Assembly (NCBI GenBank): GCA_963727455.1 | Contig: CAVSGG010000008.1 | Span: forward strand, 416,001 to 480,000 | Direction of reading: 5' to 3' | DNA: 64,000 nt | Source: Candidatus Krumholzibacteriota bacterium | GTDB lineage: Bacteria; Krumholzibacteriota; Krumholzibacteriia; JAJRXK01 | In this document: positions 1 through 64,000 of the stretch, one piece after another | How positions within the stretch are numbered: position 1 is the stretch's first letter | Layout of the letters: every line of letters begins with the position of its first letter | The notes under the pieces: generated by a model | Seen by the model: only the letters and a program-made list of their open reading frames with translations | Database searches by the model: none | What the model was told of the DNA's origin: nothing | Program-made: the position numbers and the translations under genes

Positions 1-138
1 TGCGTGGACACCTGCCCGGTTGAGGCCATCACAGTGACGGACGGCAAGGCTGAAGTGGACGCTGACGAGTGCACGGAGTGCCAAGCCTGTATCGATCCCT
101 GTCCCACTGACGCGATCTCCATGATCGAGGAAGACTGA
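1..138 (+). CDS. 2x[4Fe-4S] ferredoxin, 3' part (5' end outside window)
   Basis: Manual translation of frame 1: CVDTCPVEAI...ECTECQACIDPCPTDAISMIEED*. Contains a CxxCxxCxxxCP motif. Confidence 0.9.
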   Translation, partial: CVDTCPVEAITVTDGKAEVDADECTECQACIDPCPTDAISMIEED

Positions 139-183
139 GCGACCTAGGCAAGACCGCTCCTTTGGCGCGGAGGAAGGTTGCCC

Positions 184-441
184 ATGGAAAAGTTCGAGAA
201 CCATGTCCTTTCGGCGTGGGAATGGCGAACCCTCTCGCGTCTGCGAGAGGTTCCGGAGGGACCGCTCCGCCAGAAGCTCTTGGATCTTCTGAATGAACTC
301 GTCGCCTTCGTGCGGGAGCCCCGTTGCTCCCAGGTTCAGGCCGATGGAGTTCCCTGCGGAGCTGTCGAAGCGGATTGCGAAGAGTGTCTGAAGGTCAACG
401 AGCTGCTGGACACTCTGCACGGATCACTGCAGCGACCCTGA
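184..441 (+). CDS. small Cys-containing hypothetical protein, possibly metal-binding
   Basis: GGAGG upstream. Protein-like helical sequence with C-x8-C-x6-CEEC. An alternative TTG start lies at 178. Confidence 0.7.
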   Translation: MEKFENHVLSAWEWRTLSRLREVPEGPLRQKLLDLLNELVAFVREPRCSQVQADGVPCGAVEADCEECLKVNELLDTLHGSLQRP

Positions 442-564
442 GTTCACCGTCTCTTCTCAGAGTATGGTGTTCTCGGTCCCCCAGGCGGGGTACGCTTTCG
501 CGGCGTGCCCCGTTGTCGCTTCGAGGTGGGCGGTTTGATGTCGCCCCGGAATGAAGACCGCACC

Positions 565-1362
565 ATGTCCATCCACGAGACCCAGTTCTACGAGGATCCC
601 CTCGTCTACGACATCCTGCACGCGCCATCCACCGGCGAGGAATGCCGAGTCTTGGAGGAGCTTTTCCAGCGCCACGTGGCAAGAGAGGGAGTCCGGGGAC
701 GCTGGCTGGAGCCCGCCTGCGGATCGGGACGCTTCCTGCGCGTGCTGGGCGGCAGAGGACGACGGATCCTCGGCTTCGATCAGAATCATGCGATGATCGA
801 GTACGCCAGGAGGCGCATCGAGAGGCTCCATCTGAGCCACCGAGCGCGCGTCTTCGTCTCCACGATGGAGTCCTTCGCGACGCGAGTTCCGGCGGGAAGC
901 ATCGCCTTCGCGTTCAACACCATCAATACAATTCGTCATCTGGATTCGGACAGGGCCTTTCTCGCGCACTTCTCCGAGATGGCACGCGTACTCGCTCCCG
1001 GTGGAGTTTACGTGGTGGGTATGAGTCTCAGCGCCTACGGCGAAGAGGAGCCGAGCGAGGACGTCTGGGAGGGTCGGCGCGGCAAATGCCGGGTACATCA
1101 GCTGGTGCAGTATCTCCCGCCCGAGCCCGGTAGCCGAGGATCACGAGCGGAACAGGTCCTCTCGCATCTCACGATCGAAAGACCAACCCGCATCGAGCAC
1201 CGAGACTACCGCTATGCACTGCGCTGCTACGACAAAAAGCAGTGGCACGCACTGATTCGTAAATCCGCGCTCAGGATCGTGGAAGTAACGAGTGACGAGG
1301 GTAGTGCTATGCGGGATTTCGGCGGGAGCTACTTTCTCTACCTGCTGAAGCAGCGAGGCTGA
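565..1362 (+). CDS. class I SAM-dependent methyltransferase
   Basis: WLEPACGSGR motif I, GFDQN motif, LAPGG motif. Start uncertain (538 or 565). Confidence 0.85.
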   Translation: MSIHETQFYEDPLVYDILHAPSTGEECRVLEELFQRHVAREGVRGRWLEPACGSGRFLRVLGGRGRRILGFDQNHAMIEYARRRIERLHLSHRARVFVSTMESFATRVPAGSIAFAFNTINTIRHLDSDRAFLAHFSEMARVLAPGGVYVVGMSLSAYGEEEPSEDVWEGRRGKCRVHQLVQYLPPEPGSRGSRAEQVLSHLTIERPTRIEHRDYRYALRCYDKKQWHALIRKSALRIVEVTSDEGSAMRDFGGSYFLYLLKQRG

Positions 1363-1396
1363 GCGTGCTCTGGATTTCGACTCCCGTCACCGCTCT

Positions 1397-1765
1397 CTAG
1401 GTGGTCTGCTCGACCGTCAGGTTGAAGCGTTCCACTTCGCGCACTTCCATTTCTCCCAAACCGACTTCCTGTTCGAGATACAACAGAACGCGGTGGGGAT
1501 CGACGTCCCCGCAGGTGAAGATGTCCAGCGCGATGAGCCCCAGGTTCGCATAGCTGTGGGCGGAGACGTGGCTCTCGTCCAACATGCAAATTGCCGCGAA
1601 GCCGGGAGGAGAGTCTTGACCAAATCGATAGCGAAGCTGCGAAATGACGTTCGCTCCCGCTCGGTCGGCCGAGCGCGCCATTGCCTCGAGAAAGCTCTTG
1701 TCGTCAAGACAGATCGACTCCGGAACACCCCGGCAGTCGACGAGCAAATGTCTTCCTTTGTGCAC
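1397..1765 (-). CDS. speD: S-adenosylmethionine decarboxylase proenzyme (pyruvoyl-dependent)
   Basis: GRHLLVD, LDESHVSAHSY (E|SH cleavage site), DIFTCG. GTG start follows AAGGAG. Confidence 0.88.
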   Translation of the reverse strand: MHKGRHLLVDCRGVPESICLDDKSFLEAMARSADRAGANVISQLRYRFGQDSPPGFAAICMLDESHVSAHSYANLGLIALDIFTCGDVDPHRVLLYLEQEVGLGEMEVREVERFNLTVEQTT

Positions 1766-1862
1766 TCGGGAACTCCTTGAGATCTCCAAGTCCAGCTGGC
1801 GTCCAAACGCCCCCAGCGGAGTTCTTCCCCCACTTTGGTACGCCGGTACGGGAACGGGACAA

Positions 1863-1868
1863 ATTATA
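1863..1868 (-). promoter_or_regulatory. -10 element of a putative speD promoter
   Basis: Perfect TATAAT in an AT-rich patch about 100 nt upstream of speD. The -35 is weak. Confidence 0.5.
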
Positions 1869-1960
1869 GAATTTAGCAAGGCCGCCGCACGAGTTTTTCG
1901 CCCCTGAGTGCGTTTTTTCCAAAGAACGGCTCTGCCAGCCCAAACGGGGCCATTTCCGAC

Positions 1961-3211
1961 TCAGTGAAGCTCGCTGTCTACCCCTGCCTCCCCCTCCGTC
2001 GTGGCAATGATCGCCGCGCCGCAGGAGTCGCTGGTCACGTTGACCATGGTGCGCAGCATGTCCAGGGGGCGGTCGATGGCCAGCATGGTTCCCACGATCA
2101 GGCCCACCTGAGGGCCCTTCAGATGGATGGCGTCGGTGATGATGAAGATCATCACCAGACCGGCCGAGGGGATCCCTGCCGCGCCGATGCTGGCCAAAAG
2201 AGCGGTGACCACCACGACGAGCTGAGAGTGAAAATCGAGAGGGATCCCCATCACTTGGGCGATGAAGATGACACCCACACACTCGTAAAGGGCCGTGCCA
2301 TCCATATTGATGGTTGCGCCCATGGGCAGGACGAAGGACGACACCCGATTGCTCACGCCAACCTTCTCCTCCACGCAGCGCAGAGTCACCGGGAGAGTGG
2401 CCGAAGACGAGGAGGTCGAAAACGCCATGAGCATGGCCTCGGACATGTTCCTGTAGTGAAGGTGCGGCCTGAGCCGGCCCACGAATTTCAGCAATAGAGG
2501 CAGGGTGAGGAAGAGATGGATGGTGAGACCCAAGACGATGGTGAGCATGTACAGACCGAGAGAACTCAAGGCACTCAGTCCGGATCGCGCCGCCGCTGTC
2601 GTGATCAAGCCGAGCACTCCCAGAGGAGCCAGGCGAATGATGCCCGCGGTAATCACCATCATGAGCTCGAACGCGGCGTCCACGAATCCGCCAAGAGTTT
2701 CGCGCTCCTTTCTCGGCAGTCCCAGAATGCCCACACCACAGAGAATCGAGAAGAAGATGATCGCGAGCATGTCTCCGTTCGCCATGGCCGCCACCGGATT
2801 GGTGGGAATGAGGCGATAGAATATCTCGGTCAGGCTGCCGGGAGTCTGGAGGGTGGGAAGCGCGCTCGAAGCCGCCTGGCCTAGATCTGCCCCCACTCCC
2901 GGCTTGATGAGGTTCACCAACACGAGCCCGGTGAGGACCGCGACGAGGCTGGTGGAGATGTAGTAGACGAGGGTCTTGATCGAGAGACGCCCGAGTTTGG
3001 CGCCTGCCCCGGCCGAGATGACTCCGGAGATGATGCTGGTGAAGATCAAAGGGACGATCACCATGCGCAACAGGCGCACGAACATGGTGCCCATCCATCC
3101 CACCCAGGAAACCGCTCCCTCAGAGAAAAACACTCCGAGAACCGCGCCCACGAGCATGGCGGCGAAGACCTGATTGTGCAGCTTTTTGTACCAGGGATGC
3201 GGGTTGGTCAT
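1961..3211 (-). CDS. dicarboxylate/amino acid:cation symporter (DAACS, GltP-like)
   Basis: AFSTSSSSATLP, GATINMDGTALY and DMLRTMVNV motifs; multiple TM helices. Confidence 0.95.
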   Translation of the reverse strand: MTNPHPWYKKLHNQVFAAMLVGAVLGVFFSEGAVSWVGWMGTMFVRLLRMVIVPLIFTSIISGVISAGAGAKLGRLSIKTLVYYISTSLVAVLTGLVLVNLIKPGVGADLGQAASSALPTLQTPGSLTEIFYRLIPTNPVAAMANGDMLAIIFFSILCGVGILGLPRKERETLGGFVDAAFELMMVITAGIIRLAPLGVLGLITTAAARSGLSALSSLGLYMLTIVLGLTIHLFLTLPLLLKFVGRLRPHLHYRNMSEAMLMAFSTSSSSATLPVTLRCVEEKVGVSNRVSSFVLPMGATINMDGTALYECVGVIFIAQVMGIPLDFHSQLVVVVTALLASIGAAGIPSAGLVMIFIITDAIHLKGPQVGLIVGTMLAIDRPLDMLRTMVNVTSDSCGAAIIATTEGEAGVDSELH

Positions 3212-3253
3212 GGTCGATGGATCATGCCCATCCTTCGCCGCTTTGACAAGCGT

Positions 3254-4654
3254 CTACGCCCAGGGCCTTCCCCACTGGGCTGGAAGAAGCAGGGCGAAGA
3301 TACTTCCCTCTCCTTCGATGCTCTTCACCAAGAGCTCGCCGTTGATTTCCTTCACCAGCCTCCGGCAGCTCGCCAATCCCATGCCTGCGCCACGAACGCC
3401 CTTCAGGGGGGAATTGCTGGCCTGGGCGAAGGGCTCGAAGATGGACGTGAGTTCGTCCTTGGGGATCCCGATTCCCGAGTCGATGATCTCCAGCACCACG
3501 CACATGTCGCGCGCCGGGTGGGGTCCCGGCGGAGGACTCTCTCCGGGCAAGAAGATGGGAAGAAGCTGACGATCGCTGCAGCCGTCCAGGATCTCGCGGT
3601 ACAGTGGCAGGCGGTCGACCTGTGGCCTTGAGATCCACCATTCCCGCGAAGTTGCATAGCAGTGGACCGCAGCCCAGGGAAAGTCCTTGCGGGCATAGCT
3701 CTGCGCGTTCTGCAGAATGCCTTGCAGCACTGCCTTCACCTTCGCGGGATCCATGCGTACGTTGGCTTCGGGCTCGAAGAGATGCCCTTCGGCAATGTGG
3801 AATCCGCTGAGGTCCTGCTTGTAAAGCAGAGGACTCAGGACCTCGGAAATGAACTGGGGCTGTGTCATCGAGAGAAGTTCGGACGGCGGGTGCAGACCGT
3901 CATCTTCGGTGGAATCCGCCACCCGAAGCAGCGATTGCACCAGTTCGCTGAGCCGATCGACCGCCTCCTGGTGCATGTCGAAGAGCTCGACTTGCTTCTC
4001 GGGCTCCGCCTCCCGGGCGAGTTCGACTGCGCTCTTGGCCACCATGAGCGGTGTGTTGAACTCGTGGCTCACGTGGTCGAGAATCACTCTACGCAGTCGC
4101 TCGGCCTCTTCGATCTTCAGTTTCGCACGCAGCATGTGCTCGTAGGTGAGCGCGCGCTGGACCATCGTCCCGATCACCAGGCCCATGGCGGCCAGGACGC
4201 TCTCCTCGGCATCATCGAGACGTCGTCCGGGGATTCGGCCTCCCAAGAGAAGGAGCGCCACCGGACGCTTCGAGTCGCGCAGGTAGGCGGCATACTGGAA
4301 CTTTTTCAAGATTTCCGCCGGCATTCCCCACCAAGGGTCGATGTCGACCGTGCACGCGTTCCCCGACAACACCGACTCCATGGTCTCGGTATTGGGGATG
4401 GCCTCGGGCAGCTCCGTGCAGTCGACCCCCACCGCCTGGCAGATGCGGAAACGGGTGCGCCCGCCCGAGGGGAGATAGAGCGCCACCTGCTGCACCCGGA
4501 ATTGGCCTGCCACGGTGAGCAGCGAGAGCTTCGCGACTTGCTCGAGCTCCAGTGTGTTCCCCAGGGCCTTGATGAGTTCGAAGAGGGCCTCGAAGGAACG
4601 GCTTTGAAGCTGAAGACGCACGGACAACTCGTCCCTCGCGTGAAGGTCGGTCAT
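3254..4654 (-). CDS. cytoplasmic sensor histidine kinase (GAF-like + HisKA + HATPase)
   Basis: VSHEFNTPL H-box, N-box, DSGIGI, FEPF, GAGMGL. Start overlaps the upstream stop as ATGA, so the longer called ORF start at 5512 is unlikely. Confidence 0.88.
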   Translation of the reverse strand: MTDLHARDELSVRLQLQSRSFEALFELIKALGNTLELEQVAKLSLLTVAGQFRVQQVALYLPSGGRTRFRICQAVGVDCTELPEAIPNTETMESVLSGNACTVDIDPWWGMPAEILKKFQYAAYLRDSKRPVALLLLGGRIPGRRLDDAEESVLAAMGLVIGTMVQRALTYEHMLRAKLKIEEAERLRRVILDHVSHEFNTPLMVAKSAVELAREAEPEKQVELFDMHQEAVDRLSELVQSLLRVADSTEDDGLHPPSELLSMTQPQFISEVLSPLLYKQDLSGFHIAEGHLFEPEANVRMDPAKVKAVLQGILQNAQSYARKDFPWAAVHCYATSREWWISRPQVDRLPLYREILDGCSDRQLLPIFLPGESPPPGPHPARDMCVVLEIIDSGIGIPKDELTSIFEPFAQASNSPLKGVRGAGMGLASCRRLVKEINGELLVKSIEGEGSIFALLLPAQWGRPWA

Positions 4655-5403
4655 CGCTCCACCTTCTTGAAGAAGCCCACTCGGTTCCCCGAGCCGTCGA
4701 AACTGTGTTCGTAATGATCGAGCAAACCGCAGAACCAGCCCGCTTCTACCGAAGAGCGTCCGCAGCGTGTGGTGGATTCTGGATTGAGATGCGCTCCACC
4801 GAGGGAAGAGGGATCGAAGGGCGGTCCATCGTCGCTCATCCAGCCTTCGATGCCCTCGTCCCGAAAGCGCAAGGTGAGTTCGAGCAACTGCGCTACCTGG
4901 GGCGAGCTCTCGTCCCGCAGGGCCACGGCATGGTCCAGAAACTGAGAACCGATTTCGAAGAGAGCGGTGCGCAATTCGAAGAGGCTGGGATCCTCGTTGC
5001 CCCAGGTGGCCAGGATCATGACCAGGCCGGCGTCCAGCACCGCGCGGCTCTCGGCGTTCGCGGCCAGTTGCATCTCGTAGTAGGGCTTTCCCTCCTGCAT
5101 ACATCCCCGCAATTGCAGGGACGAGGTCCGACTCGCGCCGGCTCCCTGCCCCAGGGAGAAGGGCAAAGTTCCCAAACAGGCACGACACTTTCCGCGGCGT
5201 TCGGGGCCCATGTAAGCCTCCAGTTGGGTGATTCCGCCCTTGGAACTCGCGAAATGGAGCAGCACTCCGGAGAAGCCCAGGTCCAGAGCGACCTCGGCCA
5301 GCCTGGCGAAGTCCTCTCGCACACGGAGGGTATTTCCCGTCAGCGCGAGGAAGGATGCGGAACGCTGAGCCTCGTTGAAGGATTCGAGTAGGAGCATGAG
5401 CAC
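4651..5403 (-). CDS. RsbW-like anti-sigma/ATP-binding domain protein (degenerate) with STAS-like N-terminus
   Basis: C-terminal ALFEIGSQFLDHA...SDDGPPFDP...GN resembles the HATPase_c_2 fold. Confidence 0.55.
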   Translation of the reverse strand: MLMLLLESFNEAQRSASFLALTGNTLRVREDFARLAEVALDLGFSGVLLHFASSKGGITQLEAYMGPERRGKCRACLGTLPFSLGQGAGASRTSSLQLRGCMQEGKPYYEMQLAANAESRAVLDAGLVMILATWGNEDPSLFELRTALFEIGSQFLDHAVALRDESSPQVAQLLELTLRFRDEGIEGWMSDDGPPFDPSSLGGAHLNPESTTRCGRSSVEAGWFCGLLDHYEHSFDGSGNRVGFFKKVER

Positions 5404-5629
5404 TGGCCCGGCGGCTATTTTTTGGCCGCTGGCACCGGGGAAAAGGGTGTCGATCGCGCCACAGTGGGGCCCGATTGCCTCGGAAACCCCGTGCGCGCTC
5501 TCGGGTGTGCAAGACCTATTCCCCGATTGGTGGGTTCAGGCCCCAAAGGGAGGCGCCGCGGAACTCGATTCCCGCGACGCCTCCGGGAGCCGACCCCGCC
5601 GGTGCGGCTCCCCCACGCTGTGACGCGAG

Positions 5630-6634
5630 CTACCAGCCACCGATCAGAGAGTCGGCGCTGGTGGTAGCCACTCGAGTCTCGCTCCCTTGCTGCTCAGCCT
5701 GGAGCTCCTGGTAGGCCACCACCGCCCTCACCCGCTCAGCGCTCGTGCCCGCAGTATCATGTCCCAGCTCCAGAGCCTGCTCGTAGGACGCGACGGCCTC
5801 GGCCAGATGACCCAAATGTTCCTCCACCACGCCCAGGTTGTTCTGGAAGCTGGCGACATCGGGACGCAAGCTGATCGCCGTGCGCAGCGGTTGCTCGGCT
5901 TCCTCGAAGCGCGATTCCAGGATCCTCAGATAGGCCAGGTTGTTCCAGGCCCACGCGTGCTCGGGATCGAACTGAACCGCCTTGGTGAAAGCGGCTTCCG
6001 CTTCTGGACGATTTCCCTGCTCGAGCTCCACGCGGCCGAGGACCTCCCAGGCATCGGCATACTCCAGCTGCAGATCGAGCGCGGAATCCACGACTTCGCG
6101 CGCGGTCTGCGGTTCTTCAGCCGCCAGATATGCCCGCGCGAGATTCACCTGGTAGCGGGCCGCTTCCGGTTTCAACTCGACAGCGCGCTCCAATTCGCTC
6201 ACGGCAAGATCCGTCTCCTGGAGCTTCAGATAGCAGAGACCGAGGAGGTAGTGCCGGCCCGCGCGGTTCTCCTGCGCGCGCACCGCCCCTTCCAGTGCCC
6301 CCCGCGCTGCGGCGTAGTCGCCTTGTTCGTAGAGATCGCAGCCAGTCGGCCAGGCGTCTTCCTCGTCCTCGCTCGCCTCAGCGAGGGCGGACTCCTGGTC
6401 CGACGTGGCGCGGGACGGGCTTGCGTTCGAGTTCTTTGCCAGAGGCGCCGCGGTCGCGCCCTCCGGCCCCACGGCGAGCTTGGCCGCGTCCCTTGCCGGC
6501 TCGGGGCTTTGGGCCGCGCTCGCGGTGGCGGATTCGGGGGTGGTTGGGTCCGGCTCCTGGCTGGACTGGGTCAAGAAGATGAGGACGTAGACGATCAGGG
6601 CCGAGCCCAAGAGCGGAATGAGAGTCCATTTCAT
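5630..6634 (-). CDS. membrane-anchored tetratricopeptide repeat protein
   Basis: N-terminal hydrophobic helix, Ala/Pro/Ser-rich linker, then several TPRs (HYLLGLCY, AWNNLAYL, FQNNLGV). RBS GAAAGGA. Confidence 0.88.
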   Translation of the reverse strand: MKWTLIPLLGSALIVYVLIFLTQSSQEPDPTTPESATASAAQSPEPARDAAKLAVGPEGATAAPLAKNSNASPSRATSDQESALAEASEDEEDAWPTGCDLYEQGDYAAARGALEGAVRAQENRAGRHYLLGLCYLKLQETDLAVSELERAVELKPEAARYQVNLARAYLAAEEPQTAREVVDSALDLQLEYADAWEVLGRVELEQGNRPEAEAAFTKAVQFDPEHAWAWNNLAYLRILESRFEEAEQPLRTAISLRPDVASFQNNLGVVEEHLGHLAEAVASYEQALELGHDTAGTSAERVRAVVAYQELQAEQQGSETRVATTSADSLIGGW

Positions 6635-6687
6635 GGTGGTGTCCTTTCGCTGAAGGCAGAGGGGAGAGTTCCCGGATTCTCCCCTTC

Positions 6688-6702
6688 GCAGTCTGCGCGC
6701 CA
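6688..6702 (-). promoter_or_regulatory. sigma-54 -24/-12 promoter of the TPR gene
   Basis: Minus strand TGGCGCGCAGACTGC has exact GG-N10-GC spacing. Confidence 0.7.
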
Positions 6703-6718
6703 CCTCGAGTCACTTTTG

Positions 6719-6731
6719 TAACGTATTGTTT
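6719..6731 (-). promoter_or_regulatory. IHF-like site
   Basis: AAACAATACGTTA, one mismatch to WATCAANNNNTTR, in an AT-rich tract between promoter and UAS. Confidence 0.5.
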
Positions 6732-6776
6732 TGAAAGAAGCTACAGTGTTTTAACTGGAACAGGGGTCCAGGAATA

Positions 6777-6862
6777 CCGTGTCACTCCAGACACGGAATT
6801 GCGGGCGATACGTCCAAGCGACGCAGTCCCAGGAGCTTGCGTAGTGTGTCAAAACAGACACA
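6777..6862. promoter_or_regulatory. upstream activator sequences (GTGTC-N6-GACAC, two copies plus one degenerate)
   Basis: CCGTGTC-actcca-GACACGG (6777-6796), TGTGTC-aaaaca-GACACA (6845-6862), and weaker TACGTC-caagc-GACGCA (6809-6825). Confidence 0.7.
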
Positions 6863-6881
6863 GAACGAAGAGGGGACCCGC

Positions 6882-8228
6882 TCAGGATTTCCCCAGACTG
6901 AGACCCAGCGCCCGGGCCTTCTTGTAGAGGTGGCTGCGCTCCAGTCCGAGGCGCCGTGCGGCCTCGCTCACGTTGCCCTGAGCTCCCCGGAGGGCACGGA
7001 GGATGGCTCTGCGCTCGGCCTCCTCCACGAGGGAGCGTAAGCTCGTCCCCTCCTCTCCCGTCGCGGACTCGGTACCCAGGGCGGAGAGTACCGCACTCTC
7101 TTGGATGCTCTCGCTGGTGGAGAGAATGGCGAGGCGTTCGACCATGTTGCGCAGCTCACGAATGTTGCCGGGCCAGTCGTAGCGCCCCAGGGCTCGCAGG
7201 GCCCCCGCTGCGAAGCGTCGCGGGGGCAATTTCTGCCGCGCGACTTCCAGCGCGAGAAAATGCTCCGCCAAAAGAGGCAAATCCTCCATGTGCTCCCTCA
7301 GGGGAGGCGCGAAGAGAGGAACCACTTGGAGACGGTGATAGAGGTCTTCCCGAAAGCTCCCCTCACGCACTGCTTCGCGAAGATCGCGATGGGTCGCCGC
7401 CAAGACTCGTACGTCGAGAGTTTTGACCCGGGAACTCCCCACCTTGCAGACCTCGCCGCTCTCGAGTACCCGCAACAACTTGGCCTGCATGGTGAGCGGC
7501 ATGTCTCCGATCTCGTCCAGAAAGAGGGTTCCGCCGTCGGCCGATTCGAAAGCGCCCGCGCGCGCCGTAGTCGCGCCAGTGAAGGCTCCTCGCACGTGAC
7601 CAAAGAGCTCACTCTCGATGAGCTCGGCTGGAATCGCCGCGCAGTTCAAGGCAAGAAACGGGCGCTCACGTCGTGGACTGCCCGAATGCAAGGCTTTGGC
7701 GATGAGTTCCTTGCCGGTACCGCTCTCTCCCTGGATGAGAACTCTGGCCTGGGTCGGCGCCACCTGGCTGATCCTCTCTCTCAACGCCACGATCAGAGGC
7801 GCCTCGCCCAGAATGGTCTCGCTGAAGGCCTGGGCGCGCAGACGGGCGTTCTCTCGTTGAAGCGCGGACTTGCGCAGCGCGTTGCCAAGTGTCAACAGAG
7901 TCTTGTCGCGAGTGAGTGGCTTCTCCAAAAAATCGCTCGCCCCTGCGTGCACCGCTTTCACAGCGGTCTCGATCGTGGCGTGACCGCTCATCATCACCAC
8001 GCTCAGGTTGGGGGCGCTCGCCTTGAGCTTCTCCAGCGTCGTGAGCCCATCCATGCCCGAGAGCCGAACGTCCAGGAGAACGGCATCCACCTCCCCGTTG
8101 GCGCAGCGCTCCACCGCCTCCTCCCCGCTCTCCACACAGTCGACCTCGTAACCCGCGAGCAGGAGCATCTGCTCGAGCATGGCCCTTATGTTCCGTTCAT
8201 CGTCCACGACCAAGACGCGCCGGTTCAC
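6882..8228 (-). CDS. sigma-54-dependent response regulator (NtrC/NtrX-like)
   Basis: Receiver domain (VVDDE, LLDV, KP), [28 protein letters not shown] and Fis-type HTH. GTG start overlaps the upstream stop. Confidence 0.95.
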
Positions 8229-9889
8229 GTGTTCTCCTCCATGGCAAGCGAGGCCTCGCGCGGCAGATCGGCGTGGATTTCCAAACCGCCGCCCTTGCGC
8301 GTGCGCGCGGACAGAACACCCTGATGACCCTCCACCACCTGTCTCGCGATGCTCAGACCCAGACCCGTTCCTCCCTCCTTCGTCGTATGATACGGCTCGC
8401 CCCAATGAGAAGCGATTTCCTCGGGCAATCCCGGTCCGCGGTCCAAGACTGCGAACCACCACCTCTCAGCGCCAGGACCGACGCCCAGAGCCAGCTCGAT
8501 TGGAGCTTGTGGCGCCGCCTGTGCCGCATTGGCAAGCAGGTTCTGCATGACGCGCCGCATCTGTTCTGGATCCACGATCACCACTCCCACCGTGGCGCGT
8601 TCGACGATCCGGAACTCGAGCTTTGGATATTGCTCGCGCACACTGGCCAAAGCCAGTTCGGCCAGGGAGAGCGCCTGCGCAGGCTGGAAGTTGAGCCTGG
8701 GAGTGCGAGCGAAATCGCGAAATTCACTCACCAGACGATCCAAACTTCCCAACTGTTCTCTGGCCGTTCCGAGGCTTGCAACGAGCGCCCTGCGCGCGGC
8801 CGGGTCCTCTCGCTGCGCCGCGGTTTCGACGTTGTCCATGGCCAGGGTCAAAGGACTCAGGGCGTTCTTGATCTCGTGCGCCACACGGCGCGCCATTTCG
8901 CGCCAGGCCGCCCGGCGCTCTGCGGAACGCATGCGCGCCTCGCTCGATTGCAAACTCTGGGAAAGATCATGCAAGGCCTTGGCGAGCTCTTTGACCTCGG
9001 TAGGTCCGCCCGCTGCGAACTCGATTTGGCGCTCTCCGGATTCCATGCGATGCACCGCTCTCCGAAGCTCGTCCAGTGGCCGGACCAGGCCGTGGGCAAG
9101 CAGCGGGGTGAGAACGAGGACGATCAGGAAACTCAAGAGGCTCAGGTGGAGAAGCCGAGTCCGCATGGACTTCAGAACGGGCAAGGAAGGTGGCTCTCCG
9201 GGATCCAGGGCCAAGGGAAGCTCGCCTTCGACCCTCCAGCTTTGGGGCAGAGGCACGCTGACGAGGGGGTGCAACGCGATACCGAGTGTGAGACTCCTCG
9301 CCCCGGATCGGCTCGCAATCTCGGTGAGACGGCCAGGAGAGAGCGCGCTCGCGCCCACCACCAGGTAGCTCTGGTTGTCGTAAACCAGCTCTCGCACAGC
9401 CCCCACCCACCAAAGGTCGCCGCTGCTGTCGTCGACGGCCCAGGACTTCCAGGCCAGAACTTTGGTGTGAGCTTGTTCGCGCAGCATGCGGTACTGCGGG
9501 TGTGTGACCCCCTGGGCCTGGGGCTTTGGCAGCTGGCTGAGGATGCGTCCCCCGGGCGAAAGGATGAGCAGGTGATCCAGCTCGAACTGCGGCGCGTGCT
9601 CGCTCGCCCACAGACGCAAGTCGCGCCGTTCGCTTCCTCCCTGGTTCTCCGCCTCTTCGAGAAAACGGCGCAGCTCCGTCGAAGACCTCAGATCCTCCAC
9701 GGAGGCCACGGTCAACGACGCCATCCGATCTAGACGGAGCTGGACTTCGTCGACCTGCCTCGTGCGCCATTCTTGTCCTCTCCGCAAGCGCATCTCGCGT
9801 AGCGAATGATCCAAAGTGAGAAGGAGTCCACCCAGGATCAGAATCGCGGAGCTGAGGAGAGCTAAGCTAAAGCGCCATCGCAAACTCAT
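8225..9889 (-). CDS. membrane sensor histidine kinase with HAMP domain (NtrY-like)
   Basis: Two TM helices, HAMP, AWREMARRVAHEIKN, DRGPG, TTKEGGTGLGL. Confidence 0.92.
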   Translation of the reverse strand: MSLRWRFSLALLSSAILILGGLLLTLDHSLREMRLRRGQEWRTRQVDEVQLRLDRMASLTVASVEDLRSSTELRRFLEEAENQGGSERRDLRLWASEHAPQFELDHLLILSPGGRILSQLPKPQAQGVTHPQYRMLREQAHTKVLAWKSWAVDDSSGDLWWVGAVRELVYDNQSYLVVGASALSPGRLTEIASRSGARSLTLGIALHPLVSVPLPQSWRVEGELPLALDPGEPPSLPVLKSMRTRLLHLSLLSFLIVLVLTPLLAHGLVRPLDELRRAVHRMESGERQIEFAAGGPTEVKELAKALHDLSQSLQSSEARMRSAERRAAWREMARRVAHEIKNALSPLTLAMDNVETAAQREDPAARRALVASLGTAREQLGSLDRLVSEFRDFARTPRLNFQPAQALSLAELALASVREQYPKLEFRIVERATVGVVIVDPEQMRRVMQNLLANAAQAAPQAPIELALGVGPGAERWWFAVLDRGPGLPEEIASHWGEPYHTTKEGGTGLGLSIARQVVEGHQGVLSARTRKGGGLEIHADLPREASLAMEENT

Positions 9890-12006
9890 GGTTTTAGTCC
9901 GAAGCGCTTCATCTGCTCCCGCGGCAGCAGATGGGCTGCGCTCAAGTCGGGAAGAAATCTCTGAGGATCGGCGCGCAATCCGGCCACGCGACGATCCACG
10001 AATACTCGCCCCTTCTCAGTCCACAGGGGCACGAAGATGGCCTGATTCAAGAGCCAGTCTTCCACCTCGCCCGCCAGCTCATCATCGTTCAGCGAGTTCG
10101 TCGCTTGCGCACGCCGCTCGGCATCTTTCTTCCACGAATCGAGCATCCCACACGCTTCCAAAAGAGCCATCACTTTGTCTCTCGTCGTTCCCGCCGGCAG
10201 TATCAATCGTCCGAAGTCGACTTGGTTGCCGCCATCCAAGCCACATTCACCCTGCACGGAAGCTTGTGCTGCCTCGAGCTCGCTGGCCGCGGGCGCACTC
10301 GTGGAAGTGCGTGCTCCCCGGTCGCGCGCGAGGAAGCCCAGCCGTTCCTGCAATTCCTCGCGGAGCGCACTGGGAAGCCGATCCACGGTCCCCGGGCAAC
10401 CTCGAAAAGTGAATTGCAGTTCTTCTCCTTGCAAGGAACCCACTTCCTCTGGTTCGTTGGCTCGCTCTCTCCCGCTCAGGGGCAGACGCGGCGCGAGTTC
10501 GGCGCGGCTCAGACCAAAGAGCTCGAAGGGACCCAGCGATCGCAGCCAGGCCGCAACGGTCCGGCGCCGCTGCAGAGGCATGGCGGGAGAGAGTCTGGCG
10601 ATTCCCCAAACCGGCGCGGCCGGAACCACTTTCCAGCGCGCGGTATCGCCGAAGACGAGAGGCTTCTTGGCGGCCGACGCCAGCCAGTCGGGAAACTCCT
10701 TCGCCAAGGGACTGAAGCGGATCACGTGCATGTCCGGATCGAGGTGGTGAAGCCGCAACTCGGGCAGGAGGCGCCAACTCGCCCTCCAGAACGAAAGGGG
10801 AGCGTAGCAGGCGGCACGGGGCGTGAAATCGGCGAACTCCCCCCAGACGTGCGCGCGATGATGCGGGTTGAGATATAGCTCATGGGTGATCGTCAGATCT
10901 TCCCCGAGTTCATCCGGAACTAAGGGCCAGGCAAAGTCGCTCGCGATCCGTACCGCCTCCATCCGCGTCGCTTGTCCGCGGGACGGGGGCTCAGGAAGAG
11001 TGCGCATGGTGGCGGCGAAGAGTTGCAGAACCGAGCCGCCATCGGGACCCACCCGCAACACGAGCCAGGTATCCGGAAGGTTCCAATTGTCCGGGGCGGC
11101 GACGATGCTCACGATCTGTGATTCACTCGCCTCAGCAAGAGGGAGTCGCATGCCCTCACCACCTCGGCTCAAGGACCACTGCTGCAGTTCTCCTTCGCCG
11201 CGGGGCAGATCCGCATTGCTCAGGACGAGACGGAGATCGCGCTGCATGAGCAGAAGCGGAGGCGAGAGCCCGTGGGTGAGCGCTCGAGCCAGTACCTTGC
11301 GCTGGATTGCCTCCAACGAAGCGAAGGGCTTCAGAGTCCTCGGCTTCAATTGCAACGAGCTTCTGTGCCACTCGAGTTTTCGCAGGCCCTGCCCTGTGTC
11401 CAGGAATACCTCACCCTTCAGTCGGAGCAGCGCGCGCGAAGGCCCCGGTTCCAAAGTGGCCAAAGGGGGGTTCTCTTTCGCATCCAAAGGCCAGGTATAC
11501 TGCAAGCTCTTCGCGACGGCGACTTTGAACGGCTGGCTGCGCCACATGCGCCGCGCCGAACAAATCACCAAATTCAGCTCCGGCTCGAAGAGTCCATTGC
11601 TCTCCACCATCCAGACCACTGCTCTGGAGGAGCTCGAGCGTAACCAGGCCTGGATTGCGGCTGCAGTATCCAGCTCCTCGGGAGGCTGCAGAGGTCGCAG
11701 GTGTCCATTGCGAGCGGCGAGAGCGAAGCAGAGCGCGGATGCCTCCCAGTTTCCGTTGCCGCTCACCGCCGGCGGAATCAGCCACCGCTGCTGGGATTCG
11801 GGAGCAACGCGAGATCTGATCGCATCATGTACCGCTTCGGTGAGCTGCTCGGCGATGTGATCGATGAGAGGAGATTGCAGGATTTCGCGTTCTCGTGACC
11901 GCTCAGAAAGAACGAGTCCCCGGGGACCCACGCATCCGAGAAAACCCTGCAGGGCGAGTAGCAGGATGATTCCTCGCAGCATGACCTCGAGCCCGGTGTC
12001 TTTCAC
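9886..12006 (-). CDS. large putative lipoprotein; C-terminus resembles family-5 solute-binding proteins
   Basis: Signal peptide with lipobox-like FLGC. Tail EVEDWLLNQAIFVPLW...VDRRVAGL. Translationally coupled to the kinase. Confidence 0.6.
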   Translation of the reverse strand: MKDTGLEVMLRGIILLLALQGFLGCVGPRGLVLSERSREREILQSPLIDHIAEQLTEAVHDAIRSRVAPESQQRWLIPPAVSGNGNWEASALCFALAARNGHLRPLQPPEELDTAAAIQAWLRSSSSRAVVWMVESNGLFEPELNLVICSARRMWRSQPFKVAVAKSLQYTWPLDAKENPPLATLEPGPSRALLRLKGEVFLDTGQGLRKLEWHRSSLQLKPRTLKPFASLEAIQRKVLARALTHGLSPPLLLMQRDLRLVLSNADLPRGEGELQQWSLSRGGEGMRLPLAEASESQIVSIVAAPDNWNLPDTWLVLRVGPDGGSVLQLFAATMRTLPEPPSRGQATRMEAVRIASDFAWPLVPDELGEDLTITHELYLNPHHRAHVWGEFADFTPRAACYAPLSFWRASWRLLPELRLHHLDPDMHVIRFSPLAKEFPDWLASAAKKPLVFGDTARWKVVPAAPVWGIARLSPAMPLQRRRTVAAWLRSLGPFELFGLSRAELAPRLPLSGRERANEPEEVGSLQGEELQFTFRGCPGTVDRLPSALREELQERLGFLARDRGARTSTSAPAASELEAAQASVQGECGLDGGNQVDFGRLILPAGTTRDKVMALLEACGMLDSWKKDAERRAQATNSLNDDELAGEVEDWLLNQAIFVPLWTEKGRVFVDRRVAGLRADPQRFLPDLSAAHLLPREQMKRFGLKP

Positions 12007-12016
12007 GAATTCGCTC

Positions 12017-14440
12017 TCACTTCTTGCGTTCGCTCTCCATCTGGAATTTCGGTTGCTTCACCTTCGGGGGAGCGGAGCGATACCAGCGCGTCTCACTGGA
12101 ATGCAGTTGCCACCAATCGATCCAGAAAGCGTTCAGGGCGGCGGACTCCGCGCTTCCTTCGTCGGGCCCGGCCTGCAGAGTGATGCGCCGAAGGAGCTTG
12201 CGAATGAGGGCCTGCACCTGGGGATAAGGGATCGCCACCATCATTCCCTTTTCGCCGGGAAGAGGACGTAGCGGGATACGCCGGTAGGCGGGAGAGAATC
12301 CCTTGGCGATCGCGGCTTCGCGGTCGATCGGTAGCCACTCCATCAACTCGGCGACGAGCTGGGACTGCTGGGGTCCAATCTGGTCCAAGAGCAGATCTTG
12401 AAATCCGTCGGCCACGTAGAGCTGTTTCAAAAACTGTCCCATGGGCTTGCCACCCTCTTCCACCGGGCGGCCGAGTCCGTCAAGCCATGGCGCGAGGCTG
12501 GGCGCGGCCTTCGGATCACGCCAGTAGCGGGCCTGGAAGCGAGCCTCCCGCCAGAAGCTCGCGTAGCTCTTGATGACACCGTCCTCCTCGGCTCCACTGG
12601 GAACGAAGGAGCACACGCGGCCCAAAATGGCCAAGGGGATGGCGCGCAGTTCTTCCGCACGGTGACCCACCATCATGCCCGCACCCGCGTCCCAGTGCCG
12701 GTGGGGGAAGCCAAGACTCTCAAAATCGACTTTGTACAACATGATCAGGTGCATGCACTCGCTGACCAAGAGGCCGTCACGTCCGGGGGCGAGGGCCTGA
12801 AGCAATGCGTGGAGACCCAGGGGGTCGTCCGCGAGAGTCTCCAGGAGATCCTCAACCCCGCGTGCCTCGGGACCGGGCGGAGCTCTGAGCTCGCGCAACC
12901 AAGTCGTGGGATCAGGCCGCTCTTCGGGGTCGAACCAGAACTGCGCATCCATTCCTCGGTCCACCCACCAAGCATCCCATAGCTCGACGCGGGCCGCCAC
13001 GACGCTGGCCCGCGCGAAGCCGGAAGTCTTGGAGAGCTCGTCGCGCGCAATCGCTCTCTGCATGCGCGCATCACGTCCCACGTCGGGATCGAGCGCAATT
13101 CGCTGCAACAACTCCACGCCTTGACGGCGGAGATCACTCCAAGCCGGTGGCCTCTGAGAGGGGCTGGGACCGAAATCATGGACCTCGTAGAGCCCTTGAA
13201 TCCTCTGGCGCGCTTGGGCGTCACTCTCATCCAGGAGAGCGAGAAGCCGGTGGGTGAGACGACGCTGACGCCGGTCCGCGCGCAAAAGCACCCGCTTGGA
13301 GAGCGTCGAATCCGCCGCCATCGCGTAAAGCAGTCCCGGCAGACCCGAAGAGCTCTTCCAATCACTCTCTGCGCCCAAGGAAGCGAGCACTTCAGCTTCA
13401 CTTTTCAAGAGAGGGGCCTGCGTGCTCGTCTCAGCGCCTGCGAGCGACGGTGTGGCGGGCGCGAACGAGGCCCAGGCAAGAAGGAACAGGAAGAAGAGCA
13501 GCGCCGAGGTCGACGCTCGTTTGCGGGGCGAACTCAATTCGGAAGGGGCAGGACCCTCACGCCGCGCTTTGTAATCACGGTACGCCCTGCGCAGCGCCTT
13601 GAAACCCGAGAGGACCATTCCACTCTGTACTGCCGGGCGCCAAAGGCGCAGCCACAGCAGAAGGAGCGCCCACCGGCTCGGAGCACCCTTGGGGCCAAAG
13701 CGACGCACCAGAGTCAGGCGGCTACGCAAGTTGTAGTAGAGAAACAGAGGAGAGGAAACGCGCGTGGTGGCCGAGACCTTGTGGAGTAGTCGCGCCTTTG
13801 GCGCAACCACGATTTCATACCCCGCCTTTTCGGCCCTGAGACAGAGGTCCACGTCCTCGCAAAAGTGAAAGTACCTGGGGTCGAGATCTCCGACTTCCTC
13901 CAGTAGCGCACGGGATAGAAGCATGGCGCAACCGGTGACGTAGAAATGCAGATTGCCGCGCTTCTTGAGCTCGCGGTCAGGGAGCGGAGACTGGACGTGC
14001 CGTACGCGAGCACTCGCGATGTCGAAGCGTCCGCCGCCGAAGGCCCAGAGACGCTCGGGAGCGTCGTAATAGGCAATGCTCGCTCCCACCACTCCGACCT
14101 TCTCCCCGCGATTGGCGCGCTCGAGCATGTGCCTCAAGAAATCGGGCTCCACTACCGTGTCGTTATTGAGAAGGAGAACGAAGCGCGCCCCCCGTTCGAG
14201 CGCCCAGCGAATGCCGGCGTTGTTACCGCCGGCGAAGCCCAGATTGGCGCCGGTCTGAAGGATCGCCAGCTCGGGGTGAGCCGCGCGGATGGCGGTCTCG
14301 CTGCCGTCGCTACTTCCGTTGTCCACCACGAGAATCTCGTGGCTCTCGCCCTCCAGCGCTTTCAAGCTCTCAAGGCAGGCGAGCGTGTCCTCCTTGCCGT
14401 TCCAGTTGAGCACGACGATGACGATTTCCGGCGACGACAC
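12017..14440 (-). CDS. GT2 glycosyltransferase fused in frame to a signal/TM segment and a ~470-aa unknown repeat domain
   Basis: VVLNWNG, VVDNGSSD, NLGFAGGNN, LLNNDT, EDVDLCLR, then LLFFLFLLAWASFA and a Trp-rich domain. Confidence 0.8.
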   Translation of the reverse strand: MSSPEIVIVVLNWNGKEDTLACLESLKALEGESHEILVVDNGSSDGSETAIRAAHPELAILQTGANLGFAGGNNAGIRWALERGARFVLLLNNDTVVEPDFLRHMLERANRGEKVGVVGASIAYYDAPERLWAFGGGRFDIASARVRHVQSPLPDRELKKRGNLHFYVTGCAMLLSRALLEEVGDLDPRYFHFCEDVDLCLRAEKAGYEIVVAPKARLLHKVSATTRVSSPLFLYYNLRSRLTLVRRFGPKGAPSRWALLLLWLRLWRPAVQSGMVLSGFKALRRAYRDYKARREGPAPSELSSPRKRASTSALLFFLFLLAWASFAPATPSLAGAETSTQAPLLKSEAEVLASLGAESDWKSSSGLPGLLYAMAADSTLSKRVLLRADRRQRRLTHRLLALLDESDAQARQRIQGLYEVHDFGPSPSQRPPAWSDLRRQGVELLQRIALDPDVGRDARMQRAIARDELSKTSGFARASVVAARVELWDAWWVDRGMDAQFWFDPEERPDPTTWLRELRAPPGPEARGVEDLLETLADDPLGLHALLQALAPGRDGLLVSECMHLIMLYKVDFESLGFPHRHWDAGAGMMVGHRAEELRAIPLAILGRVCSFVPSGAEEDGVIKSYASFWREARFQARYWRDPKAAPSLAPWLDGLGRPVEEGGKPMGQFLKQLYVADGFQDLLLDQIGPQQSQLVAELMEWLPIDREAAIAKGFSPAYRRIPLRPLPGEKGMMVAIPYPQVQALIRKLLRRITLQAGPDEGSAESAALNAFWIDWWQLHSSETRWYRSAPPKVKQPKFQMESERKK

Positions 14441-14491
14441 CCTGCACCTCTCGAGATGGACGAAACAGGTGACCTCGGCTAGGCTAGGGAT

Positions 14492-15187
14492 ATGACGCGA
14501 ATCAGGCAAGACACGAGCGAAGACTCTCGATTCTTTGCGTTGCTGAACTCGGCTCCACGAGCTCTACTCTGGAGCTGCGCCATTCTCCTTGGCGGGCTGG
14601 GCTGCCAATCCCAACCCGAGGGAAAGCTCTGCCAACCCGCCCAGCTGGACGATCCTGCCGCCTATACCAAAAGCGTCGAAGAGGCACGGAGCGAGCGGGA
14701 CTCGCTCTTTCATCTTCCGGACTCCAGCCCGGTTGCCAAGGAAGACATTCCCGACTGGAAGGGGCTCGAGTTCTACCCCGTCGAGCCCAGCTACGTACTC
14801 GACGGACCGCTCATCCGCCGGGCGAAGGCCGTTCCGGTGGAAATCCCCGACAGCGGGGGAGAGACGCGCAAGGCCGAAAACATCGGCTACTTCCTCCTGG
14901 ATCTCGGTGCCGGTCCGGAGAAGCTGAGCGTATTCCACATGCTCGAGAGCGACTCCCTCTTCTTACCCTTCCTCGATGCCACCAGCGGAGCGGAAACCTA
15001 TCCCGCGGGCCGTTACCTCGAGCTGGAGAAGCTCGGCGACGACCGGTACCGCCTCGATTTCAACCTGGCGTACAATCCCTATTGCGCCTACGGGGGAGAC
15101 TGGTCCTGTCCGATCACCCCCGAGAGCAATCGTCTGAAGGCGGCGGTGCGCGCGGGGGAACGGGGCTACAAGTTTCTTCACGAATGA
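14492..15187 (+). CDS. DUF1684 family protein (putative lipoprotein)
   Basis: ETYPAGRYL, LDFNLAYNPYCAY, SCP, VRAGE. Lipobox-like GLGC. Confidence 0.88.
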   Translation: MTRIRQDTSEDSRFFALLNSAPRALLWSCAILLGGLGCQSQPEGKLCQPAQLDDPAAYTKSVEEARSERDSLFHLPDSSPVAKEDIPDWKGLEFYPVEPSYVLDGPLIRRAKAVPVEIPDSGGETRKAENIGYFLLDLGAGPEKLSVFHMLESDSLFLPFLDATSGAETYPAGRYLELEKLGDDRYRLDFNLAYNPYCAYGGDWSCPITPESNRLKAAVRAGERGYKFLHE

Positions 15188-15189
15188 GC

Positions 15190-17226
15190 TCAGGGAGCTT
15201 GATCACGGCGGTGTTCCTTCGACCGCCGGGGGAGGTTGAGGCACACTCGCATACCGGGTTCCTCGGGTCTGTCGAGCCGGAGAATGACCTCGTCGCCGAA
15301 GAGTTCCTGCGCAGCTCTGAGGACGCGCGAGAGTCCTCCCTCACCGCGTAGCGCATCCTGGTGCAGATCGCCGAGAAAGCCCCGGCCATTGTCTTCCACC
15401 GTCAGCGAGCATCGTCCACCTTGTGCGGCAGCGCTGACATAGATCTTCCCCGTGTGCAATTCCCGCGAGAGTCCGTGGATGAGCGCGTTGTCGATCAAGG
15501 GTTGCAACACCCGGCGCGGCACCAGCTGTTCCTTGAGGGCCGGATCGAAACTGATGCCCACCTCCAGGCGATTGCGCAAACGAAGTTTCTCCAGCGCGAG
15601 TAGATCCCGAGCAAAGGCCATCTCTTCGCTCAGGGAAACGCCGCTCCCGTCCTTTTCCAGGATGTAGGCATACGCGCGCCGAAGAGACTTGAGAATGTCT
15701 CTCGCAGCCTGCGGATCGCGTTCCCCGACTTCGGAGCAGATCCGCAGGATCGACTCCACGAGTTCCGGGTCGAGTCGCTCACGCATCGCAACCAGCTCGC
15801 GACGAGCGGAAGCGAGTTCTCTTCGGCTCACCGCCAATTCGCCACGCAACTCCTCCACTTCGCTCGCGATGTCATGCACCCGGGCGCGCGCCGCGGCGCC
15901 GCTGCGCGCCTCGAATTCACCCGCGCCCATCGCATCGAGCGCGCTACCCAAGAGTTCGGAGACGACCTCGAGATACTGGCGTTCGGCGTCGAACCAGGGG
16001 TAGCAGTTGCGACGTTCTCCGAGCAGCAACCAGCCCAGGGGCCGACCTGCCGCCGCCAGAGAAACCCGTAGCCGATAGGATTGCTCCTCGTCCTTCAAGC
16101 TCTCGGCCCATTGCCGATTGCGCGGGGTATCGCCCAAGAGTAACCGCAAGGACTTCGGGTGAACTGCTTCCTGAATGTCCAGAAGAGCCCCGCGCTCGAG
16201 TTCCAGGAGAGAGCGAGATCGACTCAATCTCTGCGCGAAGCGGTGCACCGCTCTCCGCAAATCCACGTCGCGATCGAAGAGGACGCGATCCATCCAGGGG
16301 CGGAGCGCTCGATCCAGCGCCGGCCCTATCGCGATCGCAGCGCCCAAAACCAAAAGACGCGTGAGACTGGTCGCATAGCGTCCCCAGCTCGGCTCGCCGA
16401 ACTGAATGCGGTTGAATACGAAGAGAACCATGAGAGACAGAGCGGTCCAGAGCAGCAAGCGAATCCCGTCACGGATGTAGCGATCCATGAAGGAGAACTC
16501 GTAACGCACCAGCCCGAAGAACACCACGAAGGAGACACTCTGTAGATGCAGAATTGGCAGAACCGCGAGTCGAACTCTCGCTGGATGGGAATCGTGCCAC
16601 AGCGCGACGAAGAACACGCAAAGAAGTAATCCGAGCAGCATCAAACCTCGACCGAGGTTGGCGATGCCCACCCGTTCTTGCCCCGGACGCGCGGGAAAGA
16701 GAACCAGAATGAGGAACACCAGGGATCCCGCGAAAAGGTAGGCCGAGAGCGGCCCCAAGAGAGCACGCCACTCACCCACCTGCGCATGGAGCGTGCTGGT
16801 GCCTCCCGCGTAATAGGCAAGCGCCAGAACGAGCACCCACCAAGCCGCCACCACGTAGATTTTTCGATAGCGCTGTACATGGGTGATGATGGCGGCGCGC
16901 AGGCTCGGCGGAGGTCGGCGATACAACCTGCGAAAATTGGCGAAGAGCTGAAAGAAGATCGTGAGAACCAGAAGTTGCAGCATCAGCTGCAAGCGCGTGA
17001 GCCAGAGGGCGCGATGGGGTGCGAGACCTCCGGGCGCTAAAGCCATGGAGTATTCGAAAAGCTGCAGGAGGTGCCAGGCCGCTAATACGAAGTTGGCCGT
17101 GGCGAAAATCTTGACTTCGGTCCCACGCGAGCGACGCGCCAGGATCAATAACGCGAGGCTCAAATGCAACGCCGTTGCGAGCGAGTAAACGAGCAGCGAG
17201 CCCAATATCAGATCTGCTCTATTCAT
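15190..17226 (-). CDS. multi-TM LytS/YehU-family kinase-like protein lacking the phosphoacceptor His
   Basis: VSLSEEM, LEKLRL, LQPLIDNALIHG, EDNGRGF. H-box position reads RLDPELVES. Start at 17226 or 17271. Confidence 0.78.
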   Translation of the reverse strand: MNRADLILGSLLVYSLATALHLSLALLILARRSRGTEVKIFATANFVLAAWHLLQLFEYSMALAPGGLAPHRALWLTRLQLMLQLLVLTIFFQLFANFRRLYRRPPPSLRAAIITHVQRYRKIYVVAAWWVLVLALAYYAGGTSTLHAQVGEWRALLGPLSAYLFAGSLVFLILVLFPARPGQERVGIANLGRGLMLLGLLLCVFFVALWHDSHPARVRLAVLPILHLQSVSFVVFFGLVRYEFSFMDRYIRDGIRLLLWTALSLMVLFVFNRIQFGEPSWGRYATSLTRLLVLGAAIAIGPALDRALRPWMDRVLFDRDVDLRRAVHRFAQRLSRSRSLLELERGALLDIQEAVHPKSLRLLLGDTPRNRQWAESLKDEEQSYRLRVSLAAAGRPLGWLLLGERRNCYPWFDAERQYLEVVSELLGSALDAMGAGEFEARSGAAARARVHDIASEVEELRGELAVSRRELASARRELVAMRERLDPELVESILRICSEVGERDPQAARDILKSLRRAYAYILEKDGSGVSLSEEMAFARDLLALEKLRLRNRLEVGISFDPALKEQLVPRRVLQPLIDNALIHGLSRELHTGKIYVSAAAQGGRCSLTVEDNGRGFLGDLHQDALRGEGGLSRVLRAAQELFGDEVILRLDRPEEPGMRVCLNLPRRSKEHRRDQAP

Positions 17227-17291
17227 CCTAAGGAGTATAGCAGACAATGCTGCAAAGAGGCGTGACTCCATTGCGCACGAAGGAGGACTCC

Positions 17292-18413
17292 ATGCGGATC
17301 GTCTTGGTGGGACCAGCGAGCCCCTGGCGCGGCGGCATCGCCCATTTCAACGACCTCCTCGCGCGCGAACTCTCCAAATCCCACGAGACCTTCGTCCTGA
17401 GCTTCAAGCGCCAATATCCCAAGCTCCTTTTCCCGGGGAAGTTTCAGAAACATCCGGCCGAAGCCAGCCTCGACGTGGGAGCCGAATCTCTCATCGATTC
17501 CATCGGGCCTTGGAGCTGGTTCACAGCGGCAAGGCGCGTCCGGGAGCTATCGCCCGAGCTATTGGTCTTCCGCTACTGGATGCCCTTTTTCGCACCCTGC
17601 TTCGGCTCGATTCTACGCGGCGCGGTGCGACACGGGAAGCCCGAGAGCGTGGTGATCGCCGACAACGTGATCCCCCACGAACGACGCCCCCTGGACGGGC
17701 TCTTCACTCGCTGGTTCTTTTCGCGAGCGGATCGCTTCGTGGTGATGACGAAAGCCGTGGGCGAGGATCTGCTGCGGGTGCGTCCCGATGCGCGCGTCGA
17801 TCTCGTCCCTCATCCCCTCTACGGGCAGTTCGGGAACGCTATCGATCGGCAAGAAGCTCGACGACGGCTCCTGCTGCCTCCCGATGCCGAACTCATGCTC
17901 TTCTTCGGCTTCATCCGCCCTTACAAGGGCTTGGATACTCTGCTGCGGGCGATGCCGGCCATCCGGGCCGCCCGTCCCCGCGCGCAGCTCATGGTGGTGG
18001 GCGAGTTCTACTCCCAGGAAGCGCGCATTCGAGAGCTCACCAGAGAGCTGGGACTGGAGGACTGTGTGTATTTCGTCTCCGAGTACGTTGCCAATGACCA
18101 GGTGGCGCCCTACTTCTCCGCGGCCGACGTGGTAGTGCTTCCCTATCACCATGCGACCCAAAGCGGCATCATTCCCGTGGCCTACCACATGGGCCGCCCC
18201 GTGGTGACCACCAGGGTCGGAGGACTGGCGGAAGTGATCGAGGACGAAAGAACCGGGATCCTGGTTCCCCCGGAGCGTGCCGACGCGCTGGCCGAGGCGT
18301 TGATTCGATTTTTCGCGGAATCTCTGGGGCCGTCGATGCAAGAGCACGTGGCCAGGGCACGAAAACTCTACACCTGGGAGCGCTTCGCTGCGGCGGTGTG
18401 TGGCAGGAGCTGA
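17292..18413 (+). CDS. GT4 family glycosyltransferase
   Basis: RGGIAHF, FFGFIRPYKGL, VLPYHHATQSG. RBS AGGAGG. Confidence 0.92.
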   Translation: MRIVLVGPASPWRGGIAHFNDLLARELSKSHETFVLSFKRQYPKLLFPGKFQKHPAEASLDVGAESLIDSIGPWSWFTAARRVRELSPELLVFRYWMPFFAPCFGSILRGAVRHGKPESVVIADNVIPHERRPLDGLFTRWFFSRADRFVVMTKAVGEDLLRVRPDARVDLVPHPLYGQFGNAIDRQEARRRLLLPPDAELMLFFGFIRPYKGLDTLLRAMPAIRAARPRAQLMVVGEFYSQEARIRELTRELGLEDCVYFVSEYVANDQVAPYFSAADVVVLPYHHATQSGIIPVAYHMGRPVVTTRVGGLAEVIEDERTGILVPPERADALAEALIRFFAESLGPSMQEHVARARKLYTWERFAAAVCGRS

Positions 18414-18509
18414 GAGCAGAACTCAGAGGGCAGGTAGACGCGACGCGCGACAACACCAGGGGCTTGAACTTGCACGGACCTGGGGGGAATGAAACGAGCA
18501 GCCGCGCAC

Positions 18510-18992
18510 CTAGGAGCCGGCTGCTCGCTTTGCATCCAACTCTTCGCTCTGCAGTTTCTGCAGAATCGACCTGAGCCCCTGAGAAAGATCGAGCAATCTC
18601 TCGTCGGAGAGAATCTCCACCTGTCTCAAGAAGAACTCGTTCTCGAAGGGCACCAATCTCTGGATCGCCTTGGACCCGGCCGGCGTGGCCTTTACGCGAA
18701 ACGAACGACGATCATGGGGATCCGGGCGGCGTTCAATGAGACCTTTTTTTTCCAGACGCAGAATCATTCCCGTCATATTCTGTTTGCTGACACAGAGTCT
18801 ACGGCAAAGCTCGGTGGGGGTTAACCCATCAGCTTTGTCCTCGCGCTCCAGAAGCCCGAGCGTGAGCCACTGCGCTGATGTGATATCTGCGGTCTGACTT
18901 AGGGCGCCCCATCGTCGGTCGAAAAGATTGCTCACCCGCATCGCATCCAGCAGTGCGCGACGGGCAAGCGTCGGCCGATCGAGGGCTGACAT
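18510..18992 (-). CDS. MarR family transcriptional regulator
   Basis: ITSAQW, winged HTH, RLEKKGLIER, DPHDRR. Confidence 0.9.
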   Translation of the reverse strand: MSALDRPTLARRALLDAMRVSNLFDRRWGALSQTADITSAQWLTLGLLEREDKADGLTPTELCRRLCVSKQNMTGMILRLEKKGLIERRPDPHDRRSFRVKATPAGSKAIQRLVPFENEFFLRQVEILSDERLLDLSQGLRSILQKLQSEELDAKRAAGS

Positions 18993-19113
18993 ACTACTTG
19001 CCTCCTCACGAGAGGATTGTCCGTGTCGAGCCTAAACCGCCGCCGCGCCCGCTGCAAGCGGCTTTTCCGCCCGAGCCCCCCGTCCATTGGCGAATAAAAT
19101 ACGAATATTTGAG

Positions 19114-19473
19114 TCAAGCGGGCTTCTCGTGCTTCGCCACCACCGTGGTGTGAATCCCGCCGCGCACATAGAAGTCGCCCTCCACTTCGATCGAAAGCGG
19201 ATCGAGCGCCGCCACGAGGTCGTCCAGGATGCGGTTGGTGACTTCCTCGTGGAACGCGCCCTCGTTGCGGTAGCTCCACAGATACAGTTTGAGCGATTTC
19301 AGCTCCACGCAGAGCTGATCCGGGCAGTAGCGGATCCGCATCGTGGCGAAGTCGGGCTGGCCGGTGCGCGGGCAGAGACAGGTGAACTCCGGCGCCTCGA
19401 AGCGGATTTCGTAGCGTCGGCCCACTCGCGGGTTCGCGAAGGTCTCGAGTTCTTTGGACGGAATGGTGGCCAC
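19114..19473 (-). CDS. queF: NADPH-dependent 7-cyano-7-deazaguanine reductase (type I)
   Basis: [32 protein letters not shown]. Confidence 0.95.
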
Positions 19474-19491
19474 GACGATCCTCCTTCAGCC

Positions 19492-19521
19492 AAGAGGAAA
19501 GGGGGAGCCGAAGCCCCCCCT
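19492..19521 (-). terminator. putative intrinsic terminator downstream of the beta-barrel gene
   Basis: GGGGGGGC-UUCG-GCUCCCCC hairpin followed by UUUCCUCUU (short U tract). Confidence 0.6.
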
Positions 19522-19572
19522 CCCAACTCGCATCACGCAGCCGAGGCCGCGTGGACGAGACAATAGCCTTCT

Positions 19573-20766
19573 CTACCAGTTGAACCAGGCCGAGATCCAG
19601 GCGAAGGTGTTGCCACCGGTGGCTCCGTTGAGGAAGTAACCACTGTGGACGTGACCCTCGTCGAGAGCGAAGTCCAGCCCGAAGCTGTCCTTGTCGATCC
19701 CGAAACCGGTGGTCCAGGTATACTCGAAGGTGCGGTACTTGTCCGAAGCCGCCCCGTTCTCCTGGGTGACGAAGACGTAGGACGAGACAACACCGGTCCG
19801 GACCACGAACCAGTCGTTCATGTAGTACTCACCAGCCAGGTTGTAACCGGGCAGGATGAGGCCTTTGATCGACTGATCGTCGTCAGGCGTGCTCGAGTCG
19901 TTACCGTTCTCACCCTTGGCGTAGGACAGAGTCAGATAACCGGCGACCTCCCACTGACCGGGCGTACCGAAGACCGGACCGAAGCTGCCCCGGAAGTCGG
20001 TCTCTTTGAGATCGTCCTGGCCGTTGGCATCCGGGCTGATCTTCGCATAGGAGAATCCGCCCAGGTAACGCCAGTTCTGGCCCCACACGTTGTTCAGACG
20101 ACCGCGTGCGGTGAGATCGAAGTTCATGCTGCTGTAGTCCTGCGAGGGAGTCGGTGAAGTGTTATCGCTGTAGCTTCCGATCCCGAGCTCAGCCGCTAGG
20201 TCCAGATTCGCGCTGGGGCTGTAGCCCAGCTGGAATCCGAAGTCATTGAAGCTATTGTCGGGATTGACCGTTCCGGCTCCGTTGTCGGTCTTGTTGGCGT
20301 CCGCGACCCAGGAGAAGGCAATCCCGAAGGGCTTGCCGCTCAGGTCCGTGGACCAACCCAGGTCCCACCACTGCCAATTTCGGGCCTGCGTAGCGGTGGA
20401 ATAGAGCCCACCGGGCAGGGTCCCGAAAGTGGGCATGCGGTCAAATCCGCCCCAGGTGTACAGCGCCGTCCGCGCGGTGGCGTCCTGACGGCCCGTGCTG
20501 AAGCGGAAGGTGTTCTTCTCTCCCCCCCAGATCAACGAGGCGTTCCCATTCATGTTGTAACCGAAATTGCTGGGAGCAAGATCGATGATCGCCATGTTTT
20601 GGTACTGCCCGTAGAGCTGAGGGAACGCGAACATGTCGTCCGCGTCGTCGATAAAGTAGTTCCCGGCCAATGCCGAGCGACGGGCCGCGTTCGCGTTGGA
20701 CGCGATACCCACCACCAGCAGAGCCAGAGTTAGAAGCGCAAATGCGCGCCAGACAGGAGACTTCAT
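19573..20766 (-). CDS. outer-membrane beta-barrel (porin-like) protein
   Basis: Sec signal peptide (ANA), Gly/Asn/aromatic-rich amphipathic strands, C-terminal WISAWFNW, strongly biased codon usage. Confidence 0.8.
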   Translation of the reverse strand: MKSPVWRAFALLTLALLVVGIASNANAARRSALAGNYFIDDADDMFAFPQLYGQYQNMAIIDLAPSNFGYNMNGNASLIWGGEKNTFRFSTGRQDATARTALYTWGGFDRMPTFGTLPGGLYSTATQARNWQWWDLGWSTDLSGKPFGIAFSWVADANKTDNGAGTVNPDNSFNDFGFQLGYSPSANLDLAAELGIGSYSDNTSPTPSQDYSSMNFDLTARGRLNNVWGQNWRYLGGFSYAKISPDANGQDDLKETDFRGSFGPVFGTPGQWEVAGYLTLSYAKGENGNDSSTPDDDQSIKGLILPGYNLAGEYYMNDWFVVRTGVVSSYVFVTQENGAASDKYRTFEYTWTTGFGIDKDSFGLDFALDEGHVHSGYFLNGATGGNTFAWISAWFNW

Positions 20767-20921
20767 ACCAGGTCGACTCCTCGTTACGTGCGAAGCACGT
20801 TTTCACGTTTGCCAGGCCACCAGGTTGTGCTGTGTGGAGTGCAGCCCAGCGACGCTTAGTTGAGGACAGCCTCCCTGCCGGCGCATGCGGGCGCACGGCG
20901 AGCTGTCCGACCGATCGCGGA

Positions 20922-20997
20922 ATTAGTACCGCAGCGAGTAAAAGTGTCAACGCAAAAATCGCGGTCAAGGTTTTGAGTCTGGTTAAATATTTACCAG
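20922..20997 (-). promoter_or_regulatory. putative promoter and palindromic operator upstream of the beta-barrel gene
   Basis: TTGACA (20945-20950) with ACTAAT 17 nt downstream. Near-palindrome CTGGTTAAATATTTACCAG at 20979-20997. Confidence 0.5.
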
Positions 20998-21081
20998 CCG
21001 ATTCTGAGCTCGTTTCCGCACCTGAATTCGAGTTTGCGCAAGCTTGTGGTCCCCGTGCGCGTTTTCCCTTAGTCTCACGGG

Positions 21082-23280
21082 ATGAACGTTGAACCGGCCA
21101 CTTTTCCCCACGCTCCTCACGAGTCTTGGATGCGGCGATTTTTTCATCAGCATCGCGCGTGCCTTCTCGCGCTTTTCTTGGCTTGTTTGGCGGTGGGGGT
21201 CCGTGTCCCGCACCTCGGTTGGGGTCTACCCGACGTGGAAGAAGAGGCGCTGCCCATGAAGAAAGCGCTGGAGATGTGGGGATGGGACGAAGGGCATCTC
21301 CGTCTCGACCCGGAGACCGCAGGTTGGCCTTCCCTCTCCTTCTACATCCACCTCGGCGCGCAGAAGCTCCAGTACGGGGTCGGCCGGGTTCTCGGCATCT
21401 ATCATGACCGCTACGACTACGTCGTCGAGTGTGCTCTTGACCGGGGGCCCCTCGTGATCATCTCCCGTCTGATCGGCGTACTCTGCGCGGCTGTCGTGGT
21501 GTTTGTCGCCACGCGTTTGGCCTTTGGTCTGGGGGGAGGAGTCTCCGCTCTATTGAGCGGCGGGCTCTTGGCGCTTTCGCCCATGCTGGTTCGTCACGCC
21601 CAAATGGTGACCCCGGACATTCTCATGACCCTGTTTTCCGCCCTCGCCGTGGCGGAAATCCTGGCCGTCGCACGGCACGGACGCCGCCGCGACTACCTTC
21701 TTGCCGGAATCTTCATCGGCCTGGGAATCGCGTGCAAGTACACCCCCATCCTCTTCGCACTCAGCCTCTACCTGGTGCATCTGCAATCCCTTCGCGCGCG
21801 GGGGAAGAGTCTGCGCAAGGGGGGATTCGACGACCCCTCCTTGGGACTGGCCGCGCTCGGCTGTGTGCTGGCATTCGTCATCACGAGCCCGTACACCCTC
21901 ATCGATCTGACGGTCCTGAAGCGCGATTTTGCCTTCCAGATGCTTCATATGAGACGGGGGCACTTCGGCCAGGAGCATCAGGGGATTGGCGCTCTCTACT
22001 ACCTGCGCAGGGTCCTGCTTCCCGGTCTGGGAAGCGGTGGGTTACTCCTCAGCAGCGCCGGGTTGGTCCTGGCCAGCTGGAAGCTCGGTAGAATCTGGCG
22101 CAGCGTGGCCCTGTGTGCCCTCAGCTTCTTCGTGGGAATTGCCCTCCTGAATACTCGTTTTGAACGCTACATGCTGCCGCTGCTCCTCCCGCTCGCCCTG
22201 GGTTTGGCCGCCTGGCCCCCCCTGCTGCGCCACTGGATGAGCGAGGGTCGTAGAAGCCTGCAGAGGGCGCTGCTCTTGGGGATTGGACTCTTGGCGCTCG
22301 CCCCGGCCGCCTGGGGCACCTGGCAATACCACGAGCAAAGGGCACAGAAAGACACCCGCCAGATGGCGCTCGACTGGGCGATGAAGGATCTCCTCCCTTT
22401 GAATCCCGCTCTGGCCATGGAGGCCTATACCGCCAACCTCCCCACCGACTATACCGAACAGCTGTCCCGGCGCCCGTTCTTTGCGCGGCTCTCCAAGGCC
22501 CAGCAGACCCGCATTTTGGAACGAGCACAGTTCCGCGCAGACAAGATCCCGATGAATTCGGTGCAGGTGGAGTTGATCGCCTACTACTATGACCTGCGCC
22601 ATTTCCTTCCCTACGACTACATCGTCACCTCTTCCTCGGTACGCGGGCGCTACGAGGCCGATCCCAAGCGGTACCCGCGCCAGATTGCTTTCTATCGTGA
22701 TCTCAAGAACTACACGCAGATGGTGAAACGCTTTGCGCCGGAGGGGAACCGCAAGGGCCCGGAGATTCGTTTCTATCACTTCAGCGCCCAGGACAAGGCG
22801 CGTCTGGTGGCGGACAAGGGCACCTTCGATCCGGAAGACTACCTCCAGTTTTCGGATCAATTGCACGCGCCCCAGTTTTACGGCTTTGTCAGCTCCGTGG
22901 CCCAACGGGCACTGGAAGCGAAAATGTGGAAATTGGCCGCCGGAGAGCTGGACGTGATGATTCAGCTCTCGAAATCGGTCGAAATCACCCGGGCGACCCG
23001 GCTTCATCTGATCGAGAGAGCGGCCTTCGCCTACTTTCAGGAGGGCGAGTACGAGAAGAGCCTGGCGCGGAGTATGTTGTACTTGAAGGACGAACCGAAT
23101 TCCGCCGTGGTCCTGGGTTACCAGGCTCAGGCACTGGAAAAGCTGGGGGCAATCCAGGACGCGCTGCAAAGCTACCAGAAATGTGCGCAGGCCGCGGCGC
23201 AGCAAGGTAGACAGCCACAGTGGTATCAGTGGGCGCAGGAACGGATCGCGGAGCTCACCCAAAAGCTCAAGGGGAAGTGA
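21082..23280 (+). CDS. GT-C (GT39/PMT/ArnT-like) membrane glycosyltransferase with C-terminal TPR-like region
   Basis: GLPDVEE first loop, many TM helices, GIACKY, RYMLPL, helical C-terminus. Confidence 0.8.
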   Translation: MNVEPATFPHAPHESWMRRFFHQHRACLLALFLACLAVGVRVPHLGWGLPDVEEEALPMKKALEMWGWDEGHLRLDPETAGWPSLSFYIHLGAQKLQYGVGRVLGIYHDRYDYVVECALDRGPLVIISRLIGVLCAAVVVFVATRLAFGLGGGVSALLSGGLLALSPMLVRHAQMVTPDILMTLFSALAVAEILAVARHGRRRDYLLAGIFIGLGIACKYTPILFALSLYLVHLQSLRARGKSLRKGGFDDPSLGLAALGCVLAFVITSPYTLIDLTVLKRDFAFQMLHMRRGHFGQEHQGIGALYYLRRVLLPGLGSGGLLLSSAGLVLASWKLGRIWRSVALCALSFFVGIALLNTRFERYMLPLLLPLALGLAAWPPLLRHWMSEGRRSLQRALLLGIGLLALAPAAWGTWQYHEQRAQKDTRQMALDWAMKDLLPLNPALAMEAYTANLPTDYTEQLSRRPFFARLSKAQQTRILERAQFRADKIPMNSVQVELIAYYYDLRHFLPYDYIVTSSSVRGRYEADPKRYPRQIAFYRDLKNYTQMVKRFAPEGNRKGPEIRFYHFSAQDKARLVADKGTFDPEDYLQFSDQLHAPQFYGFVSSVAQRALEAKMWKLAAGELDVMIQLSKSVEITRATRLHLIERAAFAYFQEGEYEKSLARSMLYLKDEPNSAVVLGYQAQALEKLGAIQDALQSYQKCAQAAAQQGRQPQWYQWAQERIAELTQKLKGK

Positions 23281-23989
23281 AGCCCGCCTTCAAGGAACCG
23301 AAAGAGCTGGTGTCCGCGGGCAGACCCTTGCTCAGGCCGTCCAGGTCGTAATGAACCCAGTCCCAGATGCTCGCGCCCATCGACGGACGGCTGGTCGCTC
23401 CCATGATGACCCGTCCCACCTCGAGGCGGCTGCCGCCTTTGGGCTTCACCAGAACGACTTGGGTCCCATCCAGCCAGACTCCCACCAGCTCGCCGCCAGG
23501 CTCCTCGCTGGAGTTCTTGACCAGCTTCACATTGTGGAATTCGTCGAAGAAATCGGCGTTCACAGTGGCGAGCCAGGACCATTTGCCCGCGGGATTCATC
23601 TCCACGAGCTCCATGCGGTCGGCAAAGAAGTGCAGAGCCACCTGGAGATTGGGACGCGAGAACTCGAGCACGCTTCCCTTGCCGTCGAAGTTGCTGAGCG
23701 CCTTCAGGCGGGCGCTCAGAACGAGTCGCGTGGAGGAGGTGATCTGCCCCAGGAGCGTCTGGAAGTACACCTGATCGTCGGAGCGATTGTCGTTGATGAG
23801 CAGACTGCCGTCATCCAGCAGGAGAGCAGCACCGTCTCCGATCCGGGTCCAGGGGTTGGTGGCTTGGTCCGGATAGGTACTCATCTGGTAGTCCCCGGTG
23901 GCAACTTTCTCCATCTGTGCGAAACAGACCAAGGGGCCGACTACCGAGAGTAAGGCGGTGAGAAGAGCGATGCGGGTGGGGAATCGCAC
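23267..23989 (-). CDS. secreted beta-sandwich protein with C-terminal SFGSLKA motif
   Basis: GTG start after GGAGG, signal peptide, beta-rich body, ends LPADTSSFGSLKAGFTSP. Confidence 0.75.
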   Translation of the reverse strand: MRFPTRIALLTALLSVVGPLVCFAQMEKVATGDYQMSTYPDQATNPWTRIGDGAALLLDDGSLLINDNRSDDQVYFQTLLGQITSSTRLVLSARLKALSNFDGKGSVLEFSRPNLQVALHFFADRMELVEMNPAGKWSWLATVNADFFDEFHNVKLVKNSSEEPGGELVGVWLDGTQVVLVKPKGGSRLEVGRVIMGATSRPSMGASIWDWVHYDLDGLSKGLPADTSSFGSLKAGFTSP

Positions 23990-24199
23990 AAATTCCTCCC
24001 AAGGGACTGGGCGTGGGTCATTCCTCGGAGACGAGTGTACCACGGATCCCATCCGGAGCAGGAAAGAAATCCTGATCCGGACTATTTTTGTCGCTATCGT
24101 GTGCCGTGTGCTCGAGGGGTTCCCCGTGCGCAGCTTGGCGCGTCGGCCGTCCCCCGTCAAGCGAGGAAGTGATGAAATTGAGGAACATCCTTTGTGTAC

Positions 24200-24216
24200 T
24201 TGGTACGCGAAGTGCT
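24200..24216 (+). promoter_or_regulatory. sigma-54 -24/-12 promoter of the NlpC/P60 gene
   Basis: TTGGTACGCGAAGTGCT has GG-N10-GC spacing and is close to TGGCACG-N4-TTGC. Confidence 0.6.
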
Positions 24217-24262
24217 TTCCTGCGGAGTGGAATGCGACCCAATGCTGCCCTGGAATTCCGTC

Positions 24263-24835
24263 ATGAGAAAACTCGCGCCCATTCGTATCGCACGCCTCTT
24301 TCCGCTGCTGGCGCTCACCCTCCTGGCCGCCTGCGCTGGCCCTCCCCACAAGTCCGTCCTGCAGAGCGATCCGGAGCAGACCGTCTCTCCACCTGCTGAG
24401 AGCGCGCAGGGCGGGAGTGAAGCCTCGCGATCGCCAGAGCCGCTGCCCTCGAGCAGCCAGGAGGAGGTGCGCGCGCTCTTGCACACCGCGCGCTCGTACC
24501 TCGGGGCTCCGTATCGCTACGGTGGAGAAAGCGCGCGTGGCTTCGACTGTTCGGGGCTGGTGCGGAGCGTGTTTTCGCAGTTGGGGATCGAGCTTCCCCG
24601 TTCCTGCGCAGCCCAGGCGCAGCGCGGACTTCCGGTCGCGCGCACACAACTCGCGGCGGGAGATCTGGTCTTCTTCGGACGCGCAAAGGGAGCGCCCACC
24701 CATGTCGGGATCTACGAGGGGAAGAACCGCTTCATCCACGCCAGCACGGGCAAGGGTCGCGTGAGGCGCGACAGCCTTCAGGAGAGCTGGTTCGCGCGCC
24801 ACTATCGCGGCGCGCGTAGAATTCCCCTTCCCTAG
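24263..24835 (+). CDS. NlpC/P60 (C40) peptidase lipoprotein
   Basis: LLAAC lipobox, PYRYGG, FDCSG, GDLVFF, HVGIY, FIHAS. Confidence 0.93.
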   Translation: MRKLAPIRIARLFPLLALTLLAACAGPPHKSVLQSDPEQTVSPPAESAQGGSEASRSPEPLPSSSQEEVRALLHTARSYLGAPYRYGGESARGFDCSGLVRSVFSQLGIELPRSCAAQAQRGLPVARTQLAAGDLVFFGRAKGAPTHVGIYEGKNRFIHASTGKGRVRRDSLQESWFARHYRGARRIPLP

Positions 24836-24847
24836 CCAAGCCTCCGC

Positions 24848-26803
24848 TCAGAGTCCCGATGCCGCGGTCACGATCTGATCGCTTCCGTTGCAACTGAACA
24901 GAAGGTTGCGCGTGCCATCGCGCGCCCAGATTGCATGCCCGGGTCCTTGGCAACCGCCAGGGGCCGAAGTGGTGATGTTCGAGAGCACACTTCCGTCGCT
25001 GTCGATGAGGGTAACGGTATAGGTGTTGTCATTGTATCCGGTGCTGCACACCGCCACCGTCCCATCCCCCAGATCCAAGAGGTCAATCCCGATCGGACCG
25101 TCGCCGACGAGAACGTTCCGGACGACACTCGCGGTCGTGCCTCCATCCCAGAGCACGATCGTCAGGTCGTCGCTCTCGAAGTTGCTGACCACCGCGATCT
25201 GAGCTGCCGCGCGCACCCGTCGCGGACCGTCGCCCACCTCGCCCACGAGGCTCGCCGAGCCGCTGCCGTCGTGAGGATGCAGGTAAAGCTTGCCCGGCGT
25301 GCCATCGGCCACCACCAGCACGGGAGCGTCGATGGCATTCGAGAATGCGCTCACCAGGTGGCCGGGCAAGGGCGCGGGAAACTCGCTCTCGAGCAGAGCG
25401 GGGCTCCCCGCGGTAAACCCGTCGTTCACGGGATCATAGTTTTTGAAACCCACTTGGTTGTAGCTGAAGTTCACGTACACGAGACCCTCGCTAATGGTCT
25501 TGTTTCCGTAGCTGACCGCATCGGTCACGTTGGAGTTGTACGCCGCGTACTGCAGCTGGCCCCACTGCTCTGTCGCGGCGTCGTATTGGGTGATCCTGGC
25601 GTCGTTGGGCCCGAAGGCGAAGAACGCGTCGACATAGCCCGCCTGCTTCTGACTGGAGGTGTGGGAGAGCGGAAGCGCGCCGTAGCTCGCGAGGTTCGCC
25701 AGCAGGAAGGCGTTCAGCAGGGCGGTACCGTCGTGTGGATCGAGGACGGCCCAGCCGTTGGTCCCGGCCAACACCACCATGAAAACGGCGGCCAGAAGCC
25801 CGGCAAACGCGGGGCGCACGCGAAACAGGCCTTCCGGTGCGGTAACCGGGGCATCGGCCACCCCCACTTCACTCGTGTCGCCTCCTCCCCCCGCACAGTC
25901 GATGCTCAGCTTGAAGAAGACCGTATAGGTTCCGGTACCCGAGAGCGTCTCCGACAGGCGGTAATCGGAAAAGACTACGGCCGCCGCCAGAGTGCCGGCG
26001 GCGTCCGCGTTGCAGGTGCAGGTGTAGGACTGCAGGGAGCTCATGATCTCCGGGGTAGCGGCGTCCAGCTGTCCCAGTCCCTTCTCCACCTCGCCCGAAT
26101 AGCTGAGTAGGTTGCCGGACACGAGAGCGCAACGATCCTCGAATGTCGCCGTTCCCTCGAATTGCGAGCCCTCGTGCCGGTTGACGAAAAGAACCGGAGC
26201 AAAGGGACCGCCGCAGGGCACCGGCGAGGGGATCCCGTCGAGGCCTGCGCTCACCGCTACCTTCTCCAGGATTCCATACACTGCGGTGCCATACGCTTGG
26301 AGGGTGACCTGCTCGGTATGGCTATCGCCGTCCAGGAGCATCTCCTGGGAATCCAGCACCACGGGGTCACCACCGCTCTCGCGCAGGACGGCAAGCAAAG
26401 TGGGGATATCCGCTGGAAGGCCGTCCGTCTTGATGTTCGAAGGCGCCGGGATGCGATAGCTGAGGGTCGCTGGCTTGAGGAAGTCCAGGGCCTCGGGTTC
26501 CACCCGGTAGGCGAGTTCCGCTCCCTCTGCGAACAGGGAATTCGGCAGCTCTCCCCCGGTGAGCTTGGTGATCGAGATGCTGGTGGTCTGAACCAGGGCC
26601 CCATCGGGGATCGTCAGGATGAGTCGGCCGTCCGCCGAGCTGATGGTGCCGCCGGTGGGGTCGACGACCACGATCACCGGAGCCTCTCCGGAGTCTGCGG
26701 GGCTGGCACTGTCCTCCGAGCAGCCGGGAAACAGCGCCGCCGCCAGAAGCAGGGCCAGCAGCTGTGGAAGACACAATCGAAACCGACAATTCGGGCGAGA
26801 CAC
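24848..26803 (-). CDS. lipoprotein with ZU5-like N-domain and beta-propeller C-domain
   Basis: LFPGC lipobox, GGTISS...LTIPDGAL (ZU5-like), repeated VGDGP blades. GTG start after GGAGG. Confidence 0.72.
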   Translation of the reverse strand: MSRPNCRFRLCLPQLLALLLAAALFPGCSEDSASPADSGEAPVIVVVDPTGGTISSADGRLILTIPDGALVQTTSISITKLTGGELPNSLFAEGAELAYRVEPEALDFLKPATLSYRIPAPSNIKTDGLPADIPTLLAVLRESGGDPVVLDSQEMLLDGDSHTEQVTLQAYGTAVYGILEKVAVSAGLDGIPSPVPCGGPFAPVLFVNRHEGSQFEGTATFEDRCALVSGNLLSYSGEVEKGLGQLDAATPEIMSSLQSYTCTCNADAAGTLAAAVVFSDYRLSETLSGTGTYTVFFKLSIDCAGGGGDTSEVGVADAPVTAPEGLFRVRPAFAGLLAAVFMVVLAGTNGWAVLDPHDGTALLNAFLLANLASYGALPLSHTSSQKQAGYVDAFFAFGPNDARITQYDAATEQWGQLQYAAYNSNVTDAVSYGNKTISEGLVYVNFSYNQVGFKNYDPVNDGFTAGSPALLESEFPAPLPGHLVSAFSNAIDAPVLVVADGTPGKLYLHPHDGSGSASLVGEVGDGPRRVRAAAQIAVVSNFESDDLTIVLWDGGTTASVVRNVLVGDGPIGIDLLDLGDGTVAVCSTGYNDNTYTVTLIDSDGSVLSNITTSAPGGCQGPGHAIWARDGTRNLLFSCNGSDQIVTAASGL

Positions 26804-26907
26804 GGGGTACCTCCAGGGCGTGCCCGTCGGCGCTGCCTCGGCCAATCGCTTCCGCGGGGAGACCGTGGGCCCTGGGTTCCTCGCCAAGGAGACGTCGACG
26901 ATCAGAG

Positions 26908-26931
26908 AATGAAAACGTATTTCATTTTCAT
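26908..26931. promoter_or_regulatory. Fur-box-like inverted repeat
   Basis: AATGAAAACGTATTTCATT with an extra TTTCAT half-site, about 105 nt upstream of the lipoprotein start. Confidence 0.5.
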
Positions 26932-27092
26932 ACTTTAGCAGAGATTGGCTTCCGAGGTCCATGACCATCGGCGTGGAGTGGAGTGTCCTGGGAGGAATGC
27001 AAAGACCGGGAGTCGAAGCGACGCAAGGAAAACCGCCAGGGAGCGCGGTGCCGGTGCCGCGATCCTCGCCGTCTCGTCGAAGTTCGTTGCGC

Positions 27093-27521
27093 TCAGGCTT
27101 GTAGAGCCCGCTTCTTCTCGATGACGGTCGCCATGTCGGCCAGACTCATCTGGCTGAGCTGTCCGAAGAAACTGTCGCGCAACTCGCTCCATGTTTCATG
27201 CAGTGGGCAGGGAGCTTCGTCGCTGCACTCGTCCAGGCCCAGCACACAGCGGGCGCTGTTGTGACCCGGTTCGAGGATCGCAATGACCTCTTCCGCCGTG
27301 AGACTCTCCGGATCCCGTGCGAGTGCGAACCCACCCCCCGGTCCCTTGGTGGAGCGGACCAAACCGTGTCCGGCCAGCTGCTGGAGGATCTTGGCCAAAT
27401 AGTGGCGCGGAATGGACTCCACTTCGGCGATCTCCCTCACGAGACAGGGACCGTCCTCACGGTGGATGGCGAGATAGATGAGTGCGCGAATTCCGTATTC
27501 ACACGAACTGGAGAACAACAA
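27093..27521 (-). CDS. Rrf2 family transcriptional regulator (three C-terminal Cys, likely Fe-S binding)
   Basis: EYGIRAL, YLAKIL, STKGPGGGF, CVLGLDECSDEAPCPLH. Confidence 0.92.
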   Translation of the reverse strand: MLFSSSCEYGIRALIYLAIHREDGPCLVREIAEVESIPRHYLAKILQQLAGHGLVRSTKGPGGGFALARDPESLTAEEVIAILEPGHNSARCVLGLDECSDEAPCPLHETWSELRDSFFGQLSQMSLADMATVIEKKRALQA

Positions 27522-27677
27522 GGTTTCCCCCTCATACCCTCAAGGGTGCCTGGAGATCACAAGAGAATGCAGGATATTCTACCCATTTTCTCGTGCGATG
27601 CACCCGAAAAGAATCAAAAAATGCGCGCCAGCGCCCTCTTTTCTTCTCTCTACGAGGAACGGGGCCGACGCTCCAAG

Positions 27678-29222
27678 TCAGACTGCCGCGACGATCTCCG
27701 GATCGAGCTCAGGCCAGCGGGCCATGTACTCCGCTCTCTCCTTGCGCAAGCGTTCCACGTGCTCCTTGTATTCCTCCATACGACCCGCGCGCTCATAGAG
27801 CTGCCGTGGCCGCAAGAGTTCCCCGTCCTCCTCGGGGAAACCGGGAACGGAGCTGGCTATCTGGTAGCCGAAATCGGGATCTTCCTCCCACTCGATCGTT
27901 CCCTCGGCGATGGCTTTCACCACCGCGGAGGAATGAGGAATCTTCACCTTCTTGCTTCCGCTCTGAGCCTCGGCTCCTCCCACTCGTCCCGTGCTCATGA
28001 GATAGACTTCCATGGGACAGTTCTTGAGCAGCTCGTGGAATCGATTTCCCTGCTCGGCTTGGAGCCGCGGGAAGAAGGGATTCGTGCCGGGAACTCGCAA
28101 GCTCTTGCCCGCTTCTTCCTTTCCCCCCGCGCTGGTCCCTTTGGTCTCCCCCAACATGAAGTAGGCTGCGGCCTGCACCGGCGAGAGTTTGGCGACGGCG
28201 GGAATGATGTGCTCGTTGCGGTTGAGGATGAGCAGAAAATCCGCCTTGCCCAAATCGCGCGCATCGGCGGCGTCTTTGACCTGACTCATGGCGAAGACGG
28301 CTCGTCCGTTCTGCGTATAGCTCGTGTCGAAGAAGTCCAACTTACCCTGATCGCCCTGGCTCACGTTCTCCAGCCAGGCGTCGGGCTGGGTGACGGCCCC
28401 ATAGATGGTGGGCTCGAATTCGGGATCCAGACCGAAGGTCTTTGCGAAGCAACCATTCTCGGTGGAGTAGACGACTCCTCCCGGCATCAACGCTACGAAA
28501 TCGTCCTGCACCGGCTGGCTGTGATTTTGGGAGGTGAAGGTCGTCGTGGTCTTGCCCGTTCCCGAGAGACCGACGATCAGCCCCACTCTCTTCTTGTCTT
28601 TCACGGGAATGACCTTGCATCCGGCGTGCAAGGCGAGACCTCCGCGCTCGTAGACCATGTTGTTCCACATGCGCAGACCACCCTTCTTGGACTCGCCGAA
28701 ATAGTCGCTGTTGCACACGCGAGTGATTCGACGGTCCAAGTCCACCGAGATGATCCGGTCGTTGGGATAGCCCTTCACCGCCAAGCGAGGAGTGTAGATC
28801 ACGGTGAGCTCGGGCTCGAAATCCTCGGTACCCGGCGAAGCAGGATCGTAGTACAGCGTCTGTTGCATCACCGCGATGTTCGCCGCAGAACGGTCGATGA
28901 TGAGGCGAGCCGCAGTGCGAAAATTCCTATCGTTGCCGATGTAGCCATCGATGACGATCATATCGCAGTCCTTGATGTGCTCGTCCTGCAGTGCCGCGAC
29001 CCGAGCCCCCTCTTCCCGGCTGATGCACGGGTCGGAGTGTTGCTCGGGGTGATCGGTGACGAGGAAGGTGCTGGACTTGCTGCGGGCAGTGGCCTTGGTG
29101 GCGACGTTGAAATTGTCGAACTCGGTGAGCCGAGAGTTCTTCATCTCGGACACCATCTTTCGAAGTTCTTCACGACTGGGATTGAAGTGGATTTTCCGAG
29201 CCTGGATGGGCAGCTTCGCCAT
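27678..29222 (-). CDS. pckA: phosphoenolpyruvate carboxykinase (ATP)
   Basis: YFGESKKG, LHAG, GLSGTGKTT, QDD, ENGCFAKT, NGRA. Confidence 0.92.
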   Translation of the reverse strand: MAKLPIQARKIHFNPSREELRKMVSEMKNSRLTEFDNFNVATKATARSKSSTFLVTDHPEQHSDPCISREEGARVAALQDEHIKDCDMIVIDGYIGNDRNFRTAARLIIDRSAANIAVMQQTLYYDPASPGTEDFEPELTVIYTPRLAVKGYPNDRIISVDLDRRITRVCNSDYFGESKKGGLRMWNNMVYERGGLALHAGCKVIPVKDKKRVGLIVGLSGTGKTTTTFTSQNHSQPVQDDFVALMPGGVVYSTENGCFAKTFGLDPEFEPTIYGAVTQPDAWLENVSQGDQGKLDFFDTSYTQNGRAVFAMSQVKDAADARDLGKADFLLILNRNEHIIPAVAKLSPVQAAAYFMLGETKGTSAGGKEEAGKSLRVPGTNPFFPRLQAEQGNRFHELLKNCPMEVYLMSTGRVGGAEAQSGSKKVKIPHSSAVVKAIAEGTIEWEEDPDFGYQIASSVPGFPEEDGELLRPRQLYERAGRMEEYKEHVERLRKERAEYMARWPELDPEIVAAV

Positions 29223-29333
29223 GGTTCCTCCGGAATGAGTCGTTCCTGAAGTCGCGGGGGGAGCTCGTCAGCAGAGGACGAGAATTCGGCCCGAACGTCC
29301 GTATGTCGCCCCTATCGTAGAGGATGGTATGCA

Positions 29334-31112
29334 GTGACGCAACTGGCGCGCGAAGAGAGCCCGGCTCCGATCTGGCGCTGGTCGTGGGGGCTCATCGCCC
29401 TCACCGCCCTCCTGGCCCATCTCCCCGCTCTGGGTGGCTACTTCTTCCAGGATGATTGGACGCGACTCGCAGCTCTCGTGCACGGGGGAGGCGCTGGACT
29501 CTGGGGTCCGCGGCCCCTCTCGCGGGTCGTGGGCTTCGAACTGGGCCTCGCCTTCTTCGGCCTGCGCGCCGCCGCGTGGCATGCGACCGCCCTCTGTGCC
29601 TGGGCCGCGGCCAGTGTGCTTACGCAGAAGCTCGGGCTACGGATGGGATTGCGTCCCTTCGCGGCCCTGGTGGCCGGCCTCATCACGGCCGCCACTCCCG
29701 TGGTGCTCTTGCCCGTCTTCTGGGCCAGCGCCTCGGCGGAGATCTTCGCGGTGCTCTTTGGCCTGCTCGCCCTTGGGGCTTGGCTCCATCCGCACCGGCT
29801 GGGGGGGATGGTCGCGGTTCTGGCCGGCCTGGCCTCCTTCTTTTGCAAGGAATCCCTCCTCGCTCTTCCCCTGCTCTTGATGCTGCTTCCGCGCACACTC
29901 CTCCCAAGCGAGGGGGCTTCGCGCGCGTGGCGGCGCTGGGCCCTCGTCGTGCTACTCGTGGGAGCCGCGACGGCGGGCGGCTTGGTGTGGAAGATCATGG
30001 CCCCGGCCACTCCTCACGATCCCTACGCCATGGGGGGACCCAGACTCTGGCTGATGAACTTGCTCGTACTGGGAGCATGGCTCATCTCTCCCGTCTCCTT
30101 CGCTCTTCTGGCCACACCCTCTCTGCCCTTCTTCGGAGCCCTGGTTTGGGCGGCATGGGTGGCCCTGGCCATCCGCCAGGCACGCGCGGGAAGGCGGCGC
30201 GAAAGTTGGTGGCTGCTCTTTGCGTTGGGAAGCCTGGCGCCCGTGCTGCCCCTGGCCCGTCACCTTCAGCCTTACTATTTGCTGGGCACCGTTCCCGCGT
30301 TTGCCTGGAGCGTTGGAGGCGCTCTAGATCTGCTGCAGGAACGCGCCCCCCTGCGGCCTCGCCTACAGCCGCTGCTCGCCGCTCTCCTTGCATTCGTGGC
30401 CCTGGGCGTGGGTTATGGCGCGAGTGCACGGCGTTTCGAGGCGCGGGACGCACGCGGCCAACTCGAAAACCCCCTCGCGCTTCGTAGCGCTCTGGCTTAT
30501 GAGGTCGCCGGCCTGGTGGGGAGTCTGCCTCTTCAACCCGGGGAGACCCTGGCCGTATTGGCCGCCACCGCGACCGAGTGGCCCAAGGAGATGCCGGTTC
30601 GAATGGCCCAGCGCCTCAATTCGAAGATCTACGTGGCCATCGATGGAGCGAAGGGTCTGAGCGTCATGGTGCCGCAAGGAGTTTCGGTCCGCTGGGATAG
30701 TCACCTCGACGGACTGCGCGCCGACAGCATGATTCTCTTCGACAATGGCGGGACGCATCTGCGCGTCTGGGGAAGAGTTCGCAATGCGCGCTTCTACTCG
30801 GCCCTGTTGGCGATGGCGGCACAACAATACCAACGCGCTCTGCACGATCTCTGGGTGGTGGGCGGAAAGGGAACGCAACTCGACTTCGTTTACCAGCCGG
30901 AGCTATTGCCAGTCGCCGGCAGTGCGATCGACGAGAACGCGAGCCCCTTCGTGCACTACATCTTGAGCCACGAGGATGACACGGCCCTGGCCCGTCGCCT
31001 GGTCCTTCTCTTCGAACAGCTCTACAAAGCGGTGCGCGGGAAGGAGCTGCACTGGGCAAGCGATCCGACGGGACACTCCTCGCCCGATCCTGCGGATTCC
31101 GACGGCCCCTAG
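29334..31112 (+). CDS. multi-TM membrane protein, GT-C-like
   Basis: FFQDDW after TM1, RPL, CKES, many TM helices and a soluble C-terminal domain. Confidence 0.65.
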   Translation: MTQLAREESPAPIWRWSWGLIALTALLAHLPALGGYFFQDDWTRLAALVHGGGAGLWGPRPLSRVVGFELGLAFFGLRAAAWHATALCAWAAASVLTQKLGLRMGLRPFAALVAGLITAATPVVLLPVFWASASAEIFAVLFGLLALGAWLHPHRLGGMVAVLAGLASFFCKESLLALPLLLMLLPRTLLPSEGASRAWRRWALVVLLVGAATAGGLVWKIMAPATPHDPYAMGGPRLWLMNLLVLGAWLISPVSFALLATPSLPFFGALVWAAWVALAIRQARAGRRRESWWLLFALGSLAPVLPLARHLQPYYLLGTVPAFAWSVGGALDLLQERAPLRPRLQPLLAALLAFVALGVGYGASARRFEARDARGQLENPLALRSALAYEVAGLVGSLPLQPGETLAVLAATATEWPKEMPVRMAQRLNSKIYVAIDGAKGLSVMVPQGVSVRWDSHLDGLRADSMILFDNGGTHLRVWGRVRNARFYSALLAMAAQQYQRALHDLWVVGGKGTQLDFVYQPELLPVAGSAIDENASPFVHYILSHEDDTALARRLVLLFEQLYKAVRGKELHWASDPTGHSSPDPADSDGP

Positions 31113-32047
31113 GGCCAATCCAAGGGGGGTGGCCAAACCACCGAACTCGGGCGCGTGCGACGCGGCACGAGTACCCGCAGGCCTCCCGGTTCGATTCGCG
31201 CGTGGAATTCTCTTCGGTCCCCCTGGTCATCCCCGTCGAGCTGGAGGGGGATGGGATGCTCGCAGCGTACGCTCACCTCCCGTCCTCGAAGGAGGGTGAG
31301 ACCACCGTGCGGGCGCGGCCGTGCGCCGAACGATGCAGCGGCCAGGGTCACGACCTGTTCGAAGGTCTGGGCCCGGATGATGGCCACATCCAGCATGCCG
31401 TCCTGTCCGTCCGCTTCGGGCGGAAAGATCCAGTTTCCCATCTGAGTTCCGAAGTTGGCGACCATGACCGAGGCGGCGGTGATTTCGTGTTCGGCATCAT
31501 CCACCGTAACGGTAAAAGCGTGGTGGTTGATGGGAAGGTGCCGGGCAGCGCTGATGACATAGGCGGACTTGCCCAAGACGTTTTTCAGTTCACGTCCGGC
31601 CTCGCGGATGAGATGGCCATCGAAACCGCCGCCGATGGCCAAGAGAAATGGCTCCTCGGCGCTGCGTCCGAGATCGACTCGCCGTGGGACCCCTTCTTTC
31701 ACGAGCCGCAGGGCCGAGCGCAGTCCCATCGGGATACCGAGCCGCAGCGCCATCACGTTTCCGGTTCCAGACGGAACGATGACCAGAGGACGAGAACTGT
31801 TTGCCAGAACGCGGGAGGCCCGCTGCAGGGTTCCGTCGCCGCCGATGACTACGACCGGTCCTTCGGACTGGTCCTCCTCGAGTATGCGGTCGGCGTCGAA
31901 CTCGATTTGGGTGGAACGCCATTCGTCCGGCAGTCCCTCCTCGCGCAGTACTTTTCGTAACCTGCTCTCGTCGATCCGTCGCAGATTTCCGCCCGCCGCG
32001 GGATTGAAGATGATGGTGGGCGCGGACTGGGGCAACTCAGGCTCCAT
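31109..32047 (-). CDS. diacylglycerol kinase family (YegS/DagK-like) lipid kinase
   Basis: IFNPAAG, GGDGT, PSGTGN, DGMLDV, QLDGD. Confidence 0.9.
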   Translation of the reverse strand: MEPELPQSAPTIIFNPAAGGNLRRIDESRLRKVLREEGLPDEWRSTQIEFDADRILEEDQSEGPVVVIGGDGTLQRASRVLANSSRPLVIVPSGTGNVMALRLGIPMGLRSALRLVKEGVPRRVDLGRSAEEPFLLAIGGGFDGHLIREAGRELKNVLGKSAYVISAARHLPINHHAFTVTVDDAEHEITAASVMVANFGTQMGNWIFPPEADGQDGMLDVAIIRAQTFEQVVTLAAASFGARPRPHGGLTLLRGREVSVRCEHPIPLQLDGDDQGDRREFHARIEPGGLRVLVPRRTRPSSVVWPPPLDWP

Positions 32048-32182
32048 GGTGTGTGTCCAGAGGGGTAGTCTGTGATCCTGCCAGTGTATCGGATGCGGCG
32101 GAAGGAGCAAGCGTCCGCTCTGCTTGCCCTGGTCCGTGGCGGCGGCTAGTATGCCCCTCGAGCCGCCCGCAAGAGGACCCGC

Positions 32183-33319
32183 ATGTCCAAACCCATCTCC
32201 GTTCTCCACCTCGACGACGCGCGCACCTGGCGAGGTGGTCAGCAGCAGGTGCTGTATCTCCATCGCGGACTTCTGGAGAAGGGCATCGACTCCACCGTGG
32301 TCACGCCCGAAGGCAGCGCACTGGCCCGGCGTTGTAGGCGAGAGGAACTTCCGTTGTGGACGCTCCCGCTACGGGGCATTCGTTCTCTTGGCTCGATCGG
32401 GAGACTCGCCAGCAAGGCCGAGAGCGAGAATGCCATTCTCCACAGTCACACCGCACACACGCATACCACCGCTCTCTTGTGCTGCTATCTCAAACCCCAG
32501 CTCAAGCTGGTCGTTTCCCGACGGGTCGACTTCGTGCCCTCCGCCACGCGTTTGAATCGCTGGAAATATCGCAACGCGCGGGTGGACCGCTATCTGGCGA
32601 TCAGTTCCGGGGTGGAGCGAGTCCTGCTCTCGAGCGGGGTGCCGAAGGAGCGCATTGCGAGAGTTCCTAGCGGTATCGATCTGGCGCGATTCGAAGACCT
32701 CTCCCCGGACCGCGCATGGCGCGAGAGCCTGGATCTTCCGCCGGGGCGCAAACTCGTGGGCAGCATCGCGGCGCTGGCTCCACACAAGGACCAGCCGACT
32801 CTGCTACGCGCCTTCGCGCGTTTGCTTCGCATGGGGATCGACGCGCAGCTCATCATCTTCGGTGAGGGCAGTGAGCGCGCGCGTCTCGAAGAGCTACGGG
32901 GGCAACTCGGACTCGCAGAACGAGTTCTTCTTCCGGGTTTCGTCGCGGAGCCCTTGCCTCGCGCGGCTTGCTTCGATCTCTTCGTGCTGAGTTCCGCCGA
33001 GGAAGGTTTGGGTACCGCGATCCTCGACGCGATGGCCATGCGACAAGCGGTGGTGGCGACGGCTGCCGGTGGCATTCCCGACGCGGTGGCGGACCGCGAG
33101 ACCGGCCGTCTCGTACCGCCCAAGGATGTGGAGGGGCTGGCCCAGGCGATGGCGGCCCTGCTGAGAGATCCCGAGCTTACGCGCCGCTATGGGCAAGCCG
33201 GCCGAAAGCGGGTTGAGGAACACTTCGAGGTCCACCGCACGGTGGAGCTGACCCTTTCGGCCTATCGGGATCTCGCGAAGCCCTCGCTTGCCGAGTCCCC
33301 GGCAAGTTCTCGATATTGA
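32183..33319 (+). CDS. GT4 family glycosyltransferase
   Basis: WRGGQQQ, SRRVDF, HKDQ, EEGLGTAILDAMA. Confidence 0.92.
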   Translation: MSKPISVLHLDDARTWRGGQQQVLYLHRGLLEKGIDSTVVTPEGSALARRCRREELPLWTLPLRGIRSLGSIGRLASKAESENAILHSHTAHTHTTALLCCYLKPQLKLVVSRRVDFVPSATRLNRWKYRNARVDRYLAISSGVERVLLSSGVPKERIARVPSGIDLARFEDLSPDRAWRESLDLPPGRKLVGSIAALAPHKDQPTLLRAFARLLRMGIDAQLIIFGEGSERARLEELRGQLGLAERVLLPGFVAEPLPRAACFDLFVLSSAEEGLGTAILDAMAMRQAVVATAAGGIPDAVADRETGRLVPPKDVEGLAQAMAALLRDPELTRRYGQAGRKRVEEHFEVHRTVELTLSAYRDLAKPSLAESPASSRY

Positions 33320-33325
33320 GGCTCC

Positions 33326-35443
33326 ATGGAATTCGAAACCCGAAGAGCCTCCTCCTCCGCCAACCATCCGCACTCCCTGCGCGGTGCGTTCGTCTTCGGT
33401 TTGCTGTGCGGCATCGTCGCGCTGCTCTTCGAACTGCGCGTTCGCGCGCAGGGTCTCGACTTTCTCCAGGATGGGATTTGGCTTCTCTCCGGGTCGATCC
33501 TGCATGGTGGAGGGGCGCTGTATCGTGAGATCGTCACGCGCGAGGGACCCTTCGACGCCGAAATTCTGCGCGCGGTTTTTTTCTTTTTGGGAGAGAAGGC
33601 GGCGGCTCTCGCCGTTCTGAAGGCCCTGGTCGATGCGTTCGCCGCGGCCCTCAGTTCGGCCTGGGCCTTCAAAGAGGGTAGAAGGGGCCTCGCCTGGCTC
33701 GCGCCCTTGGGAATCCTGACTCTGGCGCCATTTCCCCCGCGCTACCTCGTGCTCGGCGTGGCCGCCGCCCTCCTCACGGGGGCAATCACGCGAGCAAGGG
33801 CGGGAGAGTCGGCGCGGACGAGCTTCTCGACCCGCCTGCCCGTTCTCTTCTGCGCCAGCGGGTTCTTCCTGGCTCTCGCCACGCTGAGTGGCGTGGATGG
33901 ACTTCTTCTGGCCCTTCTCTTGGGAGGAGGAACTCTCAGCGCCCTTCCGCGCGAGACCCCGCCGCTTCGAGCTCGCGCCAGAGCCTGGCTCTGGCTCGGC
34001 GCCGCGATTCCTTTGATCGGAGTGCTACTCGGCGGCGTGTTGAAGGGCAATTTGCTGAAGGGCTTCGATCAAGTGCTGCTGGCGGGTTTCAGCGAATCGA
34101 TGCATCTGATCGCGAACTTCTCACCGGGAAAGTGGTGGCACGGGCTGTGGGATGCGCGCTTTGCACTTTCGCCCTTCAAGAGTTTGATGACCGGAGAGAG
34201 TCTGCACGAGTTGTTCCCCTCCGCTCCCATCTTGAGGGTGCTCTCTTTTCGGCTGCAAAATCTGCTGCTCTTCTTCGTTCTGGCGTGGGCCTGGTCGCGA
34301 CCCTCGTTTCGACGCGCGCGCATGCGCCCACTGATGATTCTCGCCACCGCTCCGCTCGTGGGAACGATCTTCCACGGCAATGCCATGTACTCTCACCGTG
34401 CCTGGCTCGCGGTCGCGATTCTCCTACCTCTTCTCTTGAGCGAGCTGCGAAAGCCGAGCCTTCGCGCCGGCGCAGCGGCGGGAGTCGTCCTTCTAGCCTG
34501 GTCGCTTCCCATCATGGAAAACACCTGGCTGGCCACGCATATGCAGCGCGAGGATCTCAGATGGTGGCATCGTCCACGCACCGGGATCGCGCTGGACACA
34601 CAGCAGGTAAGCAAGCTCGATGCGTTGTTTGCTCTCCTGAAAGCTGAGAGTGGCGACAAGCAAGAACCCCTCTTGGTCTGGCCCAAATCCCCCGCGATCA
34701 ACTTTCTGATGGATGCTCCGCTCGCGCTTCCTCAGGCGGTCCTTCTGCCCGGACGAGTCCGGCACGAAGAGCGGCTGGCTCCACAGCTTGAGCAATCGGC
34801 GCCGCGACACATCTTGCTCGGGCTTTCCTGGAACTACACCGGGGAACAGATCGAAGAGCTAGCTCCGGGATGCTGGGACTTCATGCGCCAAAACTACCGC
34901 GTTCTGGGAAGCGTGATTGGCCCCGATCTCAGGTTTCGCGTTCTTCAGCACCTAGGGCCCGACGAGAAGCTCGAGGAACTCACGCTTCCGCAACGTCTTC
35001 CCGACGTGGAACAGAGCGTGGGGAATGGGGTGAGTCCCGCCCTCCGGACGAAGTTCGAGATCGGCCAGAGCTTCCGCGTGGGTCCTCGCGATCTGGAAGG
35101 TTTCGCGGTGCGGTGGCGCACCGAGGCGGACTCCTTGACGGTGGGCCTGCGCATTCGCATCTGGAAGTGGGAGAAGAACGGGTGGAATCGGCTCATGGAG
35201 ACCTACGAGCTCGACGTGCCGATTCGCGGGAATTTGGATCGCAGCTTCCTCCGCTTCGGACCGGTGGAAGATTCGGCGGAACAGCTCGTGGCCGTCACCT
35301 TCGAGTTGAAGAAGGACCCCGGACCCGAGTTGCGCCTCGTCTGGCACGACGAGAAGAATGGGGCGCCGGACCTCTACCCCGAGGGCGCCGCTCTGGTCGA
35401 ACTCGAGCCACGAGACGCCGACTTGTACTTTTTCAGTTGGTAG
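33326..35443 (+). CDS. multi-TM membrane protein with large C-terminal soluble domain (GT-C-like)
   Basis: QDG...LYRE...GP first loop, about 10 hydrophobic segments, beta-rich tail. Confidence 0.6.
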   Translation: MEFETRRASSSANHPHSLRGAFVFGLLCGIVALLFELRVRAQGLDFLQDGIWLLSGSILHGGGALYREIVTREGPFDAEILRAVFFFLGEKAAALAVLKALVDAFAAALSSAWAFKEGRRGLAWLAPLGILTLAPFPPRYLVLGVAAALLTGAITRARAGESARTSFSTRLPVLFCASGFFLALATLSGVDGLLLALLLGGGTLSALPRETPPLRARARAWLWLGAAIPLIGVLLGGVLKGNLLKGFDQVLLAGFSESMHLIANFSPGKWWHGLWDARFALSPFKSLMTGESLHELFPSAPILRVLSFRLQNLLLFFVLAWAWSRPSFRRARMRPLMILATAPLVGTIFHGNAMYSHRAWLAVAILLPLLLSELRKPSLRAGAAAGVVLLAWSLPIMENTWLATHMQREDLRWWHRPRTGIALDTQQVSKLDALFALLKAESGDKQEPLLVWPKSPAINFLMDAPLALPQAVLLPGRVRHEERLAPQLEQSAPRHILLGLSWNYTGEQIEELAPGCWDFMRQNYRVLGSVIGPDLRFRVLQHLGPDEKLEELTLPQRLPDVEQSVGNGVSPALRTKFEIGQSFRVGPRDLEGFAVRWRTEADSLTVGLRIRIWKWEKNGWNRLMETYELDVPIRGNLDRSFLRFGPVEDSAEQLVAVTFELKKDPGPELRLVWHDEKNGAPDLYPEGAALVELEPRDADLYFFSW

Positions 35444-35482
35444 TTGGTCTCAGCTCACGGTAGGGAACTGCCGCGAGCATTC

Positions 35483-36487
35483 TCAGCCTTGCAGGTTTAC
35501 CGCACCCTCGGTGCGCCCTTCCCGGAGGAATTCGACGATCAGACGAGCCGCAGCGAGACCGACTTTCGTCTTGGCTTCGCGGGTGGAAGCTCCAAGGTGT
35601 GGAGTGTGAACGACCTGTTCCATGGACAGGAGGGGATGGCCGGTGGTCGGCGGCTCCTCTTCATAGACGTCCAGAGCGGCCCCCGCCAAATGTCCCGAAT
35701 GCAGTGCCTGGGTCAGGGCGGATTCCTCCACGAGACCGCCGCGCGCGCAATTCACCAGCAGCGCACCTTCTTGCATGAGCGCGATCTCTTTCGCGCCGAT
35801 GAGCCCGCGCGTATCCTCGCTGAGCGGAAGATGGAGCGTGACGATATCGGCACGGCGCAAAAGCTCGTGCAGCGGCAGTTTCGTGAATCCCTCTCTCTCC
35901 GCCCTCTCCTCGGTGAGGAAAGGATCGTGCGCCAGGATGTCCATTTCGAAGGCCTTGGCTCTCTGGGCCACGAGCGTTCCGATGCGGCCGACGCCGATTA
36001 CTCCCAGCTTCTTTTCCGCCAACTCGATACCCACGTAACGCTGGCGTTCCCATTCGCCCTTCGACAGCGCCACGTGCCCCAATACGAGCTTGCGCACCAG
36101 GGCCAAAAGTAGCGCGAAGGTCAGCTCGGCCGCCGCGACTGCGTTGCCACCCGGTGTATTGAAAACTACGATTCCGCGACGAGAGGCTTCTTCGAGATCG
36201 ATCTTGTCCAAGCCCACGCCGGCTCGTGCGATCGCGCGCAGAGCCGGGGCCGCGTCGAGGAGTTCGCGATCGACGCGCGTACCGCTACGCACCAGAATCG
36301 CACTGGCCTCACGCAAGGCCTCTTGGCGATCGCGCGGCGAGAACTTCGCGGCGTCGATCACCGACAGCCCTCTCTCGCGCAAGAACTCGAGTCCTTCCGC
36401 CGCAATGGAATCCATTGCCACCACGGGTCCGAAATTCCCATCCGAGCTTCCTTCGCCAGCTTGCGCTCCCGCGCCTCGCGCCTTCAT
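35483..36487 (-). CDS. serA: D-3-phosphoglycerate dehydrogenase-like 2-hydroxyacid dehydrogenase (no ACT domain)
   Basis: RAGVGLD, GVGRIG, NCARGG, DVYEEEP, TPHLGAST. ATGA overlap with the aminotransferase. Confidence 0.8.
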   Translation of the reverse strand: MKARGAGAQAGEGSSDGNFGPVVAMDSIAAEGLEFLRERGLSVIDAAKFSPRDRQEALREASAILVRSGTRVDRELLDAAPALRAIARAGVGLDKIDLEEASRRGIVVFNTPGGNAVAAAELTFALLLALVRKLVLGHVALSKGEWERQRYVGIELAEKKLGVIGVGRIGTLVAQRAKAFEMDILAHDPFLTEERAEREGFTKLPLHELLRRADIVTLHLPLSEDTRGLIGAKEIALMQEGALLVNCARGGLVEESALTQALHSGHLAGAALDVYEEEPPTTGHPLLSMEQVVHTPHLGASTREAKTKVGLAAARLIVEFLREGRTEGAVNLQG

Positions 36488-37578
36488 GAGCCACTCCGCA
36501 ACTTTTGCCACTCTTCGTCCAGCACGGTCAGACATTCCTCCAGAAGCTCTGGGTCGATCTCGCCCATGTGACCCACGCGGAACACCCGCGATTTGGTTTC
36601 ACCGTATCCGGCTCCCACCACGAACCCGCGTTCCCGGCAGGCCTGCAGCCACTTCGCTACATCCACCGAATCCAAAGCGAGCGCGGTGAGAGTGGGAGAA
36701 CGATAGCCCTCGCGCGCAAAGGGCGCGAAGCGGCCGGCGGCCCATGAGAGAACTCGATCTCTCATGGCGACATGGCGCTGGTAGCGGCGCTGCAGGCCCT
36801 CACTCTCCATATGTGCGAGTGCGGCACGAAGCTGAAAAAGCAGCGCGATGGGCGGAGTGTTGGGAGTCTGCCACGAGTCCATCTTGCGCCGGTGCAGACA
36901 CCAATCGAAGTACATGCCTTTGCCCCGCGCGGTCTCGCTCTCCTTCAATACGCGCTCGGAAACACTAACCAGCGTCAGACCCGGCGGAAGCGCCCAGGCC
37001 TTTTGCGTTCCCGCGAGGCAGAGATCCACTCCCCACTCGTCCAAGCGCAATTCGACCGCGGCCATGGAAGACACGGTATCGACCAGCAGGAGAGCATCGC
37101 TTTCCTCGCGCACGACTTTGGCAATTTCTTGCAGCGGGTTCAAAATGCCGGTCGAGGTCTCGTTGTGCACGAGCGTCACCGCACGATAGCGTCTGGTGCG
37201 CAACGCTCTCCGCACCTGTTCGGGTTCGACGGGCTCTCCCCACTCCACCACCATCTCGTCCCCTTCCACATCGCAGGCCGCGCGCAACTTCGACCAGCGC
37301 TTGGAGAAAGCCCCGCAAACTAGATGGAGCACCGGTCCCTCGACGAGATTACGGATGGCGCCTTCCATCGCTCCCGTGGCCGAGGAGCAGAGGGGAAAGA
37401 CCGAGCCCTCGGTGGCCAGAACTTTGGCGACCTTGCTCATCGTCTCCTTCAAGAGGACCGAAATTTCCGGGCCACGGTGACCGATCATGGGAAGCGTGCC
37501 CGCCTGGGCGACCTCCGGAAGTACTTCGGTCGGTCCGGGCAAGAACAGCAATGGATGGTCGCGACGGATCGAACTCAT
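36484..37578 (-). CDS. class V PLP aminotransferase (alanine-glyoxylate/serine-pyruvate family; may act as SerC)
   Basis: LPGPT, HNETSTG, VDTVSS, TQKAWALPPGL, FRVGHMG. Confidence 0.9.
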   Translation of the reverse strand: MSSIRRDHPLLFLPGPTEVLPEVAQAGTLPMIGHRGPEISVLLKETMSKVAKVLATEGSVFPLCSSATGAMEGAIRNLVEGPVLHLVCGAFSKRWSKLRAACDVEGDEMVVEWGEPVEPEQVRRALRTRRYRAVTLVHNETSTGILNPLQEIAKVVREESDALLLVDTVSSMAAVELRLDEWGVDLCLAGTQKAWALPPGLTLVSVSERVLKESETARGKGMYFDWCLHRRKMDSWQTPNTPPIALLFQLRAALAHMESEGLQRRYQRHVAMRDRVLSWAAGRFAPFAREGYRSPTLTALALDSVDVAKWLQACRERGFVVGAGYGETKSRVFRVGHMGEIDPELLEECLTVLDEEWQKLRSGS

Positions 37579-37579
37579 T

Positions 37580-38332
37580 TCAATTCCCCTTGTCTCGCAG
37601 AGTGGCAAGGGCGGCCGAAAGTCGCTTCTGCGTTTGCGGCCGGAACCAGAGACGAATCCACGCCTCGTCTTCCAGGTGCGCCGCGTTCATGGCGTCCAGA
37701 GTGGGCGCTTTCAATCGTGACTTGATCTCCGCGAAAGCGGTGAGTGAACTCGTCCAGCGTTCCACCGACAGAATCGAGTGATCGATGAGTTGTTTCGGTT
37801 CCACGAGTACGTCGAGAATCCCCATGTCGAAGGCCTTGAAGGCGGGATACACCATGCCCCCGTACATCAGTTTTTCCAGTAGGGGCCGATCGAGGGTGTA
37901 GCGTCCCATCTCGACCAGGCTGGGCGGCACCGCGAGGCCGAGCGCACTCTCGTTCAAGCCGAACTTGCCCTCTCCCTGCGCCATCACTCGCAGGTCGCAC
38001 GCGAGGGCCAAGAGTGCGCCCCCGGCTATCGCGTGGCCGTTGATGGCGGCGATGACGGGACGGGGAAAGGCGAAGAGCTGACGGCAGACTCCATAGAGCT
38101 GATGCAGCAAGCGGCGGATCGCCACTCGATCCAATTTCATCATCTGCTCCAGATCGAGGCCGGCGCAGAAAATGGAATCGGTGCCGGTGAGCACCAGGCC
38201 GCGCGGTAGATCGCGCCGGGCGGCGTCGAGTTGTTCTTGAATCGCGGCGAGAAACTCCAAGGAGAGCGCGTTCCCGTGACCACGCTCCATGCGGAGGATG
38301 CCAACCCCATCCCGTGTTTCGCAGGAAATCAT
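37580..38332 (-). CDS. enoyl-CoA hydratase/isomerase family protein
   Basis: FCAGLDL, AINGHAIAGG, GLNE. Confidence 0.9.
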   Translation of the reverse strand: MISCETRDGVGILRMERGHGNALSLEFLAAIQEQLDAARRDLPRGLVLTGTDSIFCAGLDLEQMMKLDRVAIRRLLHQLYGVCRQLFAFPRPVIAAINGHAIAGGALLALACDLRVMAQGEGKFGLNESALGLAVPPSLVEMGRYTLDRPLLEKLMYGGMVYPAFKAFDMGILDVLVEPKQLIDHSILSVERWTSSLTAFAEIKSRLKAPTLDAMNAAHLEDEAWIRLWFRPQTQKRLSAALATLRDKGN

Positions 38333-38395
38333 TTCTCTCCATCTGGAAGCGGCCGCGGGATATTCCAGGGCAACCCGGCGGCCAGGCGTAAAATC

Positions 38396-39217
38396 TTAGG
38401 CAAGCTCTCCGGGCTTTTTGCCCTCGCCACGCGTCAACGCATCGCGCGCTTGCAGGAGCTTGGCACGAGTGCGCTGTGAAAACCACTGATCGAGCCAGGA
38501 CTCAGCGGCCTCCGATGTGCTGCGAGCCAGACGCTCACCGGCCCGACGGAGCACGCTGGCCTTGGCCAAGCTGAAGCCCGCGAGAGAGGGGGAAGCCAAA
38601 CTTCGCGCGCAAGCCACGGCCTCCTGCTCCACTTCCTCCGCGGGTACGACCGTGTCCACGAGACCGCGCAGAAGTGCGTCCTGCGGCTCGTAGATGCGTC
38701 CCTCGTAGAGCAGTTCCTCGACGAGTCGCCGCGGCCATGCGTCGCGCAACACCTCGATGGCGATCTCGGGGTACGAGACCCCCAGGTGGATGCCGTGAAT
38801 ACCGAAACGACAGCCTCGATCGGCCAGGATACGCCGATCGCAACAAAGCGCCAGCAGGGCCCCACCCGCCAGGGCATGGCCAGCGACCGCCGCCACCACT
38901 GGAGCGGGGTGAAGATAACAGGCCGCAAGCGCCTCCTCAAACGCTCTCATCAGCCGCGCCATGCCCGTCCGATCCAGATCGATGGCAAACTCCAGATCGA
39001 GTCCGGTGCAGAAAGAGCGGCTTTCGGAGGCCAATACGATCGGTTTGGGATCTTCGGCCGCTCGGCGGAACGCGCGCGCCATTTCGTTGAGACTTTTCTC
39101 ATCGAGCGCGTTCCCACGGCCCCGATGGAGCTGCCATAGCTCTATCCCCTCGAACTCGCGAACTCTCAGCAGGCCGCGTTCCTCCCTCGCACTCTCTTCC
39201 GCGTGTCCACCGGCCAT
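38396..39217 (-). CDS. enoyl-CoA hydratase/isomerase family protein (second paralogue)
   Basis: FCTGLDL, AVAGHALAGG. ATG after GGAGG; the long upstream extension is antisense to the next gene. Confidence 0.85.
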   Translation of the reverse strand: MAGGHAEESAREERGLLRVREFEGIELWQLHRGRGNALDEKSLNEMARAFRRAAEDPKPIVLASESRSFCTGLDLEFAIDLDRTGMARLMRAFEEALAACYLHPAPVVAAVAGHALAGGALLALCCDRRILADRGCRFGIHGIHLGVSYPEIAIEVLRDAWPRRLVEELLYEGRIYEPQDALLRGLVDTVVPAEEVEQEAVACARSLASPSLAGFSLAKASVLRRAGERLARSTSEAAESWLDQWFSQRTRAKLLQARDALTRGEGKKPGELA

Positions 39218-39238
39218 CTGTGCCTGTTCCTCCACCGT

Positions 39239-39264
39239 GCAACCATTCGCTCCTGCGATGCGTC
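39239..39264 (+). promoter_or_regulatory. putative ECF sigma promoter
   Basis: GCAACC-N16-CGTC about 65 nt upstream of the DUF4097 gene. Confidence 0.4.
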
Positions 39265-39328
39265 CAACCCTGAGAACTAGAGCGGGCGAGTCCATGCTGC
39301 CCGCCCCCTCTTCCCCGGGAGATTTGGC

Positions 39329-40420
39329 ATGTCCAACCAGAATACCCGTCTCGTCAGGCTTTCGCTGCTCTTCCTTCTCGGTGCCACGCTGGTGGGCGCC
39401 CCCCTTTCCGCGTGGGCGGAGTTCCAGAAGGAACTGAGCGTAAAAGGAGAGCGGCTGGTCCTCAGCAATTTGATCGGAAAGATACAGCTCGTGGGCACCG
39501 AGGGCAGCGAATTCAAAATTCACCTCGAAGTCCACGGAGAAGATGCCAGCGAGGATCTCATCCAATTGAAGAGCGAAATCGAAGGGGACGAAGCACAGGT
39601 GCTCGTGCAGTTCCCCATCGACAAGGAAAGGGACTACGTCTACCCCGCCCTCGGCAAACACTCCCACACGCGCTTTTCCGCTCGGCTGGGTTCCAAGATC
39701 CACCGCAGCTGGTTCAGCAAACTGCTCGGCTCCTCGGAGAGGATTGAAGTTCGTGGTTCGGGCAAGGGCTTGAGGCTCTGGGCCGATCTCCGCATCGAAG
39801 TGCCAAAGGGCAAGGACAGCGAGATCTATCTGGGATGCGGCACCATTGACGCGAGCGATGTCGCGGCGAACTTGAAGCTGGACACCCAATCCGGTCCCGT
39901 CACCGCGAAGAAAATTCGCGGGGACCTTCTCGTCGATACCGGCAGCGGTCATGTCTCGATCGAGGATGTCGAGGGGAAAGTGAACCTCGACACCGGCAGC
40001 GGCAACGTGAAAGTCACCGGAGTGACGGGTGATCTTCTCGCCGACACCGGCAGCGGATACGTCGAACTCAATTCGATTGAAGCCGACAGGGTGGACATCG
40101 ACACCGGCAGCGGTGGAGTGCGTCTCGATACCATTCAAGCCAGAGATCTTAAAGCCGATACGGGCTCGGGAGAGGTGGTTTGCCGCAACGTACTCTGTGA
40201 AAGCCTGCTGGTAGACACCGGGAGCGGGGGGATCGAGCTCATCCTGCCCAAAGAGAGTTCCGCGCGCATCGAGGTCGACACCGGCAGCGGTGGGATCGAC
40301 ATCGATTTCGAGGGCGCCAGGATCGAGAAACGATCGAAGGATTACGCTCTGTTGACGGTCGGAGCAGGCAAGGGACGTTACAGCTTGGATACGGGCAGCG
40401 GAGAGATCCACATCCGCTAG
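39329..40420 (+). CDS. DUF4097 (putative adhesin) beta-strand repeat protein, secreted
   Basis: Signal peptide (AWA) and about nine DT[G/Q]SG repeats. Confidence 0.88.
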   Translation: MSNQNTRLVRLSLLFLLGATLVGAPLSAWAEFQKELSVKGERLVLSNLIGKIQLVGTEGSEFKIHLEVHGEDASEDLIQLKSEIEGDEAQVLVQFPIDKERDYVYPALGKHSHTRFSARLGSKIHRSWFSKLLGSSERIEVRGSGKGLRLWADLRIEVPKGKDSEIYLGCGTIDASDVAANLKLDTQSGPVTAKKIRGDLLVDTGSGHVSIEDVEGKVNLDTGSGNVKVTGVTGDLLADTGSGYVELNSIEADRVDIDTGSGGVRLDTIQARDLKADTGSGEVVCRNVLCESLLVDTGSGGIELILPKESSARIEVDTGSGGIDIDFEGARIEKRSKDYALLTVGAGKGRYSLDTGSGEIHIR

Positions 40421-41427
40421 TCGTCCTGCGAAGAAATCCTCAGCAAGGCGAGCCGTTCGTGCCGGTCGCTGACGTTCGTGTAGGCCTGTGCCGCCTCCTC
40501 GAAGGGATAGACGCGACTCACGACCTCCGTGGGATCGAAGAGCTCCGCGGCGAGAATGTTGAGGACTGGCTCCAGGGGACCCTGGCGCAGACCGAACACC
40601 CGGATGCTCTTGTCCAGGACCAAGGTCAAAGAACGCGGCACTCCGTCGTGGCATGAACTCATCATGAAGATGGTACCGCCGGGACATACCAGATGCGTCG
40701 CGGCCTTCCACCCGCCCGACTGGCCGGTTGCCTCGAAGATGAAGGGATAGCTCGCGAGCGCGGGGCCGAACCGCCCGGGACGAACTCCGTTCATCTCGTC
40801 TTCGTCGGTCGCCAAATTGAAGTGAATCCCGTGGCGCCGAATGAGGTCGAAACGATCTCCGTGCTTGCCGCGTAGCGTGACGGTATATCCTGCCGAAGCG
40901 AGCGACAGCGCGACCAGCATGCCGATCCCGCCATCTCCCACCACCAGAACATTTGTCCAGCGCGGGAGTTGTCCGCGAGTCAAGGATTCGTAAATGGCGG
41001 CGATGAGGGGCGAAAGCACCGCGGCCTCGTCCTTCACTCCGCGAGGAACGACAGCGACCGCTCTCCGAGGCAGGTGGACGTACTCGGCCTGTCCCCCTGC
41101 CGCTCCGAAGAGTCCGGGGCGCACCCGGTCACGGCAACGCTCGTCGTGTCCCAGACGACACGCGTCGCACATTCCACAGCCGTAAATCGAGCGTCCCACC
41201 ACGCGGGAGCCCACGAGTGCGCGCCCTTCCTCGGATCGACTCTCCTCAACTTTGCCCACGAAGCAGGTTCCTGGAATCCCAGTGTAGGGCCGGCGTCCGG
41301 AGACAACATCGACGTCGAGTCCGGTGATCGCGCTCATGAGAACCCTGATCCTCAGATTCCCTTCGGTGAGCCCCGGCTCGTTCATTTCGGTGAGCGTGAG
41401 CTCTCTGTCCATCAAGAGACTCTTCAC
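40417..41427 (-). CDS. MDR/zinc alcohol dehydrogenase-like protein with degenerate catalytic site
   Basis: Structural Zn motif CGMCDAC...C and GDGGIG present; SAITGLD and PGTCFVG replace GICxxD and GHEFVG. Confidence 0.8.
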   Translation of the reverse strand: MKSLLMDRELTLTEMNEPGLTEGNLRIRVLMSAITGLDVDVVSGRRPYTGIPGTCFVGKVEESRSEEGRALVGSRVVGRSIYGCGMCDACRLGHDERCRDRVRPGLFGAAGGQAEYVHLPRRAVAVVPRGVKDEAAVLSPLIAAIYESLTRGQLPRWTNVLVVGDGGIGMLVALSLASAGYTVTLRGKHGDRFDLIRRHGIHFNLATDEDEMNGVRPGRFGPALASYPFIFEATGQSGGWKAATHLVCPGGTIFMMSSCHDGVPRSLTLVLDKSIRVFGLRQGPLEPVLNILAAELFDPTEVVSRVYPFEEAAQAYTNVSDRHERLALLRISSQDD

Positions 41428-42500
41428 GCGCCTCCCCCTCCCATGGCGTTGCGAACCAGGACCTTGAGGGTTCCGCGCGTGTTCGCTTTCTCCAGCGCGG
41501 TCATGGCTTCCTGCATGGGATAGCTGCCGGCGACGAGGGGAAGAATGTCCAGGCGCTTGCGCTGCAGATACGCGAGGCTGTCCTCGAGCTTTCCTCCGTT
41601 GACTCCTACCATGTCGATTTCGTTCTCGGTGAGGAAGCGCAGGTCGAAGCCCTGGCTGGGCGCGAAGCGGCTCAAGAGGACGATGCGCCCGCGGGGACGC
41701 GAGGCCGCCACCGCCAGATCGAAGCCCGAGGGATGACCCGAGCAGTCGTAGACCATTCCGTAGGATTCGGTGACCAGCTTGGCTCCGGAGACCGGATCTC
41801 CCGAAGCAACGTCCGCTCCCGCGACTCCACTGAAGGAGATCCCGCTGCGCCACAACAGCTCGCGTCGGGACATGTGCCGCCCCAGAACGCTCACCGTGTG
41901 TCCCGCAGCATGGAGGACAAGGGTGGTCAGAAGCCCCAGATTGCCGTCTCCGACCACCAGAACTCGTTGGGGTGGGGGGCCTTCTAGCAGGGAAGCGGCC
42001 TCCAGTGCACTGGCGAGGGGATGCGCGAAGATCGCCTCCTCGTCATCCACCCCCTCGGGAACCTCGACCAGGGCACGCTGCGAGATGGCAACCCATTCCG
42101 CCAGGGCTCCGTCGGTGATCCCCATCCCCAGTGCGCGGTCTCGCGTGAGCTCGCAGAGCCAGGGTTTGCCGTCGCGGCAGGGCAGGCAGCGTGTACAGCC
42201 CGCATTGAGGTTGGCGACGATACGGCGCCCAATCCAGGCTTCCCCGGAGGGCGTCGTCGCTTCCACTACCTCACCCACGAATTCGTGGCCCAGAATGATG
42301 CGCTCGCGTCCCGGGCTGCGAATTCCTCGAACCAGCTGCAAGTCACTGCTGGCGATCCCACAGGCACGAACCCTGACCAGGACTTCGCCCTCGGCCGCGC
42401 GCGGGCGACTCACCGTCGCCAACTGCGGCACCTTGTCGAGAACGAGCGCGCGCATCGTACGAAGGCGGGTACTCTTGCTCGAGCGCTGGATCGGGCTCAT
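41424..42500 (-). CDS. MDR/zinc alcohol dehydrogenase-like protein
   Basis: GHEFVG, CTRCLPC...C, GDGNLG. GIASSD occupies the catalytic Cys position. Confidence 0.85.
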   Translation of the reverse strand: MSPIQRSSKSTRLRTMRALVLDKVPQLATVSRPRAAEGEVLVRVRACGIASSDLQLVRGIRSPGRERIILGHEFVGEVVEATTPSGEAWIGRRIVANLNAGCTRCLPCRDGKPWLCELTRDRALGMGITDGALAEWVAISQRALVEVPEGVDDEEAIFAHPLASALEAASLLEGPPPQRVLVVGDGNLGLLTTLVLHAAGHTVSVLGRHMSRRELLWRSGISFSGVAGADVASGDPVSGAKLVTESYGMVYDCSGHPSGFDLAVAASRPRGRIVLLSRFAPSQGFDLRFLTENEIDMVGVNGGKLEDSLAYLQRKRLDILPLVAGSYPMQEAMTALEKANTRGTLKVLVRNAMGGGGA

Positions 42501-42643
42501 GGGAGCTTTCTCCTCGTCCACGCGTATCCCCGATCTGGCGGAGGGCACCGGAAGATGCCAGGGCCGGGATCGACCTCTCCGATCATTGCCTGGATTCCCT
42601 CATCGCCAAGGCAAACTCCGTGCCGTTCCCCCGGCAAAACAGC

Positions 42644-43765
42644 TCATTCTCGGCCGCCATGCTCACTTTCGCTCCAATCGCACAGCAGAACGTCCGTGTC
42701 GTGCGGGCGGGAGTCGATCAGGTTACCACACCACACCAGCTGTCTGCCGTCGGCGGAGAACATGGGAAAACCGTCAAAACTGCGGTTGAAGGTCAAGCGG
42801 CGCAGGCCCTTCCCGTCCATGCCGATGAGATAGAGCTCGAAATTGTAGCCGTATTGCCCAGGCACCGTCTGGTCGAAATCGTCCCGGTTGCTGGCGAAAA
42901 TGATGCGCCGGCCATCGGGATGCGGGAAGGGAGCCCAGTTCGTCACACCCTCGTCACCGGAATGGGTGATGCGACGGAGATTCTGCCCGTCGGCATCCAT
43001 CAGGTAGAGATCGAGTTTGCTGGGGCGAATCAGGCCCTCCTGTAGGAGTTCCTGATAGTCCTTCAGCTCCTCGCCCTCGGGATGCCGCGCGCGAAACACG
43101 ATATGCTGGCTGTCGGCGGTGTAGAAGGCGCCTCCGTCGTAGCCGGGGGTAGCCGTCAGGCGCCGCACTGCGCTTCCGTCGGGATTCATGTCGTAGAGGT
43201 CGAGGTCACCGTCCCGCGTGCTCGTGAAGAGGATCTTCTTGCCGTCGGGTCGATACACGGCCTCCGCGTCGTAGCCCGGACTGTCCGTGAGTTGCTCGCG
43301 CTCGCCCCCTCCCACCGGGATACGAAAGATCTCGTAGGCGGCGTAGATGGGCCAGGTGTAACCGTGCGCCATCGAAGGTCGGGGAGGACACTCCTTGCTG
43401 GCGAGCACCGTGCTGGCGTAGACGATCCACTTCATGTCGGGCGAGTAGAAGGAGCAGGTGCAACGGCCCTCGCCCGAGGAAACCATCGAGACCCCGGTTC
43501 CGTCGCGGTTCATGCTGTAGATCGCGTCGCAGGCGCGTCCGTCGCGGCTGGACTGGAAGATCAGCTTCTTTCCATCTGGAGAAAAGTAGGCCTCTGCGTT
43601 GTCCCAAGTCGAGTACGGTCCCGGATTCTGGGTGAGCAAACGGACCCTCTTCATGGACGCGTCGTAGCGGGCCGGCTCCTGCGACCATGCGCCCGTCGCG
43701 CACAGCAAGCAGAGTCCCAACAGTGCAAGCACCCGGCGGAGAGTTCCAGAAACAAGAAAGTTCAT
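42644..43765 (-). CDS. TolB-like PD40 beta-propeller protein, secreted
   Basis: Signal peptide, repeated FSPDGKKLIF / PGYDAEA / PGYDGGAF blades. Confidence 0.9.
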   Translation of the reverse strand: MNFLVSGTLRRVLALLGLCLLCATGAWSQEPARYDASMKRVRLLTQNPGPYSTWDNAEAYFSPDGKKLIFQSSRDGRACDAIYSMNRDGTGVSMVSSGEGRCTCSFYSPDMKWIVYASTVLASKECPPRPSMAHGYTWPIYAAYEIFRIPVGGGEREQLTDSPGYDAEAVYRPDGKKILFTSTRDGDLDLYDMNPDGSAVRRLTATPGYDGGAFYTADSQHIVFRARHPEGEELKDYQELLQEGLIRPSKLDLYLMDADGQNLRRITHSGDEGVTNWAPFPHPDGRRIIFASNRDDFDQTVPGQYGYNFELYLIGMDGKGLRRLTFNRSFDGFPMFSADGRQLVWCGNLIDSRPHDTDVLLCDWSESEHGGRE

Positions 43766-43851
43766 TGCGATCTACCTCGGAGGCTGAGCGGTGAGCGGCA
43801 AGCCTAACCTCCACCGCTGCCAGGAGCAAGAACCAGGGTCCTCGATACGAC

Positions 43852-45930
43852 TCAGGCGCCGCGGCGATTGCTCCCTAGTTGTTTTGCCATGAGCTCGGGA
43901 TCCGTGGTTGGCCGTTGGCAAGTGAATGCGCGACAGACATAGGCGGTCGCGCCGCCTTGCGCGTTCTTCCCCGCCAAAGGAGGCATCGTCTCCTCGCTGC
44001 TCGCTTCACCCGACGCGTGAGAGACGAAGAGGTGCGGGTGATAGCTGGCGCGAGCGCGATGCAACAGTGGCGCAATTTCTTCGCGGCTCCCTGCCAGGAC
44101 CAATTCCGTGCGCTCCGCCAGATAGGCCTCCAGCGCGAGAACCATCGAGGCCATGGCCGCGGGGTGAGCGGAGAGAATTCCCCAAAAGGCATGAAGGACA
44201 CGCTCGAGTTGCCTCGCATACGCGTCGTCGCCGGTAAGTTCGAAGAGGCAGAGCATGTTGGCCGCCGCCACGCTGTTCGCCGTCGGGGTCGCTCCGTCGT
44301 ACCCCGTCTTGACCCGCACTAGGAGTTCGGTCTGCCCTTCCTTGGTATTGAAGAGCGCGCCGTCCTCTTCCGCGGCGAAGTTGCCCATCATTGCATCGTG
44401 CAGCTCCTTGGCCGCGGCGAAGAAGCGCGGCTCGAAACCGTCCTGGTAGAGCTCGAGGAGCCCCCAAACGAGCATGGCGTAGTCTTCACAGTACGCGTCG
44501 ATGCCGGCCTGTCCGCGCCGCCAACGTCGCTTCAGAGTGCCATCGACGATCATTTCGCGCAGAATGAAATCGGCCGCTTCGGCAGCCGCGTTCAGATAAC
44601 GGTCCTGTCGAAGCACTGCTCCCGCGCGGGCCAGGGCGCGTATCATGAGCCCGTTCCAGCCACTCAGGACCTTGTCATCCCGCTCTGGACGTGGGCGCCC
44701 CGCCCGCCGCGAGAGCAGGATTTGCCTACCCTCCCTCAGGGCCTCACGTACCGCCGGCACCGTGATCGACAGATCGTCGGCCACTCTCGAGTCGCTCGCG
44801 GCGCGGTACAGGATGTTCACGCCCTCCCAGTTTCCGTCCTCGCAAACACCAAAGGCAAGGCGGAAGGGGCCGAAGATCTCAGGCGGCAGGGCCTCTTCTA
44901 TCTCCCGGTATCGCCAGACGTAGAACTTCCCCTCTTCGCCCTCACTGTCCGCGTCTTCGGCGGAGTAGAAACCACCGAGAGGATCGCGCATGTCGCGTAG
45001 AACGTAGTCGAGGGTGCTTGCCGCGACTTCCGCCAAGCGCTCCTCGCCCGTGAGCTGGTAGGCCTCCAGATAATGAAACGCCAGCTGCGCATTGTCGTAG
45101 AGCATTTTCTCGAAGTGCGGTACCAACCAGTTTCCGTCGGTGCTGTAGCGCGCGAAACCGCCGCCCAAGTGGTCGTAGATTCCGCCCTCGGCCATGCCTC
45201 GCAGAGTCGTGAGCGCCATCGCCAATGCCGCTTCGTCCCCCTCTTTCCGATAGCAGCGGAGACAGAGCGAACCGAAATCCGAGCGCGGAAACTTGGGTGC
45301 GCTGCCCCAACCGCCGCTCCTGCGATCGAAAGAAGCGGCAATTTGTTGATAGAGCCTGTGCACCGGGGTGGCGTCCACTTCCCCCTCGCTTTGGTCGAGC
45401 AGCGCGAGCTGGGCTAGACTCGCCGAAACCTGCTCGGCCGCGGACGACAGGCGCTCGGATTGGGTCACCCACATCCGGTGCAACTGGCGGAGCAGCTGGG
45501 GAAATCCGGGCCGTCCGAAACGTTCTTCGGGGGGAAAATAGGTGCCGCCGAAAAAGGGCTTTCGATCGGGGGTGAGAAACACGCTCATCGGCCAGCCACC
45601 CTGGCCCGTCATTGCCTGGACCGCGGCCATGTAGATTTCATCGAGGTCAGGACGTTCTTCGCGATCGACTTTGATGCAGATGAAATGCTCGTTCATGAGC
45701 GCGGCGATGGCTTCATTCTCGAAGGACTCGCGCTCCATGACGTGACACCAATGGCAAGTGGAATACCCGATGGAGAGAAAGATCGGCTTGTTCTCCTCGC
45801 GTGCGCGCCGGAGAGCCGTCTCATTCCACGGGTACCAGTCCACCGGATTGTGTGCATGTTGCAAGAGATAGGGGCTCTGTTCATGGATGAGATGATTGGT
45901 GTGGCGGTGTTCCGCGCCGTTCTCTCGCAT
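43852..45930 (-). CDS. thioredoxin-domain protein, YyaL/SSP411 family
   Basis: [46 protein letters not shown]. Confidence 0.95.
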
Positions 45931-45964
45931 GAGGCCTCCTGGAATCCCCGGGCTCGGGTTTGAA

Positions 45965-46560
45965 TCCTCCTCGCTGCGTCCCATGAAGGAGCAAAGCGGA
46001 TTGTCGAGGAGGAAAGGGGAGGCGGGGAGTGATCGTGTGCTTCCCCGTGAGGGAGAGTTGTGCAGAGGATAAGCAGAGGGAGGCTTCCTCGCCCGCTCCC
46101 TGCTCGGGCAGAGCGAGTCCACGGTGGAAAGCTCGCGCTGCGAACGGACGCAGCCAACACCTCGAGGACCTACTGATCCGCGCTGAACCCCTCTCGCACC
46201 CCACGGCACCAGTCACAGTTTCTCGCGCACATTCCTTGCTGCCGTCGCGTTTTTCAGGAGAAGCGCTCTCGCTGAGAGTGCCAGCGGTCTCGCTCTCACC
46301 CCCTCCGTCGTGGCGGGTGGGGTGCGGGGCCCTCGATCCGGAGGTTTCGGCGAACGGCCTGAGCATGCGCCCCTGAGAACTGGGGTGAAACTCGGCTGGT
46401 ACCTCCTTGATTCCCAACGGGGGCGACGCTCTTTGCGCCAATTGCCGCCGTCGGCCCGGGGGCCCCGAACATTTCTCCCGAGCGTCCGCGAGATGCCGTG
46501 ACTCGCGGGTGCCTAAGCTGCGGCTCAACCCACCTCCCGGGGTTGAGCCGCGCTCTTTTT
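45965..46560. ncRNA. candidate structured non-coding RNA(s), family unidentified
   Basis: About 600 nt without a credible ORF. Long multibranch hairpin at 46045-46206, further hairpins, and an orphan terminator. Confidence 0.45.
46516..46560 (+). terminator. intrinsic terminator
   Basis: Perfect 12-bp stem GCGGCTCAACCC/GGGTTGAGCCGC followed by GCTCTTTTT. Confidence 0.7.
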
Positions 46561-46569
46561 CGCTCCCTT

Positions 46570-46597
46570 TTGCCAGCATTGAATCGTGTGCTATCTT
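46570..46597 (+). promoter_or_regulatory. sigma-70-type promoter of the aldehyde dehydrogenase gene
   Basis: TTGCCA-N16-TATCTT with an extended -10 TG. Confidence 0.55.
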
Positions 46598-46660
46598 GGC
46601 CGCCGGACATCCGCGGTCCGGTCACACATATCTGTCTCTTTTTCTCAGGGGTAGCTTCCG

Positions 46661-48178
46661 ATGCGCGATTTTCTCAAGGAGCTGGGTCTCTCCGGTGTCA
46701 ATTCCGGCGTCTACGGACAGGGCTGGGTCGATCATCCCAATGGCGGTGAACTCACGAGCTACTCGCCCACTAGTGAAGAACCGGTGGGGAAGGTTCTGCA
46801 GGCCAGCGACGAGAACTACGAAACCGTCGTGGGCGCGGCACAGGAGAGATTCAACAGCTGGCGTATGTTGCCGGCGCCGCAGCGCGGCGAAATCGTACGC
46901 CAGCTCGGCGAGGAGCTGCGCAAGTACAAGCGCCCCCTCGGCAAGCTGATCTCCTTCGAGATGGGAAAGATCCTCAGCGAGGGAGAAGGCGAGGTTCAGG
47001 AGGCTATCGACATCGCGGACTTTGCGGTGGGGCTCTCGCGTCAGCTCTACGGCTTGAGCATGCATAGCGAACGCGCACGCCATCGAATGTACGAGCAGTG
47101 GCACCCCCTGGGAGTGATCGGGATCGTGACCGCCTTCAACTTCCCCGTGGCAGTGTGGGCCTGGAATGCGATGATCGCGGCAGTGTGTGGGGACACCATG
47201 ATCTGGAAGCCCTCCAGCAAAACTCCTCTCTGCGCCATCGCCATCCAGCACATCTGTGATCGAGTGATGAAGAAGAATGAAGTGCGCGGAGTGTTCAACC
47301 TCTGCGTGGGACGCGGCTCGGCGGTGGGCGAAAAACTCATCAACGATCCCCGAATCCCCCTCATCAGTGCCACCGGAAGCTGTCGGATGGGCAGGAGGAT
47401 CGGTGAAGCGGTGGGCAAGAGACTCGGCCGCAGTTTGCTGGAGTTGGGCGGGAACAACGCCATCATCGTCACGAACGATGCGGATCCCGATCTGGCCCTG
47501 CGCGCGATCGCCTTCGGCGCCGTGGGCACCGCGGGTCAGCGCTGCACTTCCACCCGCCGGGTGTTTCTGCAGCGCGGCATCGCCGAGGAATTCACCAAGC
47601 GTCTGGTGAAAGCCTACGAGAGCATTCCCATCGGCGATCCGCTCGATCCCGACACGCTCATGGGTCCTCTGATCGACGAATCGGCGATCGAGGACATGAC
47701 GGCTGCGCTGGAGGAGGCGCAGGCTGACGGAGCCAAAGTGCTTACCGGCGGCAAACGCATCGACCGAAAGGGCTACTTCGTGCAGCCCACCATCGTGGCC
47801 GCGAAGCATGGAATCAAGATCGCGCAAGAGGAGACCTTCGCGCCCATCCTCTATCTCTTCGAGTTCGACGAGGTGGAGGAAGCCATTCGAATGCAAAACG
47901 ACGTCCGACAGGGTCTCTCTTCGGCGATGTTCACCACTAACCTGCTCTCGGCCGAGACTTTCCTCAGCGCGGAAGGCTCCGATTGCGGCATCGCCAACAT
48001 CAACATCGGCACCAGTGGTGCAGAAATCGGCGGAGCTTTCGGAGGCGAGAAGGAAACGGGAGGCGGACGGGAAGCCGGCAGCGACAGTTGGAAGTTCTAC
48101 ATGCGCCGCCAGACCTGCACCATCAACTACAGCCGTGAAATGCCGCTGGCGCAGGGCGTGAAGTTCGAGATCGAGTAG
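46661..48178 (+). CDS. aldehyde dehydrogenase family 7 (alpha-aminoadipic semialdehyde / piperideine-6-carboxylate dehydrogenase-like)
   Basis: AFNFPVAVW, LELGGNNA, GTAGQRCT, GTSGAEIGGAFGGEKETGGGRE, PLAQG. Confidence 0.95.
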   Translation: MRDFLKELGLSGVNSGVYGQGWVDHPNGGELTSYSPTSEEPVGKVLQASDENYETVVGAAQERFNSWRMLPAPQRGEIVRQLGEELRKYKRPLGKLISFEMGKILSEGEGEVQEAIDIADFAVGLSRQLYGLSMHSERARHRMYEQWHPLGVIGIVTAFNFPVAVWAWNAMIAAVCGDTMIWKPSSKTPLCAIAIQHICDRVMKKNEVRGVFNLCVGRGSAVGEKLINDPRIPLISATGSCRMGRRIGEAVGKRLGRSLLELGGNNAIIVTNDADPDLALRAIAFGAVGTAGQRCTSTRRVFLQRGIAEEFTKRLVKAYESIPIGDPLDPDTLMGPLIDESAIEDMTAALEEAQADGAKVLTGGKRIDRKGYFVQPTIVAAKHGIKIAQEETFAPILYLFEFDEVEEAIRMQNDVRQGLSSAMFTTNLLSAETFLSAEGSDCGIANINIGTSGAEIGGAFGGEKETGGGREAGSDSWKFYMRRQTCTINYSREMPLAQGVKFEIE

Positions 48179-48222
48179 AGAGGGACCGGGCTGCGCCGAG
48201 CCCCATACAAGCGAGGAATGAG

Positions 48223-48420
48223 CTGAGCACCAGCGCGCATCCTCCCCGAGTTTCCATCTCGGTGCCCTGCCCCAGCTGTTCAGGGGAGCCGCCCCGCCGC
48301 GCGAACTGCGCCCGCTGCAAGGGAGACGGGATCCTACTCTTGAGCGTGAAAGCGGAGCACGCCGGCCTGCCGGCGCCCAAACTCTTGCGCATCTACGCGA
48401 GCGAAGATCCCGGGCGCTAG
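48223..48420 (+). CDS. small zinc-finger protein (CPSC-x8-CARCKG), absent from the ORF track
   Basis: Manual translation LSTSAHPPRVSISVPCPSCSGEPPRRANCARCKGDGILLLSV...GR*. CTG start after GAGGA, or GTG at 48262. Confidence 0.55.
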   Translation: MSTSAHPPRVSISVPCPSCSGEPPRRANCARCKGDGILLLSVKAEHAGLPAPKLLRIYASEDPGR

Positions 48421-49688
48421 GCCGCGACCTGCCCCGTCTCTACCATCCGGCGCAACTTCTGCTTGGCGCTGCGCAGCTTCGCATAATACGCGGCGGAGAA
48501 TGCGGTATGCATCGCCTTGAGTTTCATGCGGTGCGCGAGGTAGGAACCGCGGCGCTCACTCAGGCCGGCACACTCTTCGGGCAACATGACCAAGCTCACG
48601 TGGATGTTGGGCGCGACCCCTATTGGCATGTGCTTCTGCATGCAGCGGTCATAGAGGCGAGCGAAGATAGGAACCATGTCCTCGGTGCTGGGAACGTCCA
48701 CCGATTCATAGTCGGTTCCTTTCAACGGGCGGAAAACGCAGACGGTGGGAACCGCTCCCTGCTCGGTGATCCAGTCGATGGCCTCGATGCTGTCGGCGGG
48801 ACTTTCCAGACCAGCGATGATCTCTCCGTTCGTGACCCAGGGCTCGAGTTTGGCCAGGTCACCGTTACCCAGGGACGCACAGTAGCGGATTGCCTCCAGG
48901 TAGCGGTCCAGGCCGTACTGGGTGTGCTTCCCGGGACACACCTCGATGAAGCGTTCGCGATTGAAGAGCTCGAAGCAGAAGCTCACGCGGTTGACACCCA
49001 TCTTCTTGAGCCGGTCATAGCGAGAAAGATCGGCGTGTGGGGGTGTCTGTACTCCAACGAGTAGACCGGTTTCTTTCTTGATGGCGGCGATGTAGGGCTC
49101 GAGAAGATCCAAGTAGCTTTCGCCCGGATAGTGACCCGTGTTGAAATCCACGTAGGTGATTCCGCTCTCCAGCACCGCGGCCCGCACCACCTCCATCACC
49201 TCCTCCACTTCCTTCTCGTCGGCGTCATCGTGGCCCAAGTTCAGTCCCACGCTGCAGAAGTGGCAGTTCACCTTGGTGTCGCGCGTCCAATACTCGCATA
49301 CCTTGCCGGGATAGATTCCCAGATAGGTCCCCTGCAGACTTCCGATCTGTCGCATCTTTCGTCCCGAGCTGGTGGTGCGCTCGTACCAAGACGGCTTTGG
49401 CGACAGCCTCGGTTTGCAGATGAACTCGCCCTCACGTTCCAGCACCAGCTGATCGCCGTCCATTCGCAAGAGGTAGGGAGAGCGATCCACGAAACTCTCG
49501 GCCACCGGGACATTGGTCCACAACCCATCTGGGAGAATCAGTTCGAGTCCACTACCCAATCCCGCTCGTGTGCGTAGAATAGGACGGCCACCGGCCCGCT
49601 CGAGATAACAGCTCTCGTCGATGCGAGCGCCCTTGCAGTAGAGGTCGAGCTTGAGATAAGACGGATTACTCTTGGGATCCAAACGCAC
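48417..49688 (-). CDS. radical SAM protein (biotin-synthase-related, uncharacterised) with extended Cys motif
   Basis: CEYWTRDTKVNCHFC, PGK, IIAGLES, FRPLKGT. Confidence 0.85.
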   Translation of the reverse strand: MRLDPKSNPSYLKLDLYCKGARIDESCYLERAGGRPILRTRAGLGSGLELILPDGLWTNVPVAESFVDRSPYLLRMDGDQLVLEREGEFICKPRLSPKPSWYERTTSSGRKMRQIGSLQGTYLGIYPGKVCEYWTRDTKVNCHFCSVGLNLGHDDADEKEVEEVMEVVRAAVLESGITYVDFNTGHYPGESYLDLLEPYIAAIKKETGLLVGVQTPPHADLSRYDRLKKMGVNRVSFCFELFNRERFIEVCPGKHTQYGLDRYLEAIRYCASLGNGDLAKLEPWVTNGEIIAGLESPADSIEAIDWITEQGAVPTVCVFRPLKGTDYESVDVPSTEDMVPIFARLYDRCMQKHMPIGVAPNIHVSLVMLPEECAGLSERRGSYLAHRMKLKAMHTAFSAAYYAKLRSAKQKLRRMVETGQVAA

Positions 49689-49808
49689 CAGCGGCCTCCG
49701 GGGGGGAAAGCTCCGCCATCATGGCGAAGAAAGTTCGATCAGGAGCGGCGAAGCTGCTTCAAGTATGGGAGTCTGAGAGGGTGTGGGTCAAGGAACCAGG
49801 GAGGAATC

Positions 49809-50804
49809 ATGCGTTTCGAATGGACCGTGAGCGATGCGGATGCCGGCCGACGCCTGGATCGCTTTCTTTTCAGCCGCTTCAAATCGCAGCTCGAATCGGT
49901 CTCTTCTTCCCGCATCCAGCGCATGTTGCGCATGGGCGATGTCAAAGTGAACGGGACCAAGGCCCGGGCGGGCATCAGCTTGCGAGCGGGGGACGTGGTC
50001 GTGGCCCATCACCCTGCACCCGGATCCGTGCCGCCCGCGGGCGAGGAAAGAGGGCGCGGCCTGCCCCCGGCTCCCAGCTACGAGGGACCGCCGATCGACG
50101 TGCTGCACGAGACGGACGGGTTCCTCGTGGTAAACAAGCCGGCCCGCGTGAGTTGCGATCACGGCGAGGGGGGCAATCCCGGTCTCTTGAACTGGGCGTG
50201 GTTGCGCTACGAGGAGGACGCGGTGGCAGGCAAGGTGCGGCCCGCCGCTGCACACCGTCTCGATGCGGGAACCACCGGCGCGGTTTGTCTTGGACTGACC
50301 GCACGCGCGCTGGAGAGTTTCCGCCGCGCCCAAGAAGAGCAGAGGATACACAAACTCTACTGGGTAGTGGTCTGGGGGCGACCTATGGAAAGAGAATTCG
50401 AGATATCGATTCCCCTGCGCCGTCTCCCGCATGCCAGGAGAAAAGCTCCCAAAGTCGTCGTAGCCGAAAATAAAGACGAAGGAATGACCGCGCACACGCG
50501 ATTTCGTTGGATCGCAGCTGGCGACGGATCCTCCCTCCTTCAGGCCGAAGTCTTGACCGGACGCACCCACCAGATCAGAGCTCACTGCAAAGCACACGGG
50601 CTTCCGATCGTGGGCGATCCCCGCTACGGAGATCGCGCCAAAGACGAGAACGCGGGTTTGGCTTCGATACTCGACCATCAGCTGCTGCACGCAAGGCAGC
50701 TCGAACTCGCCGATTCTCGCAGGGGATTCACGGTCACGGCGCAACTACCCATCGAATACCGGCGCGCGTTGCAACGACTGCGAATCGACCTGGGTGAGGA
50801 TTGA
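49809..50804 (+). CDS. RluA/RluC/RluD family pseudouridine synthase
   Basis: S4 domain (RLDRFL), VNKP, HRLD, GRTHQIR, PIVGDPRYG, LHA. Confidence 0.93.
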   Translation: MRFEWTVSDADAGRRLDRFLFSRFKSQLESVSSSRIQRMLRMGDVKVNGTKARAGISLRAGDVVVAHHPAPGSVPPAGEERGRGLPPAPSYEGPPIDVLHETDGFLVVNKPARVSCDHGEGGNPGLLNWAWLRYEEDAVAGKVRPAAAHRLDAGTTGAVCLGLTARALESFRRAQEEQRIHKLYWVVVWGRPMEREFEISIPLRRLPHARRKAPKVVVAENKDEGMTAHTRFRWIAAGDGSSLLQAEVLTGRTHQIRAHCKAHGLPIVGDPRYGDRAKDENAGLASILDHQLLHARQLELADSRRGFTVTAQLPIEYRRALQRLRIDLGED

Positions 50805-50951
50805 GCAGGAAACGCTCAACGTTGCTCGGCGCAGCCTGTACGATTAGACTGAAGATCTGCGCGAGAGTTCCGGCTAGCCCAAGAGCTGAAGCCGAAGTCT
50901 CGGGCGAGAGCAAGTACTGACCCCCATCGATGCGCAAGTAAGGAGAGATCC

Positions 50952-51377
50952 ATGGATCGACGTCAATTCATCCAAGTGGGACTCGTAGGCACCGCAGGTG
51001 CGCTGGTCATTCCCAAAATGGTCCTCGCGCAAATTCCCGACAGCCCCATGGCGGGCGGGGTATATTACACCGAAAAAGCGCCGGGACGTTGGAGTAAAAA
51101 AGTTGCGCTTCATTTGCCCAGCATCGAAATCGAGAAGGGCAGCGATGCGCTTTCGGTTCAGGTCCGTACCTCGCATCCAATGGACGGCTACGAGCACTAC
51201 ATCGTGAAACACGTACTCCTGGACAAGAACTTCAGCTTTCTCGATGAAAACATGTTCGATCCCACGAAGGACAAGGCGCCTTTCTCCACCTTCAAGCTGC
51301 CGAGCTACGAAGGCGCTTTGTACGCGCTCAGTGTATGCAACAAGCACGACACCTGGCTGAACATGCTCGAGGTCTGA
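50952..51377 (+). CDS. Tat-exported superoxide reductase (desulfoferrodoxin/neelaredoxin-like)
   Basis: MDRRQFI twin-arginine signal; Fe ligands in HLP, HPM...HYI and CNKH. Confidence 0.85.
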   Translation: MDRRQFIQVGLVGTAGALVIPKMVLAQIPDSPMAGGVYYTEKAPGRWSKKVALHLPSIEIEKGSDALSVQVRTSHPMDGYEHYIVKHVLLDKNFSFLDENMFDPTKDKAPFSTFKLPSYEGALYALSVCNKHDTWLNMLEV

Positions 51378-51408
51378 CGGGCTGATTCGATGCCACTGGG
51401 GCCGCAAC

Positions 51409-53019
51409 TCAGCGGCTGACGCGGGACATGAGATTACGGACTCTGGTCGCGACGACCTGCCGGGTGCGCCGTCGCCAGTCGACACCGACCACCTCTTTGG
51501 GAAGAACGATCCAAGCGATGAGGGTTCCCCCCATGGCGGTCAGGATGGAGTCGACGAGGAGTAAGGACCAGCTGTCGGGTCGCCAGGCGTGGGTGGCGCC
51601 CCAGCCACTCGCGAGAGTGGCGAAGAACACGATGAGCCCCGGCCCCAGCGCTTGCACGTAAAGTTGGCGAATGGAGTAACTCAGGACTCGGCTCATGTAG
51701 GAAGGGAACCAGAAGAGATCGATCAGCAGATAAGCGACTAGAGTTGCAATGGCCACTCCGTAGATCTCGTAATAGCGCATGAGGACCAGGCTCAACAAAA
51801 CCTTCAGAATCCCCGATCCCACTCGCATCGTGTTATAGGTTCCGATCCGCGCCGTGCCAGTGAGCACCGAATAGCCGAGCCGGGAATTTGGATTGAAGAG
51901 CTGCGGAAAGATCAAAATGGCCATGAGTACGCCGCATTCTCCATACTGGGGCCCGATCCAGAGCCGAAAGAACGCCTGCCCCAGAATGATACCGCCGGCA
52001 GCCAGAATCCCGCCCATCGCATACATAAATACGCTTCCCTCGAGAAATACGGTTCGAACTCCGCGCGTTCCACTGCGGGCGAAGCTCTGCGCGGCATAGG
52101 GATCGACGACGCGCACGATGCTGCTGACGAAACTCCCGACGTATCGCAACATCGTGGAGGCCAAGGCATACACCGTGATACGTTCGGGCGGGAAGTAGAT
52201 GCCGATGAGCACGAGATCGGCCTGCGTCATCAGCAGATCGGCTCCGATCCCCATCAGCGATTTTCCACCGAAGGTGAAGAGTGCTCGCAGAGCCGCGCGA
52301 TCCGCCTTGCGCAAGTCGAGGCGCCAATGCGGCTCCTGCCGGCGCGCGGCCAAGTAGTAGAGCACTCCGGTGAGGACCGCGACTCCGAGGGTGAGATAGG
52401 CCAGCGCAAGAATCCCGAATCCCGCCTTGAACAAGATCACAATGAGGCCCGCGCGCAGAATCAAACCACCCACCGCGATGCCGTTCATCGTGTCAAAACG
52501 CTGATTGGCAACCAGGAGACAGCTAAATACCGCAAAGCCGAAAGTCGCGCCCACCGCCATCGACGCGATCACGATGGTATGCCGCGCCAATTGCAACAGG
52601 TTCGGCGGAATGTTGAACTTGTCCGCGCCAAAGACCGCTACCAGGACACCTCCCAGCGCGCAGAGTCCCGCGGCAGGCAAGAGAATGCTCAGTGCCGCGT
52701 TTACATAGCGCGTCTCCATCTTGGGATCTTCATGTCCGATTGCGTAAGCGAGGTAGCGGGTGGTGGCGCTTTGAATTCCACCCGCAAAGAGTCCGTAGTG
52801 ACCAGTGAACGCCACGATGAGCGACCAGACTCCATAGAGCCGATCGCCCAGATTCCTCACGATGAAGGGCGCCATTACGAAACCGATTACGAGCGGAAAG
52901 AAGAAGCCCGCCTGATTTGCAACGAGATTTCCAAACACCCTGCGGCTCAGGGATGACTGCGGCCGTGACACCTCTAAAGGTGTCTGCGGAGCTTCGGTCT
53001 CGATACGGTCCGATTTCAT
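51409..53019 (-). CDS. Wzx-like oligosaccharide flippase
   Basis: PFIVRNLG..YGVW, many TM helices, FFRLWIGPQY, GVAIAT. ATGA overlap with the upstream GT2. Confidence 0.88.
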   Translation of the reverse strand: MKSDRIETEAPQTPLEVSRPQSSLSRRVFGNLVANQAGFFFPLVIGFVMAPFIVRNLGDRLYGVWSLIVAFTGHYGLFAGGIQSATTRYLAYAIGHEDPKMETRYVNAALSILLPAAGLCALGGVLVAVFGADKFNIPPNLLQLARHTIVIASMAVGATFGFAVFSCLLVANQRFDTMNGIAVGGLILRAGLIVILFKAGFGILALAYLTLGVAVLTGVLYYLAARRQEPHWRLDLRKADRAALRALFTFGGKSLMGIGADLLMTQADLVLIGIYFPPERITVYALASTMLRYVGSFVSSIVRVVDPYAAQSFARSGTRGVRTVFLEGSVFMYAMGGILAAGGIILGQAFFRLWIGPQYGECGVLMAILIFPQLFNPNSRLGYSVLTGTARIGTYNTMRVGSGILKVLLSLVLMRYYEIYGVAIATLVAYLLIDLFWFPSYMSRVLSYSIRQLYVQALGPGLIVFFATLASGWGATHAWRPDSWSLLLVDSILTAMGGTLIAWIVLPKEVVGVDWRRRTRQVVATRVRNLMSRVSR

Positions 53020-54002
53020 GCTGCCGTACGTTCCCGATAGTGTGAACTGAGGCGGCTCAGGCTGAGGGAGAGGAACTTGGCCAGCGGCGGAGGAAGAGAC
53101 ATCACGGCGTTCTTCAAGCTGAGTTTCAAATCCCACCGGGATCTGGGAACTTCATGGATCAAGTTGCGAAACGCCGGGACATCGGCGCACTCAAAGGCCA
53201 CCTCGGCCGCGACCCGGCTCCGATAGGAAATCTCATCGTCGATGATGGCGGAGTAGTCCACCTTGGTGGCATGGCTGGCGCGAGCGTGATACAGGATTTC
53301 GATCTCCCCCTGCAGAGTTGCCAGTAAGTCCCCGGAGAAATTCTGCCCATGCCTCCTAATTCCCACTGTGGCCGCCTCCAAGGCAGCCACTTTCGAGTGT
53401 TCCACACTGCGCAAGATGAAGTCGAGGTCCTCCGAAGGGGTGCGGCTGAATTGGGGATCGAAGCCCCCGACGCTCTCGAAATGCTTCCGCGACATCACCA
53501 CCGCCGAGGGAAAGATCGGTTGAAAACGCAACACCCGGCCGTACATGTCATCGATCGGCCACCAGCCTCCAGGAATGACCTCCGCCCCGACCCAAAAGCC
53601 CTCCGGTGCCTCCTCGAACTTGGATCGTTCCTCCCAAACTCCGTCTCGCACGATGCGGAAGTTGGAGAAGGAGAAAGGGACCTCGCCGAATCGCTCTCTC
53701 AACTCGGCATGCAGTTCCAGGTGATTTGCTGCCCATAGATCGTCGCTGTCACAGAAGACCACCCACGGCGAACGGCTCAAGGAAAAACCGTGATTCCGTG
53801 CCCGGCAGACCCCTCCATTTCGAACTCTGGTGTACTGAACCGCGTCACCGAAGGGGGCGATGACCCGCTGCGTCTCATCCGTCGATCCGTCGTCCACGAC
53901 GATGATTTCTTGTGGAGGTAGACTCTGGCTCAGGATGCTGCGAATCGTCTCACCGATGAGGTGAGCCCGATTGTAACTGGGGATGATCACGCTGATGTCC
54001 AT
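53016..54002 (-). CDS. GT2 family glycosyltransferase
   Basis: SVIIPSYN, VVDDGSTD, FCDSDD, EDLDF. Confidence 0.93.
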   Translation of the reverse strand: MDISVIIPSYNRAHLIGETIRSILSQSLPPQEIIVVDDGSTDETQRVIAPFGDAVQYTRVRNGGVCRARNHGFSLSRSPWVVFCDSDDLWAANHLELHAELRERFGEVPFSFSNFRIVRDGVWEERSKFEEAPEGFWVGAEVIPGGWWPIDDMYGRVLRFQPIFPSAVVMSRKHFESVGGFDPQFSRTPSEDLDFILRSVEHSKVAALEAATVGIRRHGQNFSGDLLATLQGEIEILYHARASHATKVDYSAIIDDEISYRSRVAAEVAFECADVPAFRNLIHEVPRSRWDLKLSLKNAVMSLPPPLAKFLSLSLSRLSSHYRERTAA

Positions 54003-54029
54003 GCCTGCCTCGAAGGTGTTCGGACCGGA

Positions 54030-54989
54030 TCAATCTCGGCGAGAGACGCCGCCGCCAGATACCTTTCGGCTCGCGCGATGCTGGGCCATCGCTCCCAGAA
54101 TGCTCCAGAGTTTCGTCTCCCACGCAAACGCGACTGTAGGCGAGCGAAACAGCCAACGCCATCCACTGGCAAGCGCATACTCGGCCGCCTGGCGATAGAG
54201 GTAGCGCGGAACACCCAAAAAGAACGCCCCTTCCGCGGGAAACTGAGTACCTCTCAAAACGGAACTCCGACCGTGGGCATAGAACCAGCGGCGAAAGTAG
54301 TTGAGCCGCGTGCGACGAGAGCCGAAGCAGTGCAGGACCACGCTCTCCGGCTGATAGTACACGCGCCGGCCTGCACGCAAAATCCTATCGCACATCTCCG
54401 TGTCCTCACCCATCAGGAGACCGCTCCCGGCGCGATTCAGGGTAACGGACCAGCGACCCAGTTTGTCCACCGTGTCCCTGAGGATTGCGACGTTCGCTCC
54501 GAAGAAACCGTCGTCGCCGATCTTCAAATCGAGAGGCTCGTTCCCCAGGTCCAGAAGGGCCAGGGCCGGATCGAGCCTGGACGAGTACCAGGAGGGAACG
54601 CCGCCGGGCCAACGAGGCAGAATTCGCCCGAAGACCGCGTCGACAGCCTGCGCCTCGAAGGCCTGAAGCGTGGCCCTGAGCCAAGCGGGGTCAGCCTCGA
54701 CGTCATCGTCGGTGAGAAACACGATCCGTCCCTCACAGAGATCGAGGCCGCTATTTAACGCGTGGCTCTTGCCCTGCTTCTCCTCACGACCAGCAACCAG
54801 AGGTAAACGCTCCTGGAACGAGGCGATGGTCTCCTGGGTTTGGTCGGTCGAGGAGTTATCCACTACGACGACCTGCCAGCGCAAACCCGGCTCGACCTCG
54901 AGCCGCACGAAGCTCTCGAGAGTCCTCCGCAGGCTCTCCGAGCGGTTGTAGGTGCACACGAGGATCGAGAGGTCCATCTGCGTCATCAA
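54030..54989 (-). CDS. GT2 family glycosyltransferase
   Basis: SILVCTYNR, VVDNSSTD, LTDDD, GANVA, GEDTE. Confidence 0.93.
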   Translation of the reverse strand: MMTQMDLSILVCTYNRSESLRRTLESFVRLEVEPGLRWQVVVVDNSSTDQTQETIASFQERLPLVAGREEKQGKSHALNSGLDLCEGRIVFLTDDDVEADPAWLRATLQAFEAQAVDAVFGRILPRWPGGVPSWYSSRLDPALALLDLGNEPLDLKIGDDGFFGANVAILRDTVDKLGRWSVTLNRAGSGLLMGEDTEMCDRILRAGRRVYYQPESVVLHCFGSRRTRLNYFRRWFYAHGRSSVLRGTQFPAEGAFFLGVPRYLYRQAAEYALASGWRWLFRSPTVAFAWETKLWSILGAMAQHRASRKVSGGGVSRRD

Positions 54990-55280
54990 TTCCGGGCAAA
55001 AGACAGGAACGTCTCTCCGTGGCAGAGAGTGGCGTTATGTCCCTAGCATGCTTCGAGCCTAAGGGGTGTTTCCCAAAATGTCACCTAAGTGAACAGAGGA
55101 CCCCGAGATAGCCGATTCAATCCGGTAGTTTCTTCTCGCGAGAGAGCGAGCGCTTATCCCCGCGACCGAACGGACCGTGGTCGCGCTGGCGCAGGCCTGC
55201 TACACTCCCTCCTCCCCACGGGACAGAAGCTGCGCGGCGGATGTCCGCCGTTCTCCTCCCCCGAGCCAATAGGAAGTGCG

Positions 55281-56669
55281 ATGTACCTGCTTAGGCCGTT
55301 GCCCCTCGCCCGACGCGTTCTGCGACCCTTGGCGATCTTGCTCGCGGGCGCTCTCGTCCTTCTTTCCATCTCCTTCGGCAGTGCCACCGCAGCGGACCCC
55401 CCACCCGAAATTCAAGAGCACGTGCTTCAGAACGGGATGAAGGTGCTGCTCTGGCCGGTGAGCAGCATCCCGAACCTCTCCCTCTATACCTTTTGGCACG
55501 TCGGCAGCCGCAACGAGGCTCCCGGCATCACCGGCCTGGCTCACTTCTTCGAGCACATGATGTTCAACGGATCCAAGCACTACCCTCCGGGAGCTTTCGA
55601 CCGCACGATGGAGGCAGCGGGAGGATCCAACAACGCGTATACGAGCCGGAACCTCACGGTCTACCAGGATTGGATTCCGGCCAGCGCCCTGGCAACGACG
55701 CTCGACCTGGAGGCGGACCGCATCGCTTCCCTCTCCATAGATCCGAAGGTCGTCGAGAGCGAGCGCGGCGTGGTGATGAGCGAAAGACGAAGGAGCATCG
55801 AGGATTCTAATCCGCGGCTCATGCTGCTGCAGCTCTGGGCCGCGGCTTTCACGGCCCATCCCTACCAGTGGCCTGTCATCGGTTGGCGCAGCGACATCGA
55901 GAATTGGCGCCAGGAAGATCTCGAGACCTTCCACGAGCGCTTCTACGCGCCCAACAACGCCACGATGGTCCTGGTGGGCGCCTTCGATCCCGACGAGGTG
56001 CTCCCCATGATGCGCGAAAAACTGGGCACCATCCCCGCGCGTGAAATCGGCCGTGACGTGGTGACCGTAGAACCCGAGCAGCATGGAGAGCGACGCGTGA
56101 TCCTGCACAAAGAGGCGCAGTTGGCGAGCGTGGCCATGGCCTGGCACGTTCCGCAGGCATCGAGTGAGGACTATCCCGCCCTGCGGCTGCTGGATCTCGT
56201 CCTCACGAACGGGGAGAGCTCACGGCTCTATCGTCGACTCGTCGACCAGGATCAGACGGCTCTGTCGATCTGGGGGGATTTGGGTGAGGCCTTCGATCCC
56301 ACGCTCTACACCCTCTTCGCGGAAGTCAGAAAGGACGCATCGAGCGTCGAGATCGAGAACGCGCTCTATGAGGAAATCGACCGGGTAGCGAAGGAGGGAA
56401 TCGAGGAGCGCGAGCTGCAAAAGGCCAAGAACATCCTCTTGGCCGACTTTTACCGTGGACTCTCCACTTTGAGCGGCAAGGCACAATCGCTGGGCGATTA
56501 CGAGATGTTTCACGACGGATGGCGCCACCTTTTCAGCGCGGCGGATGATTACGAAAAGGTGAGCGCCGATGATCTAAAACGCGTCGCCGCCCGCTACCTC
56601 ACCCAGGACAACCGTACCGTCGTCACTCTCGTCCCGATTCAAGCGGAGCAATCCGATGAGAACAACTAG
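55281..56669 (+). CDS. M16 family zinc peptidase, catalytic subunit (secreted)
   Basis: HFFEH inverted zinc motif, NAYT, YAPNNA, signal peptide. Confidence 0.93.
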   Translation: MYLLRPLPLARRVLRPLAILLAGALVLLSISFGSATAADPPPEIQEHVLQNGMKVLLWPVSSIPNLSLYTFWHVGSRNEAPGITGLAHFFEHMMFNGSKHYPPGAFDRTMEAAGGSNNAYTSRNLTVYQDWIPASALATTLDLEADRIASLSIDPKVVESERGVVMSERRRSIEDSNPRLMLLQLWAAAFTAHPYQWPVIGWRSDIENWRQEDLETFHERFYAPNNATMVLVGAFDPDEVLPMMREKLGTIPAREIGRDVVTVEPEQHGERRVILHKEAQLASVAMAWHVPQASSEDYPALRLLDLVLTNGESSRLYRRLVDQDQTALSIWGDLGEAFDPTLYTLFAEVRKDASSVEIENALYEEIDRVAKEGIEERELQKAKNILLADFYRGLSTLSGKAQSLGDYEMFHDGWRHLFSAADDYEKVSADDLKRVAARYLTQDNRTVVTLVPIQAEQSDENN

Positions 56670-58125
56670 TCAGCCTGCGCTCGATTTCAGCTCGAACTCG
56701 CATCTTTGGTCGTACGGAGCGTTCTTGCGCGTTCTCAGCCTCGTGCTGTTCGTCGCTTGCCTCGAAGCAACGCTCTTTTGCACTTCGGCGCGGGCAGAAG
56801 CGCCCAGCTTGCAGCTGCCGGTGTACCAGACCCTCAAGCTGGACAACGGCCTAACGCTCCTGCTCATGAAGCACGGTGCGGAACCCCTGGTGAATTTGGA
56901 GATGTGGATCCTGGATGGCTCGGCCGCCGATCCCGCGAAGCACGCAGGGCTAGCCTCTCTGTGCGCGGAGTCGCTTCGCAAGGGCGCGGGGGAACGTGAT
57001 GCCGCCGCATTTGCCGAAGCACTGGACTTTCTGGGCGCGAACCTATCGACTGGAGTCGACCACGACCGTACTGCGATTTCCTTCCAGTGCCTCAGCAAGG
57101 ACTTCGACGAAGGCTTGGCCCTCTTCGCCGATGCCCTGTTGCGACCGCGCTTCGACCCACAAGAGGTGCAGAAGCTGGCCCAGCAAATGTCAGAGGGCGT
57201 GAGCCAGGCCAAGGACAATCCTCGCTTCGTGCTCGATGAATATCACGATGCTCACCTCTACGGGGACCATCCCTACGGCCAGCCGGTCGAAGGAACCGAG
57301 AAGAGCCTCACAGGGGTGAAGGCGGGAGAGCTTCGCTCCTTCTATCGCGATCACTATGGCGCCGACCGCGCCATCCTCGCGATTGTCGGGAACTTCGAAA
57401 TGGATCACGCGACGAGCCTGGTGCAAAAGACCTTTGCCTCCATGCCGGCGGCACGGGTTGCTAGAGCCAAGGTTCTCCCGCCCAAGCCCGTGAAGGGACG
57501 GGATGTCTTGCTGGTGGACAAGCCCGATACGCCGCAGACCTGGTTCCATATCGGCAATCTCGGTCCCAAGTGGGGCAATCCGGATTACGCGGCGGTGGAA
57601 CTCGTGCGCACGGTTTTCGGAGGGCGTTTTACCTCCTGGCTCAATACCAAGCTTCGCATCGAGAGCGGCCTCTCCTATGGGGCGGGCTACACCATCGACC
57701 GCCGACGGCAGGCGGGATCGGCCTTCATCTCCTCCTTCACTGCCAAGGAGACGACGGAGAAGGCGCTGGATTTGGCTCTGGAGACCTTGAAGCGCCTGCA
57801 CCAAGAGGGACTCAGTCAGGACGAGCTGAACTCGGCCAGGGCCTATCTGAAGGGACAAACTCCCTACCGCTACGAGTCGAACGGCTCTTTGGCGCGGGTC
57901 CTGTGCCTCATTACCGCTTACGGCTTGGGACCTGAGTTCGTAAACGGCAGGTTCGCCGCGCTCGACCGCGTCACCCTCGACGATTGCAAGGCCGCGATCG
58001 CCAAGTGGTACCCCGAGGAAAATCTCTCCTTCACCTGCATCGGCGTGGCGAGCGAAGTGAAGGACGTGTTGGCCAAGTACGGGAAGTTGCGAGTACGCGA
58101 AAACGACGAGCTCGGATTCCACTAG
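56656..58125 (+). CDS. M16 family peptidase, non-catalytic partner subunit
   Basis: M16 fold without HxxEH; LRIESGLSYG (R/Y pair). Confidence 0.88.
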   Translation: MRTTSQPALDFSSNSHLWSYGAFLRVLSLVLFVACLEATLFCTSARAEAPSLQLPVYQTLKLDNGLTLLLMKHGAEPLVNLEMWILDGSAADPAKHAGLASLCAESLRKGAGERDAAAFAEALDFLGANLSTGVDHDRTAISFQCLSKDFDEGLALFADALLRPRFDPQEVQKLAQQMSEGVSQAKDNPRFVLDEYHDAHLYGDHPYGQPVEGTEKSLTGVKAGELRSFYRDHYGADRAILAIVGNFEMDHATSLVQKTFASMPAARVARAKVLPPKPVKGRDVLLVDKPDTPQTWFHIGNLGPKWGNPDYAAVELVRTVFGGRFTSWLNTKLRIESGLSYGAGYTIDRRRQAGSAFISSFTAKETTEKALDLALETLKRLHQEGLSQDELNSARAYLKGQTPYRYESNGSLARVLCLITAYGLGPEFVNGRFAALDRVTLDDCKAAIAKWYPEENLSFTCIGVASEVKDVLAKYGKLRVRENDELGFH

Positions 58126-58147
58126 GAGGAAATCACTCGAAACGGAG

Positions 58148-58522
58148 TCAGTTCTCGATGGCTTGTGGGCGCTGATCGTCCCCGACGTTGACGTAGACTA
58201 CCCGGGCTTCGGTTACCAGTACCGATTTCCGCAAGTCCTCGCATTGCGCGTGTACCCGCACCACCACCGTGATCGAGGTCCGTCCGATCTTCTCCACTTC
58301 CGCGTAGAAACTGACGAGGTCACCCACGCGGACCGGCTCGTGAAATTCGATCTGATCCATGGCGACGGTGACCACTTTACGGCAACCGGCCCGATGCGCC
58401 GCTACCGCTCCCGCCTGGTCGATGTACGAGAGAATGATGCCACCGAAAATGGTGCCGTGGGCGTTGGTGTCCCGCGGCATCATCAGCACTCGGATCTCGG
58501 GTTCGTTTTTCTCCGTCTTCAT
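58148..58522 (-). CDS. acyl-CoA thioesterase (YciA-like hotdog fold)
   Basis: MPRDTNAHGTIFGG, VVTVAMD, GRTS. Confidence 0.92.
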   Translation of the reverse strand: MKTEKNEPEIRVLMMPRDTNAHGTIFGGIILSYIDQAGAVAAHRAGCRKVVTVAMDQIEFHEPVRVGDLVSFYAEVEKIGRTSITVVVRVHAQCEDLRKSVLVTEARVVYVNVGDDQRPQAIEN

Positions 58523-58708
58523 GGCGCAGTCAGCCTAGAGTTTTCGCACCAAACCGGCAAGTGTGGATCAAAGATGGGTTCCTTTGCCGTGAGAGGTGTG
58601 GCCAGGCTCCGCGCTTGGGCATATCATGCCCGCTGAAATCTCTACGATCGCCCATTGTGAGAGAGCCGAACCCCCTCGGACTGTCGAAGAAAGCTCATGG
58701 ATGGAGGC

Positions 58709-59197
58709 ATGACGATGACGGAGTTGACGATCGGCCGCAAGGCACCGGCGTTCACCGCCAAGAACACCGACGGGAAAAGCGTTTCCCTGAACAAGGACAT
58801 CGTGGGCAAGCCCGCGGTCATCTATTTCTATCCCAAGGACGATACTCCGGGTTGCACGAAGGAGGCTTGCTCGATTCGGGACCACTGGTCCGAGCTGAAG
58901 CGTCGTCACATCCAGGTGTACGGAGTCTCTCCCGACGACGCGGAGAGCCATGCGAAGTTTCGCGACAAGTTCAAGCTCCCCTTTCCCCTACTCTGCGATC
59001 CCGGCCACAAGATCGCCGAGAAGTACGGCGCCTGGGGCGAGAAGAACCTGTACGGCAAGAAGACCTTTGGAATCAAACGCAGCACCTTCCTCTTGGACAA
59101 GGAAGGCCGCATTCAGCACATCTGGAAGAGACCGGACGTGAAGCGGCACGCCGAGCAGATTCTCGAGAAGCTCGATGAGTTCAAAGCCAAGAAGTAG
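58709..59197 (+). CDS. bcp: peroxiredoxin, BCP/PrxQ family
   Basis: YFYPKDDTPGCTKEAC, RSTF. Confidence 0.92.
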   Translation: MTMTELTIGRKAPAFTAKNTDGKSVSLNKDIVGKPAVIYFYPKDDTPGCTKEACSIRDHWSELKRRHIQVYGVSPDDAESHAKFRDKFKLPFPLLCDPGHKIAEKYGAWGEKNLYGKKTFGIKRSTFLLDKEGRIQHIWKRPDVKRHAEQILEKLDEFKAKK

Positions 59198-61061
59198 CCG
59201 CTTTGTGATGCTGTGCGAGGGCGCGCTGGCTGGAGGGCTCTTCGGCGCGCTCGACGCACGTTGGGCGATTCAGGGTACGCATCCGCCCCTTCTCTCCCCT
59301 TTCGAGTGGTGGAGCACCTGGATCGTAGCGCTCGCCCTGGGGGCAGCGTGGGGATGGGTCGCCGCCTTCGTGCTCTCGCTCTTGGCGAGACGCGCGACGG
59401 CGGCCGTCCACGGTCTCACCGTGGGAGCGGCCCTGGCTCCGCTGGTTTTCGCGGCGGTGTTCCTGCGCACGCGGCCCCACTTCGGGCCGGAAGGCAAAAT
59501 GGCTACCCTCGCCGTGGCCAGCGGAATCGCCACCTTTTGTCTCGCGCTCCCCGTAGTTCTCTCACCCACTCTGCGACGGCGATTGCTGCTCCCTTTGGGG
59601 CTCGTGCTCGCGTTTGCGGCCACTCTCAGCGGGGTACTGAAGGCGCCGCGGGCGACGGAAAACACCCCCGTTCCCGCCGAAACGACTGCGGACTCCACTC
59701 CCTCCCTTCTCCTCATCACCCTCGACACGACGCGCTTCGATCACCTTCCTCCGCAGGCACGGTTTCTCGATCCCAAAGGTTTCCTCGAGGGCCTCGATCG
59801 CAAGGCCACTCGCTGGGCCAACTTGACGGCACCCATTCCGCTGACCGGGCCCTCGCACAGCAGCCTCCTCACCGGGCTCACGCCCCTAGAGCACGGAGCC
59901 CAGGACAACGGCTGGCCCATCCGGCCGGGGGTGAGAACCTTGGCGCAAGAGCTTCGCGTCCGGGGATACCGTACCTGTGCGATCCTTTCGTCTGCGGTAC
60001 TTCACCCCGATCTCTGTGGTCTGGATCGTGGCTTTGATGTTTATGACGATTCGTTCCGGCCCGCAGCGCCCATGCGACGGCTAGCCGTCGTGGCCAGCGC
60101 CGAACGGATCGCGCGCTGGCTCACCCGGCGTTCCAGCGGACTGAGCCGACAGCGTCGTGCCCAGGAAACGGTGCAGAACGGCCTTCGCTTTTTGCGCCGG
60201 CATGGACGCCAACCCTTCTTCCTGTGGCTGCACTTCTACGACGCGCACGCCCCCTACCAACCCCTGGGCGCGCCCCCGACGCCGGGTGTTCTGCCCGCGC
60301 TCGCGCGCGAACCGACTCTGAGTGAAGACCCCGACTATTGGCAAAAGCGGCGCGCCTACGCGCAAGAGATCGAGGAAGTGGATCAGGCGCTCACGCGCCT
60401 CCAACGCGAACTGGCGCGCATGGACTTGCTGAAGCAAACTCTCATCGTGGTGGTCACCGACCACGGCGAGAGTTTCGGTACCCACGGCCACGGCTTCCGC
60501 TTCGATCACGGCGCCTATCTCTACGAAGACGAATTGCACCTCGCCGCGTGGTGGCTCGAACCAAACAGCGAGTCCCCTTCGCCGGGTGTCCATCAGGAGC
60601 AGAGTGAAGAGGGCGGGCAAACGCGCACGGTGACCCGCGCGGTGGGCGTGGATGCGCTGGGACGCGCGCTGCTGAGACGTTTCGCGGTGCGGGCGGACAG
60701 TCTGAGCTTTCGCGGCTATAGCCTCTCGCACTCTTCGGTGGCGAACGACACCCTTTGGTTCGATCTGCGCCGGCCGGATTGCAAGTTGATCGCGGGCCGT
60801 ACCCCCTCCGGCGCGATCCTCTACGAGGCGTACGACCTGCAGCACGATCCCGACGAAACCAGCAATCTGCTTCCGGATTTCCAGCCCCCGAGCCGCCACC
60901 ACGAAGCACTTCTCGGGTCGAGAGCACGCGTCGACTGGGAGAAGGACGAGACGATTCTCTCCAGCTACGCGCAGCGAATCCTGGAGAGTTTGAAGCAACC
61001 CCGGCCCGAGCTGTCCGAAAGTGCTCGCGCGCGCCTCAAGAGTCTGGGCTACCTGCGTTGA
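59175..61061 (+). CDS. membrane-anchored sulfatase-like (alkaline phosphatase superfamily) protein
   Basis: About five TM helices, then ITLDTTRFD, LTGPSHSSLLTG, HFYDAHAPY, TDHGE, LKSLGYL. Confidence 0.88.
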   Translation: MSSKPRSSRFVMLCEGALAGGLFGALDARWAIQGTHPPLLSPFEWWSTWIVALALGAAWGWVAAFVLSLLARRATAAVHGLTVGAALAPLVFAAVFLRTRPHFGPEGKMATLAVASGIATFCLALPVVLSPTLRRRLLLPLGLVLAFAATLSGVLKAPRATENTPVPAETTADSTPSLLLITLDTTRFDHLPPQARFLDPKGFLEGLDRKATRWANLTAPIPLTGPSHSSLLTGLTPLEHGAQDNGWPIRPGVRTLAQELRVRGYRTCAILSSAVLHPDLCGLDRGFDVYDDSFRPAAPMRRLAVVASAERIARWLTRRSSGLSRQRRAQETVQNGLRFLRRHGRQPFFLWLHFYDAHAPYQPLGAPPTPGVLPALAREPTLSEDPDYWQKRRAYAQEIEEVDQALTRLQRELARMDLLKQTLIVVVTDHGESFGTHGHGFRFDHGAYLYEDELHLAAWWLEPNSESPSPGVHQEQSEEGGQTRTVTRAVGVDALGRALLRRFAVRADSLSFRGYSLSHSSVANDTLWFDLRRPDCKLIAGRTPSGAILYEAYDLQHDPDETSNLLPDFQPPSRHHEALLGSRARVDWEKDETILSSYAQRILESLKQPRPELSESARARLKSLGYLR

Positions 61062-61295
61062 ACGAGGCCACAGCCTCCTCCCGTGCGGGAATGACCGAGT
61101 GGGAACAGGCATGATGGCATCTTCGCCTACGGCCCGGGCAGCCTCGAGCAGGAGTTCAGGGTGGTGCTTGTCGTTCTCTCCCGGTGCGGCTAAGTTCAAC
61201 CGGAGCTTGGGCGGAAGCCGCGGAAGAGAAGATCCTGCGCCCTTTCGGCCCGGCCCCGATGTCCTCGCAGCCATTTTCCTTCGAGGTGTTCCGCG

Positions 61296-61895
61296 GTGAG
61301 CATGTCCGAACTCGAGCTGGACTTCGTGCGACAGGGGATTCGTTCCAGCATCGAGTTGAAACAATCTCTGTTGGATCAGGCCGCAACCATCGCTGCGATG
61401 GCCAAGGCCGTCGCCGAGGCTCTTGGCCGAGGAGGCTCTCTTCTGGCCTTTGGAAACGGAGGCAGCGCCGCCGACGCGCAGCACATCGCCGCCGAACTCA
61501 GCGGCCGTTTCGAGCGGGAACGTCCACCGATGTCGGCCGAGGCCCTGACCGTGAATTCCAGCGCGATCACTGCCATCGGGAACGACTACGGTTTCGAGGA
61601 GATCTTCGCGCGCCAACTCGAGGGACGCGCCCGGCCGGGAGACATTGCCCTGGGGATTTCGACCAGCGGGAACAGTCCCAACGTCCTGCGCGCCCTGAGG
61701 CTGGCCAAGACCAAGGGACTGCGCAGCTTGGGAATGACGGGAATCGGCGGGGGTAAGATGGCAAGCGAGGGAGTGTGTGATCATCTCCTGATGGTTCCCA
61801 GTTCGAACACCGCCCGGATCCAGGAATGCCACATCCTGGTGGGTCACCTTCTCTGCGGATGGCTCGAGAAAGAACTCCACGGCCGCACGCAATGA
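61296..61895 (+). CDS. gmhA: D-sedoheptulose-7-phosphate isomerase
   Basis: GNGGSAADAQH, NDYG, STSGNS, RIQECH. Confidence 0.95.
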   Translation: MSMSELELDFVRQGIRSSIELKQSLLDQAATIAAMAKAVAEALGRGGSLLAFGNGGSAADAQHIAAELSGRFERERPPMSAEALTVNSSAITAIGNDYGFEEIFARQLEGRARPGDIALGISTSGNSPNVLRALRLAKTKGLRSLGMTGIGGGKMASEGVCDHLLMVPSSNTARIQECHILVGHLLCGWLEKELHGRTQ

Positions 61896-63106
61896 TGAGA
61901 TCCAGGTGGTTCGTCCTCTTCGCCCTGCCGATCTACGCGTTTGCCATCGCTGCCCCCCTCTCCGTCGCGGTTGGAGCAATTTGCGCCGGGACCCTCGCCG
62001 TCCTTGCCCTGGTGCGTTGCTTCGTTCGCCCGCGACCCTACGGGGCCGTCCCGCGCTCCCTCGCCCTCGTCCTCCTCGCCTACTTCCTGGCTCACCTTTG
62101 CGCGACCGTGTTCGCGGCCCCCTATCCCAGCAACTGGGGCAAACTGCTGGGAGAAATGTGGCTCAAGTTGCTGCTGATCTCCGTGCCAGTGGTGGCCTTC
62201 GGCCTATCGGAACACGTCCGGCGCGCCGTCAAACTTCTCCTTCTGGTGGGCGCCGCAGTCGCCGTTTACGGAATCTGGCAACACTTCAGCGGAGTCGATT
62301 GGTGGCACCATCGCGCGGCGCCCATGACCGGTGGTCAGTACATGTCGGTGGCGTTCTTCGGCCATCACCTGACCTACGGCGGCCACGTCATGCTGCTGTT
62401 CATTGTATCGGTGTCCTGGGCTCTTCTCAGCCGCGATGTGAAGAAGCTCGAGCGCGCGCTCGCAATCTGTGCTGCGGTTCTCACGGGCCTGGCGCTGCTC
62501 TGGTCCTTCGCGCGCAGCGCCCAGATCGGAGCACTGGTCGGGGTTCTCGTCCTTGGCATCGCGATTCCCCGGCGGCGCAAGTGGATCGCTCTGGCGCCGC
62601 TTTTGGCAATGGGCGTGGCCCTTCTAGCCACCCCCGCTCTCATGGCGCGCGTGACCGCGCTCTTTGAGCCGGGCGCCGAAGAGACCCGCAGAAATCTCTG
62701 GAGTTCCTCGGTGCAGGGAATTCTCGCGCGACCGTGGCTGGGCTTCGGTCCGGGGAACTTCGGCCGCATGATGCAGGGCTACGAGGTCCCGGGCTTCTAC
62801 GATACGAAGTCCCACGCCCACAACGACTTCCTGATGCACGGGGTGAACGCGGGCGCCTTGGGACTGCTCGCGGCGCTCGCGCTCCTGATCCTCAGTATGG
62901 TCCTTCTGTGGAGGGCCCGGCGAGGCGCAGTCCGCGGGGCCTTCCTCCTCACCGGAGTGTTCGCGTGCCAGGCCGGAATCTCCATCGCGGGGCTCTTCCA
63001 GGTCTACCAGACCGACGACGAGGTGGAGATGTTGCTCTATTTCCTCCTGGGAGCGGCCTTTGCCCTGGCCGCGCGCCGCCAGCCCTCGCCGCCGGACAGC
63101 CCCTGA
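61892..63106 (+). CDS. O-antigen ligase (WaaL/Wzy_C) family protein
   Basis: Multi-TM, SFARSA, R..LW...PWLGFGPGNF, HAHN. Confidence 0.88.
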   Translation: MMRSRWFVLFALPIYAFAIAAPLSVAVGAICAGTLAVLALVRCFVRPRPYGAVPRSLALVLLAYFLAHLCATVFAAPYPSNWGKLLGEMWLKLLLISVPVVAFGLSEHVRRAVKLLLLVGAAVAVYGIWQHFSGVDWWHHRAAPMTGGQYMSVAFFGHHLTYGGHVMLLFIVSVSWALLSRDVKKLERALAICAAVLTGLALLWSFARSAQIGALVGVLVLGIAIPRRRKWIALAPLLAMGVALLATPALMARVTALFEPGAEETRRNLWSSSVQGILARPWLGFGPGNFGRMMQGYEVPGFYDTKSHAHNDFLMHGVNAGALGLLAALALLILSMVLLWRARRGAVRGAFLLTGVFACQAGISIAGLFQVYQTDDEVEMLLYFLLGAAFALAARRQPSPPDSP

Positions 63107-63320
63107 CCGCCCCCACTCTTGGCTGGCTCCCTCTCGTCCACTCTTCTTGGAACCACCCGCGCAGCTCCCCTTCGTTCGGGCCGATTGAGCACCGGGATTC
63201 CCGCGCTCCACTCTCGGCATCCGCCTTGCTGGATGACGCGATGCCCGGGGCTTCCCTCGCCATCTCCTCCCTAAGGGAGCGGATGTGCCCCGGGCGAAAC
63301 ATTCAACGGGGATGTGTGCG

Positions 63321-64000
63321 ATGCCGTATCGAGCTGCCGCGAGATTGGATGGACCGGGGATTCTGGCCACTGCAAAGCCGCCGCGAAAGAGTAGCGACTT
63401 TAAGCCCTCGATCATCGCCACCGTCTCCTGTAGCACTCCGGTTCTGCGTGGCGTGGATCTGATACGTCTGGATGCAGCCCACGGTACTCTGGCCGAGATC
63501 ACTCGCACCCGCACGTACTACTCCTGTCCCGCCATCCTGGATCTGCCCGGGCCCACGAGCACCGCGCGGACCAGCCTTCTCACCACAAGCGAATTTCTGA
63601 TCTTTGCCGCGGCCGAGGGATTCGACTGGGTCACGCTCAATGGCGTGCGTGAGCTCCGCGAGATTCAGCACGCGCGCGAACTCTTGCTGCCCTCGATTCA
63701 AATCGCGAGTTCCAGCTCTGCGCCCGAGGAACTCGGGGACACCCAACTCGAGTCGATCGTAGCTGCGAGCGATGCCTTGGTTCTCCCGTACGGACAACTC
63801 GCGCTGAGAATCGGTGGGGATCGGGCGCGCCAGCAGGTCGGACGGGCTCTGGTCGCGTGTGCGCGGCAAGCTCGTCCTCTCCTGCTCTCGGGAGGTCTTC
63901 TGAGCACCATGGTGGATTCCCGAATGCCGGAGATCTCGCAACTGGAATGGCTCGGCGAATTCGCCAACGCCGGCTGTGCCGGCTTCGTACTGACTGAAGA
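63321..64000 (+). CDS. pyruvate-kinase-like barrel protein, degenerate, no B domain (runs off the window)
   Basis: Manual translation: SIIATV, GVDLIRLDAAHG, AILDLPGP, GFDWV, SIVAASDALV, LLSTMV, GCAGFVLTE are collinear with the PK A domain. Confidence 0.75.
   Translation, partial: MPYRAAARLDGPGILATAKPPRKSSDFKPSIIATVSCSTPVLRGVDLIRLDAAHGTLAEITRTRTYYSCPAILDLPGPTSTARTSLLTTSEFLIFAAAEGFDWVTLNGVRELREIQHARELLLPSIQIASSSSAPEELGDTQLESIVAASDALVLPYGQLALRIGGDRARQQVGRALVACARQARPLLLSGGLLSTMVDSRMPEISQLEWLGEFANAGCAGFVLTE

Follow-up and report, generated by a model that had tools for sequence, protein, structure and literature searches.

The reading frame at positions 63321..64163 of the forward strand, of which 63321..64000 lies in the window (the whole 64,000-nt stretch of DNA analyzed here), appears from sequence comparisons to encode a real and conserved descendant of pyruvate kinase (PK), which would work as other pseudoenzymes do rather than as an active PK-family enzyme. 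We refer to this protein as pseudo-PK. Our preferred reading of its function, held tentatively and at somewhat less than an even chance, is that of a non-catalytic binding protein, either adaptor or sensor, that is induced through sigma-54 as part of a surface-attachment and motility program. PK is among the best-conserved glycolytic enzymes, and a literature search, which placed most subscription journals outside its scope, turned up neither a natural PK pseudoenzyme from bacteria nor an account of a natural lidless PK.

The frame, which had been predicted to be open to the window end with neither stops nor frameshifts, indeed continues to a stop at 64163, 163 nt beyond the window (G000:C8:479321-480163, G000 being the genome assembly that holds the window), and encodes 280 aa. 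Its ATG at 63321 was invariant across all six of the upstream regions aligned. The original prediction also described the gene as uncalled, which is true of the window but not of public protein sets, where homologs are called and two of 12 carry the label 'pyruvate kinase'; we flag these labels as mis-annotation, since they belong to members of the pseudo-PK family.

Profile models recognized the protein below their thresholds. Specifically, Pfam PF00224 gave 15.8 bits (E 0.008; cut-off 30) and TIGR01064 gave 23.9 (curated cut-off 306.4). In a phmmer search of the PDB the top match was a PK (E 5.4e-8), and the family profile matched PK at E 1.3e-20. The AF2 model, built from 13 sequences, had a mean pLDDT of 80.9, with eight strands across residues 31-224 and low-confidence tails at residues 1-24 and 251-280. 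Similarity to the PK fold was found by Foldseek with this model, only PKs being among the matches listed (best E 7e-15), and in VIA-align PK reached Z 25.4 (rmsd 2.7, 226 aligned), with the next family at Z 19.3. Pseudo-PK is a predicted (beta/alpha)8 barrel of the PK type and, in the model, consists of the barrel alone between two disordered tails, one at each terminus. The motifs IIAT, RLDAAHG, and ILDLPGP were all present in the order claimed by the original prediction and aligned with canonical PKs in multiple alignments. The deletion of the B (lid) domain was likewise borne out, and to it we add the loss of the C domain and of most of helix alpha-1. In the alignment, a DLPG-x9-LTTSE loop (63540..63593, forward strand) stands in for the whole lid domain and has the length seen in an intact lidless clade, the RxNGAFG clade, treated below. 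Each tail carries a short motif. The N-terminal one, AARLD (63336..63350, forward strand), lies in the low-confidence region (pLDDT under 50) and, in the form [AS]AxhD, is present in 13 of the 20 full-length family members checked; the C-tail motif comprises A260 (29/29 family members) and R261 (25/29). Two sources place the PK active site between the barrel and a mobile B lid and mention PKs that have no C domain (PMC10176505; bioRxiv 2024.06.25.600556), and the available part of PMC10943388 gives docking contacts only, with no documentation of catalytic roles.

The catalytic replacements that had been predicted, ASSS for AKIE, PYGQ for ARGD, SGG for ATQ, and PEISQ for PTRAE, hold in the alignments. 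Four residues of these PK motifs (Lys, Glu, Asp, and Thr) are essential for catalysis. We tabulated the site in 29 family members, 14 intact RxNGAFG lidless relatives, and 24 lid-bearing PKs, labeling the aligned positions by the PKM2 residue numbers that we take to correspond. The protein of genome G009 was missed by the motif used in building the set of 29, in which the near-copies M052 and M053 are uncounted; the lid-bearing controls exclude P0055 (truncated) and L069, and P0027-P0029 and P0033, which are fragments or frameshifted, were unused. S131-S132-S133 (63711..63719, forward strand) occupies the place of K-I-E, which in PK supplies the catalytic Lys and the Mg ligand Glu, and neither Lys270 nor Glu272 was retained in any of the 29 family members, as against 14/14 and 24/24 in the control sets. 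PYGQ (63786..63797, forward strand) places Q159 at the Asp position of ARGD, and across the family Asp296 was retained in seven, Arg294 in six, and the Gly in nine of 29 members. Similarly, SGG (63888..63896, forward strand) places G191 at the Thr position of ATQ; Thr328 was kept in a single family member, with Ser in seven others. In both control sets the Lys, Glu, Asp, and Arg were invariant and the Thr position was T or S. PEISQ (63927..63941, forward strand) replaces PTRAE and its inter-subunit Arg, a residue already missing in 14/14 of the intact RxNGAFG proteins. Other positions were retained, namely R49 (Arg73; 29/29), D74 (Asp113; 28/29), and E227 (Glu364; 24/29), or changed in a family-specific manner, with Asn75 becoming D51 in 29/29 members and Ser243 becoming R107 in 22/29, the latter being Asn in this pseudo-PK. 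On these counts over the 29 family members, the Mg/pyruvate half of the site appears to be erased and the phosphate/cation half remodeled.

The remodeled half bears on what the protein may bind. The original prediction offered a metabolite sensor as one role. This is possible in general but not as PK-style sensing of PEP or pyruvate, because the Mg/pyruvate half is erased and pseudo-PK has no output domain. A small-molecule sensor or sink, in which a pocket formed by T34, R49, D51, D74, R107, and E227 would bind a phosphorylated or anionic metabolite or a nucleotide as its main function, is in our judgment unlikely. The frequencies of the last five of these residues given above, all at strand C-terminal ends, argue for it, as does a ligand-binding developmental role reported for a full PK in Stigmatella (PMC3126691); yet the Mg/pyruvate ligands are gone, pseudo-PK itself has Asn at the R107 position, little is left of the basic loop that took the place of the lid in the ancestor, and an effector domain is lacking. 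The same pocket might instead serve a new reaction, the barrel having been re-tooled through R49, D51, and D74, and the invariant, family-specific change from Asn to D51 at the pocket face would be consistent with this, given also that PK-like barrels include lyases and aldolases (CitE and HpcH, Z 15-19). We nevertheless regard a new enzyme as distinctly unlikely: just three pocket residues are near-invariant, two of which are ancestral, the metal ligands that PK-like barrels have in common are missing, with free variation at their positions, and the gene stands outside any enzyme operon, behind a promoter motif of its own.

The adaptor form of the preferred reading draws on the distribution of conservation along the barrel. 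Family-wide identity was 0.49 in the N-half and 0.33 in the C-half, the reverse of canonical PK (0.43/0.54), and helix 3 reached 0.66 in the family compared with 0.35-0.38. Conservation thus appears to have shifted from the barrel C-half, the site of catalysis and the subunit interface in PK, to the N-half, chiefly helices 2-4, with surface positions taken from secondary structure rather than from coordinates. The newly conserved helices, along with the two short tail motifs, would then form a protein-binding surface. In close pairs, dN of the N-half and C-half was 0.081/0.059, 0.209/0.172, 0.230/0.187, 0.273/0.214, 0.078/0.079, and 0.259/0.243; the N-half therefore does not change more slowly, which weakens the step to one binding face. 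Moreover, many of the invariant residues (D46, R49, D74, R119, D151, and G218) were already present in the ancestor and could have a structural role.

The gene is under purifying selection. Nei-Gojobori dN/dS was 0.13, 0.17, 0.22, 0.27, 0.12, and 0.21 in six pairs (upper 95% bootstrap bounds 0.18-0.37), so that neutral evolution was not seen in any of them. The neighboring genes in the first pair spanned 0.02-0.25, a range that includes pseudo-PK, and the canonical PK pair had a value of 0.075, about half that of pseudo-PK (0.13). A slowly decaying relic might be read from this doubled ratio, from the long branches, and from one frameshifted homolog (P0029) and some fragments among the matches. 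Against such a pseudogene stand ratios far under 1 in 6/6 pairs, frames open at all nine genome loci, a conserved start and promoter motif, and family members as divergent as about 25-30% identity; decay appears largely refuted on this sequence evidence, and we consider it extremely improbable. The original prediction of a pseudoenzyme under selection is upheld by these ratios and the conserved promoter motif, together with orthologs that share the deletion, which were found among the pseudo-PK homologs. With catalytic residues lost across orthologs and purifying selection kept, pseudo-PK appears to be a pseudoenzyme in the usual sense.

A word-based search recovered 12 homologs among 7,998 candidates, of 261-284 aa and 35-94% identity, and the full phmmer scan added the more distant members, of similar length. 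Among 208 Krumholzibacteriota genomes, the profile at 1e-20 gave 10 matches, consisting of G000, seven of the nine other genomes of its family, and two fusions. Pseudo-PK was therefore carried by eight of 10 genomes of one family, all eight of which also have a full-length PK. The two remaining family genomes, G003 and G007, have neither the gene nor orthologs of its flanking genes, so its absence may be an assembly gap; G003 also has no canonical PK. The two fusion matches, both from family f3, were rejected as members, being PK-ATP sulfurylase fusions in which K-[IV]-E and IDRGD are intact and which fall outside the family in trees; they were dropped as candidate ancestors too. A plasmid match (H4) was likewise rejected and is a normal full-length PK. 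The distant members L048 and L050 have the same gene order as the pseudo-PK locus. Within G000, about 220 kb and 40 kb are duplicated at 85% identity (C8:260690-498684 versus C9:12-228961, and C2 versus C6). The assembly probably co-bins a related species, and its two PKs and two pseudo-PKs are accordingly not to be taken as true paralogs.

We pursued the origin of the family in three trees. In a FastTree reconstruction of 78 rows the family formed one clade inside the RxNGAFG group, beside P0025; a quick IQ-TREE mixture-model tree of 40 rows had the same nesting with support of 98-100 (SH-aLRT 98-99); and in a 22-row tree the nesting had an SH-aLRT of 96, with grouping with the PKs of the host family rejected (p-AU 6.7e-6). 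The RxNGAFG group thus encloses the pseudo-PK family in all three trees, in each of which long branches are a caveat. Members of this clade (P0025, P0032, P0035, P0038, P0043, and P0239) are lidless PKs with a basic R-x-K-x-R loop, and K-x-E, D-R-x-D, and T/S were kept in 14/14. Because the family lies within a clade that has no lid yet is catalytically intact, the losses of the lid and of the PTRAE Arg appear to have come before the loss of catalysis. The lid deletion, which the original prediction had treated as a mark of the pseudoenzyme, is real but was no part of the inactivation.

RxNGAFG proteins were fused to an NTP transferase, a cytidylyltransferase, an ATP sulfurylase, or a CysN-like GTPase, and these four fusion types, taken by themselves, suggest that the clade may belong to glycan-modification islands. 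The fusions are also candidates for a dedicated NTP supply or for new phosphotransfer chemistry. In the host phylum the clade was not found among the best 150 matches listed, all of which start at profile position 46 or later, and no phage record matched P0035 over 80% of its length. More generally, lidless PKs that keep K/E/D/T are not rare. Additional, independent lid losses were noted in the 385-aa P0250, P0298, and P0300 (with a C domain and Chloroflexota or Dehalococcoidales labels, the proteins so labeled spanning 380-386 aa) and in the barrel-only P0255, P0260, and P0291 (Parcubacteria or Micrarchaeota labels). A viral contig encodes a lidless IDRGD PK distinct from the RxNGAFG clade (L069:501-1238), beside a transketolase C-terminal gene and glycosyl- or methyltransferase-like genes and ahead of phage head-tail genes. 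A further architecture, in L044:271-2544, L043 (G031 and G036), and P0042, consists of a PK barrel and lid fused to ATP sulfurylase, again with no C domain; from a motif reading, the L044 fusion adjoins a sulfotransferase-like gene.

This separate origin also bears on the regulatory subunit that had been predicted, a proposal now weakened for canonical PK. A subunit that enters the oligomer of canonical PK to inhibit or regulate it would have the same fold, and every carrier genome encodes a canonical PK. However, pseudo-PK does not descend from the host PK by the p-AU value above, is about 21% identical to it, and lies 169 kb from its gene. Furthermore, the C domain is gone, and a Gln, Arg, and Asp that were invariant in all 24 lid-bearing PKs, at positions that we take to be the barrel-barrel interface, are replaced, with the Gln in 0/29 family members. 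With interface residues and C domain gone, we hold such a role to be very improbable.

The upstream region supports the regulatory side of the preferred reading. A sigma-54-type (-24/-12) promoter motif, GGCAY-N5-TTGCW, lies at 63216..63230 on the forward strand as an exact-spacing match; the sigma-54 consensus is a GG-N10-GC element. The strict pattern was present upstream at 14/14 pseudo-PK loci, compared with 0.0005 expected per 200 nt, where the motif was first noticed on the same loci and then counted, and where three loci nearly duplicate, or are closely related to, others in the set. A sigma-70 scan gave 0 sites. Judged from this motif, a sigma-54 promoter of its own likely drives transcription of pseudo-PK. 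G000 encodes one RpoN and has 19 activator-domain matches. Its 19 strict motif matches in total were not above the 21 of the reversed control, but 15 of the 19, including those of the two pseudo-PK copies, preceded a gene on the same strand. The corresponding proportions were 2/22, 0/23, 2/13, and 0/18 when the spacer was shifted and 1/21 when the pattern was reversed.

Strict matches fronted genes for a PilB-type ATPase with MshEN, a GGDEF protein, GAF-HD and other GAF proteins, a bactofilin, a FliA-like sigma factor, a Fis-type HTH protein, SPFH, a lipid A acyltransferase, and a 2,850-aa Ig-repeat protein (adhesin), and relaxed matches added PilM and PrkA. Three of the 19 proteins scanned behind the motif had no Pfam match. 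Viewed as a whole, G000 has a compact predicted sigma-54 regulon of type IV pili, c-di-GMP enzymes, bactofilin, the FliA-like sigma factor, and the giant Ig-repeat protein; a shared sigma factor does not imply a shared pathway. Following the promoter motif is a predicted 5′ leader hairpin (63243..63295, forward strand) that is kept within the genus. The 90-nt leader folded at -41.6 kcal/mol (z -2.85), with two-sided change at five of 17 consensus pairs in five sequences and a covariation term of about zero, and Rfam gave no gathering-level match to it, with two chance-level snoRNA matches only.

Upstream of pseudo-PK, positions 59175-63106 of the window hold a sulfatase, a GmhA-like SIS protein, and an O-antigen-ligase-like gene in series. 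The last (61892..63106, forward strand; PF04932, E 1.4e-16) is not beside pseudo-PK in G008 and G009. In the C9 copy and in relatives a SAM methyltransferase, uncalled in the window, lies between the sulfatase and gmhA. Just past the window, a degenerate TagF-like GT-B gene (G000:C8:480180-481217, or L001:6180-7217; reverse strand) is convergent with pseudo-PK. At 9/9 genome loci this neighbor, of 310-350 aa, is tail to tail with pseudo-PK and downstream of a hexapeptide acetyltransferase. It had no Pfam match above cut-off, and its predicted fold was nearest to UDP-GlcNAc 2-epimerase and TagF-like polymerases (Z 19-20); it aligned to a PF04464 protein at 94% probability, with the LHP and SDYS motifs replaced. 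It is family-restricted, has a dN/dS of 0.20-0.33, and is probably a second pseudoenzyme. Farther along, L001:16783-18084 (reverse strand) encodes a 433-aa protein that by eye resembles a RelA/SpoT-type nucleotidyltransferase domain protein.

The two genes could form a module of two pseudoenzymes that acts on the synthesis of envelope glycans, in which the sigma-54 transcript may run antisense into the operon of the neighbor. Their presence in the same eight of 208 genomes, the tail-to-tail arrangement, and the neighbor's GT-B fold with replaced motifs all fit such a module, which we nonetheless deem improbable. The genes lie on opposite strands, no sigma-54 motif was found for the neighbor's operon among the strict and relaxed matches in G000, and in L048 and L050 an extra gene lies between them. 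Moreover, the whole region is syntenic within the family, so adjacency says little, and both genomes that lack the pair, G003 and G007, also lack the flanking orthologs, so that the joint absence is uninformative as to co-loss.

Taken with the preferred reading of a sigma-54-induced binding protein, the evidence suggests a sequence of events in which an ancestor of the family would have acquired a lidless, still-active RxNGAFG PK of the kind elsewhere fused to nucleotidyltransferases. The Mg/pyruvate half of its site would then have been erased, the phosphate/cation half kept and remodeled through the retained R49 and D74 and the changes to D51 and R107, and an enhancer-binding activator would now switch pseudo-PK on alongside pilus, c-di-GMP, bactofilin, and adhesin genes. 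A fuller version, which we consider possible but doubtful, is that this is the first bacterial PK pseudoenzyme family, a lidless kinase that one Krumholzibacteriota family captured from a glycan island, that was inactivated at its Mg/pyruvate site and brought under a sigma-54 promoter, and that is now a ligand-gated adaptor through which a phosphometabolite or nucleotide signal would reach the pilus and c-di-GMP machinery. The ancestor in this version would be an undescribed lidless PK clade with a basic loop for a lid, working fused to PPi-releasing nucleotidyltransferases. The range is narrow, being one family of an uncultured phylum; the series is traceable, from full PK to lidless PK with an intact active site to dead barrel with a new promoter, and as the protein is small and soluble, its activity, ligand, and partner are directly testable.

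Among known systems, PK itself (EC 2.7.1.40; PF00224, TIGR01064; PDB 7UEH, 5WRP, 3E0V, and 2E28) has the same (beta/alpha)8 barrel order, and equivalents of its R73, D113, and E364/T365 are retained in pseudo-PK, but it has the B domain, C domain, full alpha-1, and catalytic Lys/Glu/Asp/Thr that pseudo-PK does not. The RxNGAFG clade is closer, having in common with pseudo-PK the short first loop, the exact length of the lid-replacing loop, and the absence of the C domain and of the PTRAE Arg. It differs in its motifs RxNG[AS]F, K-x-E, and D-R-x-D, where pseudo-PK has RLDAAH, SSS, and PYGQ, and in its basic lid-replacing loop, which is eroded in pseudo-PK. Sugrue et al. are said to have found in 2020, by lid deletion in E. 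coli PK, that the lid is important and not essential. Engineered lid-deleted PKs (human liver PK, PDB 7QDN; E. coli) are, like pseudo-PK, barrels without a B domain. Unlike pseudo-PK, they retain both a C domain and the residues of catalysis. Degenerate barrels also serve as receptors in the inactive EAL domains of LapD and FimX. These belong to a family unrelated to pseudo-PK, in which no c-di-GMP binding motif was identified, and the likeness lies in the reuse of a dead TIM barrel for binding in a surface-lifestyle circuit. Finally, PykA of Stigmatella aurantiaca is reported to bind indole and to be required for development (PMC3126691), and is thus a PK-family protein in signaling, but one described there as a pyruvate kinase and not as a dead barrel.
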